From a phage: a stretch of DNA of 64,000 bases. The stretch is taken from sequence record PZ445446.1; one strand, 5' to 3'. Positions within the stretch are counted from its first letter, which is position 1. Each line of letters begins with the position of its first letter. The notes under the pieces were generated by a model. The model was not told the DNA's origin, searched no databases, and saw only the letters and a program-made list of their open reading frames with translations. The translations under genes and the position numbers were made by a program. Shown piece after piece: positions 1 through 64,000 of the stretch.

Positions 1-136
1 TGGGCAAAAAGTCAACAAACTTATCTTGATCCTTGGTGGATGATCGAAAATAGTCGTTGACAGGAAGTAAGATTAGATATAAGATGCTTCACACAAACAG
101 AGCGTTGATTGTTTAACACTTAAGGAGACCGCTAAG

Positions 137-391
137 ATGAAAATTACTCTGAAGCCAGAATGCGTTGAAAATGACCGAGCTTTTAAAGATTGCACAATCG
201 GTGCAATTTATGAAGCAGAGTTTTGTGAGAACCCTTTGGTAAAAGCCCTTCTGGAAGAAGGAGCTCCTCTATCACAGGAAGAGCTTGATGAGTTGGAAAA
301 CTCAGCACAGTGCCTTACCTTTAAAGATGATGAAGGAGACTCTGTCTGGTGCACTGTTAATGAAGTAGTTTTTGTAAAACCTGAACATTAA
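137..391 (+). CDS. hypothetical small protein (tandem paralogue family with next two ORFs)
   Basis: 84 aa ORF; TTGACA-like promoter upstream at ~57-90; shares KDC...CT motifs with ORFs 455-727 and 724-1116. Confidence 0.5.
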   Translation: MKITLKPECVENDRAFKDCTIGAIYEAEFCENPLVKALLEEGAPLSQEELDELENSAQCLTFKDDEGDSVWCTVNEVVFVKPEH

Positions 392-393
392 TG

Positions 394-427
394 CTTGACA
401 ACAGTCATAGGGCCTACTATAATGGCC
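394..427 (+). promoter_or_regulatory. sigma70-like promoter
   Basis: TTGACA, 17 bp spacer, TATAAT, directly upstream of ORF starting at 455. Confidence 0.55.
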
Positions 428-454
428 CTATCAAAACGGAAGGGGACCACAGCA

Positions 455-727
455 ATGACCAAACAATATCAACGAATTAAAGCCAAGGTTAAGCCAGACT
501 ATCTGGAGAAGGACTCTGCTTTTCGGGACTGCACAGCTGACAAAGTTTACACAGGGGCCGTCCTGTTGAACGATGAACTTGAAGTAGATATTCTGGGTAA
601 AGAGGCCACTATTAAGGACGACCAAGGCGATTATGTTTGCTGCACCACACGTGAGCTAGAAATCTTAGAATACTTCGGTGAAATCTTCACCTCTCTTGAT
701 GATTACTTAGATGATGAGGAAGCGTGA
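455..727 (+). CDS. hypothetical small protein (paralogue of 137-391)
   Basis: Internal ATG at 455 chosen over track start 395 because the consensus promoter lies at 394-427; motifs FRDC...CCTTRE resemble neighbouring ORFs. Confidence 0.5.
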   Translation: MTKQYQRIKAKVKPDYLEKDSAFRDCTADKVYTGAVLLNDELEVDILGKEATIKDDQGDYVCCTTRELEILEYFGEIFTSLDDYLDDEEA

Positions 728-1116
728 TGAAAAATATTTGGGATATCGATATCTTTGAAGCCTCTAAGCTTGATGGTGCTGATGGAGTGATTATGGTGTC
801 TGATGGCAAGGCAACACTAACTTCTGGGGATATCATCTATGCCTTGGACGAGCTGGCGCTTCTGAAATCTACCGGTAACACTTTAGAGGAGCGTCTTCAA
901 GGCTTCGCCTTCAAAGAAGGCACAAATACCGCCATGATGTGCACCACACGGACAGTTCAAGTTGGTAACGGTGTCTATATGATCATTGCTGTGTGTCCTA
1001 AATTCAGCAACGTCAACAAAGATGATGCTGACGCTGTCAACGATGTGGTTGTTCTCTTCGTGGGTGACGCTATGGCAGATCTGATGAATGCAGGAGAAGC
1101 AGCAAATGAAGACTGA
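724..1116 (+). CDS. hypothetical protein
   Basis: 130 aa ORF, ATGA overlap with upstream gene; contains MCTTRT motif resembling the two upstream paralogues. Confidence 0.45.
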   Translation: MMKNIWDIDIFEASKLDGADGVIMVSDGKATLTSGDIIYALDELALLKSTGNTLEERLQGFAFKEGTNTAMMCTTRTVQVGNGVYMIIAVCPKFSNVNKDDADAVNDVVVLFVGDAMADLMNAGEAANED

Positions 1117-1408
1117 AAACATCACCCCCGCAGGGTTCTTAAAAGTATACCGTGAACTGCTATATACTACAGAGGACAGTGTTCTAGAGTATCCAGAATA
1201 TCTTTTGCTGTATAAGTATCTGCAGGAGGCTGGTGAAAATCTGCCAGTTAGTGCAGAAGGTGGTCCGAACTGGATATACAGCGCATGGAGAAAGGTTGAC
1301 ATTCTCCCCGACCCAGGTAAAGATATGGTAGTTTGGCAGCTTATTAACAACATCGGGATTCCAATCTTTGATGAAGCTGTTAAAATCTATTTTGAACTTG
1401 ACGATTAA
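1106..1408 (+). CDS. hypothetical protein
   Basis: ORF from track (1088-1408); start moved to ATG at 1106, which has caggagaag SD 6 nt upstream. Confidence 0.4.
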   Translation: MKTENITPAGFLKVYRELLYTTEDSVLEYPEYLLLYKYLQEAGENLPVSAEGGPNWIYSAWRKVDILPDPGKDMVVWQLINNIGIPIFDEAVKIYFELDD

Positions 1409-1425
1409 TATCAGGAGACCTTAAG

Positions 1426-1671
1426 ATGACTGAAGTAGTTGCTCGCGCAGGACAGAAAGTACGTTGTGTTGAAGTAGGTTTTGGTGGCAAAGGGTGTCAA
1501 AACTTGACTCAAGGTAAGGAATACGCTGTTATTTCTGGTGGTGGCGACGAAAGTATTGTGTTCGAGGGCCACATCCTGGATGCTGAAAACTTTGAAATCT
1601 TTGACGACGATGGAGATCCGATCACCTGCCTGCTGGACGGGAATTGGGGAACTTTCGAAGTGATTGGCTAA
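1426..1671 (+). CDS. hypothetical protein
   Basis: 81 aa ORF with aggagacc SD; no recognisable motif. Confidence 0.45.
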   Translation: MTEVVARAGQKVRCVEVGFGGKGCQNLTQGKEYAVISGGGDESIVFEGHILDAENFEIFDDDGDPITCLLDGNWGTFEVIG

Positions 1672-1754
1672 CAAATACCTATTGTAATTTACAGAAGGGG
1701 ATGCTAAAATAGTGTCTCCTTCTATGTTGTTCAAATAAAATCGGAGATTCCATA

Positions 1755-2120
1755 ATGGAACAAATGAACGATCAAGCGTCGGTTGCGATGAACGAGCAAG
1801 AACAACCTCAAGAATTTTTCTTAGGGTTAAGTAAAGATCAAGTGTCTCTTCTGCTAGTGCTTTCTTCTTTCATGGGAAGACTTCAGGAGCTCACACAACA
1901 GCCAGAGGCTGAACAATTATTCCAAGCTTTGCGTGAAGAAGAAAAATATCGTCGTTTGGACTATGCCTTAGGTTGGGTAGCTCAACAACGAGATATGCTG
2001 ATGGCCCTCTCTGGGACCACAAGTTTTGCAATGGGCCTGCTGGCTCAAGTTCAGGACAAATTAATTCAAGCAGGGTTTGCACACACGGCAAACACTAACG
2101 AAGAACAAGGAGACAAATAA
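1755..2120 (+). CDS. hypothetical protein
   Basis: 121 aa ORF; stop overlaps start of downstream SSB-like gene (TAATG). Confidence 0.45.
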   Translation: MEQMNDQASVAMNEQEQPQEFFLGLSKDQVSLLLVLSSFMGRLQELTQQPEAEQLFQALREEEKYRRLDYALGWVAQQRDMLMALSGTTSFAMGLLAQVQDKLIQAGFAHTANTNEEQGDK

Positions 2121-3346
2121 TGAGCGTTATTCAACAATTTGCTAACCCGATGAATCCGCGTGAAACTGTTTTACTGGCTCACGGCATGATTAAACGTGTC
2201 AGCATCAAACCTATCAAAGGTGCTGATCCTACAACAGGTATTAAAACCACTGTGTGGCAAGGTAAGAAAATTGAGTCCAGCCACACCATCTCTTTACTGA
2301 TTTCTGAACTGGATTCCTCTGATAACCTGCTTCAAGGTGGTGAAGAAGTCTGGATCAGTATGGGTGATAAACTGCTTAAACCGGGTCATCAAGACTCTGT
2401 CTCTGTTAAAATTGATGACAAGTGGGAAACCGTAACACCGGGATGGATCGTAAATATCCCTTTGAAGGCAAACGAGCATAACGGTAAGACCTATTACAAA
2501 GGCTCACTGGCTAAGATGGTCAAGCTGGGGGCAGGAGAGGCTCCAGCAGCGACTCAGCAGCAAAAACAGCAACAAGGTGCACAATCACAAGGCCAGAAGC
2601 AGAAACCTCAGCAGAATGCCAATCAGGACGTTTTACGCATCTATGGTGATGTGACTCAGATTGTTGGCAACGTGGTTACTGTTAATGACCACAAGATTGG
2701 CGAAGGTGCTATGGTTGTCACTGATGAGCAGCTTAAAGACCTGGTGGTAGGTGGTCGTGTTGCAGCCATTGTTGACAAAGACACCGGAAACATTATCAGT
2801 GGTTTCAAAGCCTATCCACCTAAGTCAGAGAACGGCACCCAAGGCTCTGGTGGCAAGCGTAAATCCTCTTACGACCCTATTGGTGTGGAGACGGGACATA
2901 GCATCAATGCGTTGCAAATCATCCTAGATCGCGGGTTTAAGGTGGACGACCCACTAAGCGTGGCTAAAACACTGCACGTAGTCACCATTGAGCTTAAGAA
3001 AGAGTATGCTCAAGCCACCAACCGAACTGAGGATGAAGTAGGTGCCAGTGTCGGTAATGCGGTGTTGAACGCTTGTCGCCGTATTGACAAGAAAACGAAA
3101 GTTGATGATTTTGCAGCGGCAATTACTGCAGAAGCAAAAGATGTCTTGACTAATCTGGCTGAGCCGTTGTACGATTGGATCAAGAACGGTGCTGGGTCAA
3201 CTGACCATCAAGAACCTCAGGCTGCCAAACAGGAAGCAGCTCCACAGCAAAATACTGTAGACGCTCCTCCTGTAAATGATGAGGAAGATGACCCGATGGA
3301 TCAGAATCCAGCACAGTACGCCTTTGATGATGACATCCCATTCTAA
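2120..3346 (+). CDS. single-stranded DNA-binding protein-like (two-domain, acidic C-terminal tip)
   Basis: 408 aa; ends in DDDIPF, identical to the conserved C-terminal tip of bacterial SSB; Q-rich low-complexity linker; second acidic stretch before the tail. Confidence 0.5.
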   Translation: MSVIQQFANPMNPRETVLLAHGMIKRVSIKPIKGADPTTGIKTTVWQGKKIESSHTISLLISELDSSDNLLQGGEEVWISMGDKLLKPGHQDSVSVKIDDKWETVTPGWIVNIPLKANEHNGKTYYKGSLAKMVKLGAGEAPAATQQQKQQQGAQSQGQKQKPQQNANQDVLRIYGDVTQIVGNVVTVNDHKIGEGAMVVTDEQLKDLVVGGRVAAIVDKDTGNIISGFKAYPPKSENGTQGSGGKRKSSYDPIGVETGHSINALQIILDRGFKVDDPLSVAKTLHVVTIELKKEYAQATNRTEDEVGASVGNAVLNACRRIDKKTKVDDFAAAITAEAKDVLTNLAEPLYDWIKNGAGSTDHQEPQAAKQEAAPQQNTVDAPPVNDEEDDPMDQNPAQYAFDDDIPF

Positions 3347-3361
3347 CATATAGTTAACATA

Positions 3362-3390
3362 GCCCTGCCCGAAAGGGTGGGGCATTTTTG
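3362..3390 (+). terminator. rho-independent terminator candidate
   Basis: GC hairpin gccctgccc-gaaa-gggtggggc followed by attttt, immediately after the SSB-like stop. Confidence 0.45.
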
Positions 3391-3408
3391 TATAAGGAGA
3401 TCTGAAAA

Positions 3409-3825
3409 ATGACATTAGAAGATATCATTGTTAAGCCTGAGAACTATGACCAATACAACCTGTCAACTCAATCTGTAGACCTTGGATGCGCCACGGTCAG
3501 TGCGTGGCTGGTTAACGGAAAAGAGCTGGATAAATGCTTAGAAGCTCACATGTCTATTAACAAGTTTCTGGATGAAAATACTCACTGGCTTGAGGGTGCA
3601 GGCGTATATGCTTCATGGTTGGAGAGTATGGGATTCGACTACCAATCTGAAGAGGGGTGGTGGAGCTATTTAGCTATCTGCCCAGAGACGCTGCAATGCT
3701 TCATGAAATATTCTGAAGATTTAGAGTATCGCGCTGTGGTTGACAGTGCTATTGCCCGTTATAGCCGTAAACCTTTTTCCCACGACATTAAAACTGTGGA
3801 AGAATTTGTTGAAGTTTTCTGTTGA
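3409..3825 (+). CDS. hypothetical protein
   Basis: 138 aa ORF with aaggaga SD. Confidence 0.45.
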   Translation: MTLEDIIVKPENYDQYNLSTQSVDLGCATVSAWLVNGKELDKCLEAHMSINKFLDENTHWLEGAGVYASWLESMGFDYQSEEGWWSYLAICPETLQCFMKYSEDLEYRAVVDSAIARYSRKPFSHDIKTVEEFVEVFC

Positions 3826-3921
3826 CACAGGTTGAAAGGTGTGCAATTATAACTTCATAGAACGGGAGGACGTGATGAACGAAGAAAACTGGGATGTATA
3901 ACTAACAGGAGGCCACTGCCC

Positions 3922-4119
3922 ATGATTTATCGAATCCGTGTAAGAGAAGATGCACCAGGCTGTTACTTTGACTGGCGTGGGTGGTGGTTTCTCCACCCGA
4001 TGGATGGACTCACAGATAGAATGCTGGATGCTGCCCTTTATACAGATACCGACATAGAATATAATCTCTATCTGAAGGACGGTATAGATAACGGTCTATT
4101 TGAAGCAATTCCTGTGTAA
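3922..4119 (+). CDS. hypothetical small protein
   Basis: 65 aa ORF with aggagg SD. Confidence 0.4.
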   Translation: MIYRIRVREDAPGCYFDWRGWWFLHPMDGLTDRMLDAALYTDTDIEYNLYLKDGIDNGLFEAIPV

Positions 4120-4187
4120 GAGACTGTGATAGCCATGTTTTATGATCTTCCTGTAGCACCACCACCTGTTGAACCTGGAGAACTAAG

Positions 4188-4613
4188 ATGATCTATGAAA
4201 TGCCAAAACTGATTCGTGACGATGCCCAAAACGCTCACACCATTATTATGGGCAAACGCATGGATATTATTTGTCATAAAGATTTCTGGGAAGGAAGTTA
4301 CTTCACAGAGTATTTTGGTAAACTGGACAATGGTCTGCTGATCCAGTTCTACACCGATGCGGAAAACAACATTCACTGGGAGTTCGAAACTGAAGATATC
4401 CATAAACTTTTCACCTTCCTCGGTATTAAGGTTGAGGCCAAGTTTGAAGAAGGTGAGTGCGACGATTGTGGATTCTATGAGGTAACAGATTTCTACCTTC
4501 CAAGTGGTAAAAATCTCTACTACGAAAGCCACTTCGGCAACTCAAATATGCCACAGGGTTGGGATGAGTTTTTGGAAATTGCAGAAGAGGAGCTGAAATA
4601 CCGTGATTATTGA
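4188..4613 (+). CDS. hypothetical protein
   Basis: 141 aa ORF; overlaps downstream gene start. Confidence 0.45.
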   Translation: MIYEMPKLIRDDAQNAHTIIMGKRMDIICHKDFWEGSYFTEYFGKLDNGLLIQFYTDAENNIHWEFETEDIHKLFTFLGIKVEAKFEEGECDDCGFYEVTDFYLPSGKNLYYESHFGNSNMPQGWDEFLEIAEEELKYRDY

Positions 4614-5061
4614 TACTGTAAAGGGAGATCTAATCTCCATTTTCAAGAAAGGGTCAGGCCACATGATCCACGGTTGTAACTGCTTTCACACAATGGGTGC
4701 AGGTATAGCGAAAGATATTGCCCGTGAGTTCCCTCAAGCACTGGCAGCCGACAAAGAGACTGCTTATGGTAATCTAGACAAGCTGGGTATGTTTTCTTGT
4801 TGGGAGCATTTTGCCAAGACCAGGGTCGTATATGGAATCAACCTGTATACCCAGTTCTACCCAGGGCCCAATGCTGAATACTTCTCAATCATGAAAGGTT
4901 TTGAGCGAGTCAACGAGGTATTCAAAGGTATGTCATTGCCGTTCTACATTCCTAAAATCGGATGCGGTATTGGAGGTCTAAAGTGGGAACATGTAGAAGA
5001 TGTAATTAATCTTGCAACCACAGATATTGATGTGGTTGTAGTAGAGTACAAAAAGTGTTGA
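4603..5061 (+). CDS. macro-domain-like protein (putative ADP-ribose binding/processing)
   Basis: 152 aa; HGCNC...MGAGIAKDIA and IPKIGCGIGG resemble macro-domain glycine-rich ADP-ribose binding loops. Confidence 0.4.
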   Translation: MIIDTVKGDLISIFKKGSGHMIHGCNCFHTMGAGIAKDIAREFPQALAADKETAYGNLDKLGMFSCWEHFAKTRVVYGINLYTQFYPGPNAEYFSIMKGFERVNEVFKGMSLPFYIPKIGCGIGGLKWEHVEDVINLATTDIDVVVVEYKKC

Positions 5062-5115
5062 CGACCATCTTCTGAGGTGATATAGTTTCCACAACAACTA
5101 AAAGAGGAGAGCACT

Positions 5116-5286
5116 GTGGAGACTAAAATCTTAATTCTTGCTGTGGTAGATACAACCGAAGGAGCTATATTCGAATCTGCAGGAGGGTATTTCTACCTAC
5201 CATACGGAAAAAGAACTTCCGAGCCAAGTAAAGATTCAATCCTCAAAGTGTTCCCGTGTGCTTTCTGGCTGGAGATTTTGGTATAA
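5116..5286 (+). CDS. hypothetical small protein (GTG start)
   Basis: ~56 aa ORF not in track; GTG preceded by aaagaggag SD and TTGACG/TATAGT promoter-like sequence at ~5060-5092. Confidence 0.25.
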   Translation: METKILILAVVDTTEGAIFESAGGYFYLPYGKRTSEPSKDSILKVFPCAFWLEILV

Positions 5287-5312
5287 GATTGCAGATGATT
5301 TGGGAGAGAATT

Positions 5313-5507
5313 ATGAGAAACAAGAAAGAACTTTACTCTGGTGAGTGGATCAACGATCAACAGGTGGGAGAGGTAACCTGCTTCCGATGTTTTACCAGGT
5401 ACAATCTTAAAACTGCACCAAAAAGTGTTCCAAAGACTGATGGTTATTATATAAAAGAACCTCATTGCCCAAAATGTAAATGCCGATTGTACTGGAGCAA
5501 TCTGTAA
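5313..5507 (+). CDS. zinc-ribbon small protein
   Basis: 64 aa from internal ATG with ggagag SD; CFRC...CPKCKC four-cysteine motif. Confidence 0.4.
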   Translation: MRNKKELYSGEWINDQQVGEVTCFRCFTRYNLKTAPKSVPKTDGYYIKEPHCPKCKCRLYWSNL

Positions 5508-5511
5508 GAGG

Positions 5512-5539
5512 TTGACATCTGAAAACTGCAGTGTATAAT
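5512..5539 (+). promoter_or_regulatory. sigma70-like promoter
   Basis: TTGACA, 16 bp spacer, TATAAT upstream of ORF 5571. Confidence 0.5.
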
Positions 5540-5570
5540 ATACGCATAAACTAACAGAGAGCGATGTATT

Positions 5571-5762
5571 ATGGTAATTTTTAACCGGGATGGTATCATA
5601 GTTAGACAGCACCCGTTCCTTGAATACTATCAAATTGAGCAATGGTGCTACGGGGATTGCAGTCACTCCTATGGGCAAAGTTGGGGATACCGTACAGTTT
5701 TTGAATCCACAGACCTTGACAAAGTAAGACAGAAAGTTTTAGAACTTATTAACAACAAGTGA
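5571..5762 (+). CDS. hypothetical small protein
   Basis: 63 aa ORF downstream of consensus promoter. Confidence 0.45.
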   Translation: MVIFNRDGIIVRQHPFLEYYQIEQWCYGDCSHSYGQSWGYRTVFESTDLDKVRQKVLELINNK

Positions 5763-5769
5763 GTATGAT

Positions 5770-6102
5770 ATGGTAACATTAGAAAGACGTAAAGCTATTG
5801 CCGCCACACTGGCAGACATCTTTTGGGATTGTAATTTAAAATCTACCCGAAATTGTGGCGCATCTGTAGATGTATTATTCCCACGGCCTACTATTGTTGC
5901 AATGGGCAACCTTCTTGATGTGGTATATGGAGCATGGGACAAGGAAGGTGGATTCTATATCTGGCAACCTGACTACGGGACTTGGAAAGAGGTTAGTGGT
6001 TCTACGGACTTCACTCCTGCAGTGGCTAAAATGGATGGCTGGAAAATCTATGTCGGTAACGACATGGAACTGAAAGGCGAAATTGTTTACTGGTTACCTT
6101 AA
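5770..6102 (+). CDS. hypothetical protein
   Basis: 110 aa ORF, tight spacing to neighbours. Confidence 0.45.
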   Translation: MVTLERRKAIAATLADIFWDCNLKSTRNCGASVDVLFPRPTIVAMGNLLDVVYGAWDKEGGFYIWQPDYGTWKEVSGSTDFTPAVAKMDGWKIYVGNDMELKGEIVYWLP

Positions 6103-6122
6103 GAAAGTGCAGGAGATAAAGT

Positions 6123-6368
6123 ATGAACAAAGGGTGGACATTTGTAGACGGCGTTGAAAACATGCCTCTAGGAAAGTATATTGTAGCCATGGCAGATGAG
6201 AATGGCAAGGTTGATTTCGGAGCTTGCGAGATTGTTCTTGCAGGATCTGGTGACCATGTGCACAAAACTGGGATAATTAACGGTCATTTCTACTTTGATT
6301 ACAACCCTGTTGTGGCGTATATGGCTATGCCAGAGTTAGAGCTCCCAAAGGAGGGTGCAGATGTTTAA
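6123..6368 (+). CDS. hypothetical protein
   Basis: 81 aa ORF with aggagataaag SD. Confidence 0.45.
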   Translation: MNKGWTFVDGVENMPLGKYIVAMADENGKVDFGACEIVLAGSGDHVHKTGIINGHFYFDYNPVVAYMAMPELELPKEGADV

Positions 6369-6558
6369 GCTTAAATCTGCATGGAACATCGCTGTGGGGG
6401 ATGAGATCCGCATCCCAGGTGGAAAGACCATTATGAAGATATCACGTATCGAGTATGAAGGTGATCGTGTATTTCATATCTTTGCAGAAGATGGTCGAGA
6501 AATTTATATACAGGCAGGCTCTCACATCTATATCAGTAAGAAAGGGGACGACAAATGA
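6355..6558 (+). CDS. hypothetical small protein
   Basis: 67 aa ORF overlapping upstream gene end with aggag SD. Confidence 0.4.
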   Translation: MQMFKLKSAWNIAVGDEIRIPGGKTIMKISRIEYEGDRVFHIFAEDGREIYIQAGSHIYISKKGDDK

Positions 6559-6887
6559 CAGAGATCATCGTTTCAACTGCAGGGTATGTATTCCTGACAA
6601 TCATTGCGTTGGCTATTCTGGTGGCGGTGTATGGATTTGTTATCCTGCCTATTCTTGAGACATTTAGCTTGTGTCGGTGTTGGAGAAAAGCTTACGGACC
6701 ACAACCGTGGAAAGACTGGTTTCATTTGGTGCGTATAGCGTTCTCTTATGCCTATGATCACTCCAGCAGTGCATGCGTAACCGGGTACCATGCCTACAAC
6801 TGGAACTGGGAAGGGCTTGGGAGATGGACTGTTACAAAAACTATACCCTTACGGTTGTATAAAGGAAAGAACACACTGGGAGCCTGA
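6555..6887 (+). CDS. putative membrane protein
   Basis: 110 aa; ATGA overlap with upstream gene; N-terminal hydrophobic segments. Confidence 0.4.
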   Translation: MTEIIVSTAGYVFLTIIALAILVAVYGFVILPILETFSLCRCWRKAYGPQPWKDWFHLVRIAFSYAYDHSSSACVTGYHAYNWNWEGLGRWTVTKTIPLRLYKGKNTLGA

Positions 6888-6889
6888 TA

Positions 6890-7900
6890 TTTTAAGTTAT
6901 CAGATTGCCAGAGATCAGGAGGATTTCTAAAATGGATTTCCTCCTTTTGATATTTTACCTACCAGGATATTTTAAAATCCTTAGAAAATCAGAAAATGGA
7001 TCGAAAACTAAAATGGATTTTTCAGAGCAGGCACGACGAGATGAACCACTCATCCTATCGTCTGCACCATATTCCAGACCACCATTACAGATTTCCCGCA
7101 CATGCTCACACCCTTCTACTAGAACTTCCCCCACTTACCCTTGACCTTTTATAGTAATAATCCAACCACTACCTTGAAGTTGTGGCGCAGCTTTCCAAGT
7201 ACTCGATCTGTTTTTCGTTTCAAAGATTGAATTTTCTGAAAATTTTTCTCGATAAATTTCTCAGTACTCGATCTGTTTTTCGTTTTCTGAATCGGATTTT
7301 CTGGAAATCGTTCCGGCTCTCGACCTGAAATTTTTGGGGACGAAATCGATTTTTCGTTTTCAGAAATGGATTTTTAAAATTTCTATATGGGAATATTTTA
7401 GTGGATACTATTTTATAGGAAATTGTTACGGAGGATAATTAGCGTGCTAATTAAATTTATTAAATGCGAGGAGTTCTCATTTAGAATTTTGAATGATAAT
7501 CATTCTCGTTTGCAGAATAACGGGCAGGCCCGGTGATTGTCTCCCGGCCCCTACTGCCCCGGCTTGTTATTATAGTAACACACAGGACAAAGAAAGCAAG
7601 AAGTTTTTGCATAAATTTTTAGACGATAATGATAATCGTTCTCATTTCATGCAGCGCCCATCCCCGGTGGTTGTCTCCCCCGTCACCGGTGCCTGCCGTC
7701 CTTTCGATAGGTATATTTTGCCACCTGGCGGGGCCGCTGTCAACACTTTTCAAAAAAAAAAAAAATTCTAACCTGATGCGCTGACCGCTGCAACCTGGCG
7801 GGGCCAGCCTGGCAGGGCCTAACTGACCAGGTAGGAGAGAATGAAGGCTTGCAAACCTGGTGGGCCTATGCTATAGGATAGGTAACAATTGAAGAGGAGG
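6890..7900. repeat. non-coding repeat-rich region
   Basis: Two direct copies of gtactcgatctgtttttcgttt (~7200 and ~7264), several aaatggattt / gattttc units, paired gataatc(a/g)ttctc and gtg(a/g)ttgtctccc copies, and an A14 homopolymer at ~7752-7765. Confidence 0.6.
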
Positions 7901-7907
7901 TACAAAA

Positions 7908-8045
7908 ATGGAAGGTAATATGATCCCCCTGGTTGAAAAGGCTATGGCGGGAGCGTTGGAACATAAAGAAGAGTACGAAAAAATGATGGTTAACCTGGCA
8001 GGGGCGGCGGCTGGAGAATTCTACCCAAAAAATAATTTTAACTAA
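7908..8045 (+). CDS. hypothetical micro-protein
   Basis: 45 aa ORF not in track; strong SD agaggagg 6 nt upstream of ATG. Confidence 0.35.
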   Translation: MEGNMIPLVEKAMAGALEHKEEYEKMMVNLAGAAAGEFYPKNNFN

Positions 8046-8130
8046 TGGTTGACAGCTCGGACAGTTCTTGTTATTCTTATCCTCACAAGGTGAACAACAC
8101 CACACCAATTAACAGAGAGGATAAAAAATC

Positions 8131-8328
8131 ATGAACGCCTACGGAATTAAAGTACGTCGCAACACTCGCCAGGTGGTCACCAATCAAGTGATTTGCCGGG
8201 TGGATGTAACCATCAACAACGGGCAAGGCCTTTATAAATTTCGTCGCGGTCATAGCTATACCCTGCAACAGCTTAACCGTTGCGCCCTGACAAAAGGTCA
8301 GATCAACCACTGGTTTAATAAAAAATAA
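8131..8328 (+). CDS. hypothetical small protein
   Basis: 65 aa ORF; TTGACA promoter-like sequence at ~8048 and agagaggataaaaaatc SD. Confidence 0.45.
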   Translation: MNAYGIKVRRNTRQVVTNQVICRVDVTINNGQGLYKFRRGHSYTLQQLNRCALTKGQINHWFNKK

Positions 8329-8391
8329 TGTTGACATATGGTCTGACACAAAATACACTGAAATCACAAAAGACACTAAGAGGATAAAATC

Positions 8392-8790
8392 ATGAAAACC
8401 ACTACCTTTAATTTTGATAATGCGGACTTTTCTTTTTCTGATGTCAAGAACTGCCGCCGTGATCGTGGATTTTACAAGGCTTATAATCTGGTGGGCCTGG
8501 ACGATGACAATAATTTGCACGAAGTAGCTGAGATCCGGTATTATGCCGCCGCCAGTGGTAACACTCACTACTGCGTGTTTTGGATTCACGACAACAAGAA
8601 CAATAAGTACGGTTATACTGGCGGCAAGGCGAGCGGTCACGGTTACGATAAAGCTAACGCAGCACTTGAGAGCGCATTAAATGCTATGGGGATCACTGCC
8701 GACGGCTGGATCTACGAAGAAGAGTTTTTGTCGGCACTTGCTGACCACCTGGGCTATAAAAAGCACATTGTGACATGCGCCCACGAATAA
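8392..8790 (+). CDS. hypothetical protein
   Basis: 132 aa ORF; TTGACA promoter-like at ~8331 and aagaggataaaatc SD. Confidence 0.5.
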   Translation: MKTTTFNFDNADFSFSDVKNCRRDRGFYKAYNLVGLDDDNNLHEVAEIRYYAAASGNTHYCVFWIHDNKNNKYGYTGGKASGHGYDKANAALESALNAMGITADGWIYEEEFLSALADHLGYKKHIVTCAHE

Positions 8791-8873
8791 AAATCATTGA
8801 CACGCTGCAAAATTTAAGTAAACTAGACACAAAAGGCGGGAATGTTTCCCGCCAGCACAAAGGAAAAAAGATC

Positions 8874-9269
8874 ATGAATAAGAACGTACGCCGCATCATG
8901 AACGAACTGGCAAACGATGAAAAAATTATTGACATGCATTTAGTCAACATTTGCCGCCGTTGTGTAACATATAACAACCGCGCCGCAAAAGCGCGTGAGA
9001 TGAACGCAAAAGGCACCTTAAAGCCCTTTCAGGTGGTTGTAAAATCTATAACCAGTGCAGCAGGCCAGGCGCATGACCACAACAACGGGAGCACTAATAT
9101 TGATCCGTCTTACGTAATGAAACGGATCCGGACTTGCAAGAATAAAGAGCAGGTGTATAATGTCATAGACTGGTTGGATTCTATGGGCGATGTGGTTTAC
9201 AATAGGTTTTCTGCAGCTATCGAGATCCAGCTTGACAGGTTGGACGGTAAAGTACTGAAAACTTACTAA
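8874..9269 (+). CDS. hypothetical protein
   Basis: Internal ATG at 8874 chosen; upstream TTGACA, then 5'-UTR hairpin ggcggga-atgtt-tcccgcc, then aggaaaaaag SD. Confidence 0.45.
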   Translation: MNKNVRRIMNELANDEKIIDMHLVNICRRCVTYNNRAAKAREMNAKGTLKPFQVVVKSITSAAGQAHDHNNGSTNIDPSYVMKRIRTCKNKEQVYNVIDWLDSMGDVVYNRFSAAIEIQLDRLDGKVLKTY

Positions 9270-9271
9270 GA

Positions 9272-9318
9272 TTATTTTTAGATGGCCTTGACTTCAGGGC
9301 CATCAATAAAGTAAACTA
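9272..9318 (+). repeat. repeated intergenic promoter-hairpin element, copy 1
   Basis: attatttttagatggccttgacttcagggccatcaataaagtaaact; a 7-bp inverted repeat (gatggcc/ggccatc) encloses a TTGACT -35-like hexamer. Confidence 0.6.
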
Positions 9319-9349
9319 ATCCCAGTTAAGCGAAAAAGGAGGCTTGAAG

Positions 9350-9469
9350 ATGAGCACTACACGCCAACACACAAAGGTAACGATTATCGTTTGCATCATT
9401 GGTTACATCCTGGCGCAAATGTTGATGGGTAGCGCCAATGATTTCGCAAAATTTTTCTTAGACTTTTAA
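9350..9469 (+). CDS. hypothetical small membrane peptide
   Basis: 39 aa ORF not in track; aaaggagg SD; hydrophobic core IIVCIIGYILAQMLM. Confidence 0.35.
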   Translation: MSTTRQHTKVTIIVCIIGYILAQMLMGSANDFAKFFLDF

Positions 9470-9497
9470 TTGACAAGCTAACTTAAATCAGTATAAT
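9470..9497 (+). promoter_or_regulatory. sigma70-like promoter
   Basis: TTGACA, 16 bp spacer, TATAAT upstream of ORF 9550. Confidence 0.55.
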
Positions 9498-9549
9498 ACT
9501 AAGCACATAAACGGGAAAACTTCCCAGAACACCAAAAGGAGAAAACATT

Positions 9550-9900
9550 ATGAATACTTCCATCACTATGACCGCCGAAGAAAAAGCCCTGCAGATCGCC
9601 GCTCTGAAAAAACAGATTGCAGAACTTGAAGACAAGATCGACAATTTTGAAATCGACGAAGACAAGTACGACGATAAATATGATGAATGGTTAGACGAGA
9701 TCTACGGCGAAATTATGATCGGAAACATTTCTTTTCTTCCGTCGCGTATCCTCAAGGAGCTAGATCCTATCGCTTACCGCTGCGGATTTAGCGACTACAT
9801 CGACAGCCTGGATATTGAGGACGATGAAGAATACCAGGAATTACAGACAGAGTTAGAAGAAGCAAAAGAAGAGCTTGCAGAACTGGAAGAAAACGAGTAA
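9550..9900 (+). CDS. hypothetical acidic coiled-coil protein
   Basis: 116 aa ORF with aaaggagaaaac SD; highly acidic and heptad-like. Confidence 0.5.
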   Translation: MNTSITMTAEEKALQIAALKKQIAELEDKIDNFEIDEDKYDDKYDEWLDEIYGEIMIGNISFLPSRILKELDPIAYRCGFSDYIDSLDIEDDEEYQELQTELEEAKEELAELEENE

Positions 9901-9950
9901 GATTATTTTTAGATGGCCTTGACTCCAGGGCCATCAATAAAGTAAACTTT
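9901..9950 (+). repeat. repeated intergenic promoter-hairpin element, copy 2
   Basis: Near-identical to copy 1 (gatggccttgactccagggccatcaataaagtaaac), directly after the stop at 9900. Confidence 0.6.
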
Positions 9951-9989
9951 ATACTGTTAACACTGAACTAATGCATAGGAGTTAAAACC

Positions 9990-10235
9990 ATGGCAGCACT
10001 AATCACCAAATATTATGCCCCTACCAACACCAAAAGCGCCCGTATCATGGTAAAAGGCTTCGGACGTAAAAAGGTGTACACCTGGGATTATGCCTTAGAC
10101 ACGGAAGACAACTACACCAACGCGATGACCGATTTTATTAATGATCTGAACACGCGGATCTTGACAAATTATAAAATTACCGATATTGCCTATATAGGGG
10201 AAGGCGGGATCTGTTTTGTCGGTATCGTCAAATAA
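9990..10235 (+). CDS. hypothetical protein
   Basis: 81 aa ORF with aggag SD downstream of repeat element copy 2. Confidence 0.45.
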   Translation: MAALITKYYAPTNTKSARIMVKGFGRKKVYTWDYALDTEDNYTNAMTDFINDLNTRILTNYKITDIAYIGEGGICFVGIVK

Positions 10236-10310
10236 GCTGTTTTTTCGGTGGTCCTGGTAGCAGGGCCATCTATAAAGATAGTTTATCAATACAATGAAAG
10301 GAGAAAGTAC

Positions 10311-10664
10311 ATGATCAGCGGGGCAAGTTTTATTATTGGCGCTATTGCTACGGCTTTAATTGTAAACAAGATCCAATCTAAAAACGAAAAAGATAGCAAC
10401 GCCCTTACAGAATACCCGTTTTGGGTATTCAACGACAATGAAGACTATATTATCAAGTACAAGAATGAGAAGGGCGACCAGGTAACACCGCGACCGATCC
10501 CGGCTTACAAGATGCAAGAAACACTATACCGCCTAAAGGCTGGAGGCGCAAAAATCGTAGACTTTTGGGGATACGATCACACAGATCAGGAAGTTATAAA
10601 GCGCCGTATCCGGGCTATTCAGGCCAATATTGAAGTTAGCAAGGGGGGAATATATGAAGATTAA
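10311..10664 (+). CDS. putative membrane-anchored protein
   Basis: Internal ATG at 10311 with aaaggagaaag SD; N-terminal hydrophobic segment; degenerate copy of the repeat element upstream at ~10236-10290. Confidence 0.45.
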   Translation: MISGASFIIGAIATALIVNKIQSKNEKDSNALTEYPFWVFNDNEDYIIKYKNEKGDQVTPRPIPAYKMQETLYRLKAGGAKIVDFWGYDHTDQEVIKRRIRAIQANIEVSKGGIYED

Positions 10665-10851
10665 TTTTGAGAAGATTGTAAAGCGATCTCATGCTTCCGA
10701 AGAGCTGCCGGAACGCCGCCAGCGCAACAATAAACTGAATAAGCCAAAAAGATTTGGGAAGATCTGGCGGAATCATTATGATCGCAAATTACCGGGCCTG
10801 CTTTTGGAACGTGAACGACAGGCGGAACGATACCGCCACAAAGGCAAATAA
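10654..10851 (+). CDS. hypothetical basic small protein
   Basis: ~66 aa from ATG at 10654 with aaggggggaa SD; Arg/Lys rich. Confidence 0.4.
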   Translation: MKINFEKIVKRSHASEELPERRQRNNKLNKPKRFGKIWRNHYDRKLPGLLLERERQAERYRHKGK

Positions 10852-10858
10852 CAACCAA

Positions 10859-10887
10859 CGCCCCGCCATTGTGCGGGGCTTTTTATT
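10859..10887 (+). terminator. rho-independent terminator
   Basis: Hairpin ccccgc-cattgt-gcgggg followed by ctttttatttc. Confidence 0.6.
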
Positions 10888-11092
10888 TCTATCCTACAAA
10901 TAGCGCCCCTGGTTGGCCCTGTAAGCGCCAAAAAGGCCCCACCTATGCAATCGCCCCCCTTTAACCTGAAAACATCGCTTAGGGCCGTTTTATGGCGTTA
11001 AAAATATCATTGACAGTGATTTTATTTAAAGCTTGACATCTTAAACAGGTTAGCTATACTAACCACATCAAAGAGAGAAAGGAGTAAACGCC

Positions 11093-11341
11093 ATGCGTAA
11101 ATTAAAAAATTTTGATAAAGTTGATGTTGTCCTGAATAATTTTTACTACTGCAACAACAAGGCCATTTGGTGGCGTGATAGTTCCACCGATAAAGTCAAG
11201 GCGCGCTTTCTCCAGGGGCACTGGCAAGGCCGCCCAGTGATTAAAATCATGGGGCAATTGGTAGCGTTTAAAAATTGCCGCCGTGTTGATGACGTTGAAG
11301 AGATCTTGAATATTTTACGCCACAATAATTTAAAAAAATAG
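11093..11341 (+). CDS. hypothetical protein
   Basis: 82 aa ORF; TTGACA/TATACT promoter-like at ~11026-11055 and aaaggag SD. Confidence 0.5.
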   Translation: MRKLKNFDKVDVVLNNFYYCNNKAIWWRDSSTDKVKARFLQGHWQGRPVIKIMGQLVAFKNCRRVDDVEEILNILRHNNLKK

Positions 11342-11343
11342 TG

Positions 11344-11371
11344 TTGACAAGTAAATCTCAATAAGTATACT
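11344..11371 (+). promoter_or_regulatory. sigma70-like promoter
   Basis: TTGACA, 16 bp spacer, TATACT; followed by 5'-UTR hairpin ggcgggaa-gttt-tcccgcc and SD. Confidence 0.55.
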
Positions 11372-11428
11372 TAAGCACACAGGCGGGAAGTTTTCCCGCC
11401 ACTAACAAAGAAAATAGGAGAAAATATC

Positions 11429-12052
11429 ATGACCACCGTTAACATTACCACAGGTTGCAATTTATCTTTCGACGTGCTGACCGATGAACAAAAAGAAAAA
11501 GCTATTGAAATGGTCCGCGAAAGAGAAGAACACAGCGGAGAGGATTTTTTCGCAGAAAGTGTAATTGAATATTATAAAGAACAAGTTTTTCCAGAGTACG
11601 GCCTTGAAGATACCGATGTACATTGGTCCGGCTTTTGGTGTCAAGGCGATGGCGCGTCAATTAGTGCTGAAAATGTAGACTTAGAGAAATTCTTGCGTAA
11701 AGTCAAGGCCCTGACCAAGTTCCGATCAATTCGTCACTTGTTCGGAACAATGCACGATGGCGAACTATCAGCCAGTGTTGAACGCGACAAGTACAGCCAT
11801 TACAGCCATGAAAACACTGTAAGCGGATATATTGATACTACCTGGCTAGATCTGACCGCAAAACAAGAAAATAAAGTAGAAGATCTGGAAGAGCTGATCA
11901 CCGAGACGGTACGGGAGCTATCCCGCAAGGTTTATGTAGACCTGGAGGAGGCCTATCTTGAACAGTTTACTACCGAAAACCTGATCGGCCTTATTGAAGC
12001 CAATGATTGGCGGTTTGATGTGGATGAATATGGAGAAATGAGTTTTTCATAA
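11429..12052 (+). CDS. hypothetical protein
   Basis: 207 aa ORF with ataggagaaaatatc SD; no recognisable motif. Confidence 0.5.
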   Translation: MTTVNITTGCNLSFDVLTDEQKEKAIEMVREREEHSGEDFFAESVIEYYKEQVFPEYGLEDTDVHWSGFWCQGDGASISAENVDLEKFLRKVKALTKFRSIRHLFGTMHDGELSASVERDKYSHYSHENTVSGYIDTTWLDLTAKQENKVEDLEELITETVRELSRKVYVDLEEAYLEQFTTENLIGLIEANDWRFDVDEYGEMSFS

Positions 12053-12143
12053 ATAAAGTGTTGCAATAATCTAAAAACCTGCTATATTAAAACTTAAGGG
12101 GGAGAGATGACTTGCCCCCACACAAAACAAAGAGGAAAACATC

Positions 12144-12524
12144 ATGAAAAACACTACTAAAGCTATTGACACCGTTATGTTTAACCTGGTTACATTCCGT
12201 GAAGATATGAAAGATCTTCCACGTGAAACAGTGTGCGACCATATCGAAAACTATCGCAAACTAATCAAAGAGTTGCCTTTAAAACGTGACCAGTACGCGG
12301 CTAACGCTATGCTTAACGCCATGATCAAGAAAATGATTCAGTGCGATTTGACTTTAGCTTATGATTATGCAGGTGGTCGTTTTGCAGTATACAATCAGCC
12401 CGTGCCTGGTATGAGCACCACAGAAGAATTGCACGCGTTAAATCTAAAACAAGACGTATGGGATAACATGCCCCGCGTGGTGGTGTGGGCAGAAAGCGGA
12501 AAGATTTACGGCGATAATTTTTAA
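12144..12524 (+). CDS. hypothetical protein
   Basis: 126 aa ORF with aagaggaaaacatc SD; TTGCAA/TATATT promoter-like and GC hairpin upstream. Confidence 0.5.
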   Translation: MKNTTKAIDTVMFNLVTFREDMKDLPRETVCDHIENYRKLIKELPLKRDQYAANAMLNAMIKKMIQCDLTLAYDYAGGRFAVYNQPVPGMSTTEELHALNLKQDVWDNMPRVVVWAESGKIYGDNF

Positions 12525-12588
12525 TCAGGTAACAGGCGGCATATTTGCCGCCTTATTGTTAAACAGAACTGCAAAAGAGGTACATAGA

Positions 12589-12960
12589 ATGGAATTTATT
12601 ATTTTGGCTGTAGTAGTTGCCTTGTTCAACGCCTGGATCGCTGGCAAGATGGGTAGATCCGCTTTTCTATGGTTTGTTATATCTATTTTCCTGGGAGTGG
12701 TTGCAACTATTGTATTGGTTATCCTTGCAATTGTTGACAAGGGGAATAATAGAAAGGGTAAAGTATTTTCAGACCTGTACGACGCTCAAACGTTTGTCAA
12801 CGCCTATTATAGTGATCTTCCAGTCTCCCTACGCTGCAGCCTGGCACAACAGGTTTTTGATGAGGCTAAAACCAGAGACCAAGCCCATGAGATATGTTTA
12901 ACTGAGGCGGATCGCCTATTTGAGAGGAATAGAAAATATGTGGACCAGCCGTTTAAATAA
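12589..12960 (+). CDS. putative membrane protein
   Basis: Internal ATG at 12589 with aaaagagg SD; two predicted TM segments. Confidence 0.45.
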   Translation: MEFIILAVVVALFNAWIAGKMGRSAFLWFVISIFLGVVATIVLVILAIVDKGNNRKGKVFSDLYDAQTFVNAYYSDLPVSLRCSLAQQVFDEAKTRDQAHEICLTEADRLFERNRKYVDQPFK

Positions 12961-13179
12961 TGCCACGTTAATTAACCCCTTTAGTGAAGATTTGAAGCCA
13001 GCCGCCTGGCGGGATGGATTCAATAACGAAAGCTTTATTTTCAGGCCTGATCTTAAGGAATTTTATAACAATGGATCGAACAACGACAGAGATAATTTTT
13101 CTTGTAATGTGCGTGGTGATAATACTCCTGGGGGCCATTGCAAACCACGTCACTGCTAACAGGAGGAAAGGGGGAGACG

Positions 13180-13299
13180 ATGACACCCAAGGATAAGCCC
13201 CGCACCGATAAGGCGCGCCGTGTTATGGTATGGCTTGAGATCATCGCCCTTGAAATATTGTTAGGCGTAGGGATGTATTTTATCGCTGTAAGTAACTGA
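13180..13299 (+). CDS. hypothetical small membrane peptide
   Basis: 39 aa ORF not in track; strong SD aggaggaaaggggga; hydrophobic C-terminal half; terminator follows. Confidence 0.3.
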   Translation: MTPKDKPRTDKARRVMVWLEIIALEILLGVGMYFIAVSN

Positions 13300-13303
13300 T
13301 AAC

Positions 13304-13340
13304 GGCCCCGATCCCTGGGGCCTAACTTTTCAAATTTTTT
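13304..13340 (+). terminator. rho-independent terminator candidate
   Basis: Hairpin ggcccc-gatccct-ggggcc followed by T-rich tract. Confidence 0.5.
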
Positions 13341-13438
13341 CTCCCTGAGTGTTGCAATCCGATCCAGAATATGGATAATAACAATCAACGGGGAGACACT
13401 CCCCACCGCATAGACAAAGTTCCAAAAGGAGAAACAAA

Positions 13439-13639
13439 ATGAGCAACAATATCCGCGTTATTAACTTCAAAAAAGAAGAAAAAATTGCCGTGCTGATTGA
13501 CGGTCAAGAAATCTTTAAAGGTGATTATGAAGATCATCAAACGGCGATTAGTATCACTCGCGTGATTGGTTACCATAATTTTTACCCTCAAGGCGCTGAG
13601 GCAGCAGTAAAACGAATTAAAGAGATTGTAGGCCTGTAA
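13439..13639 (+). CDS. hypothetical small protein
   Basis: 66 aa ORF; TTGCAA/TAATAA promoter-like and aaaaggagaaac SD. Confidence 0.45.
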   Translation: MSNNIRVINFKKEEKIAVLIDGQEIFKGDYEDHQTAISITRVIGYHNFYPQGAEAAVKRIKEIVGL

Positions 13640-13640
13640 A

Positions 13641-13690
13641 ATTTATTTTTAGATGGCCTTGACTCCAGGGCCATCAATAAAGTAAATTTA
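13641..13690 (+). repeat. repeated intergenic promoter-hairpin element, copy 3
   Basis: atttatttttagatggccttgactccagggccatcaataaagtaaat, directly after the stop at 13639. Confidence 0.6.
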
Positions 13691-13730
13691 AACCCTGTTA
13701 AAATAATCAGTGCAAAAAGGAGTAATGATC

Positions 13731-14030
13731 ATGTTTATCCAGGCTAATAATCTTTATTTCTTTGATGGTCAGATCGTAGACGGCGTGGAGGTGGAAATCA
13801 CCGGGTGCCCTGGCGGTCAGGTTATGACTTTTCGGAATAATGCCTTTGATGATTCTCATATCGTTATGAGAATGGAAGTTAGTAAGCTGGATGACAAGAA
13901 AACACTTATCGACTATTCCGTCAAAGATCATCCAGACTACCACATGATCTATGGTGATTTGTGCATTGTTGACCGTGACAAGGTGGGCGGCATTGTGATC
14001 GCTATTGTGAACGATGTTTTCTCAAACTAA
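13731..14030 (+). CDS. hypothetical protein
   Basis: ATG at 13731 with aaaaaggagtaatgatc SD (track start 13710). Confidence 0.45.
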   Translation: MFIQANNLYFFDGQIVDGVEVEITGCPGGQVMTFRNNAFDDSHIVMRMEVSKLDDKKTLIDYSVKDHPDYHMIYGDLCIVDRDKVGGIVIAIVNDVFSN

Positions 14031-14047
14031 TTTCAGCAGGTGATTTT

Positions 14048-14398
14048 ATGAAAGTAAAACTATATTACCTTAATGAGCTTAACCCCCTTGCCCAGGTCCG
14101 CGCCCTGGCTAATACCTTGATTTGTGAGAAATCTGTATATTGTGTTGAGCTTAACGCCATGCGTGAACGTCTCAAAGGTGGTTACTTTGACATCCATGCT
14201 GCAATCAACGGCCTGAATATGGAATTTATCCGCTTACGTAACAGCCGCCAGAATCTGGCAAGAATGGAACAAGATCCGGCCCACCTTCGTAAGCTGGTTA
14301 TTGAAAATCATCTGATGTTTAATGCCGATGGTGATTATTACCATTTTCACCGCAAACGCTGGTACCGTGGCGGCAATACAGGCAAGAATGCAAAATAA
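14048..14398 (+). CDS. hypothetical protein
   Basis: 116 aa ORF; weak SD; hairpin plus T-tract after stop. Confidence 0.45.
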   Translation: MKVKLYYLNELNPLAQVRALANTLICEKSVYCVELNAMRERLKGGYFDIHAAINGLNMEFIRLRNSRQNLARMEQDPAHLRKLVIENHLMFNADGDYYHFHRKRWYRGGNTGKNAK

Positions 14399-14599
14399 GG
14401 CCCCAGGCAGGGCCTGCAGCGATATAATCACATAAAGGCTATGCGGTTGCATGGCCTTTATTATTTTAGCGTTACAGCGGCCCCAAGGCGCTTAAAAAAT
14501 TTTTAAAGAAGTACTTGCATCAAGTCCTACAATATGGATAATAGGACGTGTCAGGGGGGCGGCCCCCAATCATTAACCGGATAGATAGGAGTTAAAATC

Positions 14600-14884
14600 A
14601 TGGCTATTGTCACCGTTGGCGATGTAGTGGAAATGGAAGCAAAATACTTAAAAGCGGGTATGCATATCCTACGGAATGATCAAGAATTGTTATTAACGAT
14701 GGTAGACTATAATCCCGGCCAGGATTATCCAAGCATCGACTACTTTTTTGAGTATGTTGATGAAGAATTGAAAGAGGATGAGGCTTATCAGGGTGAATTC
14801 TGCAATTTCTTTTGCCCTGATGAGGTTGTAAAAGTTATCTATCAACCTGGAGTACCTTTCCCGCTGCACGCTATCAATAAATAA
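14600..14884 (+). CDS. hypothetical protein
   Basis: 94 aa ORF; TTGCAT/TAATAG promoter-like, GC hairpin ggggggcggccccc, ataggag SD. Confidence 0.45.
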   Translation: MAIVTVGDVVEMEAKYLKAGMHILRNDQELLLTMVDYNPGQDYPSIDYFFEYVDEELKEDEAYQGEFCNFFCPDEVVKVIYQPGVPFPLHAINK

Positions 14885-14938
14885 ACCTGGTGGGGCCGAA
14901 AAGGCCCCAATTATGAAAATAAAGAGAGGTAAATCATC

Positions 14939-15172
14939 ATGATGGAACAAATTAAACGCGCTGAGTCTATTAATGGCAATGTGATCTATTTTGTCAGCAA
15001 AAACGAAAAAGGCGTACCATATGCGGCGGTAATAGTACAACCTGACGGCGATTATTGGTTTACTGTGTACGGCGCTTATTCTTTTGGGCGTCCGGTGCAT
15101 GATAGAATTTTGAAAGTAGCGAACCCTACCGGGAAAAATATTACAGCAGAAAAATTTTTTGAAAATAGTTGA
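14939..15172 (+). CDS. hypothetical protein
   Basis: 77 aa ORF; 5' hairpin ggggcc-gaaa-aggcccc then aagagaggtaaatc SD. Confidence 0.45.
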   Translation: MMEQIKRAESINGNVIYFVSKNEKGVPYAAVIVQPDGDYWFTVYGAYSFGRPVHDRILKVANPTGKNITAEKFFENS

Positions 15173-15249
15173 CATGACCATATAAGACTGTAGAATATAA
15201 ATCAAAGGGGGCAACAAGCCCCACCAACCACAAAGAGGATAAAAAATCA

Positions 15250-15426
15250 TGGCTATTATTGCAAAGACTGAGATCGTAGGCTTAGATTCTATTCTCCTCG
15301 CATATGAGGAAGCTATAGAAATGTATGTGGTTTCCTATGGTGAATATATCCGTGAATATAAATCTATTGATCTGGCTTTTGAATGTTATATTCGCCAGGT
15401 TAATAAAGCGTACGATGATTATCGTT
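15250..15426 (+). CDS. hypothetical small protein
   Basis: 58 aa ORF not in track; TTGACA/TAGAAT promoter, hairpin ggggc-aacaa-gcccc, aaagaggataaaaaatc SD. Confidence 0.4.
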
Positions 15427-15518
15427 AAAATAGCTTGACAACAAACAACCATCTAACAAAGCATAATACATAAGGCGGTGGAATGGTCCGCCACCTGGAA
15501 CAAGAAGAGGAAAACAAG

Positions 15519-15623
15519 ATGAAACAGAAATTAATTGATGCGGTGATCCTGGTTATTGCCCTGGGTATTGGCCTGATTGCAACCATGTCTAATATGATCT
15601 TGTCTTCCAACGGTATCGGGTGA
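15519..15623 (+). CDS. hypothetical small membrane peptide
   Basis: 34 aa ORF not in track; TTGACA/TAATAC promoter, hairpin, aagaagaggaaaac SD; single hydrophobic helix. Confidence 0.3.
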   Translation: MKQKLIDAVILVIALGIGLIATMSNMILSSNGIG

Positions 15624-15632
15624 GGTTGGCAA

Positions 15633-15848
15633 ATGATCACTAACAAAACAGGCAAAACAGAATTTTTACGCAACTTACAGATCGGCAAGCCTGAGATCTG
15701 GTATTGCACTAAAACACCACGTGACGAAATGAAAGACTTCACCGCCACGCTGCAACGGGTAAAGATATCCATCACGCAGAAAAAGGCCTTATTAGTGGTG
15801 GAAGGTGAGATCCCCCAAACCGTTGTTATAGTTGGGCGTACAGCATAG
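15633..15848 (+). CDS. hypothetical protein
   Basis: 71 aa ORF directly downstream of micro-ORF; weak SD. Confidence 0.35.
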   Translation: MITNKTGKTEFLRNLQIGKPEIWYCTKTPRDEMKDFTATLQRVKISITQKKALLVVEGEIPQTVVIVGRTA

Positions 15849-15939
15849 TTTAATTTATACCGATACCCGAAAATTAACCAACAAAGCATAAACAGGCGGT
15901 TACCGCCGCCTTAAACGTAGCAGAAAGAGGATAGACACA

Positions 15940-16224
15940 ATGAAAAAGATGATCGCAGTGGTTGCCCTGGTTGTTGGACTTAATGCGCCTGTAATGGCTA
16001 AAGAGCTGGCAAAAGAGGTTAATCTAACGGATATTCATGCCGTCAATCAAATAGGGGTTACTTATCGCTTATGCCTTGCCGCTAAAACTTTTAAGGACGG
16101 CACGACAGAGTACTACGGATTCGAGGGTATCCGGTGCGGTGAGCTTGCTCGCGACCTTAAGGAAGATCCAGACCTGGAAGATCTGCCCATAACCGTGAAC
16201 GGGAAAACTTACGTAAACCGTTAA
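15940..16224 (+). CDS. putative secreted protein
   Basis: 94 aa; N-terminal signal-peptide-like MKKMIAVVALVVGLNAPVMA; hairpin and gaaagagg SD upstream. Confidence 0.45.
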   Translation: MKKMIAVVALVVGLNAPVMAKELAKEVNLTDIHAVNQIGVTYRLCLAAKTFKDGTTEYYGFEGIRCGELARDLKEDPDLEDLPITVNGKTYVNR

Positions 16225-16373
16225 CCATGAGAAAGATAATTATCACCTTGGGGATTGTGGCGGGATCGCTGGCGCTCTTTCCCCTTATGGTTAGATATGT
16301 GCTGATCAGTATTGTCCTGATAGTCAGTGATCTATTGGAAACGGTTGGCACCTTGTTTTAAAGAGCGGTAAAA

Positions 16374-16565
16374 ATGAATATCGAACAAGTTAGAAAGGTA
16401 TTAGCAGTACTGCGTTATCATAATCATAGAAAGGTTATAGACGATCCTGATTATGTTGATTCAAGTCTGGAAGGGGATACACTGCAAGCCATAAGCAACA
16501 TGCAAGAATTGCTAAAGCGCATGACAGAGAAAAACCGACCGGACTACATAGGCGAAAAAATATAA
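16374..16565 (+). CDS. hypothetical small protein
   Basis: 63 aa ORF; hairpin plus T-run terminator follows. Confidence 0.4.
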   Translation: MNIEQVRKVLAVLRYHNHRKVIDDPDYVDSSLEGDTLQAISNMQELLKRMTEKNRPDYIGEKI

Positions 16566-16582
16566 TCCTTATAAACTACAAA

Positions 16583-16610
16583 ACAGGGCTTGCAATGGTC
16601 CTGTTTTTTG
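16583..16610 (+). terminator. rho-independent terminator
   Basis: Hairpin acaggg-cttgcaatggt-cctgt followed by tttttg. Confidence 0.5.
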
Positions 16611-16777
16611 TTATACTTGTTTCACGGCAGGCACCTGGCGACGGGGGGAGACAATCACCGGGTGTGCCTGCTATATAAAAATTATAAAAACCGTTGACAT
16701 CTGCCAGGTGGTGGGGTAGCATTTATCTCGAAGGGGGCAAAAGCGCCCACACAACAACCGGAAGAGAGGAAAACGCC

Positions 16778-17050
16778 ATGTTAAGCTGGATTAACCAAGA
16801 AGTTGAATCACGTTTTAATGCTATTTGGGATCTCATCGAAAAAGAGGACGGAACATCAAGCCCTTATCTCAATAATCTTGAATTCCATTTCGTGGAAGCG
16901 ATGAACGCAGAACATGATCACGAAGGTGGTGCGGATGAATTCGCTAAAGGATATGGCTTCAACAATGCCAACGAAATGATCGAGGCGGTTGTACTCCAGG
17001 CTGAGGAAGATTATCAATTAAAAACGCTTGAATTCTGCCGCCGTAAGTAA
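16778..17050 (+). CDS. hypothetical protein
   Basis: Internal ATG at 16778 with gaagagaggaaaacgcc SD; TTGACA promoter-like and hairpin upstream. Confidence 0.45.
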   Translation: MLSWINQEVESRFNAIWDLIEKEDGTSSPYLNNLEFHFVEAMNAEHDHEGGADEFAKGYGFNNANEMIEAVVLQAEEDYQLKTLEFCRRK

Positions 17051-17110
17051 TAAGATAATGACACGGGCCAAAAGGCCCACTAATCAGAACCGCACAAAGA
17101 GGTAAACATC

Positions 17111-17374
17111 ATGAAACGTCTTGATCAGCTCAAATTAGTTCAATATATGGCTTATCGTGTTCTTGAAGTCCAGAAAGGTAGCAAAAAAGAGGTTTGCGAG
17201 AAAGCTTATAAGATCTTCACTCGCAAAAAAGATGACTGGATGCTGCGCCAGACTAAAAAGGCTGACATCTTGGGGTACCTGGAAGAAGAGATCCGCCTTG
17301 AAGAGCAAGAAGAGATCCGCCGTAGTGAGGCAGATTATCAGGCAGCTTGGGAAAACTGGATGAGCAACAAATAA
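17111..17374 (+). CDS. hypothetical protein
   Basis: 87 aa ORF; hairpin gggcc-aaaa-ggccc then aaagaggtaaacatc SD. Confidence 0.5.
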   Translation: MKRLDQLKLVQYMAYRVLEVQKGSKKEVCEKAYKIFTRKKDDWMLRQTKKADILGYLEEEIRLEEQEEIRRSEADYQAAWENWMSNK

Positions 17375-17440
17375 TACAACAAGTTACATGGTCAGGGGCA
17401 ATAAAGCCCCTTGATCACATAAAAATTATGCTATCCCTGG

Positions 17441-17469
17441 TTGACAGGGATCGGCAGTTTTGCTATATT
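17441..17469 (+). promoter_or_regulatory. sigma70-like promoter
   Basis: TTGACA, 17 bp spacer, TATATT upstream of ORF 17519. Confidence 0.55.
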
Positions 17470-17518
17470 CTTTTTTGAAGGGAAGTTGTAAGAAAATTAA
17501 CTAAGAGGTAAAAACACC

Positions 17519-17938
17519 ATGAACATTAAATCTAATAATCCGGCATATAGCTTTGATAACGCTTTTTGTCACGGTCCGGCGGCGAAAGGATTCGAAATCG
17601 ATGGTAAACTAATTATTGTCAATGTTGACGGGGAAGAGGTTGCAGTATATCCGGTGGCAGACGTAAAAAGCCGTTTACAATGCCGCATGGATGTTACCGC
17701 CTATCAGCTTGATCCGGTCCGCATAGTTGCCCTGGTCCTGGAAGAAGAAATTAAAGCCATGCACCATAGCAACAGATTTATTGGTGACGCGCAGGATAAT
17801 ATGAAAGTATGCCGCCATAAAGTTAATGAAGTGCTTAAAGAGTACGGCTATAAAGATCTTATGATCAAACGTGAGGAAAAATTCCGCTACCGTAACGACC
17901 TGGCAAATCGGATTTTTGAAATATACGAATCATTATAA
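17519..17938 (+). CDS. hypothetical protein
   Basis: 139 aa ORF with taagaggtaaaaacacc SD; last gene of the rightward block. Confidence 0.5.
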   Translation: MNIKSNNPAYSFDNAFCHGPAAKGFEIDGKLIIVNVDGEEVAVYPVADVKSRLQCRMDVTAYQLDPVRIVALVLEEEIKAMHHSNRFIGDAQDNMKVCRHKVNEVLKEYGYKDLMIKREEKFRYRNDLANRIFEIYESL

Positions 17939-17956
17939 TTTTTTAACTGAATTATC

Positions 17957-17981
17957 AAGGGGCTTAGGCCCCTTTCTTTTT
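17957..17981 (+). terminator. rho-independent terminator
   Basis: Hairpin aggggc-ttag-gcccct followed by ttcttttt. Confidence 0.6.
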
Positions 17982-18539
17982 GTCTGCTCTTCTCCTACCA
18001 TAAACGGCCCTACCTGGCAAGTGGAATAATTGACTAGCCATCAATCCCACATACTGTACAAATATACATGGAAAATAACTATTGCATAATTTTTCATTGT
18101 GTGGTAGCAAGTCCATTTTTACCCGTTTTCTCTCCCAAAAGTGCACGTAATGCCGCTATTGCACAAATTTTAACCTGATGCACATCTCCAATATCTTGTC
18201 AACAACTAAAAATCTTTATAAGTCATACACTTACACAGCATCGAAAGCGTGTTCTACGCGAAAAATCGAGTATAACTATAGCCGCCAGATCTCAGAATTC
18301 ACGTACGCACGCCATTCTATAGCCTGCAAAGTATTTATTCCAACCACAGAATAACGGAATAGTCAATACCTGCATAAAATAATTATTCGTGTAAACTGCA
18401 TAACATAAATCAGCTCAGGTGTCAACATTTTTCGTAAACAGTCCGAAATTATCACGATGAGCTATCATAAACAGAGAAATATTTAGTCGTCTAATGTTTA
18501 CTGTACATTACTATACTGACTGGAATCATTAGATGACTA

Positions 18540-19010
18540 AGAGAAAGATAAGAAATAATTAATAATGTAATTATTTTACCTGTAACAATAAGGCAACTAT
18601 GCAAACGAATGGCATGGCGCGACGGAGTCGCGACATAATATAAAAGCAGTAACCATCACCCCCGTGATAGTTTGTCTGCAAACTATTAATCAGATCATAG
18701 TTGCCTTGTATTTAGTTAATCATGACATAACAAGCAAGGCAACTATAGATCTTCTAATAGTTGCCCTGCTTTTATATTATGTCATAGGAACGCCCGAAGG
18801 GGTGACCTAGTCACCTGGTATAGCCAGCGAAAGATTATTAACTTGTCGATTGTTATCTTGTTAATTGTTTTCATGCAAACGAATGGCATGGCTTATCATC
18901 TATGCGTGAACAGTGAGGCATGCAATAGTAACAATTGTTATTGTATCCAGTGTGTTGAGTATGCCCAGTGTGTCACTATTATGTCATATTATGTCACAGT
19001 ATGTCAGACA
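18540..19010. repeat. iteron-like repeat cluster in non-coding convergence zone
   Basis: Direct and inverted copies of caaggcaactat / atagttgcc, two copies of atgcaaacgaatggcatggc (~18597 and ~18877), and a run of (t)atgtca(t/c/g) units at ~18975-19010. Confidence 0.5.
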
Positions 19011-20458
19011 AGTTTTCCTCCTCTTTGTCAAGTGCTGCATGAAAAATTTACAAGCTTGTATGGTAGCATTTTTGCGGCCCTGTTTACATTCAGTGTTGTA
19101 TGTATAATCCTTGTTGTGTGGGCGTTTAGACGTCTGGACGGTCAGAAGTTTGCAGGTCAATATCTAATCTATTGGCTGCTAACTATATCCCCCACAAATA
19201 ATAAGAAATATAATTGTTATGTGCGTAAACAGTAACCCATGTTATCAATCCCTGTATGTATCGCCAGTGGTGCGCATAATGGGTATTATGTTAAATTGCC
19301 CGTAATGATAACAGTTCTCACAATGATAGGTATTCTCATTCATCCACACAAAATAGGTTGCAAATGTTGTGCCACTGTGTGAACGGCCTGGCCTATTAAT
19401 TTCTCTCACTGCCTCGATATTTGAGAATTGTTATAAGAATGAGAAGTATTCCCATTCCGTCCGCCTGGCAGCACTCCAGTAGCTACCGGCTCCTGACAGG
19501 GCAGCACTCCTGTAGGTCAGGTCAAAATCGTGGTAGAATTGGGCCTGTTCAGATATTTCTGACTGACTCTTCAGATCTGTGTGGGAAAAGCCAACCTCTC
19601 CGGAGGGGCAGGGGAGGTCAATTAAAAAATTTACGTGGTGTATGAAGCGCTCTTCAGGTAAGGCATGTATTATGGGATGAAACCCTCTTCAGGCAATGAT
19701 ATTTGTGGGTGTGATATTTGCTGGAAAGCCAGATATGACGGGACTCCCGGCGGGGATGGGGTAGTACAGACAGGGAAAATATGGGGATGTAGTTGGGTAA
19801 ATTGATCAGACAGGTAGAGTATGGAATATGTTACAAGTATGTTAAATAGGGAGGATGAATATCTGCAGGATTTGTGTGTAAAATCAAAGACTTAAGTGGT
19901 GTTGTGGTATTTTCTATAAATAATTCAAGTTTAATAGGTAATATTTGTCTCTATCCACTTTGTGTGGTAAACAGATTCAGATGAAATTGGTTTACAAGTG
20001 TATACATAATATACAAATTAAAGATACAAGAAACCCCCCTCCCCCTTCGGCTACCATTCACCTTTTCCTCTGACTGGTACTTAAACACTTATTCAGACTC
20101 TTCAGGTTATCACCCATATATCATATGGCAGTGACTGGTGTCCTCCGGCCCCTCTTTCGTCACCCGTCCGCTTCGCCATGCTAATGCCATAGCCAATGGT
20201 TCGGTTGTTCACTCTGTTCACTCAGGTGTATCTCCATACCCCTTCAAACCGAAGAGAACAGAAAACCCGAATTACTCGGTAAAAGAAAAGAGAAGAACTT
20301 AATTTTATCAGGATAGGCAAGAATGTCAAGGCATGACTGCTCACTAAACAAGCAAACAGTCATGTGTGGAAGGTAAGTGATTGTGGTGGTGGGAAATTTA
20401 GTTGAAAGATGTGTTATAGGTGCGCTTCCAGCACTTTGGCCGGGCAGCTAATTGTGTG

Positions 20459-20674
20459 TCAGTCCAGCGGTTCATCCTCTACTTCACTGAAATCAATGTT
20501 CATGGTCTCCTCCCAACCATCGATCTCAGCACAAGAGTGGAGTTCTTTAGGGTTTACTCCCAAAGCCTCAGCAACAGAGTCTATATTTAACACCTCTGGC
20601 AGGTATGATTCATCGAATTCAAGGTAAATCAGGCCACGAGTGTTGTCAGCTCCACCAAATATCTCTATCTTCAT
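20459..20674 (-). CDS. hypothetical small acidic protein
   Basis: 71 aa ORF; distal gene of the leftward block. Confidence 0.4.
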   Translation of the reverse strand: MKIEIFGGADNTRGLIYLEFDESYLPEVLNIDSVAEALGVNPKELHSCAEIDGWEETMNIDFSEVEDEPLD

Positions 20675-20795
20675 GAAATCTCCTCTGGAAATGAGAGTGT
20701 GAACAGGGTTTTATACGTTCTAATGCACAGGAATTATACACGTTTGCCTCTTCAGGCCATGCTTTAGCATGAGGAACCTGTGTGGGCTCGGTGCT

Positions 20796-21008
20796 TCATA
20801 GTCTACCACCTCTGAACTCTTCGTGCTCAGGCATAATAGAGAACCAGATATCTACGATGTCCTCCCACGTCAGGTCATCAGCCTCAGGATCTGTCTGGGA
20901 CGAAGATGAAGAGTCCTCAGAATCTAAGTTTTCCTCTTTAACTGGCTCATCCAAGGGACATATGGTCACTCCTTCGGATGTCTCTTCAGATGCATGTGTG
21001 TTGATCAT
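20796..21008 (-). CDS. hypothetical small acidic protein
   Basis: 70 aa ORF, Ser/Asp/Glu rich. Confidence 0.35.
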   Translation of the reverse strand: MINTHASEETSEGVTICPLDEPVKEENLDSEDSSSSSQTDPEADDLTWEDIVDIWFSIMPEHEEFRGGRL

Positions 21009-21368
21009 GTTCCCCCCGTGAGTATTCCGGCAACAGCCGCTATGGAAGTAATGATCATCAGGATCACCACTAAAACTTCAGACAATGTTCTCATTGTATA
21101 TTCCATATTCTCCAAACTGTGTGTGGATACTATCACGGGAGCGGTAATGTGTCAACAGCAACGCCGCGAGGGTTTGGTTAAAATCCGAGCGTATGGTGAT
21201 TTGGGTCAAAACGGACGTGCGTTCTCGCTACGCTCGAAAGAGAGACTTGTTTGTAGAAAGCTCTTAAACGCTCTGTAACGAGATTATCTGTCCAAGGTAT
21301 GCAATCGTGCACCAGATAAAGAAAAGGACGCCACAGAGCGTCCTAGGTGTCTTAAATTTGATATTTTG

Positions 21369-21680
21369 CTATACCCATGAGGGCTTATCAAGGTTGGAGT
21401 AGCTGAAAGGTGTCAAAAGGTGACTGTCAAAATCCCTCAAACTATCCAAATCTTTTTCCTCGTCCTGACACCATCTGTGCCTACATTTATTGTTGTAGTG
21501 CATAGAATGCATAGCGTTCTGCAACTTAACAGGTACAAGTGATTCAGGAGTAGATAGTATTGTTGGGTATGCCAGAATCACCTCAAACAGTGGAAACACA
21601 TCGAAACTAAAGTCTATCTCTGCAGAGGTTGATGGCATATAGGAGTATTTAGCCGCCTTTGTAGACATAATCCACCTCAC
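21369..21680 (-). CDS. hypothetical protein
   Basis: 103 aa ORF; 4-nt overlap with upstream gene. Confidence 0.4.
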   Translation of the reverse strand: MRWIMSTKAAKYSYMPSTSAEIDFSFDVFPLFEVILAYPTILSTPESLVPVKLQNAMHSMHYNNKCRHRWCQDEEKDLDSLRDFDSHLLTPFSYSNLDKPSWV

Positions 21681-22003
21681 ACAGGTTTGATAATACCTTT
21701 ACCGAATAATTCTTCGTATCTAATCTTATCCGGATCCCACTCTTGGATAATTTCGAAGACAATATCCAACCCAGGGATAATCACTTCTCCAGTGTCAAGT
21801 TTGGCAAGAACAAAACCAGAAGGCTGAATGGTTTCCCAGTTGCGCCGATTGGAATAGAAGACCTCGAAAATATCGCCGACCTTTATCTGTTGATCAAGAT
21901 GTTCAAGATTCTCTTTCATATAGACGCAGCGGATTTTTCGTGCAGGCCAGAGACCACCTGCATCACGTTCATTTAGCTCTTTTACAGTAATCGGTATACC
22001 CAT
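21677..22003 (-). CDS. hypothetical protein
   Basis: 108 aa ORF; SD-like gaaggag upstream. Confidence 0.45.
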   Translation of the reverse strand: MGIPITVKELNERDAGGLWPARKIRCVYMKENLEHLDQQIKVGDIFEVFYSNRRNWETIQPSGFVLAKLDTGEVIIPGLDIVFEIIQEWDPDKIRYEELFGKGIIKPV

Positions 22004-22058
22004 CTCAAATCTCCTTCATAGATAGTAAAAAGAGGGGCCCAAGCCCCCCTCTTTGTCA

Positions 22059-22364
22059 TTATTCTACAGAGCGTTTGAACAGAATGTCTGCCTCAGACAT
22101 GTGCTCAACCTCTTCTTCGATTTTAGCGCGACGTTTTTCAGCCTCATAGCGAATATCGAACTCGGTAGCCACCAGAGATTTGATGAATTTAGGAGAATAC
22201 AGGTGATCCTGCTTCTCAACGAGAATGATATCCTTAATGGCATCTTTCAGATCTTTAATCTGAAGTTGGAGTTCTACCAGTTCTTCGATTGTTTTGCGAA
22301 GGCGATCACGCTCTGCAGTGTCAGAAGGAAGAGAGGTGAACAGTTCAACTTTAGATTTAGCCAT
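22059..22364 (-). CDS. hypothetical coiled-coil protein
   Basis: 101 aa ORF; charged heptad-like sequence. Confidence 0.45.
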   Translation of the reverse strand: MAKSKVELFTSLPSDTAERDRLRKTIEELVELQLQIKDLKDAIKDIILVEKQDHLYSPKFIKSLVATEFDIRYEAEKRRAKIEEEVEHMSEADILFKRSVE

Positions 22365-22392
22365 AGTAAGAGTCTCCTTATGTTGTTTTAAA

Positions 22393-22644
22393 TTAACGTT
22401 CTACAAAAATACCGTTCAGTTCAATAACCAGGAATTTCTGGTCTTCACTATCGTCTCGTGCCAGCACCTCACAGACGTATCGGTCATCCCCATCATCATC
22501 GCAGTCAAATACAAGACTGAGGACTTTATCATGGTAAACCTTCGCCACTACCGCCTCGTAAGTATTGCCGATTGTGAATCCAAGATAATCTCCGATGCAT
22601 TTGACAACAACATGGTCTCCAGCATTTAAGTCAATCTTCGTCAT
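22393..22644 (-). CDS. hypothetical protein
   Basis: Start moved to internal ATG at 22644, which has aaggagcgcagta SD; DDDGDD acidic stretch. Confidence 0.4.
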   Translation of the reverse strand: MTKIDLNAGDHVVVKCIGDYLGFTIGNTYEAVVAKVYHDKVLSLVFDCDDDGDDRYVCEVLARDDSEDQKFLVIELNGIFVER

Positions 22645-22799
22645 TACTGCGCTCCTTGGGTAATAATACTGTATGTAAAACTTTAACCAGAGATGTGAAT
22701 AACGCCCCAAAACACACCGATAGCGCTAAAACAGACAAGGCCATCATTAAAGCTTCAGTAAAATCAGTCATTCCTCACCTCTTGTTAGTCACTGTACTA

Positions 22800-23063
22800 T
22801 CATTTATCCTTGTCGTCAAGAACTTTTTTAAATCTTTCAGGGATATCTCCCGTTCTTAGATAGTTCATGACCTCGCAAGGTTCCCACTTGAATTTCTTAC
22901 AGAGCAGGGCGGCTGAGATTGTTTCATTGCGAAAAGAAAGGATATTAATATCCCACTCTGAGAACCCCAACTTCCGAAGGGTAGCTACAGAAATCCTCAC
23001 CGCAACCCAGCAGCAAAAACATGCAACAAACGCCACTGCTACAACCCACATCAGGATGTTCAT
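22800..23063 (-). CDS. putative membrane protein
   Basis: 87 aa; N-terminal hydrophobic helix. Confidence 0.4.
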   Translation of the reverse strand: MNILMWVVAVAFVACFCCWVAVRISVATLRKLGFSEWDINILSFRNETISAALLCKKFKWEPCEVMNYLRTGDIPERFKKVLDDKDK

Positions 23064-23152
23064 ATAAGCACCTTACTGAAATACAAGACACAGTGTTAAG
23101 GTTACTGACCAGCAAATAATTAACAGTGCCGTTGCAACCTTTGCAAGATTTA

Positions 23153-23440
23153 TCATAGTGCCTCTAAGATTTCATATCCTTCGGGTCGGAATACAAGCCA
23201 CTCCGTGGCTCCGTTTGGTCGATACGCTTTATACAGAACAACCTGGTCTCGGCACATGCACATGGCTACATAGTTTTCATCCACACCTGCAGCCTGCATT
23301 GCATCTTCTTCTCCGGCAACTGCTTTGCTTACAACTTCCTTGGTAGGCAGGTGTGCGATCAGCTCGTCACCATCATTAATTCCAAAATGGCTGAGTTCGC
23401 CGTTGGTATCTTTAATCTTAATCTTAACCAGATCTTTCAT
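23153..23440 (-). CDS. hypothetical protein
   Basis: 95 aa ORF; stop/start overlap with upstream gene. Confidence 0.45.
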   Translation of the reverse strand: MKDLVKIKIKDTNGELSHFGINDGDELIAHLPTKEVVSKAVAGEEDAMQAAGVDENYVAMCMCRDQVVLYKAYRPNGATEWLVFRPEGYEILEAL

Positions 23441-23769
23441 TAGTCTTCCCCCAGGTTCAAAGGTCCTAAGATTTCATATGCCAGATTAGAAGTTACAAGA
23501 GGGTCTTCTGCGTCTTTAGTATTATACCACCCGTGAATGACCAGAGTCCCACTTTGTTTCATGTCCAACTGGAACTCTTCTGCCGTTTCCTCATCCAGCT
23601 CCAAGATTTCCATAAGGTATTTGATGTTAGGGAGGTATGCAGCTGTTACAGTCCCCTCTACCAGACCTTCAGGCCAACCTACATCTGGATGACAAGTAGG
23701 AACCAGGTTGGTCAGCTTAATGGTGTACGCTTTTTCTGCACGAGCCTTCAGTAACGGGTCAATCTTCAT
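23440..23769 (-). CDS. hypothetical protein
   Basis: 109 aa ORF, translationally coupled. Confidence 0.45.
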   Translation of the reverse strand: MKIDPLLKARAEKAYTIKLTNLVPTCHPDVGWPEGLVEGTVTAAYLPNIKYLMEILELDEETAEEFQLDMKQSGTLVIHGWYNTKDAEDPLVTSNLAYEILGPLNLGED

Positions 23770-24119
23770 TATTCGTCCTCCTCTTCGGTACCTGCTTCCA
23801 GTAATAAGTTAAGAATATCTTCTGCACAAGGTTCATAGAACTCTTGGCCTTCATTATCGATGATTTTGTAGTCATCTCCACGAATAATCAGGGGATCACT
23901 ATCAAAATTATCGAGACCTTTAACAACGACAACACGATCGATTGCCATCATTGTAAGAACTTTATCGACATCTTCCTCTGCTACACCATACTGCAGCAGA
24001 ATGTCTTTGGTAGGAGGAACAGCATCCACCACAACGCCGTTACCAAAACCTTCTGGAAGTTTAGCTAAAATATCTTCCGGAACCACATTCACATCAAAAC
24101 CGGTAATTTCTACTTTCAT
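23769..24119 (-). CDS. hypothetical acidic protein
   Basis: 116 aa ORF beginning MKVEITG; acidic C-terminus. Confidence 0.45.
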   Translation of the reverse strand: MKVEITGFDVNVVPEDILAKLPEGFGNGVVVDAVPPTKDILLQYGVAEEDVDKVLTMMAIDRVVVVKGLDNFDSDPLIIRGDDYKIIDNEGQEFYEPCAEDILNLLLEAGTEEEDE

Positions 24120-24380
24120 TTACAGCACCTCTTCGTCAACTACTTCATAAAAATGGCCTGGGATTGCAATAGCGTTCTCACCTTCACCTACAAACACAGT
24201 TCCGTCAAGAATCAACATCATAAGAATTTCTGTAATATCCTCTTCCGGAACGTTGCCAAAACCTTTAATCAGCTCGTAGGTTGGAATATTTACCTCTAAG
24301 ATGTCACCATCTTTAGAACGGAAATCAACACCGTCCTGAATCTCTGCCGTTTCAAGGTTTTTCAATTTAATCTTCATCAA
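24120..24380 (-). CDS. hypothetical acidic protein
   Basis: 86 aa ORF beginning MMKIKLK; resembles 25544-25813 in start and C-terminal EVVDEE. Confidence 0.45.
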   Translation of the reverse strand: MMKIKLKNLETAEIQDGVDFRSKDGDILEVNIPTYELIKGFGNVPEEDITEILMMLILDGTVFVGEGENAIAIPGHFYEVVDEEVL

Positions 24381-24456
24381 TCGGTCCCCTGTCTTGTTAA
24401 GATGAAGGTATTATTTCACACAGGGTTGGCGTTGTCAACACCTGTGTGCAAGAAAA

Positions 24457-24852
24457 TTACTGAAACAGTGCGGATAAATTACCTTCTGGTGGGAACTTAT
24501 CTGCCAAAAACGGTGTTAGCACAGTAGCCTTCTGAAGATCTGGGGTCCACTCGTTGTTCAGAACATCCCAGTAGTACGCAATGTTGCTGTGTGGGTGCCG
24601 CATTACGAACTTTTTCCCTTCGTAGTCATCTGAAACCTCTACAGAAGAAATAACAACAGAATCTTCAAGGGTTTCTTCATAGAAAGATCCACCTTCAAAT
24701 TTCCAACGAGATGCAAGAGCCCCTGCCTTGAACGCTGCAGATAACGGACTGTCGGCAAGAACATACATTTCTTGCACTCTGTCGCTGCGATCTTTGCTTC
24801 TTACGTTGTATACAGTATCTGAGCTATACTCAACACGGTATAGGCTTACCAT
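24457..24852 (-). CDS. hypothetical protein (paralogue of 26659-27057)
   Basis: 131 aa; shares HP(H/D)S...YW...W(T)P motif with ORF 26659-27057. Confidence 0.45.
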   Translation of the reverse strand: MVSLYRVEYSSDTVYNVRSKDRSDRVQEMYVLADSPLSAAFKAGALASRWKFEGGSFYEETLEDSVVISSVEVSDDYEGKKFVMRHPHSNIAYYWDVLNNEWTPDLQKATVLTPFLADKFPPEGNLSALFQ

Positions 24853-25211
24853 TACCGCACCTCCTCAATAACTTCCACATCTGAACCTACCACAAATGCA
24901 AAAGGACAGGTTTCATGAAAGATATCCGGATCGCCGCCAAGCTTGCTAACAATTTCTCCACCACTAATAAACACAAGCTCACCGATATTCATCAGATTGC
25001 TGAAATAGTACCCATAATGATTAAAGAATGCAGCAGGGTCAGGTAGACTAGTAGCCTCAAGCACTACATCAGTTGAGGTTACTTTCTTATCATAACCTCT
25101 CGCCTTTTGAGATGCAAGATCTGCAGAATCCTCAGGCGACCGGAGATGCACAGGAATTGTTTCACCAATAAAGCGTACTTTCATATTATCACCCAACAAC
25201 CATAGCTTCAA
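24852..25211 (-). CDS. hypothetical protein
   Basis: 119 aa ORF; start may be the internal Met at MKVRF. Confidence 0.4.
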   Translation of the reverse strand: MKLWLLGDNMKVRFIGETIPVHLRSPEDSADLASQKARGYDKKVTSTDVVLEATSLPDPAAFFNHYGYYFSNLMNIGELVFISGGEIVSKLGGDPDIFHETCPFAFVVGSDVEVIEEVR

Positions 25212-25452
25212 AAGGGGTCATGAACGAATAAACGGCATCATCATCTGCTTCAGGGAATGCTCCCAAAGACTTCATGTCTGAGCCCTTGACAAATACAAGG
25301 TTTTGATCAAAAGCTTCTTGAGGATCAATCCGATACATATTTCGTAGAATATCGCCTACCTCCTCATCAAGAGGTGAGTATGCTGTGCACGTTTTTCCGA
25401 TCAAGCTTTGAGAATCAGGGTATCCACCTGAAGTTTTAAAATAAACAATCAT
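25189..25452 (-). CDS. hypothetical protein
   Basis: 87 aa ORF overlapping downstream gene. Confidence 0.4.
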   Translation of the reverse strand: MIVYFKTSGGYPDSQSLIGKTCTAYSPLDEEVGDILRNMYRIDPQEAFDQNLVFVKGSDMKSLGAFPEADDDAVYSFMTPFEAMVVG

Positions 25453-25543
25453 ATAGTATCACCTCTGGTAAGAGATTGGGATTCCTTTCCCACAAATAAT
25501 TACAAACCTTCCTTATCGAGGAAGTATGCTAATCCAAGCAAGA

Positions 25544-25813
25544 TTATTCCTCTACAATCTCATACACATCCGGAGTTACAATCAACTCTTCTCCGTTACC
25601 CGGTGCAACAAACACCACCATGCCTTCAGGTGTGTGCTTTTTAGCCATCTCGATAACATCTTCTCGCAGAGCTGGCTCCATCAGATCAAAACCTTCACCC
25701 AGGGCATCACGAACCACCTTCATATAGTCAACTGGTTGTGCTTCGACAATCATACCTTCAACCAGTCCACAGTTTTTGTCTGCCAGCTCAGTTTTGAATA
25801 ATTTAATTTTCAT
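25544..25813 (-). CDS. hypothetical acidic protein
   Basis: 89 aa ORF beginning MKIKLFK. Confidence 0.45.
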   Translation of the reverse strand: MKIKLFKTELADKNCGLVEGMIVEAQPVDYMKVVRDALGEGFDLMEPALREDVIEMAKKHTPEGMVVFVAPGNGEELIVTPDVYEIVEE

Positions 25814-25950
25814 TTAGAGGCCTCCTCAATTATTTGATATTAATAGCCGTAACCTAACACATTAACTACAACTGCGATTGCAAACATAATTTCAAAGCAT
25901 GCAATCTCTACATTTGGGACTAATTTCTTGATCACACCCATTGTAGCACC

Positions 25951-26268
25951 TCATTCTCTAAAGTCAATCTTTACTTTGCCTTTCCCCTTACCTTTCTTTC
26001 CACCGCATTTAGCCAGTTGACGTGCTGCAACATCTACCATACGGTCAGTTGCCTCGTAAGCATCACTGCCTTTAGCTTTGGCAATAACTTCTTTTCCAGA
26101 ATTGTCAAAAATGAACGCCATAACTTCCTGGTGATCATTTTCAACTTTTACACTCACACGTGCATAGTTGGCAGAGGGATGCAAACGCTCCAGCTTAGAC
26201 ATTTTGTGGGAAATGAAAGACACCATACCTTCAGTGATTTCTACGTTGCCAGTGATTTCAATTTGCAT
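25951..26268 (-). CDS. hpf: ribosome hibernation promoting factor / RaiA (YfiA) family homologue
   Basis: 105 aa; N-terminus MQIEITGNVEITEGM matches the HPF/YfiA start (MQLNITGNNVEITEAL in E. coli HPF); shared KLE, VKVE, G-D-Y-A-D and ARQL positions; lysine-rich tail; aagga SD. Confidence 0.65.
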   Translation of the reverse strand: MQIEITGNVEITEGMVSFISHKMSKLERLHPSANYARVSVKVENDHQEVMAFIFDNSGKEVIAKAKGSDAYEATDRMVDVAARQLAKCGGKKGKGKGKVKIDFRE

Positions 26269-26350
26269 AACGTGTTCCTTTTAAAGAAGAGGGAACCAAA
26301 CCCTCTTTGAAAACAATGATACTAAATCTGAAGCGTTGTGTCAACAGTTT

Positions 26351-26641
26351 TTACAGATTGTTGTCGATAGTTTTTAAAATATCCACAGCAAGATCTGCCA
26401 TTTTTCGAACATACTCTGCAAACTCAACAGGATCCTTGATCAAAGAATTCACAGGGTCGTACCCTAGAGCGTTCAAAATGGCTGCAGCATCTACAACCTT
26501 CTCATCATTTGCGAAGATCTCTCCATCAAACTTGTAGGTCCATTTTGAGTCAATCTTGGCAGGGAATGATTGGTCAACGCTTGTTACACCATCCTTTTTA
26601 AACGCTCCGGTGTTATCAGTGTCTAGAACTAAATCCATCAT
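26351..26641 (-). CDS. hypothetical protein
   Basis: 96 aa ORF. Confidence 0.45.
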   Translation of the reverse strand: MMDLVLDTDNTGAFKKDGVTSVDQSFPAKIDSKWTYKFDGEIFANDEKVVDAAAILNALGYDPVNSLIKDPVEFAEYVRKMADLAVDILKTIDNNL

Positions 26642-26658
26642 GTTAGTACCTCACCGTT

Positions 26659-27057
26659 TCAGTTTAGCTTTTCTTCAACAACCCCATAGCTCGGGACAGA
26701 GTCAAGAGCTTTCTGGTTTAAAAGTGGTGTAGCAGAATCTGCAAACGGTGTCCAAGTTTTTGTTCTGGCGTTCCAGTAATGCTTCACTCTGGAATCTGGA
26801 TGCACTATAACAAAAACTTTTTCACTTGTCAACACATTAATTTCTTCCACACCCCTGCTGATAATTTCTCCGTCATATCCCCCGGTCTGGTATCCTTCGT
26901 ACCAGGTTCTTGCATAGGCATAGCCAGCCTGCCAGCATGCAGCCTCCTCCGAGGTGGAGACTACGTAGAAGTCTTTCTCAAATTCTGGGATACGCCCTTG
27001 CTTTACGCTCCAAGCTCCGCGAATTTTCATTGTAACTTTGAATAGTTTATTTTTCAC
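26659..27057 (-). CDS. hypothetical protein (paralogue of 24457-24852)
   Basis: 132 aa; shared motif with ORF 24457-24852. Confidence 0.45.
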   Translation of the reverse strand: MKNKLFKVTMKIRGAWSVKQGRIPEFEKDFYVVSTSEEAACWQAGYAYARTWYEGYQTGGYDGEIISRGVEEINVLTSEKVFVIVHPDSRVKHYWNARTKTWTPFADSATPLLNQKALDSVPSYGVVEEKLN

Positions 27058-27069
27058 AACGGTTACCCA

Positions 27070-27324
27070 TCACAGTTCTACAATATCTGCATCTGACCCT
27101 GCCCCAAAGGCATAATAGGACTCTTCCCCGAAATAATATTCCGGTGCACCAGCAGCGATCAGGTCTGATCCCAAAATGAATACCACGTTGTGGCCTACAT
27201 AGCTGTGATTTTGCCGCACAGGATCATCCCACGGCAACCCTTCGAAGTATACCGCAGGGACGACCTTTCCTTTCAGGAAGGATTGCCCCAAGTAGACGTT
27301 AGAATCAAGAATTTTAACCTTCAT
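27070..27324 (-). CDS. hypothetical protein (DLIAAGA family)
   Basis: 84 aa beginning MKVKILDS; shares MKVK-LD and DLIAAGA motifs with 27314-27541 and 30955-31188. Confidence 0.45.
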   Translation of the reverse strand: MKVKILDSNVYLGQSFLKGKVVPAVYFEGLPWDDPVRQNHSYVGHNVVFILGSDLIAAGAPEYYFGEESYYAFGAGSDADIVEL

Positions 27325-27541
27325 GATCGTCCTCCACTATCTCTACATCCTCACCTAGGGCAAAGTTGTAGGTCCACTGACTGTCAAAGCATTCCTGAGA
27401 TGCACCAGCGGCAATAAGATCTGCCCCTTTTATTTTTAAAAGGTCAGGGTAATCTTCGTTAGGGACAGCAGTAAACACTTTCCCTACTAAAGGCTCCTGA
27501 CCAATATAGAAGCTTGAATCTAAAACTTTAACTTTCATCAA
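27314..27541 (-). CDS. hypothetical protein (DLIAAGA family)
   Basis: 75 aa paralogue of adjacent gene. Confidence 0.45.
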   Translation of the reverse strand: MMKVKVLDSSFYIGQEPLVGKVFTAVPNEDYPDLLKIKGADLIAAGASQECFDSQWTYNFALGEDVEIVEDDHEG

Positions 27542-27825
27542 CGGTCTCCATCAGGTGGTTGTGGGACGTAAACACTGTTACGAATATCGTCCGCAGTATA
27601 GTAATAAGTGTCTCCAACCCTATCTCTGGCTGCAATGTACTCTGCTATACCAATAAGTGCCATTGATTTGGTGGCGTATCTTCCCCACTCGTTAGCTCCC
27701 CAGTAGAATTTAGACCAGTAGGGAATAATACCGAACAAATATACCTTTTGACGAACTTCCCAGTAAGTGCCTTTTCCGACAAGTTTAAACTCTACTTCAC
27801 TACTGTTAATCTTTTTCATTATCAA
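27538..27825 (-). CDS. hypothetical protein
   Basis: 95 aa ORF, 4-nt overlaps on both sides. Confidence 0.45.
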   Translation of the reverse strand: MIMKKINSSEVEFKLVGKGTYWEVRQKVYLFGIIPYWSKFYWGANEWGRYATKSMALIGIAEYIAARDRVGDTYYYTADDIRNSVYVPQPPDGDR

Positions 27826-28118
27826 TCTCCCTCTACCGTGGTCGGATTGTCAGTAAGAAATTGAGCATTGGCTGGAGGCACGCCTGACATTTTCCACACA
27901 ACCATAAGTTTGTAACCAGGAACTCTATTAAGTGCAGATCGAGTAGAGTTTGTGCACGTATACTTTCGCTTTCCAAACCCGTTCTCCATCATAATCCAGT
28001 ACCCAGTATCTTTGTCACCAGGTATCGGTAGACCACCTTCATCAACCCACTGAATGGACCACGGCACGATGGCTACAGCTTTATATTTAAACTTTTTAAA
28101 CCACTCAAAAAGTTTCAT
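27822..28118 (-). CDS. hypothetical protein
   Basis: 98 aa ORF. Confidence 0.45.
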   Translation of the reverse strand: MKLFEWFKKFKYKAVAIVPWSIQWVDEGGLPIPGDKDTGYWIMMENGFGKRKYTCTNSTRSALNRVPGYKLMVVWKMSGVPPANAQFLTDNPTTVEGD

Positions 28119-28213
28119 AATTCAGCCTCGCATAGACATAATCACTATAAACAGGCAAACAATGAATCCGAATGCCACGCCACCCATAAACGTTAATATT
28201 GATGCAATCATAG

Positions 28214-28477
28214 TCAATCAGCCTCGCTTGGCAACTCTTCTACCTTAACATGCCGAAAAGTGTTACCGTAATGGTTGATCCATGACATCAGCTCGCTTTC
28301 TTGCTCTTCCTCTGGGATGAACTCTCGAATGCTGACAAGTTTTAAGAAAACCCAATCACAATCTGCACCCATTCTACCAGACAGGCAATAGTGCTTCATA
28401 AAAACCCCCCCACCTGGTTTAGAATATTGCTTCTTCCATTGCACCTGAGAGCAACAAAGAGGTGATCTGGCTAACAT
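28214..28477 (-). CDS. hypothetical protein
   Basis: 87 aa ORF. Confidence 0.4.
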   Translation of the reverse strand: MLARSPLCCSQVQWKKQYSKPGGGVFMKHYCLSGRMGADCDWVFLKLVSIREFIPEEEQESELMSWINHYGNTFRHVKVEELPSEAD

Positions 28478-28613
28478 TCATCTCAGACTCTACTTCCTCC
28501 CCTTTGAAAGGTTCGCGGCAGAATAGGACTGTTTCAGGACTTTTACTTCGAACAGTATAATACAAATCATTCAATGTGTTGTAGTAATAAGTGTTAAAAC
28601 GTAAGTTTTTCAT
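28419..28613 (-). CDS. hypothetical small protein
   Basis: 64 aa ORF overlapping neighbour by ~59 nt; weakest of this cluster. Confidence 0.3.
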   Translation of the reverse strand: MKNLRFNTYYYNTLNDLYYTVRSKSPETVLFCREPFKGEEVESEMNVSQITSLLLSGAMEEAIF

Positions 28614-28897
28614 TTTCTAGTCCCCTTCTTAGATTTTTGTGTAGAAACGCTTTCTGCAATACGAGACAAACGTTCTTCTGAAGCCTTGCCTATTCCAGGT
28701 TTTTTGAGTGGGTTATCTTTATGACCACAATCCAATTGGATATTGGATACCTCTCCAACCTTGTAAGTCAATTCTAGCAAAAGGTTGTCGTCCTTGTCAA
28801 ATGTTCTTACGATAAATTTTTTATCGTTCTCCTGAACTTCGTATCGGGTACCCGCAGTATACAGCATGGTGCCATCCGCATAGGATATCCAGATCAT
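28610..28897 (-). CDS. hypothetical protein
   Basis: 95 aa ORF, translationally coupled. Confidence 0.4.
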   Translation of the reverse strand: MIWISYADGTMLYTAGTRYEVQENDKKFIVRTFDKDDNLLLELTYKVGEVSNIQLDCGHKDNPLKKPGIGKASEERLSRIAESVSTQKSKKGTRK

Positions 28898-29241
28898 TGA
28901 ACCTCCTTCTGCTGCAACAGCATTAACTCTTTGTTGGAGATTTTTACTGCTGTTTTTATTGTTCCATCTTCACGAAACCACGACCAGAACTCTACAGTGT
29001 CCCCACTGTCAAGCAAAGCATACCCGTGGTAGAAGTCTTTGTCCTTAGACAGTTTCTCATCTATGTCTGCATCGACACATTCGTGATCCATAGCATTTTG
29101 CCTGAATGCATCGGTTATACCAATGCACGCCTTGCTCTCAAGACTGGTATATCCGATATCTTTTAATTCAGTTTCCCAAGTCCAGTACCCTATAAAAGCT
29201 AAAACAGCTACCCACATTAATAACGTTTTAATCTTTGGCAT
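28894..29241 (-). CDS. putative membrane-anchored or secreted protein
   Basis: 115 aa; N-terminal hydrophobic segment LLMWVAVLAFIGYWTW. Confidence 0.4.
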   Translation of the reverse strand: MPKIKTLLMWVAVLAFIGYWTWETELKDIGYTSLESKACIGITDAFRQNAMDHECVDADIDEKLSKDKDFYHGYALLDSGDTVEFWSWFREDGTIKTAVKISNKELMLLQQKEVQ

Positions 29242-29303
29242 TCTCTCTACCTCTTTCTTAGTTTATTTCACTATGGCACATCCTTTGTGCCATATCTCAA
29301 CCA

Positions 29304-29765
29304 CTACTTAAATAGTAGTCCAAAATAGTGCAAAATTAACAGAAGTTGAACTACACCTAGTGCAACGGCGAGTATGTTAATCTTAGAATCGAAAAACTTC
29401 TTAACTTTTACTCTAAAAGGTTCCTTAATGTCCTTTACGATCCTATTTATAGATGATTTCATATCCCTGATTACCATCCTAAACATTAGAGACGGATCTT
29501 CCTTCTCTGTAATAGAATCGAAAACATACTCTCTTCGGTCATAAGGACCTCCAGATCTGCGTATTAACCTCTCCACAGAGACCTCGTACGACACACCTGT
29601 AACGTAATCATCTATGATAAGTAGTGACGGGTCTTTATCGTCCAAGGGTATTAAAGTTATCTTTCCAGATTTTGTTAAAATTTCTCCTTTTTCAAGCAAG
29701 GTGTACCAATGCTCTCTACCAAGATTGTTGAGGCACGTTTTTACATATTTAACAAACATCGTCAC
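29304..29765 (-). CDS. hypothetical protein with C-terminal TM helix
   Basis: 153 aa; C-terminal ILAVALGVVQLLLILHYFGLLF. Confidence 0.45.
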   Translation of the reverse strand: MTMFVKYVKTCLNNLGREHWYTLLEKGEILTKSGKITLIPLDDKDPSLLIIDDYVTGVSYEVSVERLIRRSGGPYDRREYVFDSITEKEDPSLMFRMVIRDMKSSINRIVKDIKEPFRVKVKKFFDSKINILAVALGVVQLLLILHYFGLLFK

Positions 29766-29965
29766 CCCTCATCGCACGTCTGATATAACCACTCTATGAA
29801 ATCTTGATACCATTCGCCCTCTGAGCGCTCCGTAGGCCAATAATCTTCACCCTCTCGTGCATTAAAATCTGAGTATTCAACTTTCCACTCCTTTACCAGC
29901 TCGTGGAGAAGGTTTTCAGCCTGCTCTAAAGATTTATTTTTTGCCATTGCTGTCTCCTTTTTCAA
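29762..29965 (-). CDS. hypothetical small protein
   Basis: 67 aa ORF; start possibly the internal Met at MAKNK. Confidence 0.4.
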   Translation of the reverse strand: MKKETAMAKNKSLEQAENLLHELVKEWKVEYSDFNAREGEDYWPTERSEGEWYQDFIEWLYQTCDEG

Positions 29966-30166
29966 GATAGTTATACATCAGAACTGCACCACCTAAGATG
30001 GCTACCAGTAACAATATCCCAGATAGCATCTCAATAAACATGGCTTGAAACACTGGAAGGTCTCCCTAAATTAACGCACCATTTTAAATACATGCTCTTT
30101 TCCCATAAAGGTGCCTGGCTAAGATCTGCGTAGAACGCAATCTCTTTAAGAACAGTATAGATAGTT

Positions 30167-30394
30167 TTAGGTGCGGTCTCCATCCCTACTCTCCTTCCTG
30201 ATATTCTTGTAGTAATCAACTAGGCACATTATTACGATGAAGATAACAACAGGCCAAAAAGGTGCAGCAGTGATGATGGTGATAAAATCATCAAACTTCA
30301 CCCTTCGTCTGGACACGATGCATACACCTGTCAAGAATACCGCTGTTATAACGGACATTACCAGGTAACCTATTAGCACAACATTTATACTCAT
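30167..30394 (-). CDS. putative membrane protein
   Basis: 75 aa, two hydrophobic helices. Confidence 0.4.
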   Translation of the reverse strand: MSINVVLIGYLVMSVITAVFLTGVCIVSRRRVKFDDFITIITAAPFWPVVIFIVIMCLVDYYKNIRKESRDGDRT

Positions 30395-30424
30395 TGGTCC
30401 TCCCTTTGTAGGTTAAATTGTATA

Positions 30425-30958
30425 CTACAAATGGTCGCTGAGGGTGTCAAGAAAATTATCCCGTTCTTTCTCAGAGTTTTCATGTGTGTAGCTGAAAAAC
30501 ATATCGAGAATAACCTTATTGATATATTCCAGCTCCTCTGTGTTCAGATGCTTAGCAGGATCTACAATGACATCCCAAATATCATACAGACCACACTCAT
30601 GATACCCATAACGCCACTCAATTGTCAAGCTGAGCGGCAAATCTTTACCTTCACAAACAACCTTCCATCTACATATGTTGGTATCTGGTCGTACCTGTGC
30701 ACGGTAAACCTGCACAAAATCCAATTTGAATTTGAGGTACTCGTCATACAATTTAAGCACAAAGCTCTCGATTTGTGGAGACACTTTTGCAGCAAACTGT
30801 GCGTATTTGTACTTGCACTGGATGATCTTTCTACGTTTTGCAGTTAAATTTTTTGCCGCCAGTTGTTCTTCAGTGTATCTCCACCTACGATCAACAAACG
30901 CAACAGGGTCTTTGTCCCCATAGAGGTCTTCCCAGTTAATCAGAAGCATACCTGTCAC
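30425..30958 (-). CDS. hypothetical protein
   Basis: 177 aa ORF. Confidence 0.45.
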   Translation of the reverse strand: MTGMLLINWEDLYGDKDPVAFVDRRWRYTEEQLAAKNLTAKRRKIIQCKYKYAQFAAKVSPQIESFVLKLYDEYLKFKLDFVQVYRAQVRPDTNICRWKVVCEGKDLPLSLTIEWRYGYHECGLYDIWDVIVDPAKHLNTEELEYINKVILDMFFSYTHENSEKERDNFLDTLSDHL

Positions 30959-31188
30959 TCCTCCACAACTTCAAGGCCTTTACCGCCTCGCTCTGGCAGA
31001 TTACTTAAAGATAGGTAATACATATAATCAGGAGAGATCCTGCCAGACTCTGCACCTGCAGCTAGTAAATCCTTCCCTTTAACCAGGACAACATTCTCGT
31101 TTGCAGATAGCCGTTTTGCTTCCACAATTTTACCAACACAGTCAACCAAGGAAGGGTACCCTAAATCTGTAAGAAATTTAACTTTCAT
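30955..31188 (-). CDS. hypothetical protein (DLIAAGA family)
   Basis: 77 aa beginning MKVKFLTD with DLLAAGA motif. Confidence 0.45.
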   Translation of the reverse strand: MKVKFLTDLGYPSLVDCVGKIVEAKRLSANENVVLVKGKDLLAAGAESGRISPDYMYYLSLSNLPERGGKGLEVVEE

Positions 31189-31225
31189 GCTACCTCCTAC
31201 CTACCGTCCCTGGTAAGATAAATTA

Positions 31226-31624
31226 TTACTGAACAGAGCGCGGTGCTGGGAAGGATAACTCTTCTAAAGAGAAGATTTCATTTCCTACCACCCAAGTTGC
31301 TGGGTCATCTGGATCAACAGGTTGGATAATCATTACCTCATCCGCCTCGCACACACGTTTCCCACCCATAGTAGCGTCAGCCACTAACATACGCGGCTCT
31401 TCAGAAATGCACAGGTAGCCACCTCGGCCCACTGTTCCTTCCACGGGATCCTGCCCTTTGACCACAATGAATACCTTCTCTCCTGTGGCGATATTACTTT
31501 TCACACTAACAGTTTGACCAACTTTAGATGTACCGATCTTGGTGGCTTCAAACATTAAATCCCGAATTACTGTTGCATAGTTGCCGGACACTTTCTTACC
31601 TTCTTTAGTAATCTCAATCTTCAT
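31226..31624 (-). CDS. hypothetical protein
   Basis: 132 aa beginning MKIEITK. Confidence 0.45.
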   Translation of the reverse strand: MKIEITKEGKKVSGNYATVIRDLMFEATKIGTSKVGQTVSVKSNIATGEKVFIVVKGQDPVEGTVGRGGYLCISEEPRMLVADATMGGKRVCEADEVMIIQPVDPDDPATWVVGNEIFSLEELSFPAPRSVQ

Positions 31625-31893
31625 AATCTAGGCTCCTTAAATGAATCTATGTAATCAATTAAATCCCAAGCATCCCTATGACCTGTCAGAGGGTATACTT
31701 CTCCAAGAGGGATCATAGCAATAAGTCTATCAAAAACCCAATCTGGACGCAACATTTTATGGTGATACTCCCACTCACCTTCTACAGACTTTTTCTGAGT
31801 GATCAGGATCTCTGTGTAGTGTTTCGCCTGTCTTGAGTAGATTGAGAATGACTTGTACATAAATGGCCCCCTCTTGTTGAAAACAAAATACAC
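31621..31893 (-). CDS. hypothetical protein
   Basis: 90 aa ORF. Confidence 0.45.
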   Translation of the reverse strand: MYFVFNKRGPFMYKSFSIYSRQAKHYTEILITQKKSVEGEWEYHHKMLRPDWVFDRLIAMIPLGEVYPLTGHRDAWDLIDYIDSFKEPRL

Positions 31894-31895
31894 TA

Positions 31896-32249
31896 CTACC
31901 AGGTCACTGTCAAGTAGGCAACTGTGTTATTTTTCTCCGGAGAGATGCCAACAACATCCACCTGCAGACCTCCTGCCCTCAAATCCCCAACAATGTGTGG
32001 GAAGTAGTCTGAGAGGTGTGATGGGAGATTTATCGAAAATCCACATCCCAGAAAGCCTGCTAACGCTTTATTTTGTATCTCCCCAACAATCGCATCATAA
32101 ATAGAGTTAAGCTCGTCAGGAAGCGTTACAGGACGTTTTAGCGCTAACTGGTGCAACTTGTCCTTAGCACTCATTTTCATTTCAAGTCTGCCTCTGGTGG
32201 TGCCAACCACATAAATGGCGGCAAGTCTAGACGGTTTTTCTTGTCCCAT
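31896..32249 (-). CDS. hypothetical protein
   Basis: 117 aa ORF; true start probably the internal Met near 32180 to avoid overlap with the methyltransferase. Confidence 0.35.
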   Translation of the reverse strand: MGQEKPSRLAAIYVVGTTRGRLEMKMSAKDKLHQLALKRPVTLPDELNSIYDAIVGEIQNKALAGFLGCGFSINLPSHLSDYFPHIVGDLRAGGLQVDVVGISPEKNNTVAYLTVTW

Positions 32250-32710
32250 ACAAAATATGCATATGCCTGCCCATCCGTTCTACCATTAGATTGGAATGAC
32301 GGACGCTTAGATATTGTGATCACAGTGGTAGGTGCATTATCAAGCCACCATTCAAATCTGGCCTTGCTTTCCAGAAAATTAAGACGCAAAAGCATAATAA
32401 CTACGTCGGCATCTTTCAACGCCTTGTCCACAAACTCACGAGCCAGGCTGTACGGCGGGTTGGTGATAATACAGTCAACATGGTTGTATTCTGTATTCAG
32501 ATAGTCAACACCTTCTTGGATTTCTCCCCATGCAGATCCTAACGGCATACGGGAGTAGAACACACCTGAGGCACTATTCCTGCAAGGCTCTAAGTAGGTC
32601 CAGTCTTCTGGGAACGGAATAAGGTCATACAGCCCTTCTGCACACCACTCCGGTGTCACATACTCATCGTAGGCGTTACGTTGTTCATCAGGTTTTCTAG
32701 CACAAGTCAT
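32177..32710 (-). CDS. DNA methyltransferase (small, NPPY-type, N6-adenine or N4-cytosine)
   Basis: 177 aa; catalytic motif IV IITNPPY. Confidence 0.55.
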   Translation of the reverse strand: MTCARKPDEQRNAYDEYVTPEWCAEGLYDLIPFPEDWTYLEPCRNSASGVFYSRMPLGSAWGEIQEGVDYLNTEYNHVDCIITNPPYSLAREFVDKALKDADVVIMLLRLNFLESKARFEWWLDNAPTTVITISKRPSFQSNGRTDGQAYAYFVWDKKNRLDLPPFMWLAPPEADLK

Positions 32711-32761
32711 GCAAATCTCCAGATCATAAAAGCCCTCCGAAGAGGGCTTTAGAATTAATGT

Positions 32762-33811
32762 TTAAGCTTCTTCGACAATTCCTGCACCCAGGATTTTTTC
32801 ATTGAGCTCTTTTGCTGTTTTAATAATATTGTCCACAAGACGCTTGCGAGTCTTATCTTTCACCTTAACCTCTTCACCGCCGTTCAGAGTAGTCTTCAAT
32901 TGAGACAGAATATCCTGAAGTTCAACGACAGAGAATCTCTGCAGATCTTCTGAAGTAATCTCACCCAGGGCAATTCGGACGGTCTCGCCACTTTCCATCT
33001 GCAGATTCAGGAACACAGTGTGAACATCACCTTTCGAACCACCCGCTTTTGCAGATTCAACAGCATGAACTAACTCATCTAAAGATGTGCACTGATGAAT
33101 CTCCGGAAGACCTGCTTCACCTAACACGCCTTCTTCATCACCTTTTGCCAGAAGCTTTTTCGGTTTTTGTCCGTTCTGGATGCGTTGTATGTTGCCTTCA
33201 TCCAGAATAATAGCTCCAGTGCGTGCTGCCAACTCTTCTCCGTCCAACCACACTTCGCCACCAGCTGTGATGGATGCGATCTCATCTTCTGTCAGCACCC
33301 CACCGTAGTATTTTTCGATCAGGTGTTCAAAACGTTTTTTCCAGTAGCTGACCTGAGTATTCATGTTAACACCGTTACCATAAGTGCCACCTTGATAGTA
33401 GTGGAACATAAATTCTGTGTCCGGAGCCACAGTACGTTCTTTGCAACCAAGCCATAAGATTGTTCCAGCAGAGCAGCACATCCCTTCAGCATGTGCAACA
33501 ACGCTTGCCTGAGACTCGCGGAATGCCTGCAGATAGGCCATTGCAATGTGCACGCAACCACCAGGGCTATTGATGATCACACGAATGCTTTCTTCCGGCT
33601 GAGCCATACGGATCGTCTGCAGACGAGACATATGATCCTGCAGGTCCTCCAAATCGTCGATATAAAGAACGTGGTCAACAACAGGTGTTGGGTAGCTGTA
33701 TGTTTCCATGATACCGCCCGGCATACCAAACATTTTATTACTCATAGGTTCGAAACCGTTCTGTTTTTCTTTCATGCCGTGTACCATGGTGCTGCGAGGT
33801 GTTAAATTCAT
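32762..33811 (-). CDS. ClpP-like serine peptidase with C-terminal extension
   Basis: 349 aa; VIINSPGG and G-x-CCSAG resemble ClpP YINSPGG and GQAASMG; ~150 aa extra C-terminal region. Confidence 0.55.
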   Translation of the reverse strand: MNLTPRSTMVHGMKEKQNGFEPMSNKMFGMPGGIMETYSYPTPVVDHVLYIDDLEDLQDHMSRLQTIRMAQPEESIRVIINSPGGCVHIAMAYLQAFRESQASVVAHAEGMCCSAGTILWLGCKERTVAPDTEFMFHYYQGGTYGNGVNMNTQVSYWKKRFEHLIEKYYGGVLTEDEIASITAGGEVWLDGEELAARTGAIILDEGNIQRIQNGQKPKKLLAKGDEEGVLGEAGLPEIHQCTSLDELVHAVESAKAGGSKGDVHTVFLNLQMESGETVRIALGEITSEDLQRFSVVELQDILSQLKTTLNGGEEVKVKDKTRKRLVDNIIKTAKELNEKILGAGIVEEA

Positions 33812-33871
33812 GAGAAATCCTTAATATTGGAAGTTGAAAGCTATTTATTTAAACCTGATTCACATTTACCT

Positions 33872-34183
33872 TTATTTAGCAATCACTATGGAGTACTTAC
33901 GATTGTCAGAAGCATCACAACTCAATGATTGCCAATCTACCACATACCACGTATCATTGTCAACAATTACTTTATCGCCTGTTCTGTAGCAAGTGCTGCT
34001 TTCAATAATTCGAGACTCGATAAAGAATCTGTGTCGGCGCTCACGTAGCAACGCTAAGTTGATTATATTACCACCGCTGTCCTTGATCCACACATTCTTG
34101 GATCCCTTATTTGCCAAAATTGTCTCGCCGTTATAGACAAACAGGCAGTATATTTTATTCAGTTTCTCTTGTATTGTAGCCAT
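33872..34183 (-). CDS. hypothetical protein
   Basis: 103 aa ORF. Confidence 0.4.
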   Translation of the reverse strand: MATIQEKLNKIYCLFVYNGETILANKGSKNVWIKDSGGNIINLALLRERRHRFFIESRIIESSTCYRTGDKVIVDNDTWYVVDWQSLSCDASDNRKYSIVIAK

Positions 34184-34284
34184 ACTGTCCTTCTCTCTGT
34201 TTTGTCCGATAATAATATCTAAAGCTTACCTATTTGTCAACAACTGTTTTAGATATTTAAGGGTGGAATAACCACCCTTCTGTA

Positions 34285-35073
34285 TTACTCGGAAACAGGG
34301 GTCCAAATATGATTTGCACGATCCTCAATAAGATTGAGTGCGATCTGACGACCCAACCCAGAACGAACGACATCGTCTGGACTATCAAAGCTGATCATTC
34401 CAACCTCAGGATCTGGATGACGAGTAAAGAAATCCGTCACCCATGCAAGGCCAGATTTACCAGGGATGTCACGTTGGCTATTATCACCCATAATTACAAG
34501 GGTGGCTTGATCAGAGATCCTTGTGATAATTGACAACATTTCTTCAGGGTTAGTTTGCTGTGCCTCGTCAATCAGGACAAAGCATCGCTCATCGAAACTA
34601 CGACCACGAATGCTTTCAACTTCACAAATCTCGATACGGCTGTTCTGACCGTCTCCCAGCATTGCGGCAAAAGCACCTTTGCCAACACGACGACAAATCG
34701 TGTCCATCATGCTTCGAAGATAGGGCCACAGTTTCTGCATTGCATTTCCAGGTTTAAATCCTGAAGTCTTTCCTGTCTGAACGTAAGGACGTGCAACAAT
34801 AATCTTATCAATCTCGTTCTTACGCAGAAGATCACCTGCATATGCAGATGCCATGAATGTCTTACCGGATCCAAACACACCGTTTACAATAATAATCTTA
34901 CGTGACCCTAGATAATCAAGATACTTTTGCTGCTTCTTATTCATTGGTCGGAGAGCTGGAGCGGTGTGCTCTCTTTCGTCAGCAAATTTCTCAGCAGCCT
35001 TACGCAGGCGATCAGATTTGCGAGCCTCTCTAGCTTCATCACGCATGCGTTTTGTTTCTTTAGCTCGACCCAT
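34285..35073 (-). CDS. phoH: PhoH-like ATPase
   Basis: 262 aa; Walker A GVFGSGKT and overall PhoH-like layout. Confidence 0.75.
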   Translation of the reverse strand: MGRAKETKRMRDEAREARKSDRLRKAAEKFADEREHTAPALRPMNKKQQKYLDYLGSRKIIIVNGVFGSGKTFMASAYAGDLLRKNEIDKIIVARPYVQTGKTSGFKPGNAMQKLWPYLRSMMDTICRRVGKGAFAAMLGDGQNSRIEICEVESIRGRSFDERCFVLIDEAQQTNPEEMLSIITRISDQATLVIMGDNSQRDIPGKSGLAWVTDFFTRHPDPEVGMISFDSPDDVVRSGLGRQIALNLIEDRANHIWTPVSE

Positions 35074-35111
35074 GTTGGGACTCCTTTCAGATTGAGATGT
35101 GCCAAGTACTT

Positions 35112-35462
35112 TTACTGCAACAGTTTTTCAATAGCCGCTTCCATGCTGCTTGCAACAGCCTGAACTCGGATATTCATCTCTTCTTGGTGGATCAGCTCCT
35201 TAAGCTCTTTAATGGTAAATTCTTTAGAGAAACCTTCCACCATAATCTTGTGCAAGGCTTCTTGCGTGTCTACTTGCAAGAACTTTTCCAGTTTGTTGGC
35301 AGAGGCTTCTAAATCAGCCCGAATACGAGGGTCATCTGTGCGATTCAGCATTAGGCGTAAGCCATCAAGATTAGTAGAAATAGCATCTGCATGTTGAGTA
35401 ACTAACCGTGGCAAAATGAGATCTACAAACTTATTAGCCAAATCGATACGTTCTTGTGTCAC
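35112..35462 (-). CDS. hypothetical protein (GTG start)
   Basis: 116 aa ORF; first codon is GTG at 35462. Confidence 0.4.
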   Translation of the reverse strand: MTQERIDLANKFVDLILPRLVTQHADAISTNLDGLRLMLNRTDDPRIRADLEASANKLEKFLQVDTQEALHKIMVEGFSKEFTIKELKELIHQEEMNIRVQAVASSMEAAIEKLLQ

Positions 35463-35572
35463 TGTTGCACCCCCTCTTCATCTTCATGATGTTTCTTTTC
35501 ACGCTTGTGTTTTTTCTTAAGCTCAAGCGCAATCTCTTTCTTGTACGCCTTCTTCAAGGCTTTTTTAGCCAT
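35459..35572 (-). CDS. hypothetical lysine-rich micro-protein
   Basis: ~37 aa ORF not in track; SD ggagg 7 nt upstream; stop overlaps downstream GTG start. Confidence 0.3.
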   Translation of the reverse strand: MAKKALKKAYKKEIALELKKKHKREKKHHEDEEGVQQ

Positions 35573-35634
35573 TTGGCACCTCCTCTGCTTTCATTACGGC
35601 AATTATAACCAACTCAACAAAGCTTTGTCAACAA

Positions 35635-36108
35635 CTAGTCTACCTGAACCCAACCGCCTGATACTTTTTTAAACATTCTTTGGTTATCACTGCCTCGGAA
35701 CGGTTTCTTGGTTGGTAAATCTTTTACATACTTACCGTCAATGATGATATCAGCCAGTTTAAGAACATCACTAGAGATATGGTCAAATGTGAACCCAGTA
35801 TATACAAGAATAGTTTTCTTGTCACCAAATTTTTCCTTAATTTTCTCCATCAGGCTAATAATATCTGGCTCATTATAGTATGCTAAGGGTTCTCCACCCA
35901 GTAGAGAGATACCGCACACAGACGGGTTATCTAAATCTGACAAGATTTTTTGCAAGTCTTCTTCAGTGAACTTCCTCCCCTTATCTTTTGACCAAAATGC
36001 CTGATTAAAGCAACCAGGGCAAGCGTGTGGGCACCCAGATACCCACAAGGCAGTTCTAATACCTGGTCCTTCGGTGTAAGATATTTCTGTGTATCCAGCA
36101 ATGTTCAT
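35635..36108 (-). CDS. nrdG: anaerobic ribonucleotide reductase activating protein (radical SAM)
   Basis: 157 aa; CPHACPGC radical-SAM cysteine cluster; directly downstream of nrdD. Confidence 0.75.
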   Translation of the reverse strand: MNIAGYTEISYTEGPGIRTALWVSGCPHACPGCFNQAFWSKDKGRKFTEEDLQKILSDLDNPSVCGISLLGGEPLAYYNEPDIISLMEKIKEKFGDKKTILVYTGFTFDHISSDVLKLADIIIDGKYVKDLPTKKPFRGSDNQRMFKKVSGGWVQVD

Positions 36109-36221
36109 AGATACTCCGCATCACATTTAGGGCAATGCCAAATAAAATCGTCTAGTGCCTTGCACCAACGAAGATTACAACTACAGCCGCACTTGCAAAT
36201 TTTATAAATACCTGATGACAT
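36105..36221 (-). CDS. hypothetical Cys-rich micro-protein between nrdD and nrdG
   Basis: 38 aa ORF not in track (MSSGIYKICKCGCSCNLRWCKALDDFIWHCPKCDAEYL); ggagg SD 6 nt upstream; stop overlaps nrdG ATG. Confidence 0.35.
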   Translation of the reverse strand: MSSGIYKICKCGCSCNLRWCKALDDFIWHCPKCDAEYL

Positions 36222-36284
36222 ACTGCACCTCCTAGCTCACTGTGTGTCAATAATATGCCACATCCTTGTGGCTTTTGTCAAGAA

Positions 36285-38408
36285 TCAGCAACCACAACTT
36301 CCGTAGTGCTTAACTCGCTCGATAACTTCCGCTTGCTTACCTTTATTGTAAGGACGGGAGTTAGGACTGGAAAGGTATCCAGACACACGTCGAATTACAC
36401 TGATCGTTCCCTCTTCATGGTTTCCACACTCTGGGCATACAAAGCCTTTAGCTGTTGCACTGAACTCACCAGAGAAACCACACTTGAGACATTTATCCAC
36501 AGGCTGGTTAATACCAAAATACATAATGTGTTTATACCCGAAGTCAACAAGAGCCTCTAAAGCATCCAGGTTGTTTTTCAGGTTAGGTGTTTCTACGTAT
36601 CCGATGTTGCCACCAGAGGAGATCATAGCAAAACCTTCCTCATACTCCCACTTATCAAAAGGAGAGCTATTTATCCATACTGGCTGATGGAAACTGTTGG
36701 TGAGATATTCATGCTCGTGCTTCAACACTTCCGGATATTCACGATCCAGACAGGTTGCAGCTTTATAGCATAGACTCTCAGAAGGAGTGCCGTACAAGCT
36801 AAATGCTAGTCTACTTTCCTTCTTGTATCGCTCACAAGCATCTCTCATGTGCTGAAGGATTCCAAGAGCTAAAGCCTTGTCACCCTCTCTGCCCAAAATC
36901 TGACAGGTTTCATACACACCGATATACCCAATACTGATGGAAGCGTACCCGTCATAGAAGAGTTTATCAATACTCTCTTCAGGATCCAGGCGAGCAAGAG
37001 CGCCTTCACACCACATGATGGGGTTCTGCCCTGCCTTTGTTCCTTTTAGACGATTAACCCTTACAAGGTGAGCCTCGTATGCAAGATCCAAGTATTCGTC
37101 AAGAACTGCAAAGAAATCAACACCTTCCGTCTTGGCTTTTGCCGCAATCATTGGCAGGTTAAGGCTAACAACGCCTAAGTTAAATCTGCCAAGGTATTTC
37201 TCCTCGCCTGTTTCCAAGTCATTGTATTTGCTAAGAAAACTCCTGCAACCCATGCTAGTTACTTTGCCATCTGTCGAGCCTGTCACTTTTCTATTTAGTG
37301 GTACAGATACGAAGTCAGGATAGATACGTTCTGCACAGCATTCCAGAGCTAATCGTTTCAAATCATAGTTAGGATCCCCAGGGTTCATGTTGACACCCTC
37401 TTCCAGGAAGAACAGCACTTTAGGGAACACAGGTGTGATACGTTCTTCACCAAGACCCATTTTGTGGACTTTCAGGTAGTTTTTGGTAATCATTCTACCA
37501 AAGACCGAGGTATCCAGTCCTAAACTCAATGTGATGAATGGAGTTTGCCCGTTGACAGAAGTTAACGTGTTGATTTGATAGAGCAAAGTCTGCATGCTGT
37601 CAAATACGTCTTTATCTGTCATTTGCATTGCAACAGTTTCAGCATCCGGCAACCAATGTTCCTGGCAAAATTTAAGGTTCTTCTCATAGGTTGCTTCAGC
37701 ATACTGTGCCAGATAATGATCAATATGGCTCATAGTCTGACCACCATATTGAGCACTAGCTACCGCACTAGAGATTTGGCTAAGGATTGTTGTTGCAACC
37801 CCTATTGACTTCGGCTTGCTGACATGGGCGTTACCAATGTTGAATCCGTTTTCCAACATATCTGGATAATTTACCAAACAACAGTTTGTTAACGGACTGA
37901 TCAAGTAGTCAAGATCATGCACATGGATGAATCCTTTATTGTGCTCTTCGGAGACACGGTCTGGCAGGATCTGTGTTGATGCAAGGTGTTTGCTAAGAAT
38001 ACCTGCAAGCAGGTCGCGATGAGTGTGTACATGATTAGTAGGCTTATTTGCGTTTTCTTTTGTAAATTCATCACAAGTTCGATCCAAGAAGCCACTAATA
38101 TCTGCAAGCAGTTTTCCACCTGCCTCTCTGTTATTATCTCTTGTCTGTCTATACTGGATGTATTCTCTGGCTGCACATTTTAAACCCATATCCATAAGAG
38201 CATCTTCAACAAGGATATGGATATTTTTTACAGAGATCGTGCACTGGTCGGTTGGTAGATTGTTAGCAACAACTTCATTAACCGCGCAGGCGATCCGGTA
38301 AGCTTCTTCTTCAGTATGTCCAGACTCAAGTAAGGCGGACTCTGCCGCCTTGATCACCTTAATTCCGTTATAGAACTCTTCTCTACCGTCCCGTTTTACA
38401 ACTTTCAC
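36285..38408 (-). CDS. nrdD: anaerobic ribonucleoside-triphosphate reductase (class III)
   Basis: 707 aa; C-terminal glycyl-radical motif RRVSGY; Zn ribbon CLKCG...CPECG. Confidence 0.85.
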   Translation of the reverse strand: MKVVKRDGREEFYNGIKVIKAAESALLESGHTEEEAYRIACAVNEVVANNLPTDQCTISVKNIHILVEDALMDMGLKCAAREYIQYRQTRDNNREAGGKLLADISGFLDRTCDEFTKENANKPTNHVHTHRDLLAGILSKHLASTQILPDRVSEEHNKGFIHVHDLDYLISPLTNCCLVNYPDMLENGFNIGNAHVSKPKSIGVATTILSQISSAVASAQYGGQTMSHIDHYLAQYAEATYEKNLKFCQEHWLPDAETVAMQMTDKDVFDSMQTLLYQINTLTSVNGQTPFITLSLGLDTSVFGRMITKNYLKVHKMGLGEERITPVFPKVLFFLEEGVNMNPGDPNYDLKRLALECCAERIYPDFVSVPLNRKVTGSTDGKVTSMGCRSFLSKYNDLETGEEKYLGRFNLGVVSLNLPMIAAKAKTEGVDFFAVLDEYLDLAYEAHLVRVNRLKGTKAGQNPIMWCEGALARLDPEESIDKLFYDGYASISIGYIGVYETCQILGREGDKALALGILQHMRDACERYKKESRLAFSLYGTPSESLCYKAATCLDREYPEVLKHEHEYLTNSFHQPVWINSSPFDKWEYEEGFAMISSGGNIGYVETPNLKNNLDALEALVDFGYKHIMYFGINQPVDKCLKCGFSGEFSATAKGFVCPECGNHEEGTISVIRRVSGYLSSPNSRPYNKGKQAEVIERVKHYGSCGC

Positions 38409-38683
38409 TTTTTCTCTCCAAAACCATTCTTAACAAAAGAGATGAAATCGTCGGCACCGCCTATATGGACACTGTCAAGATCGCTTTCTAAGAAGATCTG
38501 CGGCAACGTTCTGGGGACAATTGGACTGCACTTCTCAATAAGCTCTTCTTTTGTGTAGCCCTCGCCAAGTGTCTTATATACAAAAGGCAGACCTTTGCTG
38601 ATTGCAAATTCTTTTGCTCTGACACAATGTGGGCAGTTATCCTTACCGTAAATGATGATGAAAAAAGATTTTTCGCAGCTCAT
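38405..38683 (-). CDS. glutaredoxin/NrdH-like redoxin
   Basis: 92 aa; CPHC active site; positioned between nrdB and nrdD. Confidence 0.7.
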   Translation of the reverse strand: MSCEKSFFIIIYGKDNCPHCVRAKEFAISKGLPFVYKTLGEGYTKEELIEKCSPIVPRTLPQIFLESDLDSVHIGGADDFISFVKNGFGEKK

Positions 38684-38686
38684 ATA

Positions 38687-39775
38687 TTAAAACTCCCAAA
38701 TTTCTTCTTCAGCGTCGTTAACAGTTGTGTTGACGCGGTAGTCAGTGTTCGACATTTCTTGGTTCGCCGTCTGTTGTAATGAAGGTTTCATCCACACCTG
38801 CATAAACGGTAGCGGGTCCTTTGTTGGCGGCACAAAGTCTTTGTCGATGTCGTAGTAATCATAAATCGGTGAGCAGTTATAGTCAACCCACTCTTTAAGC
38901 AACGGTGAGTTAAGACCTATAATCGCTCTTCCTTCGCTGAAAATATAGTCACTCCAACCGTACTCTTTGGTTCGTACTTCATCAAGAATCTCTTTTAACT
39001 CCCCCTTTATCTCAAGGAAGCTTTTCTCCCATGCGGGATCATTAAGCAAGATATCAATGATGGCAAAATCACCTTTCGAATGTAGCATTTCGTCAAGCAT
39101 GATTTTTTGAACAAGCTGCGCCACCTGAACAAAGATACCCTGTTCAGCTACTGCGAAAGTGCATGCAAAACTTGCAATAAACTCAATACTTTCCAGAGCT
39201 AAAAGCGCAAAAAGCGCTCTAAGAATGCATTTCCGCACAATATCTTCTTCAACACTAGAAGGATCCAGGCGGTATTTTGCACCAATAACCTCAAGCTCTT
39301 GCATGTATTTGACAATAACGCCGGATCTGCTCAGAACGTTTTGGTTTTCCTGAATCTCTTCTATAATCTCACGGGCATTGGGGAGGCATTGTCTAACAAT
39401 CTCTGAGTAAGTTAGTGCGTGAAGAACTTCAATCTCTGACTGTTTCATCAATAGAGTGAAAAGCTCACTATTAGTGATGAATGGTGAAAAGAGGCAGATG
39501 ATCGATCTTGCCGCAACGCTATCAGCCTCCCATTGCCACATCAAGGTCTGCACCATCACGTCATAAGTTGACTTTGAGCATGTTACAAAATCTGAAATAG
39601 ATTGCGACAAATCCACTTCATCCTCTGCCCAATCTTGCTCTTTTTGTTTTTTGTATAGTTCAAACAGTTGTGGATATTTTTTGTTGATAGAGTCGTACAT
39701 ACCCATTTGCTGTCCCAGAAACAGCGGATAGTCACCAGTTTTATGAGCGGTGTTCTCAGCATTAAATACAGCCAT
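38687..39775 (-). CDS. nrdB: ribonucleotide reductase small subunit (class Ia)
   Basis: Start set at ATG 39775 (gaggtag SD) rather than track start 39835, which overlaps nrdA; ferritin-like R2 length and position. Confidence 0.75.
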   Translation of the reverse strand: MAVFNAENTAHKTGDYPLFLGQQMGMYDSINKKYPQLFELYKKQKEQDWAEDEVDLSQSISDFVTCSKSTYDVMVQTLMWQWEADSVAARSIICLFSPFITNSELFTLLMKQSEIEVLHALTYSEIVRQCLPNAREIIEEIQENQNVLSRSGVIVKYMQELEVIGAKYRLDPSSVEEDIVRKCILRALFALLALESIEFIASFACTFAVAEQGIFVQVAQLVQKIMLDEMLHSKGDFAIIDILLNDPAWEKSFLEIKGELKEILDEVRTKEYGWSDYIFSEGRAIIGLNSPLLKEWVDYNCSPIYDYYDIDKDFVPPTKDPLPFMQVWMKPSLQQTANQEMSNTDYRVNTTVNDAEEEIWEF

Positions 39776-39813
39776 TATTCTACCTCTAAAATGGGGCCGA
39801 AGCCCCTTTAAAA

Positions 39814-42129
39814 TTATAGTGCACAGCTTTCGCAATACGGATCTTCAACTGAACTATCTGCAATCAAAGGATAGTTCTTTCTGGTTTCATCTTCAGCCTG
39901 TTTCTTGGCATGAAGTTCCTCTGCCAAGGAGTCACCAGCACCAACCCTAGAGTTTAAATAATACCATGTCTTCATCCCGAATTTAGTGGCACGGATAAGG
40001 TACCCTAACTGCTCCTTCATTGAAATTTTACCATCTTTCAACTTGGTGTAGTCTATGTATAAATCCGCGCTGATTGCCTGACCTGTGAATTTTTGAATCA
40101 CGGCATACATATCGATCATGTCGTTAGTATCAACGTCCCAAGCCGAGGTGTAATACTCTTTCAACTCATCATAGTCAGGAACGATAAACAGCACCTGCCC
40201 TTGTGGCGACTTTTTAAAGATAATGTGCTCACGGACAGGATAAACCCCGTTAGTGGTGTTTGTTGCCAGCGAAGAGCTTTCATTAGGCATATATGCTTCA
40301 AGAACGCTATTACGTAGCCCACCATTCTCAATGATTTCTTTACGTAACCCTTCCCAATCCTGTTTAAGAGAAGGATCTTTCACCACGCTATCGACCTCTT
40401 TGTTATAGGTGTCGATTGGTAACCAACCTTCTGGATATTTTGTTTTATGCATCCACTCGCAGACACCACGCTCTTTTGCCAACCGTAAACTTGCCTTATG
40501 CAAGCTGTAGCTGTGAAGTTCTGCAAGATCGTGAACGAGCTGTTTACTTTCAGGAGACCCGTAAGTAACCTTGTGGCTGGCAATAAAATGTGCAACATTG
40601 GTAAGGCCAACCCCGATGGATCTGCGTTTTTTAACTGTGCTTTCCATATTTTCATACGGATATGTCATGATTTCTATAACATTGTCAATCATAAGCACCG
40701 TATAGTATGCAACATCCTCATACTCCTCTGGAGTAACCCTCCCAGCTACAAGAGATGACAGGAAGCACAATGCAACCTCTCCATCATCAGCATCGTGCTT
40801 GAAGATATTACGCATATCTGAATAGCCTTTTGTCGGGAGGGCTATTTCTGCACACAGGTTGCTTGAATAGATCACATCTTTAAAAGGTGTATGTCTATTC
40901 ATCTCATCTGTCCAGTATACGTACAGCCTTCCCACCTCAGTGCGCTGCGTGATCAGTTCAACAGCAAGATCTCTAGCTCGGATCCATGTTTTAGGAATAC
41001 TGTCATCTTTAGCAATACGATCAACCTCTGCATCAAACTCCTCCATAGACATGGTGAAGATACCCTCATGCAGTTGAGGCGCGTGCTTATAAGAAACAAG
41101 CATCCAATCTAAATTCTTAGCCACACGGTTGATAAACGACCTATTAATACCGATGGAGTAGTCCATGGTGTTGATTCTTTTTGAAGCAACAGTCATAGGG
41201 TTTCTCAAACGGATTAGCTCATCAATCTGCGGGTCCAGTGCAAGGAATGATACTGTTGCAGAACCACCACGTGATTGTTGTCTGTTCTCCTTAACCCCAG
41301 CATCAATACCTCGATAATATGGAATCTTACCCATATGTTTAATAGTGTTACCACGAACACCATCGCCTGCAGATCTTGAGGATAAGTAGTAGCCGATACC
41401 TGCTTGATTAACCGTCATTGTGTACGCAACTTCACGTGCCACACCAATAGATTTTGCTGTATCGTCAGCTTTTATTACACAACAAGATGCATACCCTGTC
41501 TTACCTGTGCGCAGCCCGTTTAAGTACGGTGTCGGGGCATTGATCTTTAAGTCGGACAGATAAGTGTATAATTTTACAACATCGTTGATACGACGTTCTT
41601 TCGGCATATTCTTCATGACAGCCATTGCTATCCCCATAAACATCATCTGGGGAGATTCAAACAAGGTGTCTTTAAGAGTATCCTTGATCCCATATTTGTC
41701 GCGAAACTGTTTAAGGACTGCATAGCCATAACCGAGATCTTTACTGTGGTCAATAACAGCGTCTAAAGTGTTTAGCTCGGTAAAGCTATAGCCCATATCC
41801 TCCCAATACCCTTTCTCAACCATGGTATTGTAAAATGATGGTAAGGAAGGGATCTTTGTAAACCCTCCAAAAGCCTCTTTATAGATCTGACCAATAAGAA
41901 CACGACCAGCCATACGGGAATGTGCTTCGTCTTTACGGCTAACACAAGAGTCTATAATAGCTTGGTTAACTTCTTTGGTTGTACATCCATCATACAACCG
42001 CTTGTAGGCATCCAGTGCAATATGTGACCAATTGCCGTTACCGTCGTCACCGAAAATAGCTGCCTTATTTAAACGTTCTGGATCGAATGCCACTTCACAT
42101 CCGTTGCTTTTAATTACCTTGGTGATCAA
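39814..42129 (-). CDS. nrdA: ribonucleotide reductase large subunit (class Ia)
   Basis: 771 aa; N-terminal ATP-cone-like ITKVIKSNGCEVAFDPERL; C-terminal CESCAL; first codon is TTG with GGAGGA SD, overlapping upstream stop. Confidence 0.85.
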   Translation of the reverse strand: MITKVIKSNGCEVAFDPERLNKAAIFGDDGNGNWSHIALDAYKRLYDGCTTKEVNQAIIDSCVSRKDEAHSRMAGRVLIGQIYKEAFGGFTKIPSLPSFYNTMVEKGYWEDMGYSFTELNTLDAVIDHSKDLGYGYAVLKQFRDKYGIKDTLKDTLFESPQMMFMGIAMAVMKNMPKERRINDVVKLYTYLSDLKINAPTPYLNGLRTGKTGYASCCVIKADDTAKSIGVAREVAYTMTVNQAGIGYYLSSRSAGDGVRGNTIKHMGKIPYYRGIDAGVKENRQQSRGGSATVSFLALDPQIDELIRLRNPMTVASKRINTMDYSIGINRSFINRVAKNLDWMLVSYKHAPQLHEGIFTMSMEEFDAEVDRIAKDDSIPKTWIRARDLAVELITQRTEVGRLYVYWTDEMNRHTPFKDVIYSSNLCAEIALPTKGYSDMRNIFKHDADDGEVALCFLSSLVAGRVTPEEYEDVAYYTVLMIDNVIEIMTYPYENMESTVKKRRSIGVGLTNVAHFIASHKVTYGSPESKQLVHDLAELHSYSLHKASLRLAKERGVCEWMHKTKYPEGWLPIDTYNKEVDSVVKDPSLKQDWEGLRKEIIENGGLRNSVLEAYMPNESSSLATNTTNGVYPVREHIIFKKSPQGQVLFIVPDYDELKEYYTSAWDVDTNDMIDMYAVIQKFTGQAISADLYIDYTKLKDGKISMKEQLGYLIRATKFGMKTWYYLNSRVGAGDSLAEELHAKKQAEDETRKNYPLIADSSVEDPYCESCAL

Positions 42130-42434
42130 TTTGCTTCCTCCACTTCATTAACGTATTTATCAAGGCAGGTATCAGTATCTTGCTGGATAAAGGTATCCTC
42201 TTCTACAGAGATATTTATAATTTTACCTGTATACTCGTCATAATAAACATCATCATACATTTTAATATCGTTTGTCAGGCCGTTGAACCAAAGCCAACCA
42301 ACATACTCTGCCCGACTTGCAAAACCAAGATCCTTCCACTTGGAGTTATGACTCATCTTCACCACCTTAGCTTTCAATACCGAATAATTTTTCCAGGCGA
42401 TGCAGATCTTCAAAATTGAAAGGTTCATCAACAA
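42126..42434 (-). CDS. hypothetical protein
   Basis: 102 aa ORF; stop overlaps nrdA start. Confidence 0.4.
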   Translation of the reverse strand: MLMNLSILKICIAWKNYSVLKAKVVKMSHNSKWKDLGFASRAEYVGWLWFNGLTNDIKMYDDVYYDEYTGKIINISVEEDTFIQQDTDTCLDKYVNEVEEAN

Positions 42435-42867
42435 TATGAATATCTTCAGCCTTTTCAGATTGTTTTGTATACTTTCTTACATTAACACGATCCTCTACAG
42501 GGATATCATACGGAAGATCTTGAACAAGCATTGCCTCACCGGGTGCTTTATCTACATCTAAAATATCTACACCGTTATACATTTGCGGGTATCTAAAGTC
42601 TGCACGCATGACACCAGCAAATACATCTGCCTTTCGATAATGTGTTGGCTTATTTTTGCATCGAACGTTTTTTCCACGAAGAACATCAATACTTTTTAAA
42701 TCAAACCCTACGGCAAAGAGTGCAGCTCGGAGACCGTTTCGTGTGCGAACGTTAAACCCGGGAACGGTAGATAGGAAATCCAAAGTAACTGAAATAAATG
42801 TCTTTTTAGGAATCATAACATTACTCATATCTGTCTCCATTTCTGGCTCACTAACAAAGTGAGCCAT
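42367..42867 (-). CDS. hypothetical protein
   Basis: 166 aa ORF between thyX and nrdA. Confidence 0.45.
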   Translation of the reverse strand: MAHFVSEPEMETDMSNVMIPKKTFISVTLDFLSTVPGFNVRTRNGLRAALFAVGFDLKSIDVLRGKNVRCKNKPTHYRKADVFAGVMRADFRYPQMYNGVDILDVDKAPGEAMLVQDLPYDIPVEDRVNVRKYTKQSEKAEDIHIVDEPFNFEDLHRLEKLFGIES

Positions 42868-42926
42868 TATTATAGATTATCTGATACTATTAGTCAACAC
42901 AAAAGTTACCTATCGCTGTGATAGGA

Positions 42927-43910
42927 TTAACCTTTCACGAAGTGGTTATTAAGCAGTTGTCTGTGCTGAACCCACCCACAAAAGTTGGCAGACCAGAATT
43001 TACCATCACGGTCTTGATGGGTTACACCTTCCTGCCAAGTACTGATGTCTTGTGTGATTTCACATGAAGACAGGTAGTAGTTTAAACGTTCCATTGCGTT
43101 ATCGTGATCCATAGGTGTTGCCTGGTGCTCGTAAGGGCTTGCATGAATACGATCCCCACCAATCAATTTTTTAGCCACACTGTCTGCCTTTTCAAACGTG
43201 CTGTCAATATTTCGATAAGATACTTGTGCACAGCAACTAGCACTGATAGACAGAGCTTCTTTAGTATCGAGAATGCAGAGCTTTCCTTCTGTGTCACGCA
43301 CAGCGTAGTTAAACTCTCCGTCCAAATAAACGTGCTCTACATATGGGGTGTGCCATTGACCCGGTTTAAGGATTTCAGGAGTGCTATTCCCAAGAGCCTC
43401 CCACATACAATTAGCCAACATCTGAATCGTAGGATCCGCATCGTGCCAGCAACGGAGGTGGAAAAAATTGTTCCACTCGGTGCTTGTTACAACTGTTTTC
43501 ATGCGCTGAAAAGGCTCCACTAAGCGGTTACATACTTGCTTATGGTAACCAGCAAGTGCGAACTTCTCTGCATGCCAAGCGGCGTTTTTTGCAGCCTCTT
43601 TCCAAAACTCTTCAGGAGTTAGCTCCATGTCAGTGTACTCTACACGGATCTTTTGATCGTGTTCCCCACCATCCTCCATTCCTCGCTTATTTACACCGAA
43701 GCGAACTGGCATTGCCGGATTCTCCACAATCTGCTGCAGCATCTTGCCGACAGGCACTGCACGGGAAGACATGGCGTTTCGGCTGAATACTCGATGCGTC
43801 ATAAGCTCTGAGTGAATAATTCGAGGATACTCTAGCTCAAAAGTGGTGATGCGCTTACCTTTCTCGGAAATGCTGTCAGCAATGATCTTTGCAGTGCACA
43901 GTTTTAGCAT
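42927..43910 (-). CDS. thyX: flavin-dependent thymidylate synthase (ThyX-like)
   Basis: 327 aa; YPRIIHSELMTHRVFSRNAMSSR fits the ThyX signature; TAATG overlap with upstream gene. Confidence 0.6.
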   Translation of the reverse strand: MLKLCTAKIIADSISEKGKRITTFELEYPRIIHSELMTHRVFSRNAMSSRAVPVGKMLQQIVENPAMPVRFGVNKRGMEDGGEHDQKIRVEYTDMELTPEEFWKEAAKNAAWHAEKFALAGYHKQVCNRLVEPFQRMKTVVTSTEWNNFFHLRCWHDADPTIQMLANCMWEALGNSTPEILKPGQWHTPYVEHVYLDGEFNYAVRDTEGKLCILDTKEALSISASCCAQVSYRNIDSTFEKADSVAKKLIGGDRIHASPYEHQATPMDHDNAMERLNYYLSSCEITQDISTWQEGVTHQDRDGKFWSANFCGWVQHRQLLNNHFVKG

Positions 43911-44110
43911 TATTTAGCTCTCCTTGTTTTAATTTTGGAAATTTCGTCTGGGTTTATATTGGCCTTAAATGCAAGGTATCTGTTAAACATATCAGAGCAC
44001 ATATCTTGGGTGATCCTGGAGGCATACACTAGCTTACCTCCTAGATCATACACCTCTAGCCAGTCACCATATCTGACTACAGGATCGCCACCTTTAGAAC
44101 ATCTGACCAT
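43910..44110 (-). CDS. hypothetical small protein
   Basis: 66 aa ORF, translationally coupled to thyX. Confidence 0.4.
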   Translation of the reverse strand: MVRCSKGGDPVVRYGDWLEVYDLGGKLVYASRITQDMCSDMFNRYLAFKANINPDEISKIKTRRAK

Positions 44111-44111
44111 T

Positions 44112-44705
44112 TCAAATACCTTCTAAAAATTTTCCTATTTTATACCAGCTATTAGCGGTATAGTCAACACTGACCTTTAACTCCTCGAATTGCTCATAAG
44201 GCGTATCTTTTAGGATTTTAATAACTTCAGGTCGTGAAGCGAATTGGTTCAGGTATTCATGCCTGTCGTCAATTATAACATCTACAGCCACATTCCCTTT
44301 GAAATGTGTGGCGTAGAAGCCGTGGCCCTGGGTGTGGTCGTCCAGATCCATAAAATCACTGGTCCAACGCTTTAAGAACCTTGATTTAGATGCAAGGTGA
44401 CCTTTCTTGCATACCGAGATAAATGCAAGCTTGTGACCACGAGCCACCAAATCTTTCATAACCTCAACAGCCCCATCTTCAGGCTTAAGAAAGTCGTAGA
44501 GGAATGGGTCACTCCAGAAATCAAAAGGCCCTATGATGTTTTCTTTGGGGCGATCAGGCCAATACTTTGACAGATCGTAATACATCAGTCCATTAGAAGG
44601 TTTAGCGACTGTCTTACTGGCTGGACCATACAAACGCTCCAACCACTCCCACCATGCTGTTCCTGAATCTACCAGTGTCAAATCTACATCAATTCCGATT
44701 AACAT
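44112..44705 (-). CDS. HAD-family phosphatase (putative 5'-nucleotidase)
   Basis: 197 aa; N-terminal IGIDVDLTLVD matches HAD motif I (DxDxT). Confidence 0.5.
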   Translation of the reverse strand: MLIGIDVDLTLVDSGTAWWEWLERLYGPASKTVAKPSNGLMYYDLSKYWPDRPKENIIGPFDFWSDPFLYDFLKPEDGAVEVMKDLVARGHKLAFISVCKKGHLASKSRFLKRWTSDFMDLDDHTQGHGFYATHFKGNVAVDVIIDDRHEYLNQFASRPEVIKILKDTPYEQFEELKVSVDYTANSWYKIGKFLEGI

Positions 44706-45316
44706 TCTTCTTGGGCCTCTTTAGCATCAATATACTTGCACACAATCTCCGATGCACACTCCCAAGGTGCACCTTCAGGGTTTACAACATCAAACTCAAC
44801 CCCTTTTATTCCGTTCTTTTCCAGACTTAGATAGGTTCTGGAATCATTTCCCCAGTCATATCCTACACGGTGAATACGGAACAACAACAGATCTCCACCT
44901 GTGCTGTATGCGTACTCGCTAAGGCATGCCAGCTCCTCTTTGAATCCCCCATCGGAGTAAACAATAACCCCTTTACCTTCAGGGAAATCTTTCTTCAAAG
45001 ATGCGACTGCGGCTTTACCGAAAGCATCTTCACCAAAGATAGGTTTAATCAGATTTTCACTACAATGGATCATCCATTCTCGCGGAGAAACATGCTTGCC
45101 GTCTATCATTAAGAAAGGGCAAGGCTCTTCTTTGTAGTGGCGGTCATAAAGTGCATTCCAGAGTTGAGGAGTTACACCAGCTGCCTTAATTGCCACACTG
45201 AAGAGCATCTCCTTAACCTCACGGTGGTGTGAGTTAGGAATAGCTTCCAACAAGAGATCTGCAATGTGATCCTTACCACTGCTGGGTGGGGCGTTAAGAA
45301 CAATAATATCCATCAA
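44699..45316 (-). CDS. deoxynucleoside monophosphate kinase-like (T4 gene 1-like)
   Basis: 205 aa; N-terminal P-loop IVLNAPPSSGKDHIADLL parallels T4 gp1 IFLSGVKRSGKDTTADFI. Confidence 0.55.
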   Translation of the reverse strand: MMDIIVLNAPPSSGKDHIADLLLEAIPNSHHREVKEMLFSVAIKAAGVTPQLWNALYDRHYKEEPCPFLMIDGKHVSPREWMIHCSENLIKPIFGEDAFGKAAVASLKKDFPEGKGVIVYSDGGFKEELACLSEYAYSTGGDLLLFRIHRVGYDWGNDSRTYLSLEKNGIKGVEFDVVNPEGAPWECASEIVCKYIDAKEAQEEC

Positions 45317-45516
45317 AAACCTCCATGGTATTCTTCAACTGCATCAATAATACTTTTACACTTATCTACCAGCTCGTTAGCCACTACAGCGTCGTCTTCC
45401 CAAACAGCCTCCTCAATCTGATCAAGCAATGATCGCATCTTACTCATCATTTCTGGGATAAAGTTTTCTGAAAAGCTGTCTGGAATTGTTAACTCTAGTG
45501 TCATTTCGGTCTCCAA
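45313..45516 (-). CDS. hypothetical small acidic protein
   Basis: 67 aa ORF. Confidence 0.4.
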   Translation of the reverse strand: METEMTLELTIPDSFSENFIPEMMSKMRSLLDQIEEAVWEDDAVVANELVDKCKSIIDAVEEYHGGF

Positions 45517-45531
45517 TCATACTATGCGTTA

Positions 45532-45990
45532 TTAGAAGTTTGTTTTTACACGTCCCTTTTCATCAACCTCGTTGTTAGCTAAAAGCGTTACAAAGTCTGT
45601 GAAACGGACATGAAGAACTCTTTTCTTATCAAGGTATCCTAAAGCCACCCCTGAGAAATTTAGCATCAAAGGGGCTAAAGAAGCTCTGGCACTGAAATGC
45701 TGTTGTTCTACCCTTCCAACACCCTTAGTGTAGGATGGGTTAAGATTGTAAGTTCTGAATCCCAGTTTTGTTGGAGCTTTAGAATTAAAAACGACTTTAT
45801 AGCGTTTCTTACTCAACTTATGCTCCAGGATAAGCATTCCCTTATCACCTTTGATAAGTTGAAAATCTGTAAAGTGCTCTTTTAAGACGAAAGGTAGTGC
45901 CAGTCCCATCGCCTGTCCTCTTTGTACCGCTGTCTCACCAAAAGCTTTTGCATCAGTAAGTTCTTTGGTCAAGTCTATGCTTTTGATCAT
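45532..45990 (-). CDS. hypothetical protein
   Basis: 152 aa ORF. Confidence 0.45.
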   Translation of the reverse strand: MIKSIDLTKELTDAKAFGETAVQRGQAMGLALPFVLKEHFTDFQLIKGDKGMLILEHKLSKKRYKVVFNSKAPTKLGFRTYNLNPSYTKGVGRVEQQHFSARASLAPLMLNFSGVALGYLDKKRVLHVRFTDFVTLLANNEVDEKGRVKTNF

Positions 45991-46801
45991 ACCTGGTCTC
46001 CAAAATGTATTGTAGTTCTTTCTTACCTATACTCTTCATTCCAGCAGTCTTACCTGCTTCTTCTTGAAAAGAAGAATAGCATTCAGCAAACACTCTGTCA
46101 ACACCGTTAACTAAAGATTTTATGAAATATGTTGATTCTTCAGATTTTGGGTCATCATCCCCCAATACTTTTCCAGCATTATACCCAACACGTCTTACAC
46201 AGAAGTCGTAGTCATCTGGTGTGCTAAAAGAAAATAACTTATTCTCTCCAATCTCTACAGGATCCCTATTGCACGCCTTTTTCTCCCAAATTTGGAAAAC
46301 ACATGGCACGTCATAAGGTTTGCCATTAAGTAAAAACGAATTCTTAGGGCACCTTTCGCTGTAGACAAGGTGCATCGACATGTCCAGTTTGTTTGCAAAA
46401 AATATTTTTTCAAATGTCCGTGGCAAGATGAAGGCTATAGCCCCTCCAAGCTCTAGCAATGATGCACAATGGTTAAAGAATTTGCAAGCTAAGGATGAAT
46501 TCTTGCCAAATGGTGGGTTACCTATGAAGACATCTGCCTTGGGATGCACCTCCAAGAAGTTTGCCTGAATGCACGGTGTTGGTCCTTCAAATTCAGGATC
46601 TGGTACTAAATCGTACGACAGTATCTCTGAAAATAGTTTTGAAAAAGAACCCCTTCCAGCAGAAGGCTCAACGTATGCACAATTCCCATACTTATCTTTT
46701 ACTTTACCAACAAGATATTCTGCATACTCAGGGTTTGTGTAGTATTTGTCGTTGGACTCTTTCTTGCTCAAAGTGCCTCCAAAAGGAAAAGGGAGGCGCA
46801 A
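45953..46801 (-). CDS. DNA methyltransferase (SAM-dependent, NPPF motif)
   Basis: 282 aa; motif I-like YVEPSAGRGSF and motif IV FIGNPPFG. Confidence 0.6.
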   Translation of the reverse strand: MRLPFPFGGTLSKKESNDKYYTNPEYAEYLVGKVKDKYGNCAYVEPSAGRGSFSKLFSEILSYDLVPDPEFEGPTPCIQANFLEVHPKADVFIGNPPFGKNSSLACKFFNHCASLLELGGAIAFILPRTFEKIFFANKLDMSMHLVYSERCPKNSFLLNGKPYDVPCVFQIWEKKACNRDPVEIGENKLFSFSTPDDYDFCVRRVGYNAGKVLGDDDPKSEESTYFIKSLVNGVDRVFAECYSSFQEEAGKTAGMKSIGKKELQYILETRYDQKHRLDQRTY

Positions 46802-46816
46802 GCCTCCCTATAATTG

Positions 46817-47800
46817 TTAGATTATCTGAATCAGGGTATTTTTCATTTCTTCTCTGGTGCGGATGTTGTTACGGTCACGAACAACAGATCCACAACCTTC
46901 GCAGCGGTATGTTTTAAATGCACTCAGTTGAGTATACGCCAAAGCTTCTTCCTCGTGAAGGTGTTCTCCACCACAGCGTGGGCAACGAACTTTTGGCTCC
47001 TCATCCTGGTAGTACAATGACATGTTGGGGTGCTGCTTAGCAAACGGGCGAGCCAGCAAATACAGGCCTTCCAGAGATAGGATATCGCCAACATTGTACT
47101 CCCGCATCTGTTTAAACGCCTCAAGATCACCGTGAACACACTTGATCCACATTTCAAATGTGTGGTCAATCAGTTTCTGTCGGGCAAGTTGGAAGTATTT
47201 GCATGCATACTCCAAAGTGTTTGCATTCAAACGGAATGCCTTCTTGATCATTTTAAGGGTGTCAACCTCTTTGTAGGGGCTTGTTGGAGGCAATCCGTGA
47301 AATGCAAATCGTTGGTTGGCCCACCCACAGTCAAAACCTGAATTGTGGGCTACTGCGACATCACATTTATCCAGATAATACCACAAATCCTGAATCAATT
47401 CGAGATCATTGTGAATATCCTCATCCCACATTTTGTAATCAGGAAGAGCGCAGTCAACCACACTAGGACTGTCTAACCACTTACCTGCGAAAGTTAGCAT
47501 GTAGGGCATAATTTCAATACCGCAGGTTTGAATGTTGGTCTTATAGTGCCCAAAGAACCAGCCGTTTGTTGGAGATGTCTCTGTATCATACACCCAAACT
47601 TTAGCACCTTTGTGCTCTTCAAGGAAGCGCTCCGTTGCTTCTCCTACAATCTCTGACATATTCTCTTGTGCACGTTTAAGCTGTAGTCGGATCCAGCTCT
47701 CACGTGACTCACGGCCTAAAAATTCACGAGCAATTTGTCTATTAGTGTATCCCTGTTGCTTTAGTGTTAAAATTTGCTCAAGAGTTAACTTTGTCATCAT
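46817..47800 (-). CDS. DEDDh 3'-5' exonuclease with N-terminal HTH and C-terminal zinc ribbon
   Basis: 327 aa; Exo I VYDTETSP, Exo II AHNSGFD; HTH-like YTNRQIAREFLG; C-terminal CPRCGG...CEGCGS. Confidence 0.6.
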   Translation of the reverse strand: MMTKLTLEQILTLKQQGYTNRQIAREFLGRESRESWIRLQLKRAQENMSEIVGEATERFLEEHKGAKVWVYDTETSPTNGWFFGHYKTNIQTCGIEIMPYMLTFAGKWLDSPSVVDCALPDYKMWDEDIHNDLELIQDLWYYLDKCDVAVAHNSGFDCGWANQRFAFHGLPPTSPYKEVDTLKMIKKAFRLNANTLEYACKYFQLARQKLIDHTFEMWIKCVHGDLEAFKQMREYNVGDILSLEGLYLLARPFAKQHPNMSLYYQDEEPKVRCPRCGGEHLHEEEALAYTQLSAFKTYRCEGCGSVVRDRNNIRTREEMKNTLIQII

Positions 47801-47812
47801 CGTTAAGATTCC

Positions 47813-48034
47813 TTAGTAAAACTGAAGAATGTCTTTTAAAGCGAAGTCACGATATTCGCCCTTGTCTACATCGAAGGCACGCATCAACCACTGCTCTTCT
47901 TTATGATACTCTGTAGAGCCAAACCATAAATTAGGCTCAGTAACGCAGCGATCTGCAACAACACCTTTCCAGTTACGGTATTTCATCCTGATCAGGACTG
48001 AGTCGCAAGGATTGAATACCTTTTTCATCCCCAT
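47813..48034 (-). CDS. hypothetical small protein
   Basis: 73 aa ORF; overlaps end of endonuclease VII-like gene. Confidence 0.35.
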   Translation of the reverse strand: MGMKKVFNPCDSVLIRMKYRNWKGVVADRCVTEPNLWFGSTEYHKEEQWLMRAFDVDKGEYRDFALKDILQFY

Positions 48035-48578
48035 AGAAATCTCTCTCCTCAGTTTTCTTTATAAACTCCTGCATGTAGGACTCAATAGCCTCATGCTTGG
48101 TGCACTCTGGATTAATGACAAGATTGAGATCTGATTCTGCTCGTGCAATGATCGTAGCTTTAGAGCATCTCCTCAAGAACTTTGTCATATCATCTCTGTA
48201 GTTTTTGTGGAGCGGGAAGTCGCTGTAGTCTTTCTCCAAATAGTCAGCCATCCGGCGCAACGCCTCTGATAAACTGCAATCTGTATACTCGTTACAGTAT
48301 TTCATCCAGTATTTAAGCACATACCCCTCAAAGGTATTAGTGCATTGTGACAAAACACCCCTGCAACGACCAGTCAGATGGTCATGATCCAAACAAGGCT
48401 TACGAAGTGGCTCGCACAAGATCGGATCAAGACCATCCTGCTCCTCTGACAATTCTTTTCGAAAGTTGGCTATGTCCTTAGAATCTTTTAACCACCCGTT
48501 ATGAACGGGGGCTTTGACAGCTTTCTTTCTTATTTTACGCTTTGCGATAATCCCTCCAGATGCGCCCTGCCTATCCAA
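47973..48578 (-). CDS. recombination endonuclease VII-like (T4 gp49-like)
   Basis: 201 aa; CLDHDHLTGRCRGVLSQCTN parallels T4 endo VII LDHDHELNGPKAGKVRGLLCNLCN. Confidence 0.6.
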   Translation of the reverse strand: MDRQGASGGIIAKRKIRKKAVKAPVHNGWLKDSKDIANFRKELSEEQDGLDPILCEPLRKPCLDHDHLTGRCRGVLSQCTNTFEGYVLKYWMKYCNEYTDCSLSEALRRMADYLEKDYSDFPLHKNYRDDMTKFLRRCSKATIIARAESDLNLVINPECTKHEAIESYMQEFIKKTEERDFYGDEKGIQSLRLSPDQDEIP

Positions 48579-49159
48579 TAAGCATCTGCGAGATCGGCCT
48601 TACCTTGTACCAAATTGATCCCATCTAGGAACCCAGGTTCAGATACTTCGCAGGCCTTAACCATCAACTTTTTATCCATCGTAACAGGTTTCTTCACAGT
48701 ATGCTCTTTACCTGTCTTTTTGTCAAGCTTTTTCTTCTCCTCGAAAGCAAGTTCCTCAGGAAGATGACTACGAGCAAACTTTTTGGCAGTTGTTGGTGTC
48801 ACTGTGTGGACCTTAAACAGGCCGTCATTTTCACAATCAGCTAAGGCATCCCAAAGCATAACTTCAAGACCGTAAAACAACCCAGCCAGTTCACGTGTGG
48901 CATCCCCGCGTGATCCAAAGGAAAGCCCTTCCATAACTACAGTGTCAACGCCGTGCGTGTGGATATAATATCTGACCTGTTTGCAGATCCAGTCAATACG
49001 CTCAGCAGCTGTTGCAAAAGAAACCGTCCCTGGTTTCTTCTCTTTTGCAGATGAGCTTTGAGTTCGTAACACAACCTTATGAACAGGCTTTCCATCGTCC
49101 CATACAACGCAAGCTGTGTGTGTCAACGACTGGTCTATGGATAATAGACGCTCTCTCAT
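48530..49159 (-). CDS. RuvC-like Holliday junction resolvase
   Basis: 209 aa; N-terminal LSIDQSLTHTACVV (RuvC GIDPG-like) and C-terminal ADLADAYWIGRA (RuvC DAADAxAIA-like). Confidence 0.45.
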   Translation of the reverse strand: MRERLLSIDQSLTHTACVVWDDGKPVHKVVLRTQSSSAKEKKPGTVSFATAAERIDWICKQVRYYIHTHGVDTVVMEGLSFGSRGDATRELAGLFYGLEVMLWDALADCENDGLFKVHTVTPTTAKKFARSHLPEELAFEEKKKLDKKTGKEHTVKKPVTMDKKLMVKACEVSEPGFLDGINLVQGKADLADAYWIGRAHLEGLSQSVK

Positions 49160-49491
49160 GCTTCCTCATCCTCCTCTCCTTCATCAGGAGCATAAGCCTT
49201 ATCTTTGAACAATACGAGAGAGCAAAGCTTAACATCTGTTTCCACACTGGTGAACATGCATAACCGCTCGCCCTCAATCAGCTCACAATCCTCTTTTAAA
49301 ACAGCAGACCATACACGGTCATCTGCGTAATCATCCGTGTACAGGATGTATGAAATGGTGTCATCTTCATACAACCGCCACATACCTGTGGCAACAACGA
49401 ATGTATTTTTTGTTTTAAGTGTCCCTGTTGTGTGATCATCCTCAAAAACAGCTTCCATAATTGCGTTATCTACAGAATTTTTAGTCATCAA
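49156..49491 (-). CDS. hypothetical acidic protein
   Basis: 111 aa ORF. Confidence 0.4.
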   Translation of the reverse strand: MMTKNSVDNAIMEAVFEDDHTTGTLKTKNTFVVATGMWRLYEDDTISYILYTDDYADDRVWSAVLKEDCELIEGERLCMFTSVETDVKLCSLVLFKDKAYAPDEGEEDEEA

Positions 49492-50627
49492 ATTGCTCCA
49501 ACATTTCTAAGAACGTTAACAAGTTTTGTTTGATCATTGAATGTTCGCTTCATATACAAACAGTCAAAAATTATACTCATCCATTGACCTACGGAAATTC
49601 TACGATCAATACCATTGAAGTCAGTATACTTAACAACACCTTTCGGGAACCACTTCTTGTACTGATCAATAATAGCCACCCACATCTCCTTTGGAGTGCT
49701 GCACTGAGACAGTAGGTAGAATGCTGAGGCATCTCCGAACTTACCCTTACCGATAAGTCCTTGATACGGCTTGATGTTGTCAGCAGAGTCACCACACAGC
49801 ATTTGGTATCCGAAGAACAGCATTCCGTAACCACCAACCTCTCCATTAGGCTTCATGAAGATGTCCCCCATACCGTTATCGATCAGCATAGGGGTTTCCC
49901 TTACAAAATCTCCCTTATCGTTTCGCATGGGATCGAACACAAGCCCCGGTAGTGTTCTTTGGTCCTTATCAATAGAGATAATAAACTTGTTGAACTTACC
50001 TGTTTTTTGGTAGTGGTTCCAACCTTCAAATTGCTGGATAGCTAACCAGTCATCAGCCTCGATACCGTTGATCACTTGAGCATTATACTGCTTTTGGAGA
50101 TACTGTCTTGCATCTCCAAGCAGCAGTGGTCGAAGAGTATTGTTACGGTTGGCTTTGTATCTTTCCGGCATTGGAAGATCTAGTCTGAAGTTACCTGTGC
50201 CTCCCAACACCCCGACACATCGCTCTTCCGGAATACCAAGATAGTTAAGAACTGCATTTGCCTTACATTTTATTGTGTGCAAGCAGTTCTCTACAGGGTC
50301 AGGTGTTTGGATATCCAAGACATCAAAATCTTCACGTGTCCACGGAATAAACTCCTTACCAGACTTTTTACATGCGGCTTCACGGTTGGTATTCTCAGCT
50401 TTTAGCCAACCACCAACGGTGTTCTTCTGCCGCCCCCAGAACTCTGTTCGTGTTTTAAACATCTTCTTACGTCCGGAGGCTTTGTGTGTTACCTCAATTG
50501 TCCTTTTTTCACAACTTGCTGCAGCTTGATATGCAACCTGATCGAAGTCATAATAAACTATAGCGTCAGGTTCAAGAAGATCAGCCAGACAATCTATGGA
50601 CTCAATAAGTGGATATTCTCTACTCAA
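49488..50627 (-). CDS. RNase H / 5'-3' exonuclease (T4 rnh-like, FEN family)
   Basis: 379 aa; VYYDFDQVA, IEADDWLA, ISIDKD and GDSADNI align with T4 RNase H CLIDFSQIA, YEADDHIA, ISSDGD and GDKKDNV. Confidence 0.65.
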   Translation of the reverse strand: MSREYPLIESIDCLADLLEPDAIVYYDFDQVAYQAAASCEKRTIEVTHKASGRKKMFKTRTEFWGRQKNTVGGWLKAENTNREAACKKSGKEFIPWTREDFDVLDIQTPDPVENCLHTIKCKANAVLNYLGIPEERCVGVLGGTGNFRLDLPMPERYKANRNNTLRPLLLGDARQYLQKQYNAQVINGIEADDWLAIQQFEGWNHYQKTGKFNKFIISIDKDQRTLPGLVFDPMRNDKGDFVRETPMLIDNGMGDIFMKPNGEVGGYGMLFFGYQMLCGDSADNIKPYQGLIGKGKFGDASAFYLLSQCSTPKEMWVAIIDQYKKWFPKGVVKYTDFNGIDRRISVGQWMSIIFDCLYMKRTFNDQTKLVNVLRNVGAI

Positions 50628-50928
50628 AGACCCTCCTGTTAGTTATTCTGCAAGATGGTTGGATGCTGTAATGGAATGCATCATCACTCTCTGCAATAAG
50701 TGACTCAACATCCCAATACTTTTCAAAAAGGAACGGATTAGACCCCCAGTGGTGGGTTATTTTCATCAAGGAGTCTGGTATCATATAACCACAGATCTTA
50801 ATTACATCGCCAGGTTGAATTGTGTTTTCATGAAGGTTGCTTGCCTTCTTCAGAATCATACCTTTATGATTCTCGTTTGCATACAACTGGACAATATCTT
50901 TATCTTCAACAATAAAAATTTTAAGCAT
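50620..50928 (-). CDS. hypothetical protein
   Basis: 102 aa ORF. Confidence 0.4.
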   Translation of the reverse strand: MLKIFIVEDKDIVQLYANENHKGMILKKASNLHENTIQPGDVIKICGYMIPDSLMKITHHWGSNPFLFEKYWDVESLIAESDDAFHYSIQPSCRITNRRVFE

Positions 50929-50987
50929 ACCTAGTTCTCCTAGTTTATAGATATCTGACCGATAATATCAGATTAATAACACTTTTG

Positions 50988-51281
50988 TCAAGACTTTTTA
51001 GTCTTTCTTGGAGAGCTTTTTGTTGATCTTTTCCTTTTGTGGTAGATTCCAAGTGCAGCGTTTTCTTGGGCGCACGTTTTAACAGTTCTCAGACAAGAGC
51101 TTTCAGCTTTAGGCAGGTTTAACTCCCACCAACCAAGCCAGTAAAGTTCTGATTCAGACAACTGCTCAGATTCAGCCTTCCGATACAAGGCTTGCATACC
51201 TCTGATGATATCGTCCAGAGGTGTATCGAATACAAAAGCTGTCTTATCGAATTTCTCTTTTACAGATCTCTTAGCCATCAA
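50988..51281 (-). CDS. hypothetical basic protein
   Basis: 97 aa ORF with basic C-terminus. Confidence 0.4.
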   Translation of the reverse strand: MMAKRSVKEKFDKTAFVFDTPLDDIIRGMQALYRKAESEQLSESELYWLGWWELNLPKAESSCLRTVKTCAQENAALGIYHKRKRSTKSSPRKTKKS

Positions 51282-51735
51282 GGTAACCCTCTATCCACGA
51301 AAAGTCAGTCTTCCACTCTGGAACTTTACTAAGCTCACGCCACTCTGCAAAGCAGTCTCGGTAATACGCCTCTGCCATACCTTTGGTGATCTTATTCACC
51401 TTAGCCAACTGATTAACTGCCTGAGCATACTTTCCACGAATATTTGCTAACCCAGGATGCACCGATGTGTGACAATCTGGGCACAACGCTATCAGTCCGA
51501 CAAGCCGGATCACTCCCTCTTCGAAAGTGTAAAGTTCATGACACTCCACTGGGTGTTTGCTGCCTTTACCGCCACACACCTCACAAGTGTAGTTGGCTTC
51601 TCTATAGCACTTCTTGCGGATCTTATCCCACTCACTCTTCTTCACAGCGTTTCGGAGGTTATTATACCAAGCTGTTTCTGGGATCAGTTGCACAATAAGC
51701 CTGCGTTCAGACTTCATTAAACGTCCGTCTTCCAC
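51271..51735 (-). CDS. HNH endonuclease
   Basis: 154 aa; CEVCGG...HPVECHELY...CPDCH HNH/zinc motif. Confidence 0.6.
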   Translation of the reverse strand: MEDGRLMKSERRLIVQLIPETAWYNNLRNAVKKSEWDKIRKKCYREANYTCEVCGGKGSKHPVECHELYTFEEGVIRLVGLIALCPDCHTSVHPGLANIRGKYAQAVNQLAKVNKITKGMAEAYYRDCFAEWRELSKVPEWKTDFSWIEGYLDG

Positions 51736-51744
51736 GTATCCCCC

Positions 51745-51951
51745 TTATTCAAAGAAATGGGTGCGAGGGCAGGAACCTGCCTCGCCTTGTTTCACAAGCT
51801 CGTAGAGCTCACCTTGGCTTGTCTCATAAAGGCAAATACGTTTACCATTGTCCCGATACACATCGACAAGATACGCTGTTTCACCTGCAAACACGACACC
51901 ACAGGCCAGACATGCTGCCATGAACAAAATTGCCAACAGAAAATCTTTCAT
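51745..51951 (-). CDS. putative secreted protein or lipoprotein
   Basis: 68 aa; signal-like N-terminus with cysteines (LAILFMAACLACGVV); immediately downstream of lysozyme. Confidence 0.4.
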   Translation of the reverse strand: MKDFLLAILFMAACLACGVVFAGETAYLVDVYRDNGKRICLYETSQGELYELVKQGEAGSCPRTHFFE

Positions 51952-52014
51952 GGTTAAACCCTCCTGAACATCTTATGAGGTAACAATACCACGTCCGTGT
52001 GGTCATGTCAATGA

Positions 52015-52485
52015 TCAATCCAGGACAACGCCGCCTGCCTTTTTAAACACCTCGATCAACTTCTCGATCTTCTGTTCATGCTGACCATATCCAGCACCAG
52101 GTAACGAAGCCCAGCGGCTGCGGCATTTATAGATGGCCTGATGAATACGCCCTTCATCAATGTCGGCGAGAGCCTTGCACTCACGGATCAGTTGCAACGC
52201 AATCTTGTCCTGACTGGCAGGGCCAAAATCTGGTAATCCTAACTGTTTCATGTAGTGTTTAGCAAACTTCTCCAAAACCTGGTAACGACCAGCAGCGGAG
52301 GAGGTAAGTTTAGCATTTAGCTTAACGTAAACACCAGGATGCTTGCTATAATCGCTGAACAGCTTGCCGCCGACTATGACATCGTACCCCCGATCCTTAG
52401 TAGGTTGTCTACCATTATCTGTGCCTTCCGAATATGCGATCATATCCAAGAAAGCTTTTCGTTGAACATTTTTATCAAGTTTCAT
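52015..52485 (-). CDS. endolysin, lambda R-type lytic transglycosylase
   Basis: 156 aa; QRKAFLDMIAYSEGTDNGRQ...GYDVIVGG...WASLPGAGYGQ closely matches phage lambda R. Confidence 0.8.
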   Translation of the reverse strand: MKLDKNVQRKAFLDMIAYSEGTDNGRQPTKDRGYDVIVGGKLFSDYSKHPGVYVKLNAKLTSSAAGRYQVLEKFAKHYMKQLGLPDFGPASQDKIALQLIRECKALADIDEGRIHQAIYKCRSRWASLPGAGYGQHEQKIEKLIEVFKKAGGVVLD

Positions 52486-52609
52486 TTTTCATACTCTCCA
52501 GTTTACTCATAACTAACCAGATCAACAACACTGCATAGTGTGGTTATGTAGGTGCCAATTGAAAAACCATCATTCAATTGGCTACCGTTACCTACTAGAC
52601 CCTCCTACA

Positions 52610-53893
52610 TCATTCCAGAACCTCCCAAGTATCTGGGTTAACATTTCGGACGCAGATACCGACAGGGAATTGGTAGTTGTTGTCTTCTGTCCTTGCTTGA
52701 TATTTGAAGGTGACAAACTTGCCGATCATTTCCTGCATCCTGTCATAGCTACGCTCCTCGTGCGTGCCTTTCATCTTCATTTTAACAACAACACCCTCCT
52801 TGTCAACACAGATAAGAACACCTTCATCATTCTTATCTTTCTCAACGTCAATAACTTTCACCTCTGCGTCGTTGAACTTTTTCCATTTCAATGCTTCAGA
52901 TGTTCGCTGACCATACTCATACTTACCACAGAAGTTACGCATAATGGTACCTTCATATCCTTCAGACATAAATATACCAACAGACTCTTCGCACCGATCA
53001 ACTGTATATGCAAGCTCTGCATCAACAACCTTAATATGATCAAGCATCAAAGAAGAAATAGCACCATTTGCCTCCATAAGATCCTTACAGCGCCCAGACT
53101 CTGTTTCAGGATCCCACCACACCTTATCGCTAGGGATATCGAAAATATGATACTCTAAGTCGTAGCTGCAGTACCCTCCGTAACGCAAATCATCACGAAC
53201 AGGCTCAACATCAACAGGAATGTCCATCTTGTTGAAGTTTTTGTATGTTGCTAAACCTGCCTTAATCGCAGCCTGACGTCGTTTTTTATCTGCCTTGTAG
53301 TCTTTATCGATCTCGGCCTGAATTTCTTCCTGTGTGCGCCATCGTTTAGCAAGAGAAACTATTTTCTGCAGAGGCAGACCATGAATATAGAGCTCTCCGT
53401 CGAGCTGTTTAATCCCAGTGGTGAGGTGGAAAGAGCGAAGTTGCTCCAGAAGCTTTCCTTGAATAGGGTAGGACTTATTACCACGGGAAATAAATTTGGG
53501 CTCACCATTCTGGAAAACAACAAGTAGACGAAGGCCATCTAACTTACGCAAGATCCAGCAAGGTAATTTAAGAGCCTTGCCACGCTTCAGGTAGTCATGC
53601 ACCAGCATGGGTAAAAGGTCAACACCCTGCTCGCAATCTTCCATATTCTCAACATACCCCAGACGGACTTGTTTTTCCCACTTGCTAATAGCCTCAAGCT
53701 CGGCCTGTTGCTCAGCGGTAGTCTCGTTGGTACGACCTACGTTCTTAGGCGTGCATACCGTCTCTTTGTATTGCAGTTTACCATCAAGCTTGCCAAACTC
53801 TACGATAACCTTATCACCATCCGTGAATACTTTCCACTGTTGGTAGCTGCCATCTTTGTTCAGTGCGTACAGTGTTGTTTTGATCTGATGCAT
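52610..53893 (-). CDS. ATP-dependent DNA ligase
   Basis: 427 aa; adenylation motif I KLDGLR (KxDGxR). Confidence 0.65.
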   Translation of the reverse strand: MHQIKTTLYALNKDGSYQQWKVFTDGDKVIVEFGKLDGKLQYKETVCTPKNVGRTNETTAEQQAELEAISKWEKQVRLGYVENMEDCEQGVDLLPMLVHDYLKRGKALKLPCWILRKLDGLRLLVVFQNGEPKFISRGNKSYPIQGKLLEQLRSFHLTTGIKQLDGELYIHGLPLQKIVSLAKRWRTQEEIQAEIDKDYKADKKRRQAAIKAGLATYKNFNKMDIPVDVEPVRDDLRYGGYCSYDLEYHIFDIPSDKVWWDPETESGRCKDLMEANGAISSLMLDHIKVVDAELAYTVDRCEESVGIFMSEGYEGTIMRNFCGKYEYGQRTSEALKWKKFNDAEVKVIDVEKDKNDEGVLICVDKEGVVVKMKMKGTHEERSYDRMQEMIGKFVTFKYQARTEDNNYQFPVGICVRNVNPDTWEVLE

Positions 53894-54162
53894 TACTCGG
53901 CCTCTTCCTTAAAAATGTTAAACATCTCTTCTTTACTCATTACCAACCAGTCTCCCATAAAGTCAACTAACCAATCTCCCTGGTACAAGACCAGGTTACC
54001 AAACGGCTCGACAAGCTCACACATGCGACGAAGATCTCTGGTACGAACAGGTGACGATGTAAACACACCTGTATCAATCCACCGTTGCAGATCAGATACT
54101 GATGAAGAGCTTCCGTCAAACTGGTGTGCTTCTACAGGTTTAGCAAGATTAAATAACGGCAC
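53893..54162 (-). CDS. hypothetical protein
   Basis: 89 aa ORF; start/stop overlap with ligase. Confidence 0.4.
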   Translation of the reverse strand: MPLFNLAKPVEAHQFDGSSSSVSDLQRWIDTGVFTSSPVRTRDLRRMCELVEPFGNLVLYQGDWLVDFMGDWLVMSKEEMFNIFKEEAE

Positions 54163-54487
54163 TGCAGTCCTCCTTATCTAATAGGTCTTTTATCGGGTAA
54201 ACAAGCAGGTGTGGATCGTAATAATTTATAGTTTTATTCTGCCACACTATGAACTTAATTACAACTAAATTTACCACATCTTTATCTCCATGTAGTCCAA
54301 CACACAGATTTGTCCATATTTTGTGGTTGAATACTTTGCTGTCGATGTAGATCTTAGTGTCAAACTTATCCTCTATCCTGCCTATGAGTTTAACCAACTC
54401 TTTCATCTGATCCCCAAACACAGCATCGTTTTCAAGATCTCTAGAGTGCTTGTACATAACTATCTTCCTCACTTGCATACTTTCCAC
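54149..54487 (-). CDS. hypothetical protein
   Basis: 112 aa ORF. Confidence 0.4.
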   Translation of the reverse strand: MESMQVRKIVMYKHSRDLENDAVFGDQMKELVKLIGRIEDKFDTKIYIDSKVFNHKIWTNLCVGLHGDKDVVNLVVIKFIVWQNKTINYYDPHLLVYPIKDLLDKEDCSAVI

Positions 54488-54520
54488 AACAAGTAAAGCC
54501 GGGTAATCCCGGCTATGTTG

Positions 54521-55234
54521 TTAAATATACTCTGTTACATCCTTGAAGCTCGAAGGCTTCATGATCTTACCTTTGCTGTCAAGGAATATGATAACTTTAT
54601 TACCGTTGTAGAATTCTTCCTTAGCAACAAAACCTTCATATCGACCATCAAAGCGTCGCTCAAGATCTTTAATCTCCAACTCGATGAGTTGTTCAGCAGG
54701 CATATCTGCACTGGCACCGTGTGAATACTGTAGATGGTTGACCCGTGCAAACTTGCTGTCATTCGATTTGAGAACCTTACGCATCATCCCGCACACATCG
54801 CCGCGAAGCTGGAACAGCAAAGCTGTTGACAACTCTGCTAAGCGGTAAGCGGACGCTTTTTGCTTAGAGGTGTTTTTCGCAGCGATCAGTGTATCATAGA
54901 ACTCACCGATCTTGAACTTAAGACCCTGTGGATTATCAAACAGGTTTGACCACTTTTCGTGATTATCATTAACAAGATAAGCGGCATAACTTGTGACAAC
55001 GTGAAGATCGCAGGCCTCTTTTAGCAGGTGATCTCCGCCATCACCTTTCTCCAGCTCTTCCAAAACTTCATTGAACTCTTCCTCAATGAAGCTAAGCTGT
55101 AATTCGAATGGTGTGTATGATTTTTTCACTTTAGCTGCCACACGGTTCCAGTTTTCCACCCAGTTGGCAGACCAAAGGTAGTTTTCAGGTTGGGACAGTT
55201 TTTCCAGGTTGTCAATTAATTTGGTATTCAGCAT
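54521..55234 (-). CDS. hypothetical protein (possible MazG-like nucleotide pyrophosphohydrolase)
   Basis: 237 aa; FIEEEFNEVLEELEKGD...ACDLHVV is reminiscent of the MazG/HisE EExxE...E...D motif; assignment weak. Confidence 0.3.
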   Translation of the reverse strand: MLNTKLIDNLEKLSQPENYLWSANWVENWNRVAAKVKKSYTPFELQLSFIEEEFNEVLEELEKGDGGDHLLKEACDLHVVTSYAAYLVNDNHEKWSNLFDNPQGLKFKIGEFYDTLIAAKNTSKQKASAYRLAELSTALLFQLRGDVCGMMRKVLKSNDSKFARVNHLQYSHGASADMPAEQLIELEIKDLERRFDGRYEGFVAKEEFYNGNKVIIFLDSKGKIMKPSSFKDVTEYI

Positions 55235-55247
55235 TAAAGGTCTCCTT

Positions 55248-56009
55248 TTAAAGTTCCATAAAGTTTTCTACGGTCTCAATGAATGTTTTATCAGAGAAAG
55301 CATCAACCGCCCCGTTAAACCAAACTGGGATGCCGCGATCCTCATATTGGTAAATATCACTACGTGAAATACCATTCTCCCCTAGCTGCTGTGAGTCGTA
55401 TTTGTTAACGATCAGCAGTTTGGTTCCCTTATTGCAGGCAGGGAATAGCTCCCAGTTAAAATTGATAACTGTGTTGGAACACCCTACAAGGATAACCATA
55501 TCATTACTCGTAAGAGAAGTCAACAGGTCATACATGTCTGTATACTTCGGAGCTACTTCTCCGAAGAACACCACATTAGGTTTAACCCAGGTATACTTTC
55601 CTGCATCTACCTCAGAGTATCCAATGTCCTTAATGACGTCACTTCCTTCATCGTCCTCATAGACTATTTCTGGCAAATACCCGTGAACATGTAAAATATC
55701 TTCATGTTTTACACCAGCACGCTCCAGCAAATCATCTACATTGGTGGTAAGGTTGATCACACGACCAGACCAGCGGGAATACCACTCAGCGATCCGAAGA
55801 TGTGCAAGGTTAGGCTCAACACCGCCTAGAGCTACACGACGTGCATTGTAAAAGTCATGCACCTTGTAGTAGTTCTTGGCAAAGGTGTGGATGTTGCACA
55901 CCTCATCGATGCTGAAATTCTCCCACATTGCAGTGCTACCAGATCGGAAAGTGGGAATACCAGATTCAGCGCTCAAACCAGCACCGGAGATAATAATCAG
56001 TCGTCGCAT
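55248..56009 (-). CDS. Sir2-family NAD-dependent protein (sirtuin-like, no Zn module)
   Basis: 253 aa; GAGLSAESGIPTFR matches the sirtuin NAD-binding motif; HG catalytic dyad; no CxxC...CxxC zinc ribbon. Confidence 0.7.
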   Translation of the reverse strand: MRRLIIISGAGLSAESGIPTFRSGSTAMWENFSIDEVCNIHTFAKNYYKVHDFYNARRVALGGVEPNLAHLRIAEWYSRWSGRVINLTTNVDDLLERAGVKHEDILHVHGYLPEIVYEDDEGSDVIKDIGYSEVDAGKYTWVKPNVVFFGEVAPKYTDMYDLLTSLTSNDMVILVGCSNTVINFNWELFPACNKGTKLLIVNKYDSQQLGENGISRSDIYQYEDRGIPVWFNGAVDAFSDKTFIETVENFMEL

Positions 56010-56017
56010 AAGTGTCC

Positions 56018-56368
56018 TCAGTAGATGTTTTGTTTAATCTCTATTCCAAACTTTTTAAACGAGTCAGCTGCAAGCATGAATTTACGAGCCGCTGATGGGT
56101 TAGAAGTATGCACGAAAATCTTCACGTTGTCAACTACAGGGGGCTTACCAAATACAAATTTTTCCTCCAACATAGATAGGCAATCGTACCCTTCGAACAC
56201 CTCTCCAAGGTCGTTGTCCATGTGCCACTCAGAAACGCGTCTGTAGAGCTTTCCCCTATCGTTAATAAAATCTATAAACTCGGAGGAATTCTTTAGCCAA
56301 ATAGCGTCTGGGAGCCCATAATTTGACGGATCTCTCAAGTCATCCAGCCACACAATCAACTTCTTCAT
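56018..56368 (-). CDS. hypothetical protein
   Basis: 116 aa ORF between Sir2 and RNA ligase. Confidence 0.4.
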   Translation of the reverse strand: MKKLIVWLDDLRDPSNYGLPDAIWLKNSSEFIDFINDRGKLYRRVSEWHMDNDLGEVFEGYDCLSMLEEKFVFGKPPVVDNVKIFVHTSNPSAARKFMLAADSFKKFGIEIKQNIY

Positions 56369-57300
56369 TGCATATAGTTCTCGTTGTGGAAATAGTAATC
56401 AAGTATCTCACGGCGTTCCTGCTCCAGGAGGCAGTTCCACACATCTTCTGTGTAATTGTTACGAATGAAGTTTACCATGCCGTAAAACTCTTCGTCAACA
56501 CGTTTAAAGATATCATCATCCCAAATCCTCCAAGCTTTACCCCTCATTACGGCCTTCCGTGCCAGGTAGTATGGAGACTTGATCTTCAGCTGCAGGTCAT
56601 AAGGGTAGTAAGGCTTACGGATCATATACCCTTCGCCCCTTGTTTCTGCGGCTAATTCTTTTGCATAGCTGAACGGGATTTCACGCACAGTGTGAGGACG
56701 TTTTGCACCAAGGTATTTGGCAATCCCATCTAAAGCTGCTTCTGGTAGCATTATTCCAGAATCATTATATCTGCAACCTATCAAATATGCGCCATGGTCT
56801 TCTTGAACAATATGCGGATCTGAAGGGTGACAAATTTCAAACATGAATGTCATGTTTTCATTGCCCATAACCTTCTTGATAAGATCTAAATTACCACATT
56901 GCTCTTGGATGGTTTCCTTTGCAAGGTTACAATATGGAGAATCAAGAGACCCGGTTGTTGAGAACAATAGGTCACCTTTATGAGATGATACCACACCAAG
57001 GAATCCGTTCTTTTTCTCTACCGCAGTCACAAGCTTATTGTCAGGCAGGTTGGTGGAGTTTTCTCCCAAGTTAAACACTTTTGTGAAGGGCCATGCCACA
57101 ACATTTCCTTCATTACCTACAACAATGCCTCGGCACTCCAGTAAACGAGGGGACAAATGCCATAAATTGTTGTAAAATACTTTTCTAGCATATTTATAGA
57201 TCTTTAACCCGAGATCTGGGTAATACCTACTGGTTACAAGACCTTTGTCAACTAGGTCGTCTGCATTAAAATACTTCATCATACGTTCCTCATTTGTCAT
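56365..57300 (-). CDS. RNA ligase 1 (T4 RnlA-like)
   Basis: 311 aa; LECRGIVVGNEG, KVFNLGEN, AVEKKNGFL, FSTTGS align with T4 Rnl1 LECRGIMFEMDG, KFFNLNEN, LTKEDGSL, FKSKGS. Confidence 0.7.
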   Translation of the reverse strand: MTNEERMMKYFNADDLVDKGLVTSRYYPDLGLKIYKYARKVFYNNLWHLSPRLLECRGIVVGNEGNVVAWPFTKVFNLGENSTNLPDNKLVTAVEKKNGFLGVVSSHKGDLLFSTTGSLDSPYCNLAKETIQEQCGNLDLIKKVMGNENMTFMFEICHPSDPHIVQEDHGAYLIGCRYNDSGIMLPEAALDGIAKYLGAKRPHTVREIPFSYAKELAAETRGEGYMIRKPYYPYDLQLKIKSPYYLARKAVMRGKAWRIWDDDIFKRVDEEFYGMVNFIRNNYTEDVWNCLLEQERREILDYYFHNENYMQ

Positions 57301-57343
57301 TTTGTCAGTCTATCCTGCCACACAAATAACCTAGTGTCAACAC

Positions 57344-57808
57344 TTGAAATTAACAAAACAGTTAGGTATACTATCGTTGAAATTAAAACGGAGGGTCACT
57401 ATGTCTAAAATGCTATATATCGTGCGTGGTCTACCAGGGTCTGGCAAATCAACACTGGCAAATGCGCTATCTTTAGAGGGTCTGTATCCACATTTTGAGA
57501 ACGACATGTTCTGGTACGACGATGATGGAAATTACAACTGGGATGCAAGTAAAGTCACACTTGCAGCAAAATGGTGCAAAGATAACGTAGAAGATATGAT
57601 GCGTATGGGATACGACCGTATCGTGGTAAGTAATACGTTTACAAAAGAAAAATATGTGCAAAAATATATTGACATGGCAATCAGTTATGGGTATAGTTAT
57701 ACCGTAATCGTGGTTGAAAACCGCCACGGTAATAAAAGCATTCATGCTTCAGACGAGGTTGTGGATCGTATGGAACGCCAACTTAAAAACTGCATTAAAC
57801 TTAAATGA
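57344..57808 (+). CDS. P-loop polynucleotide kinase-like protein
   Basis: 154 aa; Walker A GLPGSGKST in a context like T4 Pnk N-terminus (GCPGSGKST); TTGAAA/TATACT promoter-like and ggaggg SD. Confidence 0.55.
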   Translation: MKLTKQLGILSLKLKRRVTMSKMLYIVRGLPGSGKSTLANALSLEGLYPHFENDMFWYDDDGNYNWDASKVTLAAKWCKDNVEDMMRMGYDRIVVSNTFTKEKYVQKYIDMAISYGYSYTVIVVENRHGNKSIHASDEVVDRMERQLKNCIKLK

Positions 57809-57815
57809 GGAATGT

Positions 57816-58370
57816 ATGAAATACTTTGTAACAAGCGACACACACTTTCTCCACCAGCGGGTCATGGAGTTCGATTCATGTCAAAAACACAGATCTCAGT
57901 ATGATCACAATCTTGACAGTATGAATGCGGGAATCATCGCCGAGTGGAACTCTGTTGTGTCACCTGCAGACACTGTGTTCCACTTGGGAGATATTGCGTG
58001 CACTAATGATAAGAATATCAACAACTTACTTCCAGATATTCTAAATATGTTGAACGGACATATTATTCTTGTTCGTGGCAACCATGACACAAGGACGACT
58101 GTCAGAATTATGAAAGAGTTCGGTCATGAGGTTGTAGATTATTACGAGCTTCGCCACAACAAGAATTTGATCTGTATGAGCCATTACCAATTTGCAAAGT
58201 GGAACAGAAAGCCTCACGGATCAGTCCAACTGTTCGGTCATGCTCACGGAACCACACAACAGTTGTTTGGCAGGCAGCTTGATGTCGGTTGGGATGTGTG
58301 GGGGAGACTCTTACCATTAGAAGAGGCATACCGTATTGCAATGAGTTTTGCTATTGACAGCGGGGAGTAA
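57816..58370 (+). CDS. metallophosphoesterase (calcineurin-like)
   Basis: Start at ATG 57816 (gagga SD) rather than track 57714; motifs SDTHF, GD, VRGNHD. Confidence 0.65.
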   Translation: MKYFVTSDTHFLHQRVMEFDSCQKHRSQYDHNLDSMNAGIIAEWNSVVSPADTVFHLGDIACTNDKNINNLLPDILNMLNGHIILVRGNHDTRTTVRIMKEFGHEVVDYYELRHNKNLICMSHYQFAKWNRKPHGSVQLFGHAHGTTQQLFGRQLDVGWDVWGRLLPLEEAYRIAMSFAIDSGE

Positions 58371-58417
58371 TCCCTGCTATTTTAAAGAAAATTGCCACAC
58401 AAGGAGAATCAGGAGAT

Positions 58418-58768
58418 ATGAAAGATGGGGATAAGCTGCTATATCTTAAAGTCCCCCTTGAAATACTGTCTATGTCAAAAGTTTTGAATGACACAACTGG
58501 AGAGGTTGTTGTTCTTGACTTGTATGACAAGATCGTATACTGCTACCTGCACAACTGGTATAAGCTTGGAGGAAATTCACGCTTCACACCCAGCACAAGG
58601 AAAATTGCAGCAGATGTTGGGATAAAGAAAACAAAAGCAGCAGCGTGCGTTAAAACTTTAGAGTGTGCAGGGGTGGTTGAAACATCCACACAAGGGAGAG
58701 GTAAAAGATGCACATTTTCCAAAGTTTTGCCACCAGAAGAAGTTATTCGGATGTCAACAACTGGTTAG
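58418..58768 (+). CDS. putative HTH DNA-binding protein
   Basis: 116 aa; HTH-like STRKIAADVGIKKTKAAACVKTLECAGVV; immediately upstream of palindromic iterons. Confidence 0.45.
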   Translation: MKDGDKLLYLKVPLEILSMSKVLNDTTGEVVVLDLYDKIVYCYLHNWYKLGGNSRFTPSTRKIAADVGIKKTKAAACVKTLECAGVVETSTQGRGKRCTFSKVLPPEEVIRMSTTG

Positions 58769-58840
58769 ACCAGTAAAAACTTAAATATCTGTACTATAAG
58801 GATTCGTATGTTTTATGTTCGCCATGGAACGGATACTATT

Positions 58841-58926
58841 AACTGTCCGTGATACGGACACTACTGTCCGTCACGCGGACACATCTGCCCGTAATACGGA
58901 CACTAACTGTCCGTGATACGGACACA
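58841..58926. repeat. four tandem palindromic ~21-bp operator/iteron-like sites
   Basis: aactgtccgtgatacggacac x2 (identical, first and fourth) plus two variants; each unit is an inverted repeat gtccg-N5-cggac; followed by ~120 bp AT-rich DNA. Confidence 0.65.
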
Positions 58927-59045
58927 TAAAGAATATAACTAAAATAACTAAATAATAAAAAATAAAAGATCTAGTACTTATGGTACTAAGTACATATACT
59001 TAACTTATGTAGAATATACTAGATCCTAAGTACCATGTTTTAAAT

Positions 59046-59330
59046 TTATTACTTACTATGGGCAGTGTCGGCCCTTCATTGGCACTCGCCTACGAGGGGC
59101 GAGATGCCGGGCCTCCTTGGTGGACACAATAACAGAAGTGCATACATGCAGGTCTGTTAACATGTGTGGGAGCGAAGCGATAGCGCAGGCCAAAGGCCGA
59201 GCACTGATGTGGACCACCGACGAAAGCTTGCCAGCGCCGTAAGGAGTCGGTTGAGAGTCTCCCGCGCGAGCTTGGATGAAGTTTATGTGTGGAAACTGAC
59301 AAGAAGGTCCCTAAATCGCTCCACAGCCAT
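59046..59330. other. GC-rich structured non-coding segment (candidate ncRNA or long structured leader)
   Basis: ~285 bp with local hairpins (e.g. ctcgcc-tacgagg-ggcgag), no credible ORF on either strand; the minus-strand 70 aa ORF looks like non-coding translation. Confidence 0.3.
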
Positions 59331-59428
59331 ATAAACTATACCAAGTAAGGCAATCGCACCAGTTTGATAGAAAAGCTCGTTACAAAGCGATACAGTGAGT
59401 TTTTCTATAACTTGAAGAGGAGGCAGCT

Positions 59429-60007
59429 ATGAGTCCACGCAAAGATGACCGTGAAAAGATTGCAAAACGTTATCAGAATGAAGAACAGATGGAGAAAACT
59501 TTCGAGTGGAAGCCAGGTTTCCAGCGTAATCATTCTAACGCTCGTGATCGTAAGCATCCGGATAAGTGGTTAACACCGCCAAATGATGGCATGCAGGTTG
59601 GGGATGAGAAGGAGCTGTCACCTGGAAAAGATGGCAACTACATTCGCACTAAGGAAGCAGGTCCAAAGGATGACAGCTATCTTGTAGATAAGGTTCTTGA
59701 TGGTATTGATGTAGATGTTGACACTGCACGAAACCTTTTTCTTGGTTGGTATCGTACAGGGTTTTTCGACATCAAGGCTATTCGTCGTGTTTGTGATATT
59801 AAAAAGTCTGCATATGATGATGACTCTCTACATCGCACTCTGAGACAATACTCAGAGAGATACGGTCATCCAGTTATCACTCTTGACGATATTAACGAAG
59901 TGATGTATCATGCAGAGGTTGTTGCAGGTAGATTCGGTGATGCATATCTCGGTATTCTTTCTGCAAAAGATGAGGTAATGTTAAATAAAATTTACTATGA
60001 ACGCTGA
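59429..60007 (+). CDS. hypothetical protein
   Basis: 192 aa ORF with gaggagg SD. Confidence 0.5.
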   Translation: MSPRKDDREKIAKRYQNEEQMEKTFEWKPGFQRNHSNARDRKHPDKWLTPPNDGMQVGDEKELSPGKDGNYIRTKEAGPKDDSYLVDKVLDGIDVDVDTARNLFLGWYRTGFFDIKAIRRVCDIKKSAYDDDSLHRTLRQYSERYGHPVITLDDINEVMYHAEVVAGRFGDAYLGILSAKDEVMLNKIYYER

Positions 60008-60206
60008 GGAGCGCTTAATGAACAACCCGGTAGCAAAGAACTGTAATAAGTTCAACAAGTCTGCAATTCACACTGACAGGAAAAAGAGCTGGTCTCCTGA
60101 CATTGACGAGGAGCTTGAGAGTTACTTTGAAGACCTGGTCACTAATGCAGATGAGGTTGCGATTAAAGAATACGCAGACAGGAAGGATAAGGCCGGAATC
60201 TGTTGA
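59997..60206 (+). CDS. hypothetical small protein
   Basis: 69 aa ORF overlapping upstream gene end. Confidence 0.35.
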   Translation: MNAEERLMNNPVAKNCNKFNKSAIHTDRKKSWSPDIDEELESYFEDLVTNADEVAIKEYADRKDKAGIC

Positions 60207-60282
60207 CAAAAATAGTGTTACCTGATAAGATCTGCAATATGATGTGATGCAATTTTAACTTACGAGGTCTACAGGTAATGCT

Positions 60283-60525
60283 ATGTTTAAGGTTAAGCTC
60301 GTTTTTCGTTCCATGAATGAGGATTATTTAGAAGATGAAGGTGAATTTCGTGCACTGGATGATGCAATAGATTTTGCCAACGACTTAGCTTGTATGAATA
60401 CAGGTTATGGGCTATGTTGTTGGGATGGTGGTGTTCAGATCGGTGATAGCAAGATCTTCTACTTCTACCCTGAGCCTGATAACAAACAAATTAAGTATGT
60501 TTTATTTATTTGTGCTTTACAATGA
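60283..60525 (+). CDS. hypothetical protein
   Basis: 80 aa ORF. Confidence 0.4.
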   Translation: MFKVKLVFRSMNEDYLEDEGEFRALDDAIDFANDLACMNTGYGLCCWDGGVQIGDSKIFYFYPEPDNKQIKYVLFICALQ

Positions 60526-60529
60526 GGTT

Positions 60530-60860
60530 GTTTTCGTGTATCATGATGAATATCCAATTTAAAGATGAATTTGATGGCTTTATCTCTGGATGCTTTGAAA
60601 CAGGGTTCGGAGAAGACTGAGTTCCCCTTAGAGGGCTTGATAGTGCACCACACTTAAAATGGTAGGGGCAGCCAGCACATGACGATGTGACCCCAGCCAA
60701 CCTGTAACAAGGTCGAGCCGAAGCGCGGGTAATAGGCCTCTGGTAACCCACTTGTTGGGTCTTGCTGGCCCAGGACGCTGGACAAGTCGCAGGGAATACC
60801 ACCCTGCGGCGAACTTGACAATCAGTATTTGCTATGATAAAATCCACCTATCACGTGATA
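60530..60860. other. GC-rich structured non-coding segment (candidate ncRNA)
   Basis: ~330 bp lacking plausible ORFs; hairpins such as cgcaggg-aatacca-ccctgcg; overlapping minus-strand ORF has Ser/Pro/Arg-rich composition. Confidence 0.3.
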
Positions 60861-60871
60861 ATGGAGGAAAC

Positions 60872-61210
60872 ATGGCGGATACAACTAAAAAGCGTCGCCG
60901 TAGAGGCAGACCTCTGAAAGAGGAGTCCAACGCCATTCAGCTAGAGAAGAACATCCTTGATATGAAGGAATCTTTTATAGCGATGGTTCCAGAAGCTCAC
61001 AAAGTTTTAAGAGAGCTGATGTTGGACCCGAAAACCAAACAAAATATTCGTCAAAGCATTGCAGAGTATGTTCTTGATAAGGCAGACCGAATGCAGGAAG
61101 AATATGATGAGATGTTTGGTGAAGAGGAAGAGGTGGTAGTGGAAGAGGCTGAAAAACCAGCACCTTTTATGCCATTTACTACAGAAATACAGCCTGTTAG
61201 CAATAGCTAA
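60872..61210 (+). CDS. small basic DNA-binding protein (possible terminase small subunit)
   Basis: Start at ATG 60872 with ggagga SD; N-terminal KKRRRRGRPLKE basic/AT-hook-like segment, acidic C-terminus; function inferred only from position and charge. Confidence 0.35.
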   Translation: MADTTKKRRRRGRPLKEESNAIQLEKNILDMKESFIAMVPEAHKVLRELMLDPKTKQNIRQSIAEYVLDKADRMQEEYDEMFGEEEEVVVEEAEKPAPFMPFTTEIQPVSNS

Positions 61211-61219
61211 AATATTTTC

Positions 61220-61248
61220 TTGACAAACTTTGCTTAACAGTGTAATAT
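61220..61248 (+). promoter_or_regulatory. sigma70-like promoter upstream of tRNA cluster
   Basis: TTGACA, 17 bp spacer, TAATAT. Confidence 0.5.
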
Positions 61249-61306
61249 TGTAAACATGGTCTCCCACCTTTTCTGGCGGCTAAGGTGTAAAAGAAAGCCA
61301 CCCAGT

Positions 61307-61381
61307 GCCCTGTTAGCTTAGTGGATAAAGCAGCGGCCTTCTAAGCCGTTGACACTGGTTCGAGTCCAGTACGGGGTGCCA
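61307..61381 (+). tRNA. tRNA-Arg (anticodon UCU)
   Basis: Hand-folded cloverleaf: acceptor gccctgt/acggggt (two G-U), D-arm gctt/aagc, anticodon loop cttctaa, T-loop ttcgagt, encoded CCA. Confidence 0.7.
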
Positions 61382-61385
61382 AATT

Positions 61386-61472
61386 GGGGAGTTATCCCGT
61401 AGAGGTAGCGGTGTAGACTGTAAATCTATTGTCATTGCGACTCGGGTGGTTCGACTCCACCACTCCCCACCA
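61386..61472 (+). tRNA. tRNA-Tyr (anticodon GUA), type II
   Basis: Acceptor ggggagt/actcccc, anticodon loop ctgtaaa, long variable arm, T-arm ggtgg-ttcgact-ccacc, CCA encoded; close to E. coli tRNA-Tyr. Confidence 0.75.
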
Positions 61473-61586
61473 AATTTATATTTTTAGATGCATAAATAAT
61501 ACAGATAATGGCATTGATATTTATCGTCGTTTATACTAGTCACTAACTGCTCGAAAATCAGTGTCATTATCAGTATAATTTATAAA

Positions 61587-61677
61587 GGAGGGTAGGGAGC
61601 AATGGTGCTCAAGCGGTCTTGAAAACCGTCCCGTTGAGGATGACTCGATGATGGTTCGATTCCATTACTCTCCGCCA
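61587..61677 (+). tRNA. tRNA-Ser (anticodon UGA), type II
   Basis: Acceptor ggagggt/actctcc, D-stem gagc/gctc, anticodon stem gcggt/accgt with loop cttgaaa, long variable arm, T-loop ttcgatt, CCA encoded. Confidence 0.7.
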
Positions 61678-61766
61678 CATTGTTGACCTTGTAATTAAGC
61701 GAAAGCCGGAAGCAGAACCGGATTATCAAATGTTACAGTCGTCATCGCCGACTAGCAACATGGTCA

Positions 61767-61863
61767 ACATACTGAGCTAGGTAAGCCCTTTGGCAAGGGC
61801 GAGGATTTTTAATCCTGAAAATAGACGAGGTAGTCGTTGAATACATAGGTGGTTCGATTCCAT
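61767..61863 (+). tRNA. atypical tRNA-like gene (UUU-like anticodon loop, ~30-nt extra region, no encoded CCA)
   Basis: Perfect 7-bp acceptor gctaggt/acctagc, normal D-arm (gccc-tttggcaa-gggc) and T-arm (ggtgg-ttcgatt-ccatc), anticodon-like loop tttttaa; ~30 nt between anticodon and T arms; 3' end is CCT. Confidence 0.4.
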
Positions 61864-61870
61864 CACCTAG

Positions 61871-61946
61871 CACCTTTTTGCTGATGTAGCACAATCGGTA
61901 GTGCAATTGATTTGTAATCAATAGGTTGTAGGTTCAAGTCCTGCCA
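61871..61946 (+). tRNA. tRNA-Thr (anticodon UGU)
   Basis: Acceptor gctgatg/catcagc, D-stem gcac/gtgc, anticodon stem attga/tcaat with loop tttgtaa, T-loop ttcaagt, CCA encoded. Confidence 0.75.
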
Positions 61947-61947
61947 T

Positions 61948-62022
61948 CAGCACCAAGGCCCTGTAGCTGGAAGGTTCAAGCAAGCGACTCATAATCGCCA
62001 GACGGTGGTTCAATTCCACCCA
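61948..62022 (+). tRNA. tRNA-Met (anticodon CAU; initiator/elongator/Ile-lysidine not resolved)
   Basis: Acceptor ggccctg/cagggcc, anticodon loop ctcataa, T-arm ggtgg-ttcaatt-ccacc, CCA encoded. Confidence 0.65.
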
Positions 62023-62033
62023 GGGCCACCAAA

Positions 62034-62110
62034 TAGTAAATACTCCGCGTAGCTCAGCTTGGTAGAGCGCCTGATTTGGGATCAGGAGGTCGAGTGTTCG
62101 AATCACTCCG
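62034..62110 (+). tRNA. tRNA-Pro (anticodon UGG)
   Basis: Acceptor ctccgcg/cgtggag, D-arm gctc-agcttggta-gagc, anticodon stem cctga/tcagg with loop tttggga, T-loop ttcgaat, CCA encoded. Confidence 0.75.
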
Positions 62111-62165
62111 TGGAGACCACTTTCAGTTATACTTTAAACATATATAAACAAAAGGAACCTTTAAA

Positions 62166-62435
62166 ATGTATACACTTAAAATTGTAGAGCGTGTAAATCC
62201 AACTCATACCGTAGATTTTCGTGACGATTTCAATCCTCTGGCTGTAAATCTTCGAGAGTCATATCATGAACTCAGCTGCGATGCAGTGGTGGTCTTTTTT
62301 GAAGACAACTCTGAAGGGGCGGTAGCTTGTGTTGTTGATAGTGAGCAGAAGTTTTATATTTACAGAGATGTAGATGCATACTTGATGAATGAAAACGCAG
62401 TTACTGTTAGAATCATCCACCGAGTGCCTCGATAA
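62166..62435 (+). CDS. hypothetical protein
   Basis: 89 aa ORF with aaaggaacc SD; terminator-like hairpin downstream. Confidence 0.45.
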   Translation: MYTLKIVERVNPTHTVDFRDDFNPLAVNLRESYHELSCDAVVVFFEDNSEGAVACVVDSEQKFYIYRDVDAYLMNENAVTVRIIHRVPR

Positions 62436-62486
62436 GTATTAGTCTCCTTTTAGTTAGTTTCGATCTATTTAGGTTACTCAATTTTA

Positions 62487-62528
62487 ACCCGCCCCGTTAG
62501 CTGTATAGCTGCGGGGTTTTTTCGTTTC
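62487..62528 (+). terminator. rho-independent terminator candidate
   Basis: Hairpin ccccg...cgggg (loop ttagctgtatagctg) followed by ttttttcg. Confidence 0.45.
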
Positions 62529-62540
62529 TGGAGCCTTAAA

Positions 62541-62939
62541 ATGATTTCAGGTTTAACATGGCTGAGTAGGTATAGAGGGATCATAAAAGGTTTAGTTTTT
62601 GCAGCGGCTATAGGTACAGCTTATCTTGGGGCCGTGTATTGGTTTAACTCTAAGCTTAATGAAGCATACCAAGAAGGTGTGTCAGCAACAGAGTTGAAGT
62701 GGGAACGGATCCTTGATCAGCAACAAAAGCAGGCCGACAAAATTAAAATGGGCCACGCAGAGGAGGTTAAAAACCTTGAAAAATCCCTTTCTGATCTACA
62801 GGATAAATTAAATATAGCTGAGAGGGCAGGTAGAGAAAAGCAGATTATCTACCTCCAATCACCTGAAGGTAAGAAGTCAACACTTCCTGATCAGCTTATA
62901 GATATTTATAATGAGAGTATCAATCAGGAGGATCGATGA
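62541..62939 (+). CDS. i-spanin (Rz-like)
   Basis: 132 aa; N-terminal TM helix then charged coiled-coil-like region; overlaps downstream lipoprotein gene. Confidence 0.5.
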   Translation: MISGLTWLSRYRGIIKGLVFAAAIGTAYLGAVYWFNSKLNEAYQEGVSATELKWERILDQQQKQADKIKMGHAEEVKNLEKSLSDLQDKLNIAERAGREKQIIYLQSPEGKKSTLPDQLIDIYNESINQEDR

Positions 62940-63223
62940 GAGTTGCCACACTGTTTATTGCGTGCTTGTTATTATGTGGGTGTGCAACCAGCGTTGAGAG
63001 AGAATACAAGATTGACCCTCCGGATGTAGGAAGGTTGATTGTTAAACCCCCAGAAGGTGCCATGAAACCACCTGCTAAAGCTATGCCTTTGAAGAAAGGT
63101 GCGCCAGATGCAGTGAATTCTGGCATTATGAGGGATAATAATCTGTCTTGTAGCAATGATAGAGCTAAATTGATCATTTTGCAAGACTATATTAGAACAC
63201 TGTTTCCAAAGGAGAGAGGTTAA
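62936..63223 (+). CDS. o-spanin (Rz1-like outer-membrane lipoprotein)
   Basis: 95 aa; signal plus lipobox-like LLLCGCAT, proline-rich mature region; ATGA overlap with upstream gene. Confidence 0.5.
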   Translation: MRVATLFIACLLLCGCATSVEREYKIDPPDVGRLIVKPPEGAMKPPAKAMPLKKGAPDAVNSGIMRDNNLSCSNDRAKLIILQDYIRTLFPKERG

Positions 63224-63648
63224 TGTCTAAGATTTACGGACCGTGTTCTGAAAAGCAGAAGATGATCCTCGAAAACGATGCAGATATTTTGGTAATCGGC
63301 GGTGCCGCAGGGTCTGGCAAGTCGTTCCTCTTGCAATTGATGCCACTTAAAATTATTGATGACCCCCACAGCTCTGTGGTTATGTTCCGAAGAACAACCC
63401 CGCAGTTGGAAGGTGAGGGTGGACTATGGCCTAAAGCGGTAGCTATTTATAGTGATCTGCCTGAAAACATTAAGCCAAAGTTCAGAGAGAAGGATCATAA
63501 GTTCATTTTTCCACGGTTTGATCCGAACACTGGCAAGTGGGATAGAAGCAAAAAGGGAGCTGTTGTAAAATACTGCCACATGGAGTATGTACAAGATAAG
63601 CTTAACCATCAAGGGCTTGAGTACACCATGGTTTGCTTCGATGAGGGT
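63223..63648 (+). CDS. terL: terminase large subunit, exon 1 (ATPase N-terminus, interrupted by intron)
   Basis: Walker A GGAAGSGKS and Walker B-like MVCFDEG; ORF stops after only 142 aa exactly where group I intron elements begin. Confidence 0.6.
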
Positions 63649-64000
63649 TAATTTGTAGCTCTCGTAAAACCTCCCTAATTGCGGGGAAATCTTTACTATT
63701 AATACCACCAACCTGTCATGGTAACATGATAGAGGCTTCGAAGAGAGATCGAAGGTATGGTAACAGTGTGTTAATTTAGATAATCCGCAGCGAAGCATCC
63801 GAGAGGATGAACGTTCAACGACTAGTCGAAAGACGTAGAATCAAGCGATTCGAAACGGGAGGATAAGCGGTTGTTGTCGCTTATAAGATATAGTCTGGTC
63901 TGCATGGAGACATGCAGCTGCCTGAAAATGGCGGGGCAAGACTAGCGACCTTGCCCGAACATAAACGACACAATTCGAATGGGAGCAGATAGACTATCTG
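63649..64000 (+). ncRNA. group I self-splicing intron (5' portion; continues beyond window)
   Basis: Core elements in canonical order: P-like aattgcggggaaa (~63677), Q-like aatccgcagcg (~63782), R-like gttcaacgactag (~63813), S-like aagatatagtc (~63885); exon ends in U; candidate IGS gctctc can pair with exon gagggu. Confidence 0.65.

Follow-up and report, generated by a model that had tools for sequence, protein, structure and literature searches.

The gene for the winged-helix protein gp075, the four tandem dyad-symmetric repeats that follow it and an extreme AT-rich tract appear, on sequence comparison, to form an oriλ-like replication-origin module of the rV5-like phages, and we put the probability of this reading at roughly 0.6. 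Directly beyond the tract lies a GC-rich element which, judged from alignments, is a conserved, non-coding array of hairpins folding on the + strand, and this element links the virulent rV5-like phages with a small group of E. coli plasmids 13 kb in length. From their gene content these plasmids are probably plasmid-borne satellites that parasitise rV5-like phages.

Phages of this type find wide application against E. coli O157 and other strains, both in therapy and in biocontrol. The module gives Vequintavirus a concrete and precise origin candidate, with an initiator, four candidate binding sites and an unwinding tract. While the origin layout itself is of a known kind, an initiator apparently reduced to its DNA-binding domain is new, and so is a structured element that has no Rfam family and is common to apparently undescribed satellites. 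If the link between phage and plasmid is functional, it would show how a satellite taps the replication of a virulent helper, or senses that helper, and it would provide a sequence handle for finding such satellites.

The window, that is the whole 64-kb stretch of DNA analysed, comes from a Vequintavirus (rV5-like) E. coli phage with a genome of about 137 kb. Positions 58400-59450 are 99.6% identical to Escherichia phage A51.2, the closest complete genome, and 90-99% identical to 118 Vequintavirus (rV5-like) records. Uniqueness and composition were assessed over the whole genome by scanning the window together with the remaining 73 kb of A51.2. The rV5 equivalents of the genes upstream and downstream of the region are gp075 and gp073, and in rV5 a 56-codon ORF, gp074, is annotated within the GC-rich part. 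The gp073 product matches PHROG 12226 (unknown function), and no relatives of it were found outside Vequintavirus. The features of the region are collected in Table 1.

Table 1. Features of the candidate origin region and its surroundings, in window positions, with the basis on which each was assigned.
Feature	Position	Strand	Basis
Sigma-70-like promoter, TTGACA-18-TATTTT with TG, 5' of the gp075 gene	58354..58383	+	promoter scan
Stand-alone winged-helix protein gp075, 116 aa, proposed repeat-binding initiator	58418..58768	+	profile matches
Four tandem dyad-symmetric repeats ('iterons'), 22-nt unit	58840..58925		repeat search
AT-rich tract, candidate DNA-unwinding element	58925..59055		composition
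Hairpin 1, 16 pairs	59070..59113	+	RNAalifold, pair counts
Hairpin 2, 14-nt arms	59130..59159	+	inverted repeat
Central segment, starting with ATGTGTGGG; GCGAAGC and a GGCC-AAA-GGCC mini-hairpin	59163..59206	+	sequence, alignment
Conserved 3' module: ATGTGGACC, stem, GAAAGCTTGCCAGCGCCGKAAGGAG, other stem half, AGAGTCTCCCGCGCG	59207..59281	+	covariance model
3' end of the common element, ATGTGTGGAAAC ... CCCTAAAT	59282..59316	+	alignment
Conserved hairpin directly before the gp073 ribosome-binding site; 12-nt arms, 92% complementary	59367..59408	+	inverted repeat
Next gene, rV5 gp073, 192 aa, unknown function; downstream boundary of the module	59429..60007	+	ORF list

The gp075 protein, the repeats and the AT-rich tract

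In the preliminary description of this DNA, made from the letters alone, the product of the upstream gene was called an HTH protein, and our searches place it in the winged-helix class of phage replication initiators. It matched PHROG 12838 'replication initiation protein' with E=5e-80 and, more weakly, the N-terminal parts of the longer initiator families phrog_8102, 428 and 270. We note that the label of PHROG 12838 may itself stem from the database annotation of gp075. In Pfam the scores stayed just below the cut-offs, with 27.4 bits (cut-off 28) for DUF6945 (PF22182) and 24.5 bits (cut-off 25) for HTH_36 (PF13730), the latter being listed in the precomputed Pfam entry of the 99%-identical cluster P0001; there was no match to the Pfam O family. 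The PDB search gave the hypothetical protein 4ro3 (E=3e-6) and, very weakly, iteron-binding domains of RepA_N (E~0.8). No close relatives were found outside Vequintavirus, and a HMMER search of 1.8 billion representative proteins returned a handful of remote relatives only. Three of these (P0008, P0009 and P0011) were scanned, and all three are O-like/DnaD-like phage initiators, P0008 matching phrog_270 with E=1.8e-27. An AlphaFold2 model built on a 4-sequence alignment had a pLDDT of 40 and was unusable.

The HTH spans residues ~20-100 of gp075 and no second domain was found, hence also none of the helicase- or loader-recruiting kind that belongs to an oriλ-like initiator. By these profile matches gp075 is best described as a stand-alone, initiator-type winged helix devoid of a helicase-recruiting domain.

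The repeat search bore out the earlier observation of four ~21-bp palindromic sites of which the first and the fourth are identical. The copies lie at 58840-58861, 58861-58882, 58882-58903 and 58904-58925, at spacings of 21, 21 and 22 bp, and each has a dyad core TGTCCGT-N3/4-ACGGACA (58844-58860, 58865-58881, 58886-58902 and 58908-58924). The cores are about two helical turns apart, and all sites should therefore lie on one face of the DNA. When up to two mismatches were allowed, TGTCCGTNNNNCGGACA gave 12 strand-hits in the window against 0.77 expected, a number that was reached in none of 100 shuffles; with at most one mismatch, the motif occurred at these four sites only, in the window and the rest of the A51.2 genome. 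Origins of the iteron type have at least three tandem, helically phased repeats, and such an array, unique in the genome, is what we find here. Most Vequintavirus isolates carry four copies, while A147 has three and YN3 two.

The adjoining AT-rich tract, earlier put at ~120 bp, is indeed the AT extreme of the genome, but about 130 bp long. Positions 58924-59055 hold the most AT-rich 80-, 100- and 130-bp stretches of the window, with 17.5-19% GC as against 21-25% for the next lowest, and in the remaining 73 kb of A51.2 the minimum is at least 28%. By composition, then, with the lowest GC content in ~137 kb, the tract has the character of an unwinding element. Two GATC sites lie within it, as do inverted repeats (58980-58990 with 59026-59036), and its sequence is identical across eight Vequintavirus isolates except for the length of its A-runs. 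DnaA boxes (TTWTNCACA) were absent from 58000-60000, with seven in the whole window, and no IHF sites were found at the locus. The AT tract and the GC block, which are the two compositional extremes of the ~137-kb genome, stand side by side.

A divergent relative adds to this picture. The rV5-like metagenomic genome L021 (IMG/VR UViG_3300010279_000001) carries the locus between a phosphoesterase gene and a gp073 homologue, as in the window. The position of gp075 is there taken by a 143-aa winged-helix protein with 28% identity, which matches phrog_8102, and the palindromes, which start at the stop codon of its gene, are of another type (TGATACA-N4-TGTATCA). The A-rich tract has been replaced by a different one, and the GC-rich element is retained. 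Protein and repeats have thus been exchanged as a pair while the layout was kept, as is expected for an initiator and its iterons. The PHROG matches, the remote relatives and this exchange all point to gp075 as a winged-helix initiator adjacent to its sites. The first option raised in the preliminary description, in which iterons plus an AT-rich unwinding element make an origin, gains support from the initiator class of the protein, the genome-unique repeats and the AT extreme, and further from the exchange in L021 and from the like order of parts in satellites with an O-like Rep, described below.

The locus, at about 58.9 kb of the window and about 64.2 kb of A51.2, is 1.5 kb from the point of divergent transcription and from the window's cumulative GC-skew minimum. 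This position lends the origin reading weak support, because skew tracks the direction of transcription in this phage. In the rV5 paper, too, skew was reported to follow transcription, and an origin could not be defined despite skew analysis (PMC3606486).

With regard to transcription, the sigma-70-like promoter 5' of gp075 corresponds in position to promoter P76 of the rV5 RefSeq annotation. Our scan, which does not cover phage-specific promoters, detected no sigma-70-like promoter on either strand within 58770-59428, and no terminator-like site was seen between the 58354 promoter and 59600. As the nearest promoter is the one 5' of gp075, transcription probably reaches the intergenic region by read-through, and the 58354 promoter is the likely source of a transcript covering all of it.

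This transcription bears on another account of the locus, in which gp075 is a transcription regulator and the repeats are its operator array. Through roadblock or autoregulation gp075 would control read-through into gp073, the tRNA genes and the late genes, and the GC-rich part would be a regulatory RNA that acts on processing, stability or antitermination, or else a stand-alone ncRNA. Probable transcription of the region from the 58354 promoter, with no terminator, agrees with this; many database records call gp075 a 'putative transcriptional regulator', and its weak HMM matches also include HTH domains of the CodY, LexA, TrmB and MarR types. However, sites that overlap a promoter, as those of a repressor would, were not seen in the sigma-70 scan of 58770-59428, in which no promoter-like site overlaps or follows the repeats. 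The account also leaves the genome's most extreme AT tract, right beside the repeats, unexplained, and the significant remote relatives of gp075 are initiators and not regulators. We consider it rather unlikely; operators for the adjacent protein, offered earlier as the alternative to an origin, are thus the less likely of the two.

The GC-rich hairpin array

The most GC-rich 200 bp of both window and genome (60% GC) lie at 59069-59268, and beyond the AT tract the + strand of the structured segment has a G skew of about +0.2. What had been described as a GC-rich, ORF-free segment of ~285 bp did prove non-coding, but its bounds had to be redrawn: the conserved element spans ~59056 to ~59316, and an extra hairpin follows shortly before gp073. 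We rejected the gp074 ORF of rV5 as a gene, as its variable columns are distributed 10/15/9 over codon positions 1/2/3 among 15 distinct phage sequences, and likewise a minus-strand ORF of the GC-rich part, in which stop codons intervene in most relatives.

That the GC-rich part is structured, as had been guessed, is supported by the compensatory changes set out below, by the want of a coding signal and by its having no Rfam family. A covariance-model scan against Rfam, earlier named as a check, matched no family in the window at the gathering threshold, and neither the satellites nor L021 gave any relevant match. Even a permissive threshold gave no match to speak of, the best being rli43 with 23 bits against a gathering score of 100, which counts against a regulatory RNA.

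The element consists of hairpins set apart by (A/T)TGTGTGG motifs, and the TGTGTGGG separators between the hairpin modules are used in the phage element and in the satellites alike. The GC block is almost invariant among Vequintavirus isolates. Covariation could be followed over very few independent lineages, essentially the split between phages and satellites together with L021. Within this scope, hairpin 1 keeps all of its 16 pairs (100% of cells) in five distinct sequences; two of these pairs differ between the phage and satellite L011 by compensatory double changes, and one is U-G in every sequence. Hairpin 2 shows no covariation in its mid-stem and seems dispensable, since rV5 and A147 lack its 5' arm.

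The 3' module is the best defined part. Our covariance model R1 scores it at 99.7 bits and finds exactly one copy in each phage genome and one in each satellite monomer. Three pairs of its 6-bp helix are changed on both sides, and 98.6% of cells are paired in the helix as against 26-49% when the partners are slid. The U-G and G-U pairs on the + strand correspond to A-C mismatches on the other strand; taken together with the compensatory changes, these wobble pairs indicate that + is the folding strand. This is also the transcribed strand, which agrees with gp075 as a regulator and the element as its RNA. Fold z-scores were modest, between -1.8 and -3.8, and under DNA parameters the two strands gave similar values; the scores therefore cannot separate RNA from DNA, or strand from strand.

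Further downstream, CCCTAAAT is common to phages and satellites, and the hairpin before gp073 shows no variation in Vequintavirus and very little in L021. Hairpin 1 and the 3' module have been conserved better between the window and L021 than the intergenic DNA on their flanks, where replacement has taken place. The arrangement, with stable hairpins confined to one strand beside iterons and an AT-rich region, is known from signals of the ssi/G4 type. We suggest that the element probably acts as a single-stranded nucleic acid, either as a priming or loading signal or as RNA; a role at the level of the transcript and one as a signal for the replication machinery appear about equally possible.

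Occurrence of the element and the probable 13-kb satellites

BLAST against E. coli genomes and plasmids gave partial matches to the element only in a few circular, non-mobilizable plasmids of ~13 kb (about eight); one further plasmid record that has it is a 39.6-kb trimer. With the satellite version as the query, only the 118 Vequintavirus records were found among phages. For larger collections we used conserved 17-21-mers of the 3' module as patterns. IMG/VR yielded one true match, L021, besides chance matches in coding DNA, and the JGI metagenomes added no new lineage, their matches being four rV5-like contigs and two satellite contigs of 13-15 kb, while the GTDB genomes gave chance matches only (Collinsella and others). 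Throughout the sequences searched, the element is confined to Vequintavirus and the 13-kb satellites. We also looked for the cassette in other Vequintavirinae by way of the phosphoesterase gene; in Mydovirus KNP2 and Salmonella phage R7 the gene order differs and there is no comparable intergenic region. A literature search found no description of satellites, origin or transcriptome of Vequintavirus.

The 13-kb elements encode major capsid, tape measure and baseplate proteins as well as an O-like/DnaD-like Rep of 288-306 aa (E=5e-12 against phrog_270), and no terminase or integrase is annotated in them. E. coli strains 190, E275a and RM10740 are among those that harbour such a plasmid. Two of their proteins are 45-50% identical to proteins of the A51.2 tail region, and the fullest match of their tape measure is that of Vequintavirus, at 25% identity. 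The strongest similarity to the phage at the DNA level is the GC-rich element. It lies in their only long non-coding region (~2.3 kb), where several types of short palindromic repeat in arrays, ending in 4-5 tandem copies, are followed by a short spacer, the hairpin array, the 3' module and the promoters of the Rep operon. The phage palindromes are absent from the satellites. A clean correlation between Rep sequence and repeat type was rejected: L011 and L012 have similar terminal repeats and very different Rep proteins, and the pairing of repeats with Rep is therefore not simple in the satellites.

Some traits of the satellites suit gp075 as a regulator with an RNA downstream. The orientation of the element relative to the downstream operon is the same in phages and satellites, and cUUCGg and cUACGg, two loops characteristic of RNA, occur among the hairpins of the latter. 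Their loops also include cGAAg/GCGAAGC, a very stable DNA mini-hairpin, and with loops of both types present the loops cannot settle the choice between RNA and DNA. The strong sigma-70-type promoters of the Rep operon lie 3' of the common element; there the element is therefore not an operon leader, which speaks against the regulatory account.

Sharing of the element also raises the matter of packaging, in that gp075 might be a small terminase that recognises the repeats as pac, or the GC-rich element might be a pac for the satellites. The rV5 genome is circularly permuted, which implies headful packaging; satellites with no annotated terminase must carry some signal recognised by the helper, and the element is their closest link to phage DNA. 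The gene for the terminase large subunit is in one transcription unit with the locus, ~4 kb downstream. But the element does not adjoin that gene, gp075 matches initiator families and no small-terminase family, and the binding sites that satellite and helper should have in common at a pac are not present, as the satellites are without the phage palindromes. In addition, compensatory changes and + strand wobble pairs denote a folded single strand, unlike the known reading of pac, and an extreme AT tract is not a pac trait. We regard packaging as a highly improbable explanation.

The hairpin modules vary among the satellites, with stems replaced in compensatory fashion, and one triple-hairpin module exists in four versions with fully different stems. 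This module is also found inside satellite ORFs, in L011 as an in-frame insert in the Rep linker, and a related one occurs once in a second non-coding region of the phage. Such shuffling of TGTGTGGG-separated modules, together with the dispensability of hairpin 2, would be understandable if the GC-rich segment consisted of selfish, mobile palindromic modules that have spread between Vequintavirus and the satellites, retain their stems for the sake of their own mobility and have no function for the phage. The second non-coding region with its related module adds some weight to this reading. We find it improbable, as hairpin 1 and the 3' module hardly vary within Vequintavirus and outlast the replaced flanks in the comparison with L021, and as the element is present in a single copy per genome at a constant place and orientation.

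Rather, the element lies next to repeat arrays in elements that encode a Rep of their own and share the host, and probably the replisome, of the phage, and therefore fits a signal read by the replication machinery. Its confinement otherwise to 13-kb elements with tail genes of the rV5-like type and a Rep and repeats of their own suggests, on comparative grounds, that the satellites took over a copy of a signal that helper or host machinery recognises.

Proposed mechanism and known systems

If the module is an origin, dimers of gp075 would bind the four dyad repeats just 3' of their own gene, and the resulting nucleoprotein complex would help to melt the adjoining 130-bp tract, the least stable DNA of the genome. 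The phage encodes its own T7-gp4-like primase/helicase, and as gp075 has no helicase-recruiting C-terminal domain we presume that this enzyme loads on the exposed single strand. The GC-rich element would then act as a single-stranded nucleic acid coupled to initiation, as a structured priming or loading signal; alternatively within the same model, it could be the folded portion of the transcript that reads through from the gp075 promoter. Further, we tentatively speculate that the hairpin array represents a new class of folded cis signal, DNA or RNA, which, at the origin, would recruit or prime the replisome of Vequintavirus and which unrecognised satellites encoding capsid and tail proteins have copied, beside their own Rep and repeats, to hijack helper replication. 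This is a possibility to which we would give rather low odds.

The closest parallel is oriλ. There as here, four tandem dyad-symmetric sites directly precede an AT-rich tract and a winged-helix initiator is encoded in cis, and the PHROG families to which the remote relatives of gp075 belong bear the label 'replication initiation O-like'. In λ the O gene itself contains the origin, and its product combines an N-terminal winged-helix domain with a C-terminal one for recruiting λ P and DnaB. In the rV5-like phages, by contrast, the sites lie 3' of the gp075 gene, gp075 is a DNA-binding domain only, and the phage brings its own primase/helicase.

The order of iterons, AT-rich region and structured single-strand signals is also matched in plasmids. 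In oriV of RSF1010/IncQ the RepC iterons are accompanied by a GC/AT-rich segment and the ssiA and ssiB hairpins, and plasmid R1 has a G-site; ssi signals are read by a replicon-specific or a host primase. The array described here differs in being much longer (~260 nt), modular and confined to one strand. It is likened to these sites by layout and not by sequence, and we know of no sequence similarity between them.

T7 and T4 have transcription-dependent origins, at which a promoter and an AT-rich unwinding element provide an R-loop primer and no iteron-binding initiator is needed. The T7-gp4-like primase/helicase and the probable transcription through the AT tract into a G-rich structured segment recall this mode, but no promoter-like site is seen here in or beside the tract.

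With the RepA_N/ICP1 system of PLE and the Rep-ori systems of PICI/SaPI, the 13-kb elements share the character of small, presumably helper-dependent elements with their own initiator and repeats. PLE and PICI/SaPI satellites are integrated in the chromosome, and we know of no structured non-coding element that they have in common with their helpers. The 13-kb elements differ from them as plasmids that share a structured element with the presumed helper, a link drawn from sequence alone.

Finally, a second region of the window, at 17940-20450, is poor in ORFs and rich in repeats and contains the triple-hairpin module common to the satellites. Hairpin modules of the satellite type are therefore not exclusive to the 58.9-kb locus, and a second or alternative origin may lie at 17940-20450.

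Capsid-encoding plasmids of E. coli

The putative satellites, circular elements of 13.2-13.9 kb that are deposited as E. coli 'plasmids', encode a major capsid protein, a tape measure, a baseplate protein and an O-like Rep, and neither a terminase nor an integrase is annotated in them. A pair of the encoded proteins shares 45-50% identity with proteins from the tail region of Vequintavirus. We found no paper on such capsid-encoding plasmids, and judging from sequence comparison these are probably satellites of rV5-like phages, plasmid-borne and as yet undescribed.

Satellite sequences and window features (positions refer to the window unless a satellite is named)
Feature	Position or accession	Remark
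Satellite L011	NZ_CP020521.1	E. coli circular 'plasmid'
Satellite L013	NZ_CP178698.1	E. coli circular 'plasmid'
Satellite L014	NZ_CP035869.1	E. coli circular 'plasmid'
Satellite L105	CP148565.1	E. coli circular 'plasmid'
Satellite L106	CP134895.1	E. coli circular 'plasmid'
Satellite L012	NZ_CP043822.1	trimer
Satellites L076 and L084		metagenome contigs
Second non-coding region	17940-20450	~2.5 kb
Repeat family AAGGCAACTAT	within 17940-20450	inverted, x4
Repeat family TATTATGTCA	within 17940-20450	x4
Repeat family, 20-mer	within 17940-20450	x2
AT-rich stretch	18462-18590	ranks second in window
Triple mini-hairpin module	18790-18838; L011 10880-10934; L013 8549-8603	
RNA-repair-type gene set	55248-58370	
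GC-rich stretch	60560-60800	57.5% GC
Sigma-70-like promoter	~60816-60845	TTGACA...TAAAAT
tRNA cluster	61307-62119	seven genes
tRNA-like gene	61776-61874	
Group I intron	63639-63917	Rfam 84 bits

The second non-coding region

This region has few ORFs and lies at the point of convergent transcription and at the GC-skew maximum; it is probably the 'non-coding' box on the rV5 genome map (PMC3606486), and it may serve as a terminus, as a pac site or as a second origin. Its CCCCCACAAATA and TGTGTGGG motifs resemble motifs of the satellites.

Also common to this region and the satellites is a module of three mini-hairpins: CCC-GAA-GGG, GTGAC..GTCAC and CTGG..CCAG. The satellite copies sit within ORFs, that of L011 as an in-frame insert of ~17 codons in the Rep linker, which recalls the behaviour of gene-inserting palindromic elements.

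Surroundings of the candidate origin

Immediately upstream of the candidate origin locus, an RNA-repair-type gene set (a Sir2-like protein, RNA ligase 1, a polynucleotide kinase-like P-loop protein and a metallophosphoesterase) flanks the divergent-transcription point on both sides. The second GC-rich stretch (60560-60800), whose GC content ranks third highest in the genome, contains no ORF, gave no Rfam match and has a fold z-score of only -1.3; the promoter directly downstream of it is a strong one.

The group I intron interrupts the terminase large subunit gene, a feature already known from rV5 ('Introns in terminase', PMC3606486). Within the tRNA cluster one tRNA-like gene is of unusual length; ARAGORN assigns it a 4-base anticodon ('???'), it scores only 35.5 bits with Rfam, and other records label it tRNA-OTHER.

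Follow-up and report, generated by a model that had tools for sequence, protein, structure and literature searches.

What is carried by a GC-rich stretch of phage DNA in which no protein-like gene is apparent? The question is raised by positions 60526-60871 of a 64,000-nucleotide stretch of sequence record PZ445446.1 (hereafter the window), described in the original prediction as a GC-rich, structured segment free of open reading frames (ORFs) upstream of a gene for a basic DNA-binding protein. Over the surrounding 2.6 kb, about 117 rV5-like Escherichia phages (genus Vequintavirus) show 95-99.6% identity, and in the GenBank records of annotated relatives positions 60621-60871 are without any feature. 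The GC content is raised as had been claimed: it is 0.56 over 60600-60799, compared with about 0.36-0.45 on either side. The surrounding features are the following:

58418-58768, plus strand: winged-helix replication-initiator-like gene, followed by direct repeats and an AT-rich stretch
59046-59330, plus strand: GC-rich island 1, followed by three small genes
60516-60544, plus strand: candidate upstream promoter, TTTACA-17-TATCAT, sigma-70-like with 10/12 matches (consensus match only)
60522-60620, plus strand: small ORF of 32 aa, in ATGA overlap with the previous stop (GenBank inoa_29, bas54_0219), outside the RNA
60621-60814, plus strand: structured non-coding RNA region, about 195 nt, GC about 0.56
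60815-60843, plus strand: promoter of the downstream basic-protein gene, TTGACA-17-TAAAAT with TG, sigma-70-like with 11/12 consensus matches; 3' limit of the RNA region
60872-61210, plus strand: basic-protein gene, PHROG 3330, KKRRRRGRP motif
61307-62119, plus strand: seven tRNA genes

The interval first reported extends too far on either side. Some 95 nt at its start belong to the small ORF 60522-60620, which is AT-rich and whose substitutions among relatives are mostly synonymous, and about 55 nt at its end make up the next gene's promoter and leader. Because of this ORF on the 5' side and this promoter on the 3' side, the non-coding segment is confined to 60621-60814. The description as GC-rich and without protein-like ORF therefore holds for 60621-60814 and fails for the two ends, a real small gene lying inside the interval. 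Stops are found in all three plus-strand frames of 60621-60820. On the minus strand, the ORF 60506-60847, which had been set aside as translated non-coding DNA, is open in most Vequintaviruses and only in close relatives. The element measures 192, 197, 199, 200 or 201 nt, and since these differences are not multiples of three the minus-strand frame is broken among relatives; in sequence L173 and in five of the six sister-genus sequences all three minus frames contain stops. This ORF is spurious, as had been proposed, and no ORF conserved among relatives crosses the element.

The several strong hairpins reported for the segment fare differently. The minimum free energy of the segment is -86.9 kcal/mol, and the z-scores relative to shuffled sequence are -0.39 (plus strand) and -0.16 (minus strand). 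Thermodynamic stability is not above chance, so strong hairpins prove nothing by themselves; this part of the claim fails on energy, and structure is backed instead by covariation. The more general proposal of a structured non-coding RNA locus gains comparative support from the structure-conservation check that had been suggested for it, in the form of compensatory changes among the relatives described below.

A sensitive BLAST search of 60540-60875 against 50,697 phage records matched the Vequintaviruses and, unexpectedly, about 460 T4-like phages, the latter at window positions 60693-60736 with 86-89% identity. A search of 5,426 E. coli genomes found no similar DNA, and the element was accordingly not captured from the host. 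The family was gathered by pattern scans of IMG/VR and metagenome contigs and is met in six settings: Vequintavirus, where the position of the element is kept in all ~117 genomes; the sister genus of rV5 (L015, L147, L154, L174-L176); T4-like lineages; ~45-kb coliphages, represented in GenBank by phage Ivi; a 360-kb jumbo-phage contig (L179); and assorted metagenomic phages. A covariance model of the core (CM R1) finds 98 copies with 28-73 bits in the loci collected. In the window it has a single match, 60693-60741, which scores 53.9 bits and whose sequence belonged to the seed of the model. BLAST started from one divergent member matched only the adjacent tRNA-Ser, and a second divergent query had no match. 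When 185,579 genomes of bacteria and archaea were scanned with the core pattern, 93 matches came up, all of them chance occurrences in GC-rich coding sequence (KVEPKGG motif) and none in a CCUGU context.

The part common to all these phages is a core of ~48 nt composed of helix P2, the P3 hairpin ACCU-GURNNA-AGGU, a C-N-A linker, hairpin P4 and a GGUAA(W) strand leading back to P2. In the window it is laid out as follows:

60693-60741, plus strand: conserved family core, a three-way junction with short flanks (BLAST to ~460 T4-like records, CM R1, covariation)
60696-60737, plus strand: closing helix P2, GCCA 60696-60699 with U-a-GGC 60733-60737, A60734 bulged
60700-60713, plus strand: P3 hairpin ACCU-GUAACA-AGGU, that is ACCUGUAACAAGGU, with invariant stem and a loop that fits GURNNA
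60714-60716, plus strand: junction strand J3/4, CGA (family consensus C-N-A)
60717-60726, plus strand: P4 hairpin GCC-GAA-G(C)GC, with variable triloop and one bulged base (covariation)
60727-60732, plus strand: junction strand J4/2, GGGUAA (family consensus GGUAA, nearly invariant)

The window thus has all three traits by which the family is recognized, namely P3, P4 with GGUAA, and P2 with the upstream pairings a-a' and b-b' described below. Among 76 distinct sequences the junction-proximal pair of P2 is A-U in 40, U-A in 18, U-G in eight, C-G in seven and G-C in three, and is never unpaired; the middle pair of P4 is C-G in 59, U-A in eight and G-C in two. P4 is also found as GGC...(U)CC in L173, as GUC...GAC in the second copy of L018 and several metagenomic members, as GCG-CAA-CGC in L204 and as GCC-UUUU-GGC in L128. 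GAGCCNAAGNGCGG had been considered as a conserved loop and was rejected, the variants showing a hairpin. In the core alignment A3, which was fitted to the model, 86.9% of the cells are paired over these 76 sequences, a figure that falls to 27-49% when partners are slid; covariation scores 0.203, compared with 0.071 +/- 0.009 in shuffles, and none of 500 shuffles attains it. A MAFFT alignment that was not fitted gives the same picture. Across the core and full alignments the scores lie at 0.16-0.20 against 0.06-0.08 when shuffled, again with 0/500 shuffles reaching them, although covariation counts overstate the independent events because many sequences are closely related. The apparent invariance of the P3 stem, which has a single G-C variant in L018 copy 2, and of GGUAA is due in part to the collecting patterns, most of which required them; both are nevertheless present in every true match of the two scans that did not.

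Upstream and downstream of the core, the model of the full RNA adds these elements:

60625-60635, plus strand: hairpin H1, CCC UUAGA GGG, 97.6% paired
60647-60663, plus strand: hairpin H2, ACCA ... UGGU, 100% paired, invariant
60665-60694, plus strand: helix a-a', GGGG 60665-60668 with CCCC 60691-60694, enclosing strand b and hairpin c (60676-60689)
60671-60675, plus strand: pseudoknot strand b, GCCAG, pairing with b' CUGGU 60740-60744; four of the five pairs change on both sides
60746-60760, plus strand: hairpin He, ACCC ... GGGU, with A-U replaced by U-A in L173
60770-60781, plus strand: hairpin Hf, CCAG GACG CUGG, UCAG/CUGA in L173
60783-60817, plus strand: long 3' hairpin Hg, CAAGU-CGCAGGG ... 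CCCUGCG-ACUUG, 100% paired, Vequintavirus only and hardly varying

Not all of these are equally telling, H1 being uninformative because it is invariant. Helix a-a' lies directly 5' of P2 in every lineage with a different sequence: GGGG/CCCC in the window, elsewhere GGAAC/GUUCC, GGGAA/UUCCC, GGGAG/CUCCC, AAAGG/CCUUU, AAAGA/UCUUU, GAGUG/CACUC, GAAUG/CAUUC or GCGC/GCGC; between the two genera, G-C becomes A-U at two of its pairs. The pseudoknot b-b' is CCAG/CUGG in the window and GUGAGGG/CCCUUAC, UGAGG/CCUCA, AACCG/CGGUU, CACAC/GUGUG, CGGA/UCCG or CGGU/GCCG in other lineages. Over 14 lineages the cognate b-b' duplexes have a mean of -6.9 kcal/mol against -4.2 +/- 0.5 when partners are permuted, and none of 20000 permutations reaches that value. 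T4 and Bp7 differ by compensatory changes in two helices that lie upstream of the BLAST match. For alignment A2 (14 sequences from two genera), pairing across the eleven helices amounts to 91.5%, compared with 27-44% once partners are slid; both bases change in twelve pairs, and covariation scores 0.156 where shuffles score 0.076. L173 by itself contributes compensatory changes to P2, P4, He and Hf. An independent RNAalifold prediction also contains H2, P3, P4, He, Hf and Hg, and offers in the Vequintavirinae an alternative in which the 5' end (GUUCC) pairs with strand a. Compensatory changes support the predicted helices P2, P4 and a-a' as well as the pseudoknot.

Such conservation could in principle belong to the DNA itself, as an origin, a packaging or recombination site or an array of protein-binding sites. 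An origin-like iteron region does lie 1.8 kb upstream, and the 3' hairpin Hg runs into the -35 box of the downstream promoter. A DNA-level signal is nonetheless very improbable: G-U pairs outnumber A-C pairs 33 to 13 in A2, a G-U wobble being A-C on the other strand, the orientation of the element always agrees with transcription, and a pseudoknot combined with a three-way junction is an architecture of the RNA type. On these comparisons the element is very probably a real structured RNA family. They show what appears to be a pseudoknotted three-way-junction RNA of the transcribed strand, under purifying selection for its fold and common to unrelated phages.

The family is absent from Rfam 15, widespread in phages, usually in or beside tRNA clusters, and also present, unannotated, in T4. 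With 4227 models, at the gathering threshold and at E <= 10, no Rfam match overlaps 60621-60814 on the plus strand, which bears out the earlier remark that the segment resembles neither RNase P RNA nor tmRNA. The sole match at E <= 10 that touches the region is a weak one on the minus strand, traJ_5, with 14.4 bits and E = 9.4 at 60750-60849. The T4 copy had no Rfam match, and ten diverse family loci had only tRNAs and one group I intron. Several likenesses were considered and rejected. GAGCCCAAGCGCGGUAAU...GGG superficially resembles the P4-loop region of twister ribozymes. The same positions form a simple covarying hairpin in L173, L018 copy 2, L128 and L132, and the 'AAG' triloop of this segment varies freely across the family (CAA, AGA, CGU, UUUU and others); with a freely varying P4 loop and a covarying stem, the T1 and T2 loop pseudoknots of twister cannot exist, and the Rfam twister models have no match. 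A likeness of CCUGUAAU to the Alu domain of SRP RNA was dropped, no Rfam SRP model matching, and so was a T-box-like 'specifier' reading of the P3 loop, which has no Rfam T-box match and whose loop triplet varies among close relatives.

Phage RNAs of other kinds are closer in setting. The GOLLD and ROOL RNAs, which phages and prophages carry, often beside tRNA genes, are likewise structured and of unknown function. They measure roughly 500-800 nt, whereas the core of the new family has 48 nt, and neither the window nor the ten family loci gave an Rfam match to them. The T4 RNAs rnaC and rnaD (species 1 and 2) are also small stable phage RNAs, of ~120-140 nt, co-located and matured with tRNA genes; a dual-omics study of T4 lists RNAC and RNAD as its only small RNAs, and their function is still unknown (PMC9697503). 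Unlike them, the T4 copy of the new family, at 64.85-64.94 kb on the minus strand, lies ~6 kb from the tRNA cluster, and there is no similarity in sequence or structure. In T4 63500-74500 (11 kb) the single match of CM R1 is the vs.8 leader, not rnaC or rnaD. In the literature searched, the core sequence was found in no paper and nothing on the denV/vs.8 spacer, an rV5 non-coding RNA or such a T4 stable RNA element; a catalogue of ~10,000 viral candidate RNAs (PMC10690425) lay outside this comparison.

The most instructive comparison is with HDV-like ribozymes, whose nested double-pseudoknot order P1, P2, P3, P1', P4, P2' corresponds to a, b, c, a', the junction domain and b' in all lineages that have hairpin c. 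The element could accordingly be read as a new class of catalytic RNA, self-cleaving or otherwise, which would cut polycistronic transcripts (tRNA trailers, mRNAs) and whose junction would be the active site. Besides the helix order, phage HDV-like 'theta' ribozymes also adjoin phage tRNA genes (PMC10879173), copies in L211, L179 and L170 begin a few nucleotides from a tRNA 3' end, and junction nucleotides that are unpaired yet nearly invariant are typically seen in cores that catalyse a reaction or bind a ligand. The HDV-like class is however defined by a catalytic C at the first position of J4/2 (PMC10879173), and the family has no counterpart: the linker from the 3' strand of P2 to b' starts with G in T4 or U in L005 and L010, without any conserved C, and the C of the window linker (C60738-U60739) is absent from L173 and other lineages. 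Helix a, the equivalent of P1, has 4-6 bp rather than ~7, the ~45-kb phage lineage is without a P3-like hairpin, and the most conserved part of the family is the counterpart of the P4 domain that HDV can dispense with. No Rfam HDV model matches, nor does any ribozyme model at E <= 10, and host RNases can free the copies in tRNA arrays without self-cleavage. Membership among HDV-like or theta ribozymes was rejected, since the topology fits and the core does not. A catalytic RNA of a class of its own appears rather unlikely, and the fuller version, a new class with HDV-like topology and a three-way-junction core that would process tRNA-operon and early transcripts, T4 included, is unlikely.

In the non-T4-like loci with a tRNA gene, the nearest tRNA is on the strand of the RNA in 37 of 37, at a distance of 45-1183 nt. 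Several copies lie between two tRNAs or ~50 nt or less from one; in the window one protein gene stands between the RNA and the tRNA cluster. What is found downstream varies by lineage: vs.8 in T4-like phages, an AT-hook-like basic protein behind its own promoter in the window, and tRNAs elsewhere. This basic protein (60872-61210, plus strand) carries KKRRRRGRP near its N-terminus, with an AT-hook-like RGRP, has an acidic C-terminal half, and is kept beside the RNA in both genera of Vequintavirinae. No promoter or terminator belonging to the RNA itself was found in the window, where the promoter at 60516-60544 is a possible source of a transcript running through the small ORF into the RNA. In the sister genus, a TTGACA-16-TATACT promoter-like site (11/12 matches) is found directly upstream and a second promoter directly downstream. 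Downstream of the L211 copy a terminator-like hairpin is visible by eye, but the scan did not report it.

In the ~45-kb coliphages the RNA unit is closed by its own stem. These phages (L013 reverse strand ~4900-5700, L010, L145, and L172, which is Ivi) carry a row of different structured units, each closed by GUUGUGRY/RYCACAAC and separated by perfect 11-15-bp hairpins, in which the flanks of adjacent units pair and which resemble sites of RNase III-type processing. None of the remaining units matches an Rfam family, and they are unrelated to the family described here.

Taken together, these settings are compatible with a stable small RNA that would act in trans and bind a partner through its junction, a reading to which, as a whole, we give an even chance. 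The RNA of the window would arise by read-through from upstream promoters and be bounded by the 3' hairpin and the next promoter, while copies in tRNA arrays would be freed by the usual tRNA maturation and by RNase III-type cleavage. The product would accumulate as a discrete stable small RNA and act in trans, the invariant junction serving as a docking surface for a conserved partner. The partner would most plausibly belong to tRNA or translation metabolism, or be a host nuclease that targets the RNA.

Against such a stable trans-acting RNA, the vs.8-leader position in T4-like phages would fit a cis-regulatory role as well. The T4 and Bp7 copies lie in the denV/vs.8 spacer on the strand of the genes, and 42 of 49 copies in T4-like phages end 63-119 nt before the aligned vs.8 start, whatever gene is upstream; the remaining seven are the first of a tandem pair or have an ORF intervening. 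Two further elements, seen in T4-like phages only, lie between the core and the vs.8 start: a hairpin GCCAHGGAAUGGCCC with GGA in the loop (e.g. L003 2560-2580) and a helix URCA/UGYG in which A-C alternates with G-U. The constant spacing, this conserved hairpin and the alternative pairings available to strands a and a' would suit a riboswitch, an attenuator or a translational operator of the downstream gene. A cis-acting regulator is improbable all the same, as the downstream gene differs between lineages, the leader position is constant only within T4-like phages, no vs.8 homologue is found in the window or at the non-T4 loci, and some copies have tRNAs on both sides. A link of the RNA to the Vs.8 protein, an uncharacterized P-loop protein, was likewise rejected, homologues being confined to T4-like loci.

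In the T4 reference (L171, NC_000866 64253-64912) the annotated start of vs.8 lies inside the RNA element (compare L003 2465-2600), and the conserved Vs.8 protein begins ~37 codons after that start, at MRTFLTG. This annotation across the element and the minus frame open in most Vequintaviruses would speak for a protein, whether coded by the minus-strand ORF 60506-60847, by a frameshifted gene or, in T4, by an N-terminal extension of Vs.8. That the element encodes protein is scarcely credible, given the stops in every plus frame of the window, the minus-strand stops in L173 and the sister genus, and the length differences that three does not divide. Between T4-like lineages the hairpin loops also differ in length and the conserved blocks in frame, and Pfam and PHROGs recognize Vs.8 only from MRTFLTG on.

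A patchy distribution across unrelated phages, with cores that are yet 85-90% identical, could also be that of a selfish or hitch-hiking mobile cassette, spread by recombination between co-infecting phages without benefit to the carrier. The element is mosaic: in some Vequintaviruses (L161, L143, L131) a T4-type P4 and junction, GAGCCCAAGYGCGGUAAUGGGU, replaces the version at window positions 60717-60737, which suggests that the core has been exchanged between phage families. In some T4-like phages a second, diverged tandem copy lies between the first copy and vs.8 (L023 9135-9180, L018 5092-5137, L167 477-522). A cassette of this kind seems quite improbable, however, for no endonuclease or transposase is associated with the element and its position is stable in all ~117 Vequintavirus genomes. 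In addition, the structure is kept by compensatory changes in four helices despite differing flanks, which indicates selection on the folded RNA.

With the stable RNA acting in trans retained as the preferred reading, a conserved pseudoknotted RNA has apparently been overlooked in T4, the most studied phage, hidden under the annotated N-terminal extension of vs.8. The family also occurs in rV5-like phages, which are used for biocontrol and therapy. With a 48-nt core and ~100-200 nt in total, it would be a compact and tractable addition to the unexplained tRNA-adjacent phage RNAs rnaC/rnaD, GOLLD and ROOL, and its function is directly testable because T4 and E. coli genetics are in place. The annotation of the T4 vs.8 start and of the hypothetical ORFs laid over non-coding islands in Vequintavirus records can be corrected.

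Other features of the window were noted on the way. The GC-rich island at 59046-59330 (plus strand) had been thought to form a pair with the present segment. This does not stand: neither the family HMM nor the covariance model has a match there, which led us to reject the island as a paralogue of the RNA, and it is confined to Vequintavirus (118 records, 80-100% identity). The island folds better than shuffled sequence (z = -3.6), has diverged enough for a covariation study and adjoins the origin-like iteron and AT-rich region. In the latter, at 58418-59045, a gene for a winged-helix 'replication initiation protein' (PHROG 12838) precedes direct repeats like CTGTCCGTGATACGGACAC (58815-58925) and an AT-rich stretch, an arrangement that looks like a replication origin. 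A group I intron at 63639-63917 (plus strand; Rfam RF00028, 84.3 bits) interrupts a terminase-large-subunit-like ORF that stops at 63651. Finally, a tRNA-like gene at 61776-61874 (plus strand) has an irregular anticodon loop, given as 'atcc' by ARAGORN, and is labelled tRNA-Lys or tRNA-OTHER in GenBank.

Follow-up and report, generated by a model that had tools for sequence, protein, structure and literature searches.

In the genome of Escherichia phage rV5, the operon of tRNAs that follows the promoter P(tRNA) contains a tRNA-like gene for which the initial annotation had offered three explanations: a tRNA with an insertion, a pseudo-tRNA, or an unusual decoding or regulatory RNA. Which of these applies, and what might such an RNA do in a phage? 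The window analysed here, i. e. a stretch of 64,000 nucleotides from sequence record PZ445446.1, corresponds to rV5 with 100% identity. The length of 97 nt that had been assigned to the gene was correct; however, the true element occupies positions 61776-61872 and not 61767-61863, which places it 9 nt further downstream. Its parts are compiled in Table 1.

Table 1. Structural parts of the tRNA-like gene of phage rV5 and the promoter of the tRNA operon (positions refer to the window).
Feature	Position	Strand	Remarks
Sigma-70-type promoter of the tRNA operon	61220..61248	+	TTGACA-17-TAATAT, 10 of 12 matches; P(tRNA) in the rV5 record
tRNA-like RNA gene, +1 to discriminator A73, 97 nt	61776..61872	+	ARAGORN; Rfam, 35.5 bits; model R1, 99.6 bits
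Acceptor stem, 5' strand GCUAGGU	61776..61782	+	7 of 7 Watson-Crick pairs with 61865-61871
A8 and A9	61783..61784	+	A8 invariant across the family; U8 in canonical tRNAs
D arm, GCCC/GGGC with loop UUUGGCAA	61785..61800	+	Direct reading; U14, U15, U16 and G18 invariant; G19 present
G26	61801..61801	+	Invariant
Anticodon-like hairpin AGGAU / UUUUA / AUCCU	61802..61816	+	5 bp, 5-nt loop
GAAAA junction strand	61817..61821	+	Same in 31 of 33 distinct homologues
Extra hairpin UAG ACGA GGUAG UCGU UGA	61822..61840	+	Predicted 5-bp hairpin fold
AUACAUA junction strand, 5' of the T stem	61841..61847	+	Same in all homologues except those of phi92-like phages
T arm GGUGG / UUCGAUU / CCAUC	61848..61864	+	Direct reading; 100% paired in the family
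Acceptor stem, 3' strand ACCUAGC	61865..61871	+	Direct reading; pairing conserved in the family
Discriminator A73, CC, UUUUU	61872..61879	+	CCA not encoded; tRNA-Thr begins at 61880

The anatomy described previously was confirmed at the shifted position, with one qualification. The acceptor stem is indeed a perfect 7-bp helix. The D and the T arm, which had been recorded as canonical, are both present, with G18 and G19 in the D arm, a T loop of the T54-Psi55-C56 type, and the elbow pair G19:C56. The D arm, however, is not fully canonical, as A8/U14 replace U8/A14. The 3' end carries CCT instead of the CCA that is encoded by the neighbouring genes for tRNA-Arg, -Tyr, -Ser, -Thr, -Met, and -Pro. 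The anticodon-like hairpin can also be drawn in an alternative register with 4 bp and the 7-nt loop UUUUUAA, where G61801 and G61817 form a mismatched first pair. This is the G.G mismatch seen before, and the distance between the closing G of this register and the T stem is 30 nt, in agreement with the earlier estimate. The minimum free energy of the rV5 element is -34.2 kcal/mol (z = -4.1 compared to shuffled sequences); the element is far beyond chance.

It was conceivable that prediction programs would detect a conventional cloverleaf overlooked during manual folding, which was the case neither with ARAGORN nor with Rfam. The Rfam tRNA model matches exactly 61776-61872 and exceeds the gathering score of 29 that defines membership in RF00005. 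ARAGORN reports 61776-61874 as "tRNA-??? (atcc)". The corresponding fold (stem AUUUU/AAAAU, 8-nt loop) places 4 nt between the D and the anticodon stem and is not conserved in the homologues; it was rejected.

A BLAST search identified homologues in 188-192 phage records, with one copy per genome. A set of 33 distinct homologues of 97-107 nt was collected, every one of which lies within a tRNA cluster. The lineages are Vequintavirinae (five genera), phi92-like Stephanstirmvirinae, one N4-like phage of the Schitoviridae, and metagenomes; the variants originate from Vequintavirus, Avunavirus, Seunavirus, Mydovirus, Henunavirus, Justusliebigvirus, the Schitoviridae phage, and metagenomic contigs. 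Identity between lineages is only 70-75%, and the flanking intergenic DNA cannot be aligned. A covariance model of the family (R1) assigns 69-114 bits to the members and at most 28.5 bits to ordinary tRNAs, the best-scoring of which include class II species such as tRNA-Tyr and tRNA-Ser. A bacterial copy was not found; a scan of genome_contigs with the 3' motif gave two chance matches only (L059, L060), and a bacterial chromosomal origin was rejected. A first scan of viral sequences with GAAAATAG...TGAATACATAGG yielded six matches within coding sequence that were due to chance (L008-L010, L013, L018, L019).

Pairing was analysed for 22 cloverleaf pairs in 32 homologues. The pairs are kept in 99% of the cases, and both-sided changes occur at 14 of the 22. 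None of 500 shuffles reached these values, although shuffle statistics are inflated by the kinship among the sequences; slid controls were 28-45% paired. The acceptor stem is 100% paired with both-sided changes at five of seven pairs, the D stem is 99% paired with such changes at three of four pairs, and the anticodon-like stem is 96% paired. The fifth pair of the latter is C:G in 16 homologues, U:A in 10, and unpaired in six. The tertiary elbow between 61793 (G19) and 61855 (C56) is G:C in 21 sequences and U:A in 11, with zero exceptions. The T loop reads UUCGAUU or UUAGAUU, and the variant covaries with the D loop. The full tRNA body consisting of the 7-bp acceptor stem, the D arm, the T arm, and the G19:C56 elbow is maintained by evolution. 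Compensatory changes across three phage lineages preserve all four helices of the cloverleaf as well as one tertiary pair and the extra hairpin.

These findings bear directly on the idea that the gene is a class II tRNA or a tRNA with an insertion that decays neutrally. Such a pseudogene might account for the non-canonical loop, the lack of CCA in rV5, the oversized variable region, and the inconsistent automatic annotation. It would also fit a partial deletion in phage V18, where the 5' two-thirds of the element are lost along with tRNA-Ser and most of tRNA-Tyr. Nevertheless, neutral decay is extremely improbable: it does not lead to 99% kept pairs, numerous both-sided changes, and a covarying tertiary pair across lineages that have diverged this far, and the pair-breaking substitutions expected when selective maintenance is missing were not observed. 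Moreover, three phage lineages retain the element amid non-alignable intergenic DNA, and the homologues are too divergent for recent transfers of a single sequence. In the sense of a decaying gene, the reading as a pseudo-tRNA is not supported.

By contrast, "tRNA with an insertion" is an appropriate anatomical description. A structured insert of 26-36 nt is added to the tRNA body where the anticodon-like arm is followed by the T arm. The resulting variable region has a length of 30-31 nt in rV5, compared to 38-41 nt in most relatives, and invariant strands flank its hairpin. The exceptions from GAAAA are homologue L072 and the N4-like phage, which contain GUAAAA, and phi92-like phages carry AUACGAAAU instead of AUACAUA. 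Note that the apparent invariance is inflated by the collection of homologues on the basis of sequence similarity; some members were, however, recovered by a pattern from the 5' half only, and both strands are still present there. The extra hairpin has 24 different sequences among the homologues, all of which are predicted to fold as a hairpin. Its stem covaries in one subgroup (GCC/GGC, GUC/GAC, GCG/CGC, UUCC/GGAA), and an A:U pair is replaced by G:C in Av-05 and TH18. Inspection revealed no conserved complementarity of the junction strands with each other, with the pseudo-anticodon loop, or with the D loop. The extra hairpin was also considered as the true anticodon arm. This assignment was rejected, as its loops (GGUAG, GAACUAACAGUAC, and others) are neither anticodon-like nor conserved across the family.

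The length of this variable region exceeds the usual limits for tRNAs, which are 4-5 nt in class I and a hairpin of roughly 10-24 nt in class II (cf. PMC7609411). With class II tRNAs (Leu, Ser, Tyr, Sec; RF00005, RF01852), the element shares the 7-bp acceptor stem, a 4-bp D stem, the G18/G19 elbow, a UUCGAUU loop on a T stem of 5 bp, a variable-region hairpin, and the co-location with tRNAs. It differs in the 30-41-nt variable region with GAAAA and AUACAUA flanking the hairpin, in an anticodon loop that has 5-6 nt or no U33, and in A8/U14. In addition, ARAGORN overlooks the copy of Seunavirus, which matches tRNA-Sec of Rfam only below the threshold. Class II tRNAs are not known to have a variable region as long as this one, i. 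e. at least 30 nt with invariant single strands.

Does the RNA decode? On the 5-bp stem, the loops consist of 5 nt (UUUUA, UUAUA, AUCAA) or of 6 nt (C[ACU][UG]CCA). When the 7-nt register is applied, position 33 is an A in the AUCAA group, and the loops of the Seunavirus and Mydovirus group would extend to 8 nt. Furthermore, the loop triplet on the same body differs between sister lineages. A canonical loop, i. e. 7 nt on a 5-bp stem where position 33 is U and position 37 a purine, is not a feature of the family; in rV5 itself, a 4-bp stem with the G.G mismatch gives UUUUUAA, which can be read as canonical. With loops of 5-6 nt or without U33, and with a triplet that varies between sister lineages, decoding by the family appears unlikely. 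Beside the element, phage PVP-SE1 possesses an almost complete set of normal tRNAs, i. e. a real tRNA-Gly(UCC) and 24 others detected by ARAGORN. For the element itself, ARAGORN makes no call, Rfam yields tRNA-Sec with 27 bits (gathering score 47), and any overlapping match of the Rfam tRNA model scores less than that. In phi92-like phages, a separate tRNA-Lys is present, and tRNAscan-based annotation passes over the element.

For the rV5 lineage, one has to consider a working but structurally aberrant tRNA-Lys(UUU), whose anticodon arm would consist of a 4-bp stem plus G.G and a loop of 7 nt, with 30 nt in the variable region. Such a molecule could supplement the host tRNA-Lys or replace the copy destroyed by anticodon nucleases such as PrrC or AriB of PARIS. 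Its loop UUUUUAA contains U33, UUU, and A37; together with A73 at the discriminator position, these are the identity elements of E. coli LysRS. The sequence GAUUUUUAAUC is only one base away from GACUUUUAAUC, the anticodon stem-loop core of the verified E. coli tRNA-Lys. The Rfam tRNA threshold is passed in the 7-nt-loop register, several GenBank records based on tRNAscan-SE name the element tRNA-Lys-TTT, and rV5 has no other tRNA-Lys. Finally, PARIS cleaves the anticodon stem of the host tRNA-Lys, and phage T5 escapes by means of its own tRNA-Lys.

The homologues speak against this assignment, which we regard as unlikely. Their loops include UUAUA (Av-05, discriminator U or C), AUCAA with A33, and loops of 6 or 8 nt, so that the identity is inconsistent. 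The fifth stem pair covaries where it is variable, which argues for a loop closed to 5-6 nt. In addition, CCA is not encoded in rV5, in contrast to the six neighbours, ARAGORN assigns no isotype, and the variable region of at least 30 nt with invariant single strands is longer than is known for any class II tRNA. The putative aminoacyl identities are mixed. Seunavirus and Mydovirus ([U/G]CC-A with U73, G1:C72, and C2:G71) are Gly-like, rV5 (UUU and A73) is Lys-like, and the Av-05 (UAU, U or C73) and AUCAA groups match no identity set. Aminoacyl identity was therefore kept as a lead only.

Recoding, i. e. suppression of stop codons by UCA or UUA readings or quadruplet decoding with an 8-nt loop, is suggested by automatic labels such as tRNA-sup(tca) in Hena1, tRNA-Stop(tta) in JLBYU08, and "(atcc)" by ARAGORN. 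Indeed, the Seunavirus and Mydovirus loops comprise 8 nt if the closing C:G pair opens. However, the three calls correspond to three mutually incompatible folds, the UCA reading has A33 instead of U33, and the 8-nt loop demands the opening of a covarying pair. As the gene annotations of the phages concerned give no sign of stop-codon reassignment, a recoding tRNA is most improbable.

The genomic context allows for an explanation in which the released RNA has no function and the element acts in cis within the tRNA operon, as a scaffold for RNase P or RNase E, as a spacer or, in rV5, as a leaky terminator. In every case, the element is embedded between tRNAs, and it often starts 2 nt past the CCA of the preceding tRNA, namely in Av-05, Seunavirus, Mydovirus, Henunavirus, and Justusliebigvirus. 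The T arm, the 3' strand of the acceptor stem, and the U5 run of rV5 jointly have a terminator-like score. Moreover, the loss in V18 indicates that the element is dispensable, at least in the laboratory. On the other hand, a spacer needs neither a G19:C56 elbow nor invariant junction strands, a fifth hairpin, or an encoded CCA; U73-CCA is encoded at the 3' end in 24 of the 30 distinct homologues tabulated, and the U-run is restricted to the rV5 lineage. The position in the cluster also varies: the element follows tRNA-Ser in rV5 and tRNA-Thr, -Ile, -Ser, or -Leu in other genera, and its place differs again in the N4-like phage. It seems, therefore, to move as an autonomous unit, and we consider a purely cis-acting role quite improbable.

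Taken together, the occurrence in about 190 phage genomes from three lineages and the compensatory mutations make it most likely that the element is a working tRNA mimic and neither a decayed nor an ordinary tRNA. With a probability of roughly 60%, we favour a phage-restricted family of non-decoding tRNA mimics that are matured together with the tRNAs. Of the "unusual decoding or regulatory RNA" proposed at the outset, the decoding part is unlikely for the family, whereas a non-decoding, tRNA-mimicking RNA fits best.

The tRNA mimic would be transcribed together with the tRNAs and cut by RNase P at G+1, which in most relatives lies 2 nt past the CCA of the tRNA before it. After trimming of the 3' end, the host CCA-adding enzyme would complete CCA in rV5; in most relatives, CCA is encoded. 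The RNA would then adopt an L shape plus an additional protruding domain. A tRNA-binding protein may recognize it as a tRNA via the acceptor, T arm, and elbow as well as the conserved junction strands, without any codon being read. The most speculative step concerns the partner. Tentatively, this could be a tRNA-targeting defence nuclease or another tRNA-handling enzyme of the host, which is titrated or evaded by the RNA; a nuclease would fit, since phage tRNA clusters are now regarded as counter-defence loci. Alternatively, the RNA might serve as a non-ribosomal aminoacyl carrier.

A comparison with known systems puts the tRNA mimic into perspective. T4 species 1 (rnaC, 139 nt) and species 2 (rnaD, 119 nt) are stable RNAs of unexplained function, which are encoded inside a phage tRNA cluster beside tRNA-Arg. 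The element has a similar location, and rnaC contains a tRNA-type T arm (CCGGGUUCGAAUCCCGG). However, both T4 RNAs exceed the element in length, and neither has a complete cloverleaf. Scanning T4 (L061) with R1 detected only tRNA-Thr (22.8 bits) and nothing at rnaC or rnaD; homology in sequence or structure was rejected.

Anti-defence tRNAs such as tRNA-Lys of T5, which acts against PARIS, and tRNA-Tyr of T5 and T6, which acts against retron-Eco7 and Septu, are likewise located in phage tRNA clusters; defence systems also target class II tRNAs at their variable arms. The hairpin of rV5 is almost a copy of the anticodon stem-loop by which AriB recognizes tRNA-Lys, a likeness at the level of sequence only. 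Anti-defence tRNAs are otherwise canonical decoders that replace the cleaved host species, whereas the element carries an additional domain and, in most lineages, a loop that is not canonical.

The use of an acceptor/T-arm/elbow mimic by tRNA-processing enzymes without normal decoding is known from the tRNA-like domain of tmRNA and from YrlA/Y RNA-like molecules. Further tRNA mimics comparable to the element are mascRNA, the tRNA-like structures of plant viruses, tRNA-Other of Bacillus cereus, and the staphylococcal non-proteinogenic tRNA-Gly. Unlike these, the element keeps the whole cloverleaf and adds one module; it has no ORF or Ro-binding module. Rfam gave no matches to tmRNA, YrlA, or mascRNA at the element, and ARAGORN reported no tmRNA; besides its tRNA-like domain, a tmRNA would contain pseudoknots and a tag-peptide ORF, for which a length of 97 nt is insufficient. 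A ribozyme or another Rfam family was rejected, as only tRNA models match at E-values of up to 10 and a hammerhead core is absent by eye.

In nearly every genome record, the element is missing or variously named (nothing, Lys, Stop, sup, OTHER, ???). It is not mentioned in the rV5 genome paper, and we found no description in BASEL, in the Certrevirus paper, in reviews on non-canonical tRNAs, or in the papers on PARIS, Septu, and AcrIIIA1. Analyses of codon usage and recoding go astray when it is counted as tRNA-Lys or as a suppressor tRNA. The element is a tRNA variant with five helices that is validated by its evolution; a domain has been added, and the anticodon loop is degenerate. Large myoviruses that infect Enterobacteriaceae have it in common, and an N4-like podovirus has acquired it. 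Like the still unexplained RNAC and RNAD of T4, it is a tractable candidate where viruses may use the tRNA fold outside translation. One possible, if doubtful, extension is a dedicated, CCA-tailed tRNA mimic that never decodes and acts as a decoy or competitive inhibitor of tRNA-targeting immune nucleases of the host or, when charged, as a non-ribosomal aminoacyl carrier. If it were a decoy, the pseudo-anticodon loop would vary along with the tRNA species that is attacked in the respective host, being Lys-like in phages of E. coli and [U/G]CC-A (Gly-like) in phages of Salmonella, Klebsiella, and Cronobacter. If true, either role would establish a new class of counter-defence or accessory RNAs in phages, in which a conserved GAAAA-hairpin-AUACAUA module is built onto a tRNA body.

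The tRNA-cluster region (positions 61200-62150) is 100% identical to that of Escherichia phage V5/rV5 (NC_011041, Vequintavirus). Of the seven genes that ARAGORN predicted in the window, six are ordinary tRNAs (Arg-TCT, Tyr-GTA, Ser-TGA, Thr-TGT, Met-CAT, Pro-TGG) and one is a "tRNA-??? anticodon (atcc)". At this last locus, the Rfam tRNA model scored 35.5 bits (gathering score 29); one stem position is deleted in its alignment, and a 26-nt insertion falls into the variable region. The initial annotation had the length of the element right, but its position (61767-61863) was 9 nt too far upstream. tRNA-Ser and tRNA-Thr flank the element on the same strand, and tRNA-Thr starts 5 nt past its CC.

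Direct reading of the sequence confirmed the perfect acceptor stem that had been noted (GCUAGGU/ACCUAGC), as well as the spacing of about 30 nt before the T arm, which is 30 nt from the closing G of the anticodon stem drawn there to the T stem. It is also correct that no CCA is encoded: the discriminator A is followed by CC and UUUUU, whereas all six neighbours encode CCA. The D arm (GCCC-UUUGGCAA-GGGC) and the T arm (GGUGG-UUCGAUU-CCAUC), which had been called canonical, are present as well; one detail departs from this, since positions 8/14 are A/U rather than U/A in the Rfam alignment. The minimum free energy structure of the single rV5 sequence has five helices (-34.2 kcal/mol, z = -4.1).

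Coordinates of the element, of features in its surroundings and of features in loci of related phages
Feature	Position	Sequence	Remark
Element	61776-61872 (+)	window	Rfam tRNA model
tRNA-??? anticodon (atcc)	61776-61874	window	ARAGORN
Sigma-70 promoter	61220-61248	window	upstream of tRNA-Arg; rV5 record annotation and consensus scan
First long spacer	61473-61586	window	114 nt
Promoter-like site	61551-61579	window	TCGAAA-17-TATAAT
Second long spacer	61678-61775	window	98 nt
Terminator-like site	61846-61879	window	T arm, acceptor 3' strand and U5
Group I intron	63639-63917	window	Rfam RF00028, 84.3 bits, E = 5e-22
Element homologue	2488-2592	UTK0002 (locus L088)	93 bits
Apparent class II tRNA	~2400-2483	UTK0002 (locus L088)	anticodon loop TTTGAAC
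HNH homing-endonuclease gene	208-600	Raoultella phage Ro1 (locus L029)	between tRNA-Thr and element
Second atypical tRNA	9761-9846	PVP-SE1 (locus L091)	ARAGORN "tRNA-??? (ggca)"; tRNA-Lys in record
Stretch without annotation	7110-7972	PVP-SE1 (locus L091)	~860 nt, between element and tRNA-Leu
Deletion chimera	~950-1043	phage V18 (locus L006, KY683736)	tRNA-Tyr joined to element

By analogy with the known tRNA processing of E. coli and T4, the element would be matured by RNase P and 3' trimming, and a host enzyme would add the CCA. A phage CCA-adding enzyme is absent from rV5 (PMC7344957). Two spacers inside the tRNA operon are long, the others measuring 1-11 nt; neither long spacer matched an RNA family, and the first contains promoter-like sites. 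The 3' part of the element, directly upstream of tRNA-Thr, scores like an intrinsic terminator in the rV5 lineage only. Near the window end, a group I intron lies in the terminase large-subunit gene; terL consists of three joined pieces in the rV5 record.

A BLAST search with the rV5 copy yielded 125 records, nearly all with at least 99% identity; among the few diverged matches were Av-05, TH18 and a Seunavirus. The Seunavirus and N4-like copies yielded 188 and 192 records, respectively. BLAST, fetched representatives and motif-pattern scans of viral, metagenomic and genome collections gave 33 distinct homologues in all, with lengths of 97-107 nt. They stem from Vequintavirinae (Vequintavirus, Avunavirus, Seunavirus, Mydovirus, Henunavirus), from phi92-like Stephanstirmvirinae (Justusliebigvirus), from one member of the Schitoviridae, the N4-like Salmonella phage UTK0002, and from uncultured viral and metagenomic contigs. 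A covariance model of the family (R1), built on 29 members, gave members 69-114 bits, whereas no ordinary tRNA of these loci exceeded 28.5 bits, and it found exactly one member per locus. The family looks phage-restricted, because only two chance matches turned up when bacterial genomes, one per species, were scanned with motif patterns.

Every copy is located in a tRNA cluster, and the preceding tRNA varies: it is Ser in rV5, Thr in Av-05 and Hena1, Ile or Ser in Seunavirus and Mydovirus, and Leu in phi92-like phages. For most copies, its CCA and the element are 2 nt apart. The closest relative of the UTK0002 copy is that of Henunavirus (88% identity), which suggests that the element may have moved horizontally between unrelated phage families. 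Immediately upstream, UTK0002 carries an apparent class II tRNA that is unannotated. An HNH gene adjoins the element in Ro1, and one is found near the tRNA cluster of PVP-SE1 as well. In V18, a natural deletion (junction ...CTATTG followed by GTCGTTGAATACATAGG) removed tRNA-Ser and the 5' two-thirds of the element, joining the 5' part of tRNA-Tyr to its last ~40 nt (the 3' third). The chimeric tRNA-like gene is probably dead. Since most of the element is lost, it is not essential in V18.

Covariation was analysed in a model-based alignment of 32 distinct sequences, comprising four cloverleaf helices and one tertiary pair. Standard pairs occupy 99.0% of the cells (32 sequences, 22 pairs), and in 14 of the 22 pairs both partners have changed. 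No column shuffle out of 500 attained the values observed for pairing, double changes or covariation; because related sequences, collected by similarity, were compared, this count is not a probability. With the 3' partners shifted by 1-3 columns, pairing fell to 28-45%. Several pairs occur in three types (acceptor pair 3:70 is C:G in 15, A:U in 9 and U:A in 8 sequences), which means that more than a single event has left a trace. The elbow contact between D-loop and T-loop covaries perfectly: 21 sequences combine UUUGGCAA with UUCGAUU, and 11 combine UUUGUCAA with UUAGAUU, the contact being G19:C56 versus U19:A56. The covariation argues strongly for folding of the RNA into a tRNA-like L. The pseudo-tRNA considered earlier, in the sense of a decaying gene, is excluded by the covariation across homologues.

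All members have a three-part module that links the anticodon-like arm to the T stem. It starts with GAAAA (in two members GUAAAA), continues with a hairpin region of 19-29 nt and ends with AUACAUA (AUACGAAAU in phi92-like phages). Two search patterns contained the 3' motif, and part of the junction invariance could be due to ascertainment; however, members recovered with a pattern of the 5' half only all have AUACAUA, and BLAST-derived members were likewise not selected on it. The hairpin region occurs in 24 different sequences, each predicted to form a hairpin of 3-10 bp. For example, GACGA/UCGUU of rV5 is compensated to GACGG/CCGUU in Av-05 and TH18. In the Mydovirus/Henunavirus/N4-like subgroup (loci L024-L030, L046, L056, L072, L088), covarying stems of 3-5 bp (GCC/GGC, GUC/GAC, GCG/CGC, UUCC/GGAA) surround a conserved loop of 12-13 nt, GAACUAACAGUAC (AAAAUAAUAGUAC in Ro1), which is absent from the rV5 hairpin. 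Its conservation suggests that this loop may itself be a recognition site. Possibly, GAAAA takes the class I variable-loop role, its last A facing U15, and the hairpin and AUACAUA are inserted at the 48/49 junction.

Pairing in the anticodon-like stem (A/G-G-G-N-N with N-N-C-C-U/C) amounts to 96%; at the fifth position, 16 sequences have C:G, 10 have U:A, and 6 lack the pair. The loop reads UUUUA in rV5, UUAUA in Av-05, AUCAA in Henunavirus, phi92-like and N4-like phages and several contigs, C[A/C/U][U/G]CCA in Seunavirus and Mydovirus, and UGAU in one contig. As discriminator, rV5 has A, the Av-05 group U or C, and all others U. In the register of the initial annotation and of Rfam, the fifth pair is open, and a mismatched first pair is formed by the invariant G26 with the G that follows the stem. 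The loop is then a canonical UUUUUAA in rV5 (U33, UUU, A37), UUUAUAA in Av-05, [C/U]AUCAAA with A33 in the AUCAA group, and 8 nt long in Seunavirus and Mydovirus. In no register is the loop canonical throughout the family, and the central triplet varies between sister lineages while the rest of the body is constant. In PVP-SE1, the element stands beside 25 ARAGORN tRNAs, a real Gly-UCC among them; it received no ARAGORN call itself, and Rfam gives a sub-threshold tRNA-Sec match only. ARAGORN did not call it in KE22, Av-05 and TH18 either, and the tRNAscan-based BASEL annotation skipped it in phi92-like phages, which possess their own tRNA-Lys. For these reasons, a general decoding role of the family is unlikely.

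For the rV5 lineage alone, a Lys-decoding or Lys-mimicking role is a live, if rather improbable, rival, since several features point to tRNA-Lys. The rV5 hairpin core GAUUUUUAAUC is one base off GACUUUUAAUC of E. coli tRNA-Lys, a tRNA sequence that occurs with 100% identity in each of the 5426 complete E. coli genomes. The loop and A73 fit the identity elements of LysRS, and tRNA-Lys is not encoded elsewhere in rV5. Furthermore, AriB of PARIS recognises and cuts the anticodon stem-loop of tRNA-Lys, and T5 escapes by means of its own tRNA-Lys.

The database labels of the element presuppose mutually incompatible folds. The locus is blank in the original rV5 record and paper, which list six tRNAs, and nearly identical phages have tRNA-Lys-TTT, tRNA-OTHER, tRNA-Stop(tta), tRNA-???(atcc) or a blank. 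The homologue of Erwinia phage Hena1 is annotated "tRNA-sup(tca)", and small ORFs are annotated over that of Proteus phage Mydo. Eighteen "Campylobacter phage" records within GenBank MG065644-MG065682 (BLAST hits H9-H12, H46-H51) are 99-100% identical to the rV5 tRNA cluster and look like mislabelled or contaminating rV5-like coliphages.

The element has its body in common with class II tRNAs, but its variable region is oversized and constrained in sequence, and its loop is degenerate. RNAC and RNAD are stable RNAs of the T4 tRNA cluster whose role there is still unexplained; rnaC has a tRNA-type T arm, and R1 found no homology of rnaC or rnaD to the element. Phage tRNAs that act against PARIS, retron-Eco7 and Septu are canonical decoders. 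No Rfam match to tmRNA, YrlA or mascRNA was obtained at the element.

The element is real and represents, in rV5, a family of tRNA-like RNAs that looks restricted to phages and, judging by the searchable literature and Rfam, has not been described before. With a probability of about 0.6, it is a non-decoding tRNA mimic that is matured with the tRNAs and recognised via acceptor, T arm, elbow and the conserved junction module. As to its role, a counter-defence decoy is the leading but tenuous guess. The comparative evidence is solid, and the proposed mimic lends itself readily to experimental tests.
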